Source: an uncultured Archangiaceae bacterium (GTDB lineage Bacteria; Myxococcota; Myxococcia; Myxococcales; Myxococcaceae). Taken from it: a stretch of 32,237 nt of DNA. A program made the position numbers and the translations under genes. Position 1 is the first letter of the stretch; each line of letters begins with the position of its first letter. The notes below the pieces were generated by a model. The model searched no databases. It was not told the DNA's origin and was given only the letters and a program-made list of their open reading frames with translations. Positions 1 through 32,237 of the stretch are shown piece after piece. The stretch spans positions 1 through 32,237 of the forward strand of contig CBFGSI010000086.1 of assembly GCA_965651385.1 (NCBI GenBank), in the 5' to 3' direction.

Positions 1-502
1 CCACCACCCGCTCCCCTCGGGAGACCAGTCGCTGCGAACGGTTGGCCGGGTTGCCGCACACCACGCAGATGGCCAGCTCCTTCGTCACGTACTCGGCCAC
101 CGCCAGGAGCTGCGGCATCGGCTCGAAGGGGCGCCCCTGGTAGTCCTGATCCAGCCCCGCGCAGATGACGCGCAGCCCTTGCTGTGCCAGCGCCTCGCAC
201 ACCTGCACCACCTCCGGCCCGAAGAATTGCACCTCGTCGATACCGACCACCTGTGTCTCATCCGATAGGTGGTAGAAAATTTCTTCAGCCCGCTCGATGG
301 GGATGGACGTCAACTTCACCTGGGAGTGGCTCACCACCTGCGCCTCGTCGTACCGGGCATCCAGCTTCGGCTTGAAGACCTGGACTCGCTGCTTGCCGTA
401 CATCGCGCGCTTCACGCGGCGGATCAGCTCCTCCGTCTTGCCGGAGAACATCGATCCGCAGATGACCTCTATCCACCCGATATCTTTGGGGAATTGGTGC
501 AC
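1..502 (-). CDS. tdk: Thymidine kinase, 3' end truncated by window edge
   Basis: Reverse-strand translation gives VHQFPKDIGWIEVICGSMFSGKTEELIRRVKRAMYGKQRVQVFKPKLDARYDEAQVVSHSQ..., matching the TK N-terminal P-loop (GxxxxICGPMFSGKS/T) and downstream TK motifs. The only in-frame start is a GTG at 500-502, with a stop 17 codons upstream. The ORF runs off the window at position 1. Confidence 0.85.
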   Translation of the reverse strand, partial: MHQFPKDIGWIEVICGSMFSGKTEELIRRVKRAMYGKQRVQVFKPKLDARYDEAQVVSHSQVKLTSIPIERAEEIFYHLSDETQVVGIDEVQFFGPEVVQVCEALAQQGLRVICAGLDQDYQGRPFEPMPQLLAVAEYVTKELAICVVCGNPANRSQRLVSRGERVV

Positions 503-670
503 GAGCGGCTCTCGTTCCTCGGGGGCGGGAGGGCGCGCGGATACTCGGTCACGCTCCCCATGGAGTCAATGCTCGCGTGCGCCCGCCCGCCTGCCCCAGC
601 CAGCCCTCGCCGCGTTGGCAAGGGACTTGAATAGGACTGGGCCCCAGGAGTCTTTCGGGGGAGGCGACGG

Positions 671-1024
671 GTGGCGGCGACGGTACAGCAGGCGGAGCGG
701 TGTCTGTGGCCGGTTTTGGGGTCTTTCTATGTTTCTCCGGCGTCGGTGGCGTTGCTGGTGCTCAACCTGCTGGATGGGCTCTTCACGCTCACTTTTCTCC
801 AGTTGGAGGTGGCCGAGGAGCTCAACCCGTTGATGAGGGCAGCCTATGAGCACTCGCCTCTGCTCTTCATGGGCTCCAAGCTCCTCATCGTCAGCGCGGG
901 CCTGGGACTGCTGTGCCTGCACCGCGCCCTGCACGCCAGCCGCCTGGCCATCCGCGCCGGCGCCCTCATCTACGCGGCCATCAACCTGTACCACCTGGCT
1001 TTCCTGGCCCATCTGGTGTGCTAG
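671..1024 (+). CDS. Small membrane protein, DUF5658-like (LNLLDxxxTxxL...ELNPLM signature)
   Basis: 117-aa ORF with two or three hydrophobic helices and an LNLLDGLFTLTFLQLEVAEELNPLM motif. GC3 is high in the distal two thirds. The first ~25 codons use low-GC3 codons, so the true start (GTG/TTG) may lie further downstream. Confidence 0.5.
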   Translation: MAATVQQAERCLWPVLGSFYVSPASVALLVLNLLDGLFTLTFLQLEVAEELNPLMRAAYEHSPLLFMGSKLLIVSAGLGLLCLHRALHASRLAIRAGALIYAAINLYHLAFLAHLVC

Positions 1025-1143
1025 CCCCCCTACCTCGTCTGACAGACGTACAACGTCCTGTGCGAGAGGGACTTGCATTTTCGGGTCGCTCTGACCCACG
1101 CTTCCCGCCAACACCGCTCTTTCGGGTTCTGGTGGGGGGCCAC

Positions 1144-1443
1144 ATGAACATCACCGACGTCAGGGTGTTTCCGGTCGCGGAGGACAAGTTGAAGGCCTAC
1201 GTGACCATCACCCTGGATCACTGCTTCGTCATCCGCGATCTCAAGGTCATCCACGGTGCCTCCGGGCTCTTCATCGCGATGCCGGCGAAGAAGCGCAAGG
1301 ACGGGACCTACAAGGACATCGCCCACCCGCTCAACGCCGACACGCGCAGTGAGATGGAGCGGGTGATCCTCTCGGAGTACGAGCGTCAGATGCAAAGCGC
1401 CCCCCTGGTCGGCAATACCCTGCTGGTGGCCGAGGCCGACTAA
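1144..1443 (+). CDS. spoVG: Septation protein SpoVG
   Basis: MNITDVRVFPVAEDKLKAYVTITLDHCFVIRDLKVIHGASGLFIAMPAKKRKDGTYKDIAHPLN is a near-canonical SpoVG sequence. The internal ATG sits at offset 78 of track ORF 913..1443. The upstream part of that ORF is Pro/Arg-rich noise. Confidence 0.9.
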   Translation: MNITDVRVFPVAEDKLKAYVTITLDHCFVIRDLKVIHGASGLFIAMPAKKRKDGTYKDIAHPLNADTRSEMERVILSEYERQMQSAPLVGNTLLVAEAD

Positions 1444-1524
1444 GAGCCTGTTGCAAAATTACCGCCCTCGACACTTCCCCCCTCGGGGAGGATCCTCGTA
1501 GGCTTAATTCTGCAACAGGCTCTA
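1444..1524. repeat. Compound inverted repeat / stem-loop between spoVG and prs (possible terminator or protein-binding element)
   Basis: GAGCCTGTTGCAAAATT (1444-1460) is the near-perfect reverse complement of AATTCTGCAACAGGCTC (1506-1522), 16/17 matches, extendable to about 19/21 with flanks. The 45-nt spacer contains a CCCC-TC-GGGG mini-hairpin. The arms are AT-rich compared with the surrounding DNA. Confidence 0.55.
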
Positions 1525-1567
1525 AGGCGCTTCCCTTGCGGGCGCGGGCACGCTAGTAGCGGCGCAC

Positions 1568-2521
1568 ATGCAGCACACGCGCGACTTCAAGGTGTTCACG
1601 GGCAGCTCCAACCCGGGGCTGGCCCATCGGATCTGCGACTACCTCAAGCGCCCCTTGGGCAAGGCCCAGGTGGGGCGCTTCTCGGATGGAGAGATCCAGG
1701 TCGAGATCGGCGAGAACGTGCGCGGGCAGGACGTGTTCATCATCCAGTCCACGTGCCCGCCGGCCAATGATCACCTGATGGAGCTGCTCATCTTCTGCGA
1801 CGCGCTGAAGCGGGCGAGCGCCGGCTCCATCAACGCCGTGATTCCCTACTACGGCTACGGGCGGCAGGACCGGAAGGTGGCCCCGCGCACGCCCATCACC
1901 GCCAAGTTGATCGCGGACCTGCTGGAGGTGGCCGGGGCCTCGCGCGTGGTGTCCATGGACATGCACGCCGGACAGATCCAGGGCTTCTTCAACATCCCCT
2001 CGGATCACCTGTACGGCTCGCCGGTGTTCCTGGAGGACATGCGCAAGCGCTTCGTCAACCCGCAGGAGCTGATCCTCGTATCGCCGGACGCGGGGGGCGT
2101 GGAGCGCGCGCGGGCTTACTCCAAGCGGTTGGGCACGGGGCTGGCGATCATCGACAAGCGGCGCCCGCGGCCCAACGCCTCGGAGGTGCTGAACCTGATC
2201 GGAGATGTGACGGGCAAGGACGCGGTGCTAGTGGACGACATGGTGGACACCGCCGGCACACTGACGCAGGCAGCCGCCGCGCTGAAGGACAAGGGGGCGC
2301 GCCGGGTGTTCGCCTATGCCGTGCACCCCATCCTCTCCGGGCCGGCCATCCAGCGCATCCAGGACTCGGTGCTGGAGGAGGTGGTGTTCACGGATACGGT
2401 CCCCCTGGCGCCCTCCGCGCAAGCGTGCTCCAAGCTCCGGGTGCTCACCACGGAGCGGCTCTTCGGCGAGGCCATTGCCCGCATCCACCAGGCCGACTCG
2501 CTCAGCTCCCTGTTCGTCTAG
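1568..2521 (+). CDS. prs: Ribose-phosphate pyrophosphokinase (PRPP synthetase)
   Basis: 317 aa with KVFTGSSNP...RQDRK...DLHAGQIQGFF...VSPDAGGVERAR...VDDMVDTAGT motifs, and a full-length match. spoVG-prs-ctc-pth synteny is conserved. Confidence 0.95.
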   Translation: MQHTRDFKVFTGSSNPGLAHRICDYLKRPLGKAQVGRFSDGEIQVEIGENVRGQDVFIIQSTCPPANDHLMELLIFCDALKRASAGSINAVIPYYGYGRQDRKVAPRTPITAKLIADLLEVAGASRVVSMDMHAGQIQGFFNIPSDHLYGSPVFLEDMRKRFVNPQELILVSPDAGGVERARAYSKRLGTGLAIIDKRRPRPNASEVLNLIGDVTGKDAVLVDDMVDTAGTLTQAAAALKDKGARRVFAYAVHPILSGPAIQRIQDSVLEEVVFTDTVPLAPSAQACSKLRVLTTERLFGEAIARIHQADSLSSLFV

Positions 2522-2692
2522 GCGCGCGCCTGGCGGGCGGGCCGCTTGACTCCGGGCCCGCACGCTGGCATGTGCCACCCCTCTCCGCCGGCACCTGAAA
2601 GGGCGCCGTCTTCGGGGCCCACCATCGGGGTGGGATGCCGAGGGCGCCAGGCCGCTGACGGAGCCTCGCAGTCCCCTCAGAGAGGTACCCGC

Positions 2693-3370
2693 ATGTCCGT
2701 CGATACGAGCACCCTGGAAGCGAAGGTCCGTGATGGCGCCGGCAAGGGCGCGGCCCGCAAGCTGCGCGCCCAGGGCCTGATCCCCGCGGTCGTCTATGGC
2801 AAGCACCTGGACAAGCCGCTGCACGTGGCCGTGGATCCGAAGAGCGTGCGCAAGGCCATCAACACCCCGCACAAGTTCAACACCCTCATCTCGCTGAAGA
2901 TGGACGGCGCCGGCCGGCAGGTCCTGCTGAAGGACTACCAGATGGATCCGGTCACCCGCGACATCCTCCACGCGGACTTCATCGACGTGCGTGAGAACGA
3001 GCAGGTGAAGGTGAACGTGCCGCTGGTGCTCTCGGGCAAGGCCCAGGGCGTGGCCGAAGGCGGCCTGCTGACGCAGGCCCGCCGCGAGATCGAGGTCTGG
3101 GCGCTGCCGCAGGCCATCCCGGAGAAGATCGAGGTGGATGTCACCCACCTGAAGATCGCCCAGGCGCTGCACATCAATGACGTCAAGCTGCCCGAGGGTG
3201 TCTCGGTGAAGACGAACGTCAACTTCACGCTGGCCGTGGTCACCGCTCCCGATCGCGACGAGACGCCGGCTGCTGCCGCTGCTGCTGCGGCTCCCGCGGC
3301 GGCCAAGGGCGATGCCAAGGGCGGCGATGCCAAGACGGGCGCCGCGGCCAAGGCCCCGGCGAAGAAGTAA
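2693..3370 (+). CDS. rplY: 50S ribosomal protein L25 / general stress protein Ctc, with C-terminal Ala/Lys-rich tail
   Basis: MSVDTSTLEAKVRDGAGKGAARKLRAQGLIPAVVYGK... is the L25/Ctc N-domain. The ATG is preceded by a GAGAGG Shine-Dalgarno. The C-terminal ~40 aa are a PAAAAAAAAPAAAKGDAKGGDAKTGAAAKAPAKK low-complexity tail. The longer track ORF (2546..) upstream is non-L25 sequence. Confidence 0.9.
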   Translation: MSVDTSTLEAKVRDGAGKGAARKLRAQGLIPAVVYGKHLDKPLHVAVDPKSVRKAINTPHKFNTLISLKMDGAGRQVLLKDYQMDPVTRDILHADFIDVRENEQVKVNVPLVLSGKAQGVAEGGLLTQARREIEVWALPQAIPEKIEVDVTHLKIAQALHINDVKLPEGVSVKTNVNFTLAVVTAPDRDETPAAAAAAAAPAAAKGDAKGGDAKTGAAAKAPAKK

Positions 3371-3439
3371 CCCTCACCCGGTTCGTCCGGAGCGGGGCTG
3401 GCCTCATGGGGCCGGCCCCGTTTGCGTTGGGAGCCTCCC

Positions 3440-4015
3440 ATGAAGCTCATCTGCGGGCTGGGCAACCCCGGGCGCGAGTACGAGCGCCACCGGCACAACA
3501 TCGGCTTCATGCTCGTGGAGGCGCTGCTCCCCCGAGCGCGGGCCGAGCTCCATCAGGAGAAGTTCCAGGCGCGCGTGGGCCAGGGCACCCTGGGCGGCGA
3601 GCGCGTGCTCTTCCTGGAGCCGCAGACCTACATGAACCTGTCCGGCCGCTCGCTGGCCGAGGCCGCGCGCTTCTACAAGGTGGGGCTGGAGGACATCCTC
3701 GTCGTCCACGACGAGCTGGATCTGCCCTTCGGCCGGCTCCAGCTCAAGGCCGGGGGCGGCACGGGCGGCCACAACGGGCTCAAGAGCGCAGTGCAATGCC
3801 TGGGCGCGGACGGCTTCATCCGCCTGCGCTTCGGCATCGGCAAGCCCGAAGGGCCCAACGCCAAGGAGCGCGTGGCCGGCTATGTCCTCTCGAACTTCGA
3901 TGACGGGGAGCGGCGCCAGCTCGAGGAGCTCATCGGCCGGGCCGCGGACATGGCGGAGACGTGGGTGCGCGACGGGCTGGCCACGGCAATGAACCGCTTC
4001 AACCGCCGGGCCTGA
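3440..4015 (+). CDS. pth: Peptidyl-tRNA hydrolase
   Basis: [24 protein letters not shown]...NLSGRS...[29 protein letters not shown] are classic Pth motifs. GGGAG lies about 8 nt upstream of the ATG. Confidence 0.9.
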
Positions 4016-4051
4016 GCCCCCGGCGGGCCGACGGCCAGGCCGGCTCCCGCC

Positions 4052-4080
4052 TTGACTTGAGGGGAGGCCCCCCGTAGAAG
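4052..4080 (+). promoter_or_regulatory. Putative sigma70-like promoter in the 255-nt pth-rpsF leader region
   Basis: TTGACT, then a 17-nt spacer, then TAGAAG, within the long GC-rich intergenic region ahead of rpsF-rpsR-rplI. This is a sequence match only, and the coordinates are approximate. Confidence 0.3.
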
Positions 4081-4270
4081 GCCCCTTCCCTTCCGCCCCA
4101 GGTGGGAGGGGATGTTCTTTTCCATCTTCCCGTGTTCCGCACGGGACGAAGCGCGAAGGTGACGGGCGCGCAGGCTTCCCGTCCCCGGCGGACGGCCTTC
4201 TCGGGTCGGACGACCGTTTCCCCGCTCCCTGGATAGGCCAGGGGGCACTCAACCCCGAGGGGAGAGAAAC

Positions 4271-4744
4271 ATGGCTGAGACACAGGCCGCGAAGCGGCTT
4301 CGTGAGTACGAGACCATCTTCCTGGTCAAGCCGGAGCTCACCGACGACAACGTGGACCGCCTCAAGGAGCGCGTGCGCGGCATCGTCAACCGTGAGGGCG
4401 GCAAGCTGATCCGCTTCACGGTGTGGGGCAAGAAGAAGACGCTGTACCCGGTGGCCAAGCAGCCCCGCGCCATCTACGTGCACACCCACTACCTGGGTGA
4501 CGCGAAGATGGTGGCCGAGGTGGAGCGCAACCTGCGCAACATCGATGACGTGACGCGCTACCTGTCCGTGAAGCTGGCCGACGAGGTGGATCCCGAGTCC
4601 CGGCCGGTGCTCGAGGACGTGAAGCTGGCGGGCGATGTCGAGGAGACCCGTCCGGGCGTCCCCGAGCGTGAGGCGGGTGGCTTCCGCAGCGAGACGCCCG
4701 AAGAGGCCAGCGATTCGGAGGAGGAGGGCACCGAGGAGGCTTAA
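4271..4744 (+). CDS. rpsF: 30S ribosomal protein S6 with acidic C-terminal extension
   Basis: YETIFLVKPELTDDNVDRLKERVRGIVNREGGKLIRFTVWGKKKTLYP... is the S6 fold sequence. The SD is GAGGGGAGAGAAAC-ATG. The C-terminus is Glu/Asp/Ser-rich. Confidence 0.9.
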   Translation: MAETQAAKRLREYETIFLVKPELTDDNVDRLKERVRGIVNREGGKLIRFTVWGKKKTLYPVAKQPRAIYVHTHYLGDAKMVAEVERNLRNIDDVTRYLSVKLADEVDPESRPVLEDVKLAGDVEETRPGVPEREAGGFRSETPEEASDSEEEGTEEA

Positions 4745-4789
4745 CCGCCTCCCGGACTTCCACGAACCCTTTCGAGGACGAGAAAGCTC

Positions 4790-5164
4790 ATGAACGGTAC
4801 GGATAACAAGATGGCGCCCACGGGTGGCGCGCGCGCTGGCGGTGGGACGGGCGGCGGAGGCCGCGGCGGCTATGGGGCTGATCGCGGCGGTGATCGCGGT
4901 GGTGACCGCGGCGGCGGTATGGACGATGACAAGCGCGGCGGGCGCGGCTTTGGCCGCAAGAAGGTCTGCCGCTTCTGCGCCGAGAAGAACACCCAGGTGG
5001 ACTTCAAGGATCAGGCGACGCTGAAGTACTTCGTCACGGAGCGCGGGAAGATCATCCCCCGCCGCATCTCCGGCAACTGCGCGAAGCACCAGCGCGAGGT
5101 GGCGGTGGCCATCAAGCGCGCGCGTGGCCTGGCGCTCCTCCCCTACAACGCGATGGTGGGCTAG
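4790..5164 (+). CDS. rpsR: 30S ribosomal protein S18 with about 55-aa N-terminal Gly/Arg/Asp-rich (DRGG-repeat) extension
   Basis: The C-terminal 65 aa, [62 protein letters not shown], are canonical S18. The N-terminus is [47 protein letters not shown], and the DNA shows direct GGTGATCGCGGTGGTGACCGCGGCGGC repeats. Confidence 0.85.
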
Positions 5165-5193
5165 CGCCCCGTCCGAGACTTCGGAGACAGCAC

Positions 5194-5637
5194 ATGAAGG
5201 TCATTCTTCGAGAGGACATCGACGGCCTCGGCAAGTCCGGGGAGTTGGTCACCGTCAAGGACGGCTTCGGCCGCAACTACCTGCTGCCACGCAAGAAGGC
5301 GGTGCTGGCCAACGAGCAGAACATCCGCCAGTTGGAGCACGAGAAGGCGGTCATCTCCGCGCGCAACGCCAAGCTGAAGGGCGCCGCCGAGGAGCTGGCG
5401 AAGAAGGTGGGTTCGCTGCAGGTCACCATCAAGCGCAAGGTGGGCGAGCAGGACAAGCTGTTCGGCTCCGTCACGGCGCTGGACATCGCCGAGGCGCTGG
5501 CGGCCCAGGGCCAGCAGGTGGATCGGCGTGGCCTGCACCTGCCCGAGCCCATCAAGACGGTGGGGCAGCACGAGGTGGAGCTGCGGCTGCACCGCGAGGT
5601 GACGGCGAAGATCAAGGTCGAGGTCGTCCCCGAGTAG
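5194..5637 (+). CDS. rplI: 50S ribosomal protein L9
   Basis: MKVILREDIDGLGKSGELVTVKDGFGRNYLLPRKKAV... gives a full-length L9. Confidence 0.9.
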   Translation: MKVILREDIDGLGKSGELVTVKDGFGRNYLLPRKKAVLANEQNIRQLEHEKAVISARNAKLKGAAEELAKKVGSLQVTIKRKVGEQDKLFGSVTALDIAEALAAQGQQVDRRGLHLPEPIKTVGQHEVELRLHREVTAKIKVEVVPE

Positions 5638-5731
5638 TCCCCTACCCCGCATGACGCACAGGGCCGTCCGGGCGAGCGTCCGGGCGGCCCTCTTCTTTTG
5701 TCGGACCGGCAAGTACACTGTGCCTCGAGCC

Positions 5732-7105
5732 ATGTCGAACCTCCTCGATGGTCGTGAAGGCCGGCGGATCCACGAGGATCTCGCCGCTGAGCGCGCGGTG
5801 CTGGGCGCCGTGCTGGCCGACAACACGTTGATCGCCAGTGTGGCGGAGGTCGTCGCGGCGGACGACTTCTCCAGCCCGGCACATGCGGCCATCTTCCAGG
5901 CGATGATCAAGCTGGACTCCACCCAGCGCCAGGTGGACCACCTGACGCTCTCGGAGGAGCTGAAGGTGATGGGGCACCTGGCCTCGGTGGGCGGCCCCGC
6001 CTACCTGATGGCGCTGGATCAGGGCGTGCCGCTGGCGCACAACGCGGTGCAGTACGCCAACATCGTCAAGGATCAGGCCCTGCGGCGCCGGCTGGTGGCC
6101 GTGGGGCGCGAGATCGTCGAGATGGCCAGCCAGGAGACGGGGGACGTCGAGGTCATCCTCGACGAGTCCGAGCGCCGGCTCTTCCAACTGGCCGAGAATC
6201 GCCGCGAGGGCGATCTCCGGTCCGTCAGCGAGCTGATGGAGCAGACGCTGGATCTGCTCGACAAGATGAAGGCCTCGTCCTCGGGAGTGACGGGCCTGTC
6301 CACCGGGTATGTGGATCTGGACATGCAGTTGACGGGCCTGCACCCGGGCGAGCTCATCATCCTCGCGGCGCGCCCGGGTGTCGGGAAGACATCGCTGGCG
6401 ATGAACATGGCGATGCACGTGGCCCTCAAAGAGGAGAAGGCCGTGGCCATCTTCAGCCTGGAGATGCCGGCCGATCAGTTGCTGATGCGCCTGCTGGCCT
6501 CCAGCGCGCGCGTGGACATGAAGAAGTTGCGCGGCGGCCGGCTCACGGCGAATGACGAGGAGAAGTTCCAGGAGATGGCAGGCGCGCTCTACAACGCGCC
6601 CATCTACATCGACGACTCGGGCGGCCTGTCTCCCTTCGATCTGCGCGCGAAGGCGCGGCGGCTCAAGCAGAAGGACCCGCGGCTGTCGCTGATCGTCATC
6701 GACTACCTGCAGCTCATGCACCAGAAGGGCAAGGTAGAGAGCCGTCAGCTCGAGGTGAGCGAGATCTCCCGCAGCCTCAAGCAACTGGCCAAGGAGCTGG
6801 AGGTGCCGGTGATCGCCCTGAGCCAGCTCAACCGCAAGGTGGAGGAGCGCAAGGGCGGCACGCCCATGCTCAGCGATCTGCGCGAGTCGGGCTCCATCGA
6901 GCAGGACGCGGACGTGGTGATGTTCATCCACCGCGAGGATCAGGACGAGGGCGCGGATGGGTCGGAGGGGGAGCGCTCGCGCTCCGTCATCCCCATGGAG
7001 CTGATCATCGCCAAGCAGCGCAATGGCCCCGTGGGCTCCATCGATCTGATCTTCCTCTCGGAGTTCACGCGCTTCGAGAGCCGCGCCCGCGGCGACTTCC
7101 AGTAG
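5732..7105 (+). CDS. dnaB: Replicative DNA helicase DnaB
   Basis: ERAVLGAVLAD (N-terminal domain), GLHPGELIILAARPGVGKTSLAMN (Walker A), IVIDYLQLM, and SQLNRKVEERKG...SDLRESGSIEQDADVVMFIHR (RecA-like motifs) are present. No intein. The start is ambiguous between ATG 5732 (MSNLLDG, 458 aa) and ATG 5651 (484 aa). Neither has a strong SD. Confidence 0.9.
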   Translation: MSNLLDGREGRRIHEDLAAERAVLGAVLADNTLIASVAEVVAADDFSSPAHAAIFQAMIKLDSTQRQVDHLTLSEELKVMGHLASVGGPAYLMALDQGVPLAHNAVQYANIVKDQALRRRLVAVGREIVEMASQETGDVEVILDESERRLFQLAENRREGDLRSVSELMEQTLDLLDKMKASSSGVTGLSTGYVDLDMQLTGLHPGELIILAARPGVGKTSLAMNMAMHVALKEEKAVAIFSLEMPADQLLMRLLASSARVDMKKLRGGRLTANDEEKFQEMAGALYNAPIYIDDSGGLSPFDLRAKARRLKQKDPRLSLIVIDYLQLMHQKGKVESRQLEVSEISRSLKQLAKELEVPVIALSQLNRKVEERKGGTPMLSDLRESGSIEQDADVVMFIHREDQDEGADGSEGERSRSVIPMELIIAKQRNGPVGSIDLIFLSEFTRFESRARGDFQ

Positions 7106-7850
7106 GCGCTAGCCTCTGGGCAGCGCGCAGATAGGTGGCCACGTAGGCCTTGGCCCGGCGCGCGGCGGCCTCCACTGAGCGCCCTCGGCCCAGCTCCACC
7201 GCCAGCGCCGAGGCCAGCCGGCAGCCCGTGCCCCGGTGCTCCGGCGAGCGAGGCACTCGTGGGCCCGTGAGGAGCCGCGTCTGGTCCGGGAGGCACAGCA
7301 CGTCCACCGCGCCTTGCTCACGGTGTCCTCCCTTCACGAGCACCGCCCCGAAGCCACACGCCACGAGCGCCCTGCCCGCCTCCTCCGCCTCCTCTACCGT
7401 GCGCACTGACGGGAGCCCGAGCAGCCACGCGGCCTCGTCCAGGTTGGGTGTCAGCACCACCCGAGGCCCTGCCTGCGCGAGGAAGTCGCGGGGCGACAGG
7501 CGAGAGAGGCGCTCGCCTCGAGAGGTCTGGACGACGGGATCGACTATCCACCAGGCGTCCAAGCGGGCCAGGGCTTCGCGAAGCGCCGTGAGGCGCGCTC
7601 GATCCGGCACCATGCCCAGCTTCACCGAGTGCACGGGCCCCAGCTCGCGCGTCGCGGCCACCTGGGCCCGCAGCAGGCGCGCGAAGGCGGCCTGCATCCG
7701 AAAGGTGGTGGTGCCCTGAGCCGTCTGCGCCGTGGGCACGGCCACGGGGACCCCGCCCAGGGCCCATACGGTGGCGACATCCGCCAGGAGCCCCGCACGG
7801 CCAGTGGGCTCATGGCCCGAGAGGAGCAGGATGCGAGGGGGCACGCTCAC
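7065..7850 (-). CDS. thiD: Hydroxymethylpyrimidine/phosphomethylpyrimidine kinase ThiD
   Basis: PfkB-family ThiD motifs (ILLLSGHEPTGRAGLLADV, VLVKGGH, and a DPV.. region). A GTG start overlaps the upstream gene's TGA (GTGA coupling). The 290-aa track ORF extends further into the upstream gene and is probably over-long. The 3' end overlaps the dnaB 3' end convergently by about 40 nt. Confidence 0.8.
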   Translation of the reverse strand: MSVPPRILLLSGHEPTGRAGLLADVATVWALGGVPVAVPTAQTAQGTTTFRMQAAFARLLRAQVAATRELGPVHSVKLGMVPDRARLTALREALARLDAWWIVDPVVQTSRGERLSRLSPRDFLAQAGPRVVLTPNLDEAAWLLGLPSVRTVEEAEEAGRALVACGFGAVLVKGGHREQGAVDVLCLPDQTRLLTGPRVPRSPEHRGTGCRLASALAVELGRGRSVEAAARRAKAYVATYLRAAQRLAPTGSRRGRGSRSA

Positions 7851-8614
7851 CGCCGGTAGTCGCGCGCCTTGTGGATGAAGATCTTGTAGAGGCCGCCGTG
7901 CACCGGGAGCGAGTTCAGCAGGTACTCCGGGTGCCACTGCACGCCCACCGCGAAGGCATGCGCGGAGGACTCAATGGCCTCGATGACGCCATCCGGTGAT
8001 ACGGCGCTCGTCAGCAACTGGTTGCCTGGCGTCTTCACCGCCTGGTGGTGCGTGGAGTTCACCATGAGCTGGCCCTTGCCCACCGCCTCGGACAGCAGCG
8101 AGCCCTCACGCACGTCCACCGGGTGTTGCGGCTGCGCCCGATCGTGCTTCTGCTCGTGCTCGCGGGCCTCGGGCATCTCGCGGCCGATGTCCTGGTACAG
8201 CGTGCCGCCCTGCACCACGTTGAGCAGTTGCATGCCTCCGCAGATGCCCAGCACCGGCATGTTGCGCTTGAGGGCCGCACGCATCAGCGCCGTCTCGAAG
8301 GCCGTTCGCCCCTCCTTCGTTACCCCCATGCCCTCTCGCGCCGTCTCGCCGTACGCCTGGGGCGGAATGTCGAAGGCTCCCCCGGTGATCACCACTCCGG
8401 AGACACGATCGAGATAGGCCTCTACGCAGGTGGGATCGTCCACATATGGCAGCACGAAGGGCAGCCCTCCGGCGCGAAGCACCGCCTCCGCGTACGTCAC
8501 CTTCAGCTCGTAGTGGGGGAACAGGACACTGGAGGTAGCCTCGGTCCAATCCGGAGTGATGGCGATGCTGGGCCGGCGCGGCGGCTGGCCGTGGTGTCTC
8601 AGAGGAGGTGTCAT
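7847..8614 (-). CDS. Class I glutamine amidotransferase-like protein, peptidase C26 / gamma-glutamyl-GABA hydrolase (PuuD) family
   Basis: GICGGMQLL (nucleophile elbow) and VGVQWHPEY (His) are C26/PuuD signatures. The ATG overlaps the thiE stop (ATGA), and its own stop overlaps the thiD GTG. It is embedded in a thiamine operon. Confidence 0.75.
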   Translation of the reverse strand: MTPPLRHHGQPPRRPSIAITPDWTEATSSVLFPHYELKVTYAEAVLRAGGLPFVLPYVDDPTCVEAYLDRVSGVVITGGAFDIPPQAYGETAREGMGVTKEGRTAFETALMRAALKRNMPVLGICGGMQLLNVVQGGTLYQDIGREMPEAREHEQKHDRAQPQHPVDVREGSLLSEAVGKGQLMVNSTHHQAVKTPGNQLLTSAVSPDGVIEAIESSAHAFAVGVQWHPEYLLNSLPVHGGLYKIFIHKARDYRR

Positions 8615-9288
8615 GGAGAGTGTGCGAGGCTAGCCCCCCGCTGGGCAGTATCAAAGGCGGCCCTCAGCCGCCGTACCTGCTCGGCAATGTCCTCGGCGAG
8701 CAGGGCATCGGAGACCACCGCGGCGCCGTGCGCCCCCGTGGCGGCCACCTGGGCGATGTTGGCCAGCCCCACCCCACCGATGCCCACCACCGGCAGCGGG
8801 CTCTCACGCACCACCGCGGCGAAGGCCTCGAGCCCGAGCACGGGAGCAGGCACTTGCTTCGTCCGGGTGCCAAAGACAGGCCCCAGCCCCACGTAGTCCG
8901 CCCCCGCCTCCTGGGCGGCCCTCGCACCCGCCGCATGACGCACGGTGACGCCCACCAGCCGCCCCGGTCCCAGCAGCTCGCGCGCCGCCGCCGGAGGCAG
9001 ATCCTCGTCTCCCACATGTACCCCGTCCGCCCCTGCCAGCAGCGCCAGATCGACCCGGTCGTTGAGCAGGCACACGGCGCCCACATGGCGGCAGGCGGCC
9101 ACCACCTCACGCGCGGCGGCCAGGGCCTCCCGGGGCGGCGTTCGCTTCATGCGCAGTTGGAGGATGCTCGCCCCACCGGCCAGCAGGTGCGCCGCCTTCT
9201 CTCCGAGCGGCAGCTCCGGGCGGACGGTATCGTCACAAAGGAGATAGAGCCCCCGGGGAAGGCCGGGGCGGGCAGGCGGCGTTGACAT
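8611..9288 (-). CDS. thiE: Thiamine-phosphate synthase ThiE
   Basis: LYLLCDD...ILQLRMK...VCLLNDRVDLALLAGADGVHVGDEDL...YVGLGPVFGTRTK...VVGIGGV are TMP-synthase motifs. Confidence 0.85.
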   Translation of the reverse strand: MSTPPARPGLPRGLYLLCDDTVRPELPLGEKAAHLLAGGASILQLRMKRTPPREALAAAREVVAACRHVGAVCLLNDRVDLALLAGADGVHVGDEDLPPAAARELLGPGRLVGVTVRHAAGARAAQEAGADYVGLGPVFGTRTKQVPAPVLGLEAFAAVVRESPLPVVGIGGVGLANIAQVAATGAHGAAVVSDALLAEDIAEQVRRLRAAFDTAQRGASLAHSP

Positions 9289-9347
9289 GCTGCACCTCTG
9301 CTATAAGGTGTCGCGCCCTTTTCACAAGAGATTCCGAGGATTTGACC

Positions 9348-9605
9348 ATGGCGGACACGCTGGACCCGAAGCACCTCGACAAGCGCACGGCCGAGCGCTA
9401 CCTGCGCACCGGCCAGCTCGATGAGAAGGCGTTCGAGCGCCACATCAAGAGCCTGCCGGATGTGAGCGAGAAGGCCGTCCCCGTAGAGACGCTCATGGAT
9501 GACGAGGGCTTCCTGGCCGACGAGGCTGAGGACGAGGAAGAGGAGGACCTCGATGAAGGTGAGGAGGAGGCGGCGGACGCAGCCGAGGATCCCCAGGCCC
9601 CATGA
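9348..9605 (+). CDS. Small acidic hypothetical protein (85 aa; Asp/Glu-rich C-terminal tail)
   Basis: The ATG is preceded by GAGGA. MADTLDPKHLDKRTAERYLRTGQLDEKAFERHIKSLPDVSEKAVPVETLMDDEGFLADEAEDEEEEDLDEGEEEAADAAEDPQAP. It overlaps the next gene by ATGA. Confidence 0.5.
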   Translation: MADTLDPKHLDKRTAERYLRTGQLDEKAFERHIKSLPDVSEKAVPVETLMDDEGFLADEAEDEEEEDLDEGEEEAADAAEDPQAP

Positions 9606-9913
9606 CGGACGAAAAGCGAGGCGAGACCTTCGTGATGCGGGGTGAGGCGCGCCCCGCGGGCCAGGACAGCCCCATCGCGTTCACGCCCTTCATCATCGGG
9701 CTGGCCTCTACCGCGCTCATCCACCTGGGGGAGACGGCCAACCCGGAGACGGGCCGCACCGAGCGCAACCTGGAGCTGGCCCGCGAGAGCCTCGACCTGC
9801 TGTCAATGCTGCGCGAGAAGACACGCGGCAACCTCACCGAGGAGGAGGATCGGCTCTTCAATACCCTCCTCACGGATTTGCGCCTGCGCTACGTCGAGGC
9901 GAGCAAGCGGTGA
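9602..9913 (+). CDS. DUF1844-like hypothetical protein
   Basis: 103 aa with FTPFIIGLASTALIHLGETANPETG...LELARESLDLLSMLREKTRGNLTEEEDRLFNTLLTDLRLRY, which resembles the DUF1844 family. It is translationally coupled on both sides (ATGA, GTGA). Confidence 0.55.
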   Translation: MTDEKRGETFVMRGEARPAGQDSPIAFTPFIIGLASTALIHLGETANPETGRTERNLELARESLDLLSMLREKTRGNLTEEEDRLFNTLLTDLRLRYVEASKR

Positions 9914-10548
9914 GCGAGCCCACCCCCCAGCCCTCTGGGCTGCCTCGCAACATCAGCGTGGCCGCAGTGCTGTGCCTCATCCTCTCCGGCATCACGGGTA
10001 TGGCCTCCGCCATGGAGGCCGCCAACCTGGCGCGCCTCTCCGAGCTTCAGGAGGAGCCCCCACCGCGCGCGGCCGTATTCGGGGATCCCGCCATCGTCGA
10101 GCGCGTCTTCAAGGCCCAGCTCGCCGCCCTGGAGCCCATGCGAGAGCCGCGCGCCCTCATCCTGGGCTCGCTGGCGGTGGCGTGCGCCCTGGCCTTCGTC
10201 GCCGCTGGTCGGCTGCTGCGCCCCGGGGGGCTGCCACGCGAGGGCATGCGCCGGCTGCTGGGCGGGGCCGCCATCTTCGCCGCGATCCTGCGTACCCTGG
10301 ACGGGGCTCAGTGGATGGTCGTCGTCAGGCGCGCCAGCGCCGTCATGGCCGAGGCCATGAGCGCGCTGCCCGAATTCCAGGAGGCCGCCACGCCCGAGCA
10401 GTTGAAGAGCACCGTGTCCTTCCTGCTCTCGGCGGCCACCGTGGCGCAGACGGCCTTCGTGGCTGGGGCCTTCGTCCTGCTCGGCCAGTACTTCCGCAGC
10501 GAGAGCGTCCGTCAGGCCGTCACTGCCCAGGACGGGCCCGCCGAGTAG
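9910..10548 (+). CDS. Hypothetical membrane protein (212 aa, about 4 TM segments)
   Basis: A GTG start overlaps the previous stop. Hydrophobic segments are AAVLCLILSGITGMA, ALILGSLAVACALAFVAAG, LLGGAAIFAAIL and FLLSAATVAQTAFVAGAFVLLG. GC3 is high. Confidence 0.5.
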   Translation: MSEPTPQPSGLPRNISVAAVLCLILSGITGMASAMEAANLARLSELQEEPPPRAAVFGDPAIVERVFKAQLAALEPMREPRALILGSLAVACALAFVAAGRLLRPGGLPREGMRRLLGGAAIFAAILRTLDGAQWMVVVRRASAVMAEAMSALPEFQEAATPEQLKSTVSFLLSAATVAQTAFVAGAFVLLGQYFRSESVRQAVTAQDGPAE

Positions 10549-10647
10549 CACCGCTGGGTCGATCCCGGGCCCCGGTAGCGGGCGCTCTCTCCCGCGCTCG
10601 CTGCTGGTGCCATGGCTCGGTGCCAGCTTCCGGCACAGGAGGAAGCA

Positions 10648-10967
10648 CCATGGCCACTGCCTCGACCCTGCGCTCGTCCGCCGTCCGTAACAAGACGATG
10701 TGGGCCTTCATCATCGGCTTCGCTATCGCCCTCGTGGCGCTCATCATCGGGCTGGCCCTTCCCTCGATCCCCTGGCTGGCGCTGGGTGGCTGGATCGCCA
10801 CCAGCCTCATCGTGCTGCTGGTCGATCGGGCGGTGGGAGAGAAGACGCCCCGCCCTGGCCACCCAGAGGAGAGTTTCGGCGCCATCTTCCATGCGAGCGG
10901 ACCCGCGCTGGGCATCATCGCCGCGCTGGCTGTGGGCGCCTTCTTGATCGCCCTGTTCGTCCGCTGA
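10648..10967 (+). CDS. Small membrane protein (106 aa, 3 TM helices)
   Basis: AGGAGG lies 7 nt upstream of the ATG. The sequence is MATASTLRSSAVRNKTMWAFIIGFAIALVALIIGLALPSIPWLALGGWIATSLIVLLVD...ALGIIAALAVGAFLIALFVR. It sits in the same frame as the long noisy track ORF 9642..10967. The competing 10612..10947 ORF is rejected. Confidence 0.5.
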
Positions 10968-10971
10968 GCCC

Positions 10972-11511
10972 TCAGGCCGCGTCCGGTGCGGCGCGCGAGA
11001 GCTGGGGGCTGGGCAACAGCGCCTCCAGGCGCTCCTCCGCGTCCAGGGCATCCAGCGGCAGCACCAGACTCGTGGAGGCGCGGGGCAGCGCCAGGAGCTG
11101 CTCCCGCGTCAGCCCGAAGACGTAGGCCAGATGCCCCAGCGGCCAGCGCGAGCGCATGCGCGTGAACGCCGCCTCGTCCATCTCCTCGGGCCGGCCTGGC
11201 AGTTCCACCTGGTCGTACACCACGTGCTCCCCGCCGACCCCATGCCCGTTGCCGTAGGCGAAGACGGCCTCGCCTTCGAGCGGATCGTAGACGTAGGCGT
11301 GCACCGTGGCGTTGGCGGCCCGAGACAGCAGGCGCGGCAGCGCATGGTGCTCGCCATACCATCGAGCGCCCTGGCGCCTCGAGGGAGAGAGCCCCTCATA
11401 CGCCAGTCGTACCACCTTGCGCCGCCGATGCACGGAGACGTGAAGTCCTGGCAGACGGCCAGCAGCCTCGTCGAGCGCCAGCGCTTCACGCGCCAGTCGG
11501 ACGAGCCCCAA
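10972..11511 (-). CDS. Hypothetical protein (about 179 aa), convergent with the upstream membrane-protein cluster
   Basis: Very high GC3 on the minus strand (e.g. YVYDPLEGEAVFAYGNGHGVGGEH uses GC-ending codons almost exclusively). No recognisable family. Start uncertain. Confidence 0.4.
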   Translation of the reverse strand: MGLVRLAREALALDEAAGRLPGLHVSVHRRRKVVRLAYEGLSPSRRQGARWYGEHHALPRLLSRAANATVHAYVYDPLEGEAVFAYGNGHGVGGEHVVYDQVELPGRPEEMDEAAFTRMRSRWPLGHLAYVFGLTREQLLALPRASTSLVLPLDALDAEERLEALLPSPQLSRAAPDAA

Positions 11512-11720
11512 CCCCAGGAATGATTCGAGCCGAACGAGGTAACCGCCGTGCGCTTCCAGAGTCCATCCCCCCGAGAAAGGCGCGCGGCGTATAGCTGGGC
11601 TCTCCTTTTATGGCAACCCTCCAAACCTGACAGACCTGCAATTACTAGCAGCTCGAAGTATTCCGCCCGTTTTGTACATGGCGTGCTTGCCAAGGGGGGC
11701 TGGGCTCTTACGTTGCGTGC

Positions 11721-14345
11721 ATGAGACTCGACAAGTTCACGGTGAAGGCGCAGGAGGCGATCCAGGAGGGCCAGTCGCTGGCTCGCCGGGCCGACAACCC
11801 CAACTACGAGCCAGAGCACCTGGCCGCGGCGCTGCTGGGTCAGAAGGACGGCATCGTGGAGCCGATCCTTCGGAAGATCGGAGCGGACACGAAGCTGTTC
11901 GCGGCGCGGCTGGGAGAGGCGCTGCAGAAGCTGCCGCGCATGCAGGGGGGCGAGAGCGCCATGCTCAGCCAACGCCTGCTGAAGACGTTCGACAAGGCCG
12001 AGGACGAGGCCAAGGGGCTCAAGGACGAGTTCGTCTCCTCCGAGCATCTGTTGCTGGCGCTGTGCCATGACAAGGGCGCGGTGGGCGAGGTGCTCAAATC
12101 CTCGGGCGTGACGCGCGATCGGGTGCTGTCGGGCATCAAGGACGTGCGCGGCTCGGCGCGCGTCACCAGCCAGGACGCGGAGGCCACCTACCGCGCGCTG
12201 GAGAAGTACGGCCGGGATCTGACGGAGTCGGCGCGCTCGGGCAAGCTGGATCCCGTCATTGGCCGGGACGAGGAGATCCGCCGCTGCGTCCAGGTGCTCA
12301 GCCGGCGCACGAAGAACAACCCGGTGCTCATCGGCGAGCCGGGCGTGGGCAAGACGGCGATCGCCGAGGGGCTGGCGCGGCGCATCGTAGATGGGGACGT
12401 GCCCGAGAGCCTGAAGAACAAGCGGCTCATCGCCCTGGATCTGGGGGCGATGGTGGCCGGCGCCAAGTATCGCGGCGAGTTCGAGGAGCGGCTCAAGGCG
12501 GTGCTCAAGGAGATCGCGGACTCGGCCGGCGAGGTCATCCTGTTCATCGACGAGATGCACACGCTCGTGGGCGCGGGCAAGGCCGAGGGGGCCATGGACG
12601 CGGGCAACATGCTCAAGCCGGCGCTGGCGCGCGGCGAGCTGCACTGCATCGGCGCGACGACGCTGGATGAGTACCGCAAGCACATCGAGAAGGACGCGGC
12701 GCTGGAGCGGCGCTTCCAGCCGGTGATGGTGGGCGAGCCCAGCGTGCACGACACGATCAGCATCCTGCGAGGCCTGAAGGAGCGCTACGAGGTGCACCAC
12801 GGCGTGCGCATCCAGGACAACGCCCTGGTGGCCGCGGCCACGCTCTCCCACCGCTACATCGCCGACCGGTTCCTGCCGGACAAGGCGATCGATCTGGTGG
12901 ATGAGGCCTCCAGCCGGCTGCGCATCGAGATCGACTCGATGCCCACCGAGATCGACGACGTGCGCCGGAAGATGACGCAGTTGGAGATCGAGCGCGAGGG
13001 GCTGAAGAAGGAGACGGATCCGCACTCGAAGGAGCGCCTGGGCCAGATCGAGAGGGAGCTGGCGGACCTCAGGGAGCGCTTCACCTCGCTCAAGGCGCAC
13101 TGGGACGCGGAGAAGGAGGCCATCACCGCCATCCGCTCGCTGAAGGAGAAGCTGGAGAAGGCGAAGAACGATCAGGCGGCGGCCGAGCGTCAGGGCGACC
13201 TGAACCGGGCGGCGGAGTTGAAGTTCGGCGTGCTCCCCTCGCTGGAGAAGGAGCTGGCGGGGCACAACGCGAAGCTGGCCGAGCTGCAGAAGAGCCAGAA
13301 GTTCCTCAAGGAGGAGGTGGACGCGGAGGACATCGCCCAGGTGGTGGCCAAGTGGACGGGCATCCCCGTGTCCAAGCTGATGGAGGGTGAGGTCCAGAAG
13401 CTGGTGAAGATGGAGGAGCGGCTGGCCGAGCGGGTGATCGGGCAGCGCAGCCCGATCGAGGCGGTGTCCAACGCGGTGCGCCGGGCGCGCAGCGGGTTGC
13501 AGGATCCGAACCGGCCCATCGGCTCGTTCATCTTCCTGGGCCCCACGGGCGTGGGCAAGACGGAGACGGCCAAGGCGCTGGCCGAGTTCCTGTTCGATGA
13601 CGACAGCGCGATGATCCGCATCGACATGTCGGAGTACATGGAGAAGCACTCGGTGGCGCGGCTGGTAGGCGCACCTCCGGGGTACGTGGGCTACGAGGAG
13701 GGCGGGCAGCTCACGGAGGCGGTGCGGCGGCGGCCGTACTCGGTGATCCTGTTCGACGAGATCGAGAAGGCGCACCACGACGTGTTCAACATCCTGCTGC
13801 AGATCCTGGACGAGGGCCGGCTGACAGACAGCCAGGGGCGCACGGTGGACTTCAAGAACACAGTGCTGATCCTCACGTCGAACATCGGCTCGCAGGCGCT
13901 GCAGGAGGGGATGGCCGGCAAGGAGACGCTGGACGAGGGCACGCGCAATGAGGTGATGGAGGCGCTGCGGGGACACTTCCGGCCGGAGTTCCTCAACCGG
14001 GTGGATGAGATCGTCCTGTTCGAGCCGCTGAAGAAGACGGAGATCCACCGGATCGTGGATCTGCAACTGAAGCGCCTGCAGAAGCTGCTGGCGGAGAAGC
14101 GGCTGACGCTGGAGCTGACGGACAAGGCGCGCAACCTCCTGGCGGAGCGCGGGTACGATCCGACGTACGGGGCTCGGCCATTGAAGCGGGCGATGCAGAA
14201 GTTCGTGATGGATCCGCTGGCGCTGAAGGTGCTGGGGGGCGAGTTCACGCCAGGGGACCACATCCAGGCGGACGCGACGGCGGAGGGGCTGACGTTCGGG
14301 AAGGTGCTGGTGGACAACTCGCGGTCAGAGAAGAAGTCAGCCTGA
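11721..14345 (+). CDS. clpB: Chaperone ClpB (Hsp100 disaggregase)
   Basis: 874 aa with two AAA+ modules (GEPGVGKT and GPTGVGKT Walker A) and a long M-domain coiled coil between them. The characteristic N-terminus is [23 protein letters not shown]. Confidence 0.95.
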
Positions 14346-15716
14346 CCCGGCCCCGGAATCCTTCGGGGCCGCCCCCTCTCCTCGCAGCTCCAGCCGGCTG
14401 CGGATGTACGCCAGGTGCAGGCGCAGGCTGTAGAACTCATCCATATAACTCAGCGGCACCTTCACGCCGCCCAGCTCATGCTCGAGCTGCTCGAGGAGCT
14501 CGAGATCCTGCCTCACCTGCTCGGAGGCAGGCGTGCCACGCAGGCGCTCGTCGATCTCGCGCAGCCGCGCATACCAGCGATAGATGCGCGAGCGGATGCT
14601 CCAGCGATACAGCGGCGGAGTGAGCCGCAGCAGCGGCAGGAGCACGACAAACAGAGGGATGAGCAGGATGATGAAGCGGTTGATGAGGGCGGCGAGCCAG
14701 AAGGGCAGGATACGCCGCAGGAAGTTGGGGCCGTGCGTGAGGTAGTACCGGGCCTGATCGCTGACGGGCAGCTCCGTGAGGCTGGCCTTGGGAAAGGTCC
14801 CTGGCTCGCTGAGCAGATCGCCGCTTCGGTGGACCTCCACGGCCGCCTCGGCCAGCAGCACGATCACGGCCGGGTGCAGGCCCTTGCGCGTCACCAGGAC
14901 CGCCGCGGGCGCGACCATCTGCACATCCTGCCGAGGCAGGTCTCGCGCCAGATCCAACGAGCCACGGTACAGGGTGACGGGCGACAGGTAGCGGAACCTG
15001 CGGGCATAGGCCTGGACCTGCTCGAGGCTCATGAGCCGCACGCCCGGCGTGGCCAGCAGGTCGACGAGGTCCGGGGCAGTGGGCGCCATGACGAAGATGG
15101 CCGCGTCGATCGAGCCCTCCCGCAGCGCCGCGGCAGCCTGGGCTCCTCCCAGATCCAGGAGCGCGGTGCCGTGCTCCTCACCGAGCGCGCCGCTGGCGTT
15201 CAGCAACTCCATGGCCAGGGCCCGCGCGCCGCTGCCCTCGGGGCCGATCGCGATGCGCCGCCCCCCGAGCTGTCCAAGCAGGCCCAGCTCCTGCTCTCCC
15301 CGGTAGAAGACCCACATGGGCTCCAGGTACAGGCTGGCCACCGCGGCCAGCGCCTTGCGCTGCTTCTCCTCCGTGGGCGCGGTGCCCCCTTGCACGATGG
15401 CGGCTTCGACCAGGGAGTCATCGGCCCCCAGCAGCGCATAGTTCTCGATGGAGCCAGCCGTCTCTCGAACGACGAGCTCGATCCCCGCCTCCCGGAAGTG
15501 CTCGGCGTACTGACGCGCCGCTGCGTGGTACGCGCCGCTCGCCGAGCCAGTGGCGATGACGATCCTCTCCGGAGGCGCCGGCTCGATGAACTGCCACGTC
15601 ACGGCCAGAGCCGCGGCCACCACGACGGCCACCACGGCGGCCAGGCGCCATCTCTCCAGGCGCGATGCCCATGAATGAGAATCCACTGCCACACAGGGTG
15701 CGGGGGGCTGACACAT
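14337..15716 (-). CDS. TAXI-family TRAP-type solute-binding protein fused to a C-terminal transmembrane/coiled region (orphan, no DctQM nearby)
   Basis: [47 protein letters not shown] matches the TAXI (COG2358-like) periplasmic binding fold. The C-terminal ~120 aa carry hydrophobic helices ([28 protein letters not shown]) and a charged helical tail. The N-terminus has a TM/signal-anchor ([19 protein letters not shown]). Its 3' end overlaps the clpB 3' end by 9 nt. Start uncertain. Confidence 0.65.
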
Positions 15717-15781
15717 CCGTCAAGCGTTCCTGAGAGGCCGCCGCAGGATCGAGGCCGATCCAACAGAGCGCGCCGCGCTCC

Positions 15782-16201
15782 TCAGGGGACGAGCCGCAGG
15801 AGCTGCTCCACCTGCTCCCGCACCTCGCCCAGGAGTAACGGATCACTCACCGCGATGAACACCGTGTCATCCCCGGCGATGGTGCCAGCGACTCCGCTCA
15901 AGTGCGGCGCGCGATCCACCATCACCCCCACGATGGACGCGTAGCCAGGTGCCGTCTTGAGCACCAGCATGTTGGGCGGAGCCTCCACCACCTTCACGCC
16001 CCGGGCCTCGGGCGCCATGGGCTCGACGCGCTGGTAGCGCCCCCCCACCTTCTGGATCGACAGGCGCTTGAGGTGCCGCGAGAGCGTGGACTGGCTCGGC
16101 GCATGGCCCTCGGCTTCCAGCAGCCGCTGGAGCGCCGCCTGATCGCTGATCTCTTGTGCCTCCAGCAACCGGAGGATCGCTTCGTCCAGCCCCATGGCCA
16201 T
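15782..16201 (-). CDS. argR: Arginine repressor ArgR
   Basis: LDEAILRLLEAQEISDQAALQRLLEAEGHAPSQSTLSRHLKRLSIQKV (winged-helix DNA-binding domain, AhrC/ArgR-like) plus a C-terminal arginine-binding oligomerisation domain (GTIAGDDTVFIAV...). Candidate starts are ATG 16201/16195 (MAMGLDE...) or an upstream TTG (16237) or ATG (16213). The 5' end lies inside the ARG-box cluster. Confidence 0.85.
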   Translation of the reverse strand: MAMGLDEAILRLLEAQEISDQAALQRLLEAEGHAPSQSTLSRHLKRLSIQKVGGRYQRVEPMAPEARGVKVVEAPPNMLVLKTAPGYASIVGVMVDRAPHLSGVAGTIAGDDTVFIAVSDPLLLGEVREQVEQLLRLVP

Positions 16202-16211
16202 GCCCGGAACC

Positions 16212-16356
16212 ATGCATGCGCCTGCATATGCATGCAAGCGGACCGTGAAAAATCCCGCGGGAAATCACGGAAATTTTGAGTATTGCGCTGCGCGTCGAAA
16301 TGCATATTATGCGCCCCCTCTCCGGGAGCACTGCATATTCATGCATGAATATGCAT
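16212..16356. promoter_or_regulatory. Cluster of ARG-box-like AT-rich palindromes in the argR / arg-operon divergent control region
   Basis: Three TGCAT/ATGCA-based palindromic sites sit in an otherwise 70% GC context: ATGCATGCGCCTGCATATGCATGCA (about 16212-16236), ATGCATATTATGC (about 16300-16312), and a perfect 24-bp palindrome TGCATATTCATGCATGAATATGCA (16332-16355) containing ATTCA..TGAAT half-sites. They lie about 35 bp upstream of the argF' start and overlap the argR 5' end. Confidence 0.6.
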
Positions 16357-16391
16357 CCGCGACCGGGCCTCCGCACCGAGAGGAACGCACC

Positions 16392-17396
16392 ATGAGGCAT
16401 CTCACCCACATCCAGGATCTGGGCCCCGCAGGCGTGGAGGAGATCCTCACGCGGGCGGTGACGTGGAAGCGCCAGTCCCCCGGCGCCGTGTTCCAGGGCC
16501 GGCTGCTGGGCATGGTCTTCTTCAACCCCAGCCTGCGTACGCGCACGTCCTTCGAGGCGGTCATGCTGCGGGCGGGTGGGCACGCCATCGTCCTGGACGT
16601 GGGCAACGGCGTGTGGAAGCTGGAGGATCGCCCCGGCGCGGTGATGAACGGGGATCGGGCTGAGCACATCCAGGAGGCGGCGCCGGTGCTCTCGCGCTTC
16701 GTGGACATGCTGGGGGTGCGCACTTTCTCGGCGGGTGGAGGCGACGAGCAGGACGAGAGCGATCCGGTCATCAACGCCTTTCGCCGGCACGTGACGGTGC
16801 CGCTGGTGAGCATGGAGTCGGCGCGGGAGCACCCGTGCCAGGGGCTGGCGGACGTGCTCACGCTGCGGGAGTCGTTCGGGGACACGCGGCGGCTGCCCGT
16901 GACGCTGACATGGGCGCCGCACATCAAGCCGCTACCGAAGGCGGTGCCCAACTCGTTCCTGCTCACCGCGGCGGCGGCGGGCTGCGAGGTGCGGGTGGCG
17001 CACCCTCCGGGCTTCGAACTGCACCCGCAGGTGCGCGCCGAGGCGGAGGCCTATGCCAAGGCCACCGGCGGCAGCATCACGTACACGCACCAGCAGGACG
17101 AGGCGCTGGCGGGCAGCCGCGCCGTGTATGCGAAGGCCTGGGGCCCGGCCACCCGCGGCGGGTATGCGCCGGGGGATGTGGCGGCGCTGATGGGCTCGTA
17201 CGCGGGCTGGATGCCCACTCGGCGCGCCATGGCCCGCGCGGCCAAGGACGCCATCTTCCTGCATTGCCTGCCGGTGCGCCGCAACGTCGAGGTCGCCGAC
17301 GACGTGCTGGATCACCCCTCCAGCCGAGTCATCAACGAGGCGGAGAACCGCTTCCACGTCCAGCGCTCGCTGATCCACTGGCTCCTGGCCGCCTGA
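16392..17396 (+). CDS. argF': Carbamoyltransferase of the OTCase/ATCase fold, probably N-acetylornithine (ArgF') rather than canonical ornithine carbamoyltransferase
   Basis: 334 aa. The carbamoyl-phosphate motif is FFNPSLRTRTSFE (SxRTR), and HCLPVRR is near the C-terminus. The OTC-specific DxxxSMG ornithine loop is absent. GAGAGGA lies upstream of the ATG. It is the first gene of the arg operon, directly downstream of the ARG boxes. Confidence 0.75.
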   Translation: MRHLTHIQDLGPAGVEEILTRAVTWKRQSPGAVFQGRLLGMVFFNPSLRTRTSFEAVMLRAGGHAIVLDVGNGVWKLEDRPGAVMNGDRAEHIQEAAPVLSRFVDMLGVRTFSAGGGDEQDESDPVINAFRRHVTVPLVSMESAREHPCQGLADVLTLRESFGDTRRLPVTLTWAPHIKPLPKAVPNSFLLTAAAAGCEVRVAHPPGFELHPQVRAEAEAYAKATGGSITYTHQQDEALAGSRAVYAKAWGPATRGGYAPGDVAALMGSYAGWMPTRRAMARAAKDAIFLHCLPVRRNVEVADDVLDHPSSRVINEAENRFHVQRSLIHWLLAA

Positions 17397-17412
17397 CACC
17401 CCGAGGTCGCAC

Positions 17413-18264
17413 GTGCCCTTCTCTCCCGATCCCTATGCGGCGCTGCGCTCCGCGGCGCGCTACGTCCGGCAGTTCCGCCGGAAGACGTTCGTGGTGCTCC
17501 TCGACGGGCCCGTGCTCGGAGAGGCCCGGCTGCGACGCGCGGTGTGCGAGCAGCTCGCCCTGCTGTGGACGTTCTCTATCCAGCCCGTGGTGGTGCACGG
17601 CGCGGGCCCGGAGGTGGACTCCCCCTTCGACGCCCTGTCGGGCCGGCTGCGCATGGACCTGCTGGCAGACCTGCAGGCCGCGGGCGTTCCCTGCGTAAGC
17701 CTGAGCGGCGTGGACGCGGGGTTGCTCAAGGGCCGGCGACGCTCCAGCGACGCGGCGGCGGAGCCTGGCGCCGAGAGCGGCCGGCCGGGAGGCTATGGCC
17801 TGATCGGTGACATCGAGTCCGTGGATACGCGGCTGCTGCAGCACCTGCGTACCGGGGACTATGTGCCGGTGGTGGCTCCGCTCGCGGGCGATCCCTCGGG
17901 CGCTGTCTACAACGCGAGTGCGGACACGGTGGCCGCGACGCTGGCGGCGGCGCTTGGCGCCGAAAAGCTCTTCTTCCTGCTGCCAACGCCCGGCCTGCTC
18001 CGGGAGCCGACGGAGCCCACCTCGCTCATTCCCCAGGCCACGCTCGTGGATCTGGCGGCGCTGGAGCAGGAGGGCCGGCTGCTCGGCTCGCTCCAATCCA
18101 AGGCCCACGCCATCCGCCACGCCTTGGTGAACGGGGTGGGCAGCGTGCACCTGGTGAGCGGCGTGCTGCCCAACGCCTTGCTGGAGGAGGTCTTCACCAA
18201 CGAGGGCAGCGGCACCATGGTGCTGAGGGAGGCTCCCGCGCGGAGCCCGGGAGGGGAATCATGA
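17413..18264 (+). CDS. argB: Amino-acid kinase family, acetylglutamate kinase ArgB
   Basis: GTG start. VVVHGAGPEV and NASADTVAATLAAALGAEKLFFL are typical NAGK segments. The N-terminal glycine-rich motif is divergent (FVVLLDG instead of VIKxGG). The stop overlaps the next gene (ATGA). Confidence 0.75.
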   Translation: MPFSPDPYAALRSAARYVRQFRRKTFVVLLDGPVLGEARLRRAVCEQLALLWTFSIQPVVVHGAGPEVDSPFDALSGRLRMDLLADLQAAGVPCVSLSGVDAGLLKGRRRSSDAAAEPGAESGRPGGYGLIGDIESVDTRLLQHLRTGDYVPVVAPLAGDPSGAVYNASADTVAATLAAALGAEKLFFLLPTPGLLREPTEPTSLIPQATLVDLAALEQEGRLLGSLQSKAHAIRHALVNGVGSVHLVSGVLPNALLEEVFTNEGSGTMVLREAPARSPGGES

Positions 18265-19328
18265 CGCCTGCTGCCCTGCTCGAGGCCCTCGTGGCCACGC
18301 CCAGCGTCTCTGGCCATGAGGAGCGTCTGGCCGATCAGGTCGCCGCCTGGGCCGAAGGCTGGGGCGCACGCGTCCACCGCCAGGGCCACAACGTGTGGTT
18401 CTCGGTGGGCCGCGGCTCGCGGCGCATGCTCGTCAACTCGCACCTGGACACGGTGCAGCCGTGCGCTGGGTGGACACTGGAGCCGCACCAGCCGGTGTGG
18501 CGCGAGGGGCGGCTGTACGGGCTGGGCAGCAATGACGCCAAGGGCTGCGTGGCGTCGATGCTGCTGGCCGCGCGCGCGCTGCTGGAGAACCCCAGCGCCC
18601 TGGAGGGGCGGGGCGAGGTCGTCTTCGCCTTCACCGCCGAGGAGGAGACGGGCGGTGCCGGGCTGGGCACGGTGCTGCCGGTGCTCGGGCCCCTGGACGC
18701 GGCCGTGGTGGGTGAGCCCACGGGGCTGAAGCCGTGCACCGCCCAGCGAGGGCTGCTGCTGCTGCGCTGCGTGGCCCATGGCCGCTCGGCGCATGTGGCG
18801 CACGCGGAGTCCGCCGAGGCCGAGAACGCCATCCACGTGGCGGCGCGGGACATCTCCCTGCTGTCCGAGCTGCGCTTCCCCCCACACCCGCTGCTGGGCG
18901 AGGCGCGGGCGCAGGTGACGCAGATCCAGGGCGGGCTGGCGCGCAACCAGGTGCCGGATCGATGCGAGTTCTTCGTGGATCTGCGCACCACGCCGGGGAT
19001 GAACCACAAGGCGGTGGCCGCGCAGCTCGCCAGCGCATTGCGCAGCGAGGTGCTGGTGCACTCCGAGCGCTACCTGCCCAAGGCCACGCCGGAGAGCGAG
19101 CCCATCGTCCGCGCGGCGGTGGCCGCCTCGGGCCTGGCGCCCGTGGGCTCGAGCACCGCGTCCGACTGGGCCTTCCTGAGCGATGTGCCCACGGTGAAGG
19201 TGGGACCTGGCGACACGCTGCGCTCGCACCGGGCCGATGAGTACCTCTCGCTGGTGGAGTTGGAGGCGGGGGTGACGTTCTACCAGCGGCTCATCCATGG
19301 CTACTTCGAGGAGGTGGCCCGTGGCTGA
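18261..19328 (+). CDS. argE: M20-family deacylase (ArgE/DapE-like), probably acetylornithine/acetylcitrulline deacetylase
   Basis: LVATPSVSGHEERLADQV...NSHLDTVQP...GSNDAKGCVASMLLAA...FTAEEETGG are M20 metal-binding and catalytic motifs. Its position in the arg operon sets the functional assignment. Confidence 0.8.
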   Translation: MTPAALLEALVATPSVSGHEERLADQVAAWAEGWGARVHRQGHNVWFSVGRGSRRMLVNSHLDTVQPCAGWTLEPHQPVWREGRLYGLGSNDAKGCVASMLLAARALLENPSALEGRGEVVFAFTAEEETGGAGLGTVLPVLGPLDAAVVGEPTGLKPCTAQRGLLLLRCVAHGRSAHVAHAESAEAENAIHVAARDISLLSELRFPPHPLLGEARAQVTQIQGGLARNQVPDRCEFFVDLRTTPGMNHKAVAAQLASALRSEVLVHSERYLPKATPESEPIVRAAVAASGLAPVGSSTASDWAFLSDVPTVKVGPGDTLRSHRADEYLSLVELEAGVTFYQRLIHGYFEEVARG

Positions 19329-20673
19329 GAGCGTGCTCTGGTCCAAGGGGCTGCCGCTGGACGAGGCCATCCACCGCTTCACGGTGGGGGATGATCCGGT
19401 GGTGGACCTGGCGCTGGTGCCGCATGACGCGCTCGGCAGCGCGGCGCACGCGCGGATGCTGGCCCGCGTGGGGCTGCTGCCCGAGGCGGACATGCGGGCG
19501 CTGGTGGCCGCCCTGCGCGCGCTCCAGGAGGAGGCTCGGGCGGGGAGCTTCACCATCCGCCCCGAGCAGGAGGACGGGCACACCGCGCTGGAGGCGGCGC
19601 TGGTGACGCGCGTGGGCGAGCCCGGGCGGCGCATCCACCTGGGCCGCTCTCGTAACGACCAGGTGCAGCTCTCGATGCGGCTGTGGCTGCGCGATCAGGC
19701 GCTGGGGCTGGGCGCTCGCGCGGCGGAGCTGGCTGGCGTCTTCCTGGACTTTGCCCAGGCGCACGCGGACGCGCCGATGCCGGGCTACACGCACCTGCGG
19801 CGCGCCATGCCGAGCACCTTCGGGCTGTGGGGCCTCGCCTTCGCCGAGGGGCTGCTGGAGGAGTTGGAGGCGCTGCGCGGCCTGTGGGCCCGGCTGGATC
19901 GCTGCCCGCTGGGCGCCGCGGCTGGCTTCGGCGTGCCGCTGCCCATCGATCGCGAGTACGTGGCGAGCCTGCTCGGCTTCTCGCGCGTGCAGCGCAGCCC
20001 CATCGACGTGCAGAACAGCCGGGGCCGGCACGAGGCGGCGGCGCTGGGGTGGGCGTGCTCGGTGGCGGGCGGCCTGGAGAAGTGGCTGTGGGACGTGGCC
20101 CTCTTCAGCACCGAGGAGTTCGGCTTCCTGGCGCTGCCGGATGCCTTCACCACCGGATCGTCCATCATGCCGCAGAAGAAGAACCCGGACGTGGTGGAGC
20201 TGGCACGCGCGCGCTGCCGGGAGCTGCGCGGCCAGGCCCGGCAGGTGGAGGAGATCGCCAGCGGGCTGCCCTCCAGCTACCACCGCGACTTCCAGCTCCT
20301 CAAGCGCCCCACCCTGGCCGCGGTGGGCTCGCTGCGGGAGCTGCTGGAGGTGCTCACGCGCCTGGTGCCCGCGCTCCAGGTCCGCGCCGAGGCCGCAGCC
20401 CGCGCCTGCGATGACACGTTGTACGCGGCGCACCAGGCCTACGTGCTGGCCGGGCGGGGCCTGCCCTTCCGAGACGCCTACCGCGAGGTGGCGCGCCAGC
20501 TCGGCGACGGCACCTTTCAGCCGGATCGCGCCGCGCTGACGGCCACGCACCTGGGCGGCGCCGGCAACCTGGGCCTGGAGCAGGCTCGCGCCGAGCTGGC
20601 CACCGCCCGCGCCTGGCTCACCGATACCCACGGCGCGCTCGCCACCTGCGCCGAGCGCGTCTGGCAACCCTGA
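19297..20673 (+). CDS. argH: Argininosuccinate lyase
   Basis: 458 aa. GRSRNDQV and the fumarase/ASL signature region (GSSIMPQKKNPD) are present. An alternative GTG start at 19321 would give an 8-nt overlap with argE instead of 32 nt. Confidence 0.95.
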   Translation: MATSRRWPVAESVLWSKGLPLDEAIHRFTVGDDPVVDLALVPHDALGSAAHARMLARVGLLPEADMRALVAALRALQEEARAGSFTIRPEQEDGHTALEAALVTRVGEPGRRIHLGRSRNDQVQLSMRLWLRDQALGLGARAAELAGVFLDFAQAHADAPMPGYTHLRRAMPSTFGLWGLAFAEGLLEELEALRGLWARLDRCPLGAAAGFGVPLPIDREYVASLLGFSRVQRSPIDVQNSRGRHEAAALGWACSVAGGLEKWLWDVALFSTEEFGFLALPDAFTTGSSIMPQKKNPDVVELARARCRELRGQARQVEEIASGLPSSYHRDFQLLKRPTLAAVGSLRELLEVLTRLVPALQVRAEAAARACDDTLYAAHQAYVLAGRGLPFRDAYREVARQLGDGTFQPDRAALTATHLGGAGNLGLEQARAELATARAWLTDTHGALATCAERVWQP

Positions 20674-20701
20674 AACAACGCAGCGAGGAACCTGAGGAAC
20701 C

Positions 20702-21892
20702 ATGAGCAAGAAACCCGTGGTGCTGGCCTTCTCCGGCGGCTTGGACACCTCCTTCTGCGTGGTCTACCTGCGCGAGCAGGGCCATGCGGTCACCACCGTC
20801 ACCGTGGACACCGGGGGCTTCCCGGCGGACGCGCTGGCGCGCATGGCCGAGCACTCGGCCCGTCTGGGCGCGGTGGCCCACCACACGGTGGATGCGCGCG
20901 CGCTGCTCTTCGAGGACTACCTGCGCCACCTGCTCGCGGGCAACGTGCTGCGCGGCCAGGCCTACCCGCTGAGCGTGTCCGCCGAGCGCGTGTGCCAGGC
21001 CTCCGAGGTGGTGCGGGTGGCGCGTGAGGTGGGCGCCCAGGCGCTGGCCCACGGCTCCACGGGCGCGGGCAATGATCAGGTGCGCTTCGACGTGGCCTTC
21101 CGCGCGCTGGCGCCGCACCTGGAGCTGATCACTCCCATTCGTGAGCTGGGGCTCAGCCGGGCGCAGGAGATGTCCTTCCTGGCCGAGCGCGGCTTCCACC
21201 TGCCGGCGAAGACGGGGGCCTACTCCGTCAACGAGGGCATGTGGGGCACCAGCGTGGGAGGCCAGGAGACGCACGACTCGTGGAGCGCGCTGCCCGAGGC
21301 GGCCTACCCCGGCGGCCAGGTGCCCTCGGATCTGAAGCCGCGCACGCTGGTGCTGAGCTTCGAGCGTGGGCGTCCGGTGGCGCTGGATGGGAAGGCCCTG
21401 TCACCCGTGGAGCTCATCTCCGAGCTGAACGCGCTGGGCCAGCCCTACGGCGTGGGGCGCGGCATCCACCTGGGAGACACGATCCTGGGCATCAAGGGCC
21501 GCGTGGGCTTCGAGGCGCCTGCGGCGATCATGCTCATCACCGCGCACCGGGAGCTGGAGAAGCTGGTGCTCTCGGGCAAGCAGCTCTTCTGGAAGGAGAC
21601 GCTGGGCAACCTCTACGGCACGCTGCTGCACGAGGGGCACTTCTTCGATCCGCTGGCGCGGGACGTGGAGGCGTACCTGACTTCCTCGCAGGAGCGGGTG
21701 ACGGGCGAGGCGCGGCTGACGCTGTACCCGCACGCGGTGGCGGTGGAGGGGGTACGCTCGCCGCACTCGCTCATGGATGCGAAGGTGGCCAGCTACGGCG
21801 AGGCCAACCACCTGTGGACCGGAGCGGAGGCCGCGGGGTTCGCCAAGGTGTACGGCGTGGCGCAGACGCTGGCGCTCCAGGTGAAGCCATGA
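20702..21892 (+). CDS. argG: Argininosuccinate synthase
   Basis: MSKKPVVLAFSGGLDTS (PP-loop), then AHGSTGAGNDQVRFD and further full-length matches. 396 aa. Confidence 0.95.
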   Translation: MSKKPVVLAFSGGLDTSFCVVYLREQGHAVTTVTVDTGGFPADALARMAEHSARLGAVAHHTVDARALLFEDYLRHLLAGNVLRGQAYPLSVSAERVCQASEVVRVAREVGAQALAHGSTGAGNDQVRFDVAFRALAPHLELITPIRELGLSRAQEMSFLAERGFHLPAKTGAYSVNEGMWGTSVGGQETHDSWSALPEAAYPGGQVPSDLKPRTLVLSFERGRPVALDGKALSPVELISELNALGQPYGVGRGIHLGDTILGIKGRVGFEAPAAIMLITAHRELEKLVLSGKQLFWKETLGNLYGTLLHEGHFFDPLARDVEAYLTSSQERVTGEARLTLYPHAVAVEGVRSPHSLMDAKVASYGEANHLWTGAEAAGFAKVYGVAQTLALQVKP

Positions 21893-22950
21893 AAGTGCAC
21901 GTGGACAAGGTCGGCAGCGTCACCCGCAACCTGCGGCTGGGGCGCACGGTGCACCTCACCTCCGAGATCCAGGCCATGGAGGGCGCCGTGCTCGCGGCGC
22001 GGATTCATGGGGAGAAGTCCAGCTACAACGAGCTCGAGGACGAGCACGGGCGGCTGGTGAAGCTGCACGACGGCGACATCATCGTGGGGGCGCTGGGCCA
22101 CCGCAACGCGCTGCATGGATACGAGGGCGTGGTGCCGGAGCGGGTGGTGGAGGGGCAGCGGCTGCACGTGCTCAACATGGGCGGGGTGATCGGCCAGTGC
22201 ACCTCGCACAACCCGGGGGTAGGCACACCCTTCGAGGCGGAGGTGCTGGGCCAGGTGCTGATGTTCCCCGACTTCCAGTCGCGCGAGGGGCAGCCGGCCC
22301 ACATCCGGGCCGGAGCGCTGAAGGGCTCGGCCGGGCCGGTGGGCATTCCCGTGGTGTACGTGGTGGGCACGTGCATGAACGCGGGGAAGACGTACGCCTC
22401 GTGCGCGCTGGTGCGGCGGTTGATGCAGGCTGGCTACCGGGTGGGCGGGGCGAAGCTCACGGGCGTGTCGCTCATGCGGGACACGCTGAGCATGCGGGAC
22501 TCGGGCGCGGAGGTGGTCATGGACTTCACGGATGCGGGCACGGTGTGCACGAGCCCGAAGTCCGCGGCGTGGGTGACGCGCATCATCCTGTCCGAGCTGG
22601 CTGCCTCCGAGGTGGACGTGATCGTCGCGGAGACAGGGGATGGGATCATGGGCGAGTACGGCGTGCAGGCGATCCTCGGGGATCCGGCGCTGCGCGAGCT
22701 GGGGGCGGCGTGGGTGCTGTGCGCGAATGATCCCGTGGGGGCCTCGGGCGGGGTGCGCCACCTGCGCGAGGCCTATGGCATCCAGGCGGACGTGGTGTCC
22801 GGGCCGGCGACGGACAATCGGGTGGGCATCCGCTTCGTGGAGCGTGAGGTGGGGTTGCCCGCTCACAACGCCCGGGCGGACGCCGCGGGCCTGGGTGGGT
22901 TGATTCTCGAGAAGATCGCGCCGCAGCTCGCGGGGAGGAAGAGCGCATGA
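21889..22950 (+). CDS. Conserved hypothetical protein (353 aa) embedded in the arg operon, with a P-loop-like GTCMNAGKT motif, possibly DUF1611-like
   Basis: The ATG overlaps the argG stop (ATGA) and its own stop overlaps the argC ATG (ATGA). GC3 is high. The N-terminal ~130 aa are followed by VVYVVGTCMNAGKTYASCALVRRLMQAGYRVGGAKLTG and a Rossmann-like remainder. There is no GNAT, aminotransferase or ArgJ signature. The track's 569-aa ORF (21241..22950) is this gene fused to an out-of-frame read-through of argG. Confidence 0.6.
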   Translation: MKVHVDKVGSVTRNLRLGRTVHLTSEIQAMEGAVLAARIHGEKSSYNELEDEHGRLVKLHDGDIIVGALGHRNALHGYEGVVPERVVEGQRLHVLNMGGVIGQCTSHNPGVGTPFEAEVLGQVLMFPDFQSREGQPAHIRAGALKGSAGPVGIPVVYVVGTCMNAGKTYASCALVRRLMQAGYRVGGAKLTGVSLMRDTLSMRDSGAEVVMDFTDAGTVCTSPKSAAWVTRIILSELAASEVDVIVAETGDGIMGEYGVQAILGDPALRELGAAWVLCANDPVGASGGVRHLREAYGIQADVVSGPATDNRVGIRFVEREVGLPAHNARADAAGLGGLILEKIAPQLAGRKSA

Positions 22951-24017
22951 CACGGGTTCACGCTTACGTGCTGGGGGCTGCTGGCTTCGGCGGGGGTGAG
23001 CTACTCCGGTTGCTGTCCGGGCACCCCTCGGTGGCCGCCGTGCGCGCGGTGTCCCGTCCCCACGCGGACATGCCCCTCTACAAGGTGCACCCGCACCTGC
23101 GCGGGCTCATGGAAGGGCGCTTCGACGCGGAGCCAGACTGGCGGTGGCTGACGGACTCGCCGCAGCCGGTGGTCTTCTCCGTGCTGGAGGAAGAGGAGCT
23201 GGCCCGGCAGCTCCCCGCGCTGGAGAAGCAGTGGGCGGAGCTGAAGCTCAATGAGCGGCTCGTGCTGGTGGACCTTTCCCCGGACTTCCGGCTGGAGCAC
23301 CCGGGGCGCTACGCGGCGACGCATGGCCGACCCCACCCGGCGCCGGAGCTGCTCGAGCGCTTCGTGTACGGGCTTCCCGAGTGGCGGCGTGAGAAGCTCA
23401 AGGGGGCCCGGCGCATCGCCAACCCGGGCTGCTTCGCCACGGCCGTGCAACTGGGGCTGTTGCCAGTAGCCTCGACGCCGGGCCTGGGGCTGATCGCGGC
23501 GACGGCGATGACGGGATCGTCCGGCTCGGGGGCGTTGCCGGGCGAGGTCACCCACCACCCCACCCGCGCGCATGACTTCCGCGCGTACCGGGCGCTGGAG
23601 CACCCGCAGGAGGCGGAGATGGATGTGATGCTGGTGGCGCACAAGGCCTCGCGCCACAGGCTCACCTTCGTGCCGCACTCAGCGCCTCTCGTGCGAGGGA
23701 TCTTCGCCACGGTGCAGTTCGAGTGGCCGGAGAACGCCGGGGGCGTGAGCACCGAGTCCCTGAGCGCGATCTTCCGGCGCTACTATGAAGGCTCCCCGCT
23801 CGTGCGGGTGGTGGAGGGGACTCCGCGGCTGGCCTCGGTCGTGGGCAGCAACTTCTGCGACATCGCCGTGGCCACTCGGGGGCGCACGGTCGCGGTGATG
23901 GTGGCCCTGGACAACCTGGTCAAGGGCATGGCCGGGCAGGCCGTGCAGAACATGAACGTGGCGCTCGGCCTGCCCGAGGACACCGCCCTGCGACAGGCGG
24001 CCTGCTACCCCTGCTGA
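22947..24017 (+). CDS. argC: N-acetyl-gamma-glutamyl-phosphate reductase
   Basis: VLGAAGFGGGELLRLL (NAD(P)-binding), RIANPGCFATAVQLGLLP (active-site Cys) and a C-terminal dimerisation domain. 356 aa. Confidence 0.9.
   Translation: MTRVHAYVLGAAGFGGGELLRLLSGHPSVAAVRAVSRPHADMPLYKVHPHLRGLMEGRFDAEPDWRWLTDSPQPVVFSVLEEEELARQLPALEKQWAELKLNERLVLVDLSPDFRLEHPGRYAATHGRPHPAPELLERFVYGLPEWRREKLKGARRIANPGCFATAVQLGLLPVASTPGLGLIAATAMTGSSGSGALPGEVTHHPTRAHDFRAYRALEHPQEAEMDVMLVAHKASRHRLTFVPHSAPLVRGIFATVQFEWPENAGGVSTESLSAIFRRYYEGSPLVRVVEGTPRLASVVGSNFCDIAVATRGRTVAVMVALDNLVKGMAGQAVQNMNVALGLPEDTALRQAACYPC

Positions 24018-32237: not shown

Follow-up and report, generated by a model that had tools for sequence, protein, structure and literature searches.

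The window analyzed here (the whole 32,237-nt stretch of DNA) contains an arginine biosynthesis locus composed of argR (15782–16201, minus strand; 139 aa from a conserved ATG at 16201) and a divergent operon located on the plus strand (16392–24017). According to NCBIfam and Pfam assignments, the operon consists of argF′, its first gene (16392–17396; NF003384, 432 bits), argB (17413–18264), an argE-like deacylase gene (18261–19328), argH (19297–20673), argG (20702–21892), orf353 (21889–22950; 353 aa) and argC (22947–24017). These genes adjoin or overlap one another, and all of the arg genes of the 32-kb window belong to this single operon. The family profiles confirmed that the stretch of interest (16212–16356) lies, as stated in the initial annotation, between argR on the minus strand and the argF′-led arg operon on the plus strand. 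The ribosome-binding site of argF′ (16378–16385, plus strand; GAGAGGAA) has an AGGA that precedes the ATG at 16392 by 7 nt. Beyond argR, NCBIfam and Pfam identified clpB (11721–14345, plus strand) and a gene encoding a TAXI-like solute-binding protein (14337–15716, minus strand).

Exact-protein look-up yielded nine orthologous myxobacterial loci (L081–L087, L089 and L090), all with the identical divergent argR/argF′-B-E-H-G-orf353-argC order. In the locus of a gammaproteobacterial MAG (L088) the order is argD-argF′-B-H-G-orf351-argC.

Three proteins encoded at this locus merit separate mention. Orf353 was not assigned to any family (DUF1611 scored 19 bits, below the cut-off); its gene is placed between argG and argC in every myxobacterial locus fetched, and the protein is 66% identical to the product of a 351-aa ORF in the arg operon of L088. 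It fits the description of ACG33_RS14135 of Steroidobacter, a putative alternative N-succinylglutamate synthase (preprint 10.1101/2024.10.14.618325). ArgF′ carries, at approximately residue 90, an Ala aligned with Glu92 of the Xanthomonas N-acetylornithine carbamoyltransferase (AOTCase) (..NGDRAEHIQE.. vs ..DGDTEEHIAE..); its best PDB match is a 3l02 chain with Ala at this position, while the other AOTCase chains have Glu. Under the residue rule of Shi et al. (2007), as quoted elsewhere, this Ala predicts specificity for N-succinylornithine rather than N-acetylornithine, contrary to the NCBIfam name. Finally, the gene that immediately follows argC, on the other strand (24005–26869, minus strand), encodes a 954-aa homolog of vault proteins. 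This protein contains the full Major Vault Protein domain set (MVP_shoulder, 4.5e-45; Vault_2, 9e-33; Vault, 3e-30; plus Vault_3 and Vault_4), and a literature search for a bacterial or myxobacterial major vault protein turned up nothing.

Repeats and ARG boxes in the argR/argF′ intergenic region

The GC content of the stretch at 16212–16356 (50.3%) is the lowest of any 145-bp interval of the 32 kb, although the "AT-rich island" described initially is AT-rich only relative to the 68.8% average of the window. It harbors all five TATGCA/TGCATA hexamers of the window (within 16223–16355) and 13 of its 39 TGCAT pentamers (both strands), but TGAAT/ATTCA occurs there just twice. The earlier description of the stretch as dominated by both kinds of repeat is thus accurate for TGCATA/TATGCA and overstated for ATTCA/TGAAT. 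Neither these repeats nor TGCAT pentamers were found in its central part (approximately 16240–16299).

Both copies of TGAAT/ATTCA lie within TGCATATTCATGCATGAATATGCA, a perfect 24-bp palindrome whose extent (exactly 16332–16355) was verified by reading of the sequence and by a repeat finder. This is the longest perfect palindrome of the window (the runners-up are 14 bp long), and in 300 simulations of the window under a first-order Markov model the maximum was 22 bp, short of this length. TGCA tetramers are placed 10 bp apart in two clusters, at 16213, 16223 and 16233 and at 16332, 16342 and 16352, respectively, and the repeat finder identified 16213–16236 as a true repeat of the architecture of the palindrome. 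This accounts for one of the two imperfect upstream sites of the initial annotation; the other (16300–16313), with its single TGCAT, is considered together with the promoter below.

Neighboring TGCA cores pair as TGCAT-N4-ATGCA, i.e. as TGAAT-N4-ATTCA in which the central A/T of the half-sites is replaced by C/G (two mismatches per core). Published ARG-box consensus sequences are TNTGAATWWWWATTCANW for E. coli, CATGAATAAAAATKCAAK for B. subtilis and AWTGCATRWWYATGCAWT for Streptomyces, the last of these having the form TGCAT-N4-ATGCA with an RWWY spacer (PMC5291005). Comparison with AWTGCATRWWYATGCAWT revealed agreement at 16 of 18 positions for both 16330–16347 and 16340–16357, and at 14 of 18 for 16221–16238. 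Moreover, TGCATGAATATGCA and the core of the argH box in S. coelicolor (TGCATGAGTATGCA) differ at a single base.

A symmetrised matrix was constructed from 37 S. coelicolor ARG boxes, as called by the authors of that study in fragments shifted by ArgR in EMSA (PMC5839063, Table 1). Its mean score over the window was −14.6 (sd 6.7), and the best training boxes reach approximately 21 bits. The three highest scores of the window fell within two putative operators, neither of which is assigned to a strand. The argF′-proximal operator, O_F (16329–16358; TGCA cores at 16332, 16342 and 16352), contains the 24-bp palindrome and is formed by box 1 (16329–16348; 20.7 bits, rank 1) and box 2 (16339–16358; 19.5 bits, rank 2), which overlap at an offset of 10 bp, with the central ATGCAT common to both; their scores are on par with those of the best training boxes. 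The argR-proximal operator, O_R (16210–16239; TGCA cores at 16213, 16223 and 16233), contains a strong box at 16220–16239 (core TGCATATGCATGCA, 16223–16236; 16.5 bits, rank 3), overlapped by a weaker one at 16210–16229 (10.1 bits, rank 8). The match ranked fourth (12.1 bits) is located inside clpB. No other strong ARG box was detected elsewhere in the 32-kb window, and motif and matrix scans found none inside the argF′-argC operon.

The canonical partner boxes, at a distance of 20 bp (16349–16368 and 16200–16219), scored only 1.7 and 2.1 bits, respectively, and retain just the proximal TGCAT. Hence O_F and O_R each keep three of four half-sites, the fourth not being conserved. On sequence grounds, such an operator may equally validly be described as "one and a half boxes" or as two boxes overlapping by 10 bp, and this overlapping, three-half-site layout is its sole mildly unusual feature.

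The clustering of boxes was also examined in the window together with 10 loci. When no more than one mismatch is allowed, TGMAT-N4-ATKCA cores number 33 in the 2.3 kb of DNA between argR and argF′, compared to 4 in the 234 kb outside it, which corresponds to a density more than 700-fold higher. The matrix was also applied to five relatives of the Hyalangium clade. In L081, L082, L084 and L089 the top four matrix matches per 20-kb locus are all placed in the argR/argF′ intergenic region, as are the top three in L083.

A weaker ARG-box-like sequence, CCATGAATGAGAATCCACTG, was observed at 15669–15688 (core TGAAT-GAGA-ATCCA with one mismatch; 11.0 bits, fifth in the window). It is situated at the 5′ end of the TAXI-like gene, some 100 bp downstream of argR and close to a TTGACG hexamer, and may represent a third ArgR target. 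The TAXI-like gene is missing from this position in the orthologous loci.

Conservation of the putative operators, the presumed argF′ promoter and the likely argR start codon

Comparison of 10 orthologous loci revealed three conserved blocks: O_R (16210–16239), TTGCGC-N16-TATTAT (16283–16310) and O_F (16329–16358). Two alignments were inspected, one (A2) comprising six sequences of the Hyalangium clade and the other (A3) the Myxococcus/Corallococcus clade. In A2, invariant islands are separated by variable spacers. They comprise (i) at O_R, ATGCA (16212–16216) and the largely invariant TGCATAT.C..GCAAG (16223–16238), (ii) at the promoter-like block, TTGCGC.GCGCGT.G (16283–16297) and TG.ATA.TAT.CG (16301–16313), (iii) at O_F, GCAT..T.AT.CA.GAATATGCA (16333–16355), and (iv) the argR start CAT (16199–16201) and the GAGG of the argF′ ribosome-binding site, a block kept in both clade alignments.

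These alignments bear on the way in which the boxes are to be parsed. In the initial annotation a lineage-specific, inverted box was proposed, in which ArgR would read ATTCA-N4-TGAAT (16337–16350) and the TGCAT repeats would be mere nesting. Such a reading could draw on the presence of ATTCA and TGAAT, once each, inside the palindrome, as well as on the conservation of TGAATATGCA in the Hyalangium clade and the recurrence of TGCATATTCA in the Myxococcus clade. However, within A2 the ATTCA at 16337–16341 has become ATTTA in three relatives and GCTTA in another, whereas every TGCA core persists, and O_R of the window, despite being conserved and scoring 16.5 bits, contains neither ATTCA nor TGAAT. 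Furthermore, both ATTC and GAAT conform to RWWY, the spacer of the known consensus, so that each pentamer can be read as a spacer extended by one base, the first of the true half-site.

The A3 alignment points in the same direction. The argR-side operator of Myxococcus and Corallococcus has the form TGCAT-N5-TGAAT-N4-ATGCA; within it, the Myxococcus TGAAT-ttcc-ATGCA combines an E. coli-type and a Streptomyces-type half-site in the normal order, a hybrid that is sensible only as TGMAT-N4-ATKCA. On the argF′ side this clade has three half-sites phased by approximately 10 bp (e.g. CGCAT-gctg-gTGCAT-attc-ATCCA) and no palindrome; these sites are degenerate, scoring approximately 10–13 bits with the Streptomyces matrix. 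Taken together, the hybrid and the phased half-sites indicate TGMAT/ATKCA as the contacts and argue against both the inverted order and an obligatory hairpin. The inverted box is therefore regarded as highly improbable, and the match to AWTGCATRWWYATGCAWT favors the parse as TGCAT-N4-ATGCA.

The palindrome might act at the RNA level, as a stem-loop of 10 bp in the 5′ leader of argF′ mRNA (affecting stability or attenuation), either instead of or besides being an operator. Indeed, folding of the leader places the palindrome in a hairpin (z-score −2.8), and in the six Hyalangium-clade sequences 95% of the cells are paired, four single-sided changes being G-U compatible on the sense strand. Nevertheless, no compensatory double change was found and three cells break the pairing, while the Myxococcus/Corallococcus clade has the phased half-sites without the palindrome, and the argR-side site, with an equal half-site plan, is not such a hairpin. 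A stem of this kind is, besides, the automatic outcome of two overlapping palindromic protein sites. An RNA role of the palindrome is thus not needed to account for these observations, and we consider it unlikely, the reading of O_F as a protein-binding site being preferred.

The conserved block between the operators contains a −35-like TTGCGC (16283–16288, plus strand), invariant in 10 of 10 myxobacterial sequences, and the second of the imperfect upstream sites mentioned above (16300–16313, plus strand), in which TGCAT (16301–16305) is followed by a −10-like TATTAT (16305–16310). Across the myxobacterial relatives the spacing of TTGCGC-N16-TATTAT is invariant and its sequence nearly so; TG-ATA-TAT is conserved in all of them at a fixed distance from TTGCGC, and in the lower-GC L088 the aligned sequence is TTGCAT-N17-TATATA. 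As a third ARG box this middle site (16297–16316) was rejected: it scores −2.4 bits, and its half-like elements are separated by N3 instead of N4. A −10 region belonging to a conserved argF′ promoter is the better explanation for it, TTGCGC-N16-TATTAT being presumed, from its conservation alone, to be that promoter. A sigma-70 consensus scan of 16100–16480 did not call any promoter; TTGCGC was passed over because it matches the −35 consensus at only 3 of 6 positions. The −10-proximal TGCAT is located at a constant distance of 30–31 bp from O_F in all relatives. The box-to-box distance between the two operators varies from 108 to 117 bp, which indicates the absence of a helical-phase constraint; looping between O_R and O_F was accordingly dropped.

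On the argR side, a candidate promoter, TTGCAT-N17-CATGGT, was discarded, since its spacing to the start codon varies among relatives. A terminator-like, GC-rich hairpin with a TTTTT run after it is present on the argR-sense strand of the intergenic region (16253–16272, minus strand). It overlaps a GTGAAAAAT block (16246–16254) that recurs in several relatives and could be part of the argR promoter, a UP-like element or an insulator.

Three in-frame ATGs (16213, 16201 and 16195) are available for argR. The one at 16201, whose CAT is invariant in the six Hyalangium-clade sequences, is the likely start, while the ATG at 16213 is not conserved. The earlier statement that the argR start codons lie inside the repeat cluster consequently applies to the non-conserved ATG at 16213, the conserved one being placed approximately 11 nt outside. 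The N-terminus of the deposited Hyalangium rubrum ArgR (L081:10001–10045; 150 aa, MHMHVHASSRRMGKD...) seems to be over-extended, the surplus codons being operator ATGCAT repeats read as Met-His.

ArgR and the distribution of its putative boxes beyond Myxococcota

The predicted ArgR of the window contains both ArgR domains (PF01316 and PF02863), as do its homologs. Its score against NCBIfam TIGR01529 (77.8 bits) is under the cut-off of 130.45 bits. The nearest solved structures are those of Bacillus ArgR/AhrC (5cj9 and 1f9n; E approximately 1e-10 to 5e-10). Both its SQSTLSR helix and its GTIAGDDT motif can be aligned to the AhrC and Mycobacterium tuberculosis ArgR structures; the former keeps the QxTLSR pattern of the recognition helix (cf. 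TQATVSR and TQATLSR), and the latter is the arginine-binding motif. Compared with AhrC, the wing and the inter-domain linker together lack approximately 14 residues, in gaps of 3, 7 and 4. In silico, this protein is thus a genuine, if divergent, ArgR that possesses an arginine-binding motif.

ArgR is 74–81% identical to its homologs from Hyalangium species and related MAGs, approximately 60–66% identical to those of Corallococcus, Myxococcus and Pyxidicoccus, and approximately 46–54% identical to those of Holophagales and uncultured Gammaproteobacteria, which belong to phyla unrelated to Myxococcota. This order of identities points to a Hyalangium-like myxobacterium as the source of the window. 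In the argR loci of the last group (L001, L002, L003 and L088), argR is divergent from an argD-argF′-led operon. The occurrence of this ArgR clade and operon in unrelated phyla, together with a conservation of orf353 exceeding that of ArgR (66% vs 54%), suggests horizontal movement of the whole argR plus argF′-type operon.

Among the distant loci of the ArgR clade, the top match of the Streptomyces matrix lay upstream of argR in two (L001 and L002); in three others (L003, L004 and L088) it did not. TGCAT-type boxes or TGCA arrays upstream of argR are also present in Holophagales, Acidobacteriota and Oligoflexus MAG loci, which shows that this type of box is not lineage-specific. The suggestion of a lineage-specific ARG box was therefore not upheld, TGCAT-N4-ATGCA being the published Streptomyces consensus as well.

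The pattern TGCAT-N4-ATGCA-N5-ATGCA was then used to scan JGI metagenome contigs. Most of the low-GC matches were 10-bp tandem repeats of TGCAT. Among the listed contigs with a GC content of at least 0.64, however, 7 of 11 have the pattern directly upstream of arginine genes: argC in four cases (L093, L143, L147 and L170), argG in two (L117 and L146), and in one (L118) the site lies between argC and argR. The remaining four contigs contain a tandem repeat (L113), a repeat-like gaatgca array (L145), an adjoining gene for an FAD-binding oxidoreductase (L148) or a HAD-family hydrolase gene (L155), neither of these two genes being related to arginine. The Arg proteins of the seven contigs are 30–35% identical to those of the window. 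A set of three phased TGCAT half-sites is thus, in GC-rich DNA, a good predictor of arg promoters well outside the lineage.

These results also bear on the possibility that the TGCAT arrays bind another regulator or constitute a non-regulatory repeat (a mobile or recombination-related palindrome). The assignment to ArgR is sequence-based, and 10-bp tandem repeats of TGCAT that have no known function are common in low-GC metagenome contigs. On the other hand, in every relative the sites are found only between argR and the arg operon, the window contains no copies elsewhere, and their scores reach those of the best sites of an experimentally derived ArgR matrix; moreover, the three-half-site pattern precedes mostly arg genes in GC-rich contigs, presumably of other phyla. 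We consequently regard this alternative as very unlikely and retain ArgR as the probable ligand of both operators.

Proposed control of the locus and relation to known ARG-box systems

The combined data support, with a probability of roughly 0.8, the identification of the stretch as the control region of a divergent argR/arg operon carrying two ArgR operators of the actinomycete TGCAT-N4-ATGCA type. The proposal made in the initial annotation, that ArgR operators control both the argF′-led operon and argR itself, gains support from the ARG-box models, conservation across 10 loci, the local enrichment of cores and the adjacent ArgR; the sites are very probably such operators. We infer ArgR binding, its dependence on arginine, the promoter and transcription starts and the direction of regulation from the nucleotide and protein sequences.

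When arginine is plentiful, a hexameric ArgR-arginine complex would bind one face of the DNA at the three 10-bp-phased TGCAT half-sites of each operator. At O_F, ArgR would block RNA polymerase and so exert feedback repression on the argF′ operon; at O_R, an equivalent block would result in autoregulation of argR. O_F is located approximately 20–50 bp downstream of TTGCGC-N16-TATTAT; if this promoter is real, argF′ transcription would start at approximately 16317 and O_F would occupy about +13 to +42, in the early transcribed region. With respect to the conserved start codon of argR, O_R lies 9–38 bp upstream, a position that implies overlap with the argR promoter or leader.

It is conceivable, though doubtful, that the divergent ArgR clade uses a distinct operator, composed of three strictly 10-bp-phased TGCAT half-sites (two complete ARG boxes with a central ATGCAT in common) instead of a four-half-site tandem. 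This clade has a shortened wing/linker and a sub-cut-off family score, and it occurs, together with an argF′-type (probably N-succinyl) operon, in Myxococcota, Holophagales and uncultured Gammaproteobacteria. If this architecture were true, a single hexamer might bind in either of two registers, or only three DNA-binding domains might be engaged.

In the literature searched, neither ArgR nor ARG boxes were found to have been treated in Myxococcus or other myxobacteria. The operator map itself appears to be undescribed, whereas the element appears to be an ARG-box operator of standard type, from a known sequence class and in its expected place. The results provide a map for the feedback control of myxobacterial arginine synthesis (two operators, a candidate promoter and a likely argR start), and correct a mis-parse, the conserved contacts being the TGCAT cores and not the ATTCA/TGAAT pentamers. 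They also extend the TGCAT variant of the ARG box beyond actinomycetes, while leaving the general understanding of ArgR regulation unchanged.

Of the known systems, that of E. coli (TNTGAATWWWWATTCANW; two 18-bp boxes, 3 bp apart) has in common with the window the palindromic arrangement of two 5-nt half-sites around a 4-nt A/T-rich spacer, as well as the placement of sites at arg promoters and at argR itself; E. coli argR is autoregulated. The Myxococcus relatives even have the E. coli-type TGAAT in one half-site. In the window, however, the center of the half-site is C/G and not A/T (two mismatches per 14-nt core), the box-to-box distance is 20 bp (10 bp if the overlapping boxes are counted) as opposed to 21 bp, and the fourth half-site is absent. 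With the B. subtilis AhrC system (CATGAATAAAAATKCAAK; boxes 2 bp apart) the window shares the register of 18+2 = 20 bp, and the K (G/T) in ATKCA already permits ATGCA. Unlike the sites of the window, those of AhrC are TGAAT-rich and very A/T-rich, and approximately 14 wing and linker residues of AhrC are lacking in the window ArgR.

With the ARG boxes of S. coelicolor and S. clavuligerus (argH, argG and argC operators; AWTGCATRWWYATGCAWT) the window has in common the TGCAT/ATGCA half-sites and the 4-nt RWWY spacer. The S. coelicolor arg operators consist of two contiguous 20-bp boxes (PMC5839063), which places TGCA cores at 0, 10, 20 and 30; the window operators correspond to the first three half-sites of this arrangement. 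Single-box sites and weak second boxes have been reported for S. coelicolor (PMC5839063), and the second boxes of Streptomyces are weak, retaining mainly the proximal TGCAT (argH, TCATGCATGAGTATGCAGAA/CTCTGCATGTTTCGTCAATC; argG, CTTTGCATGGTCATGCGTAA/TGATGCATACTCTTCCTATG). Scored with one matrix, the boxes of the window are equal to the best Streptomyces boxes, but the partner box reaches approximately 2 bits, compared to approximately 9–15 bits for the Streptomyces second boxes. The window further differs from Streptomyces in belonging to Myxococcota, in its divergent ArgR with a shorter wing and linker, and in its gene context, a divergent argR/argF′ pair in place of argCJBDR. It is likewise distinguished by the central ATGCAT of O_F, which creates two full boxes at a 10-bp offset and thereby the perfect 24-bp palindrome.
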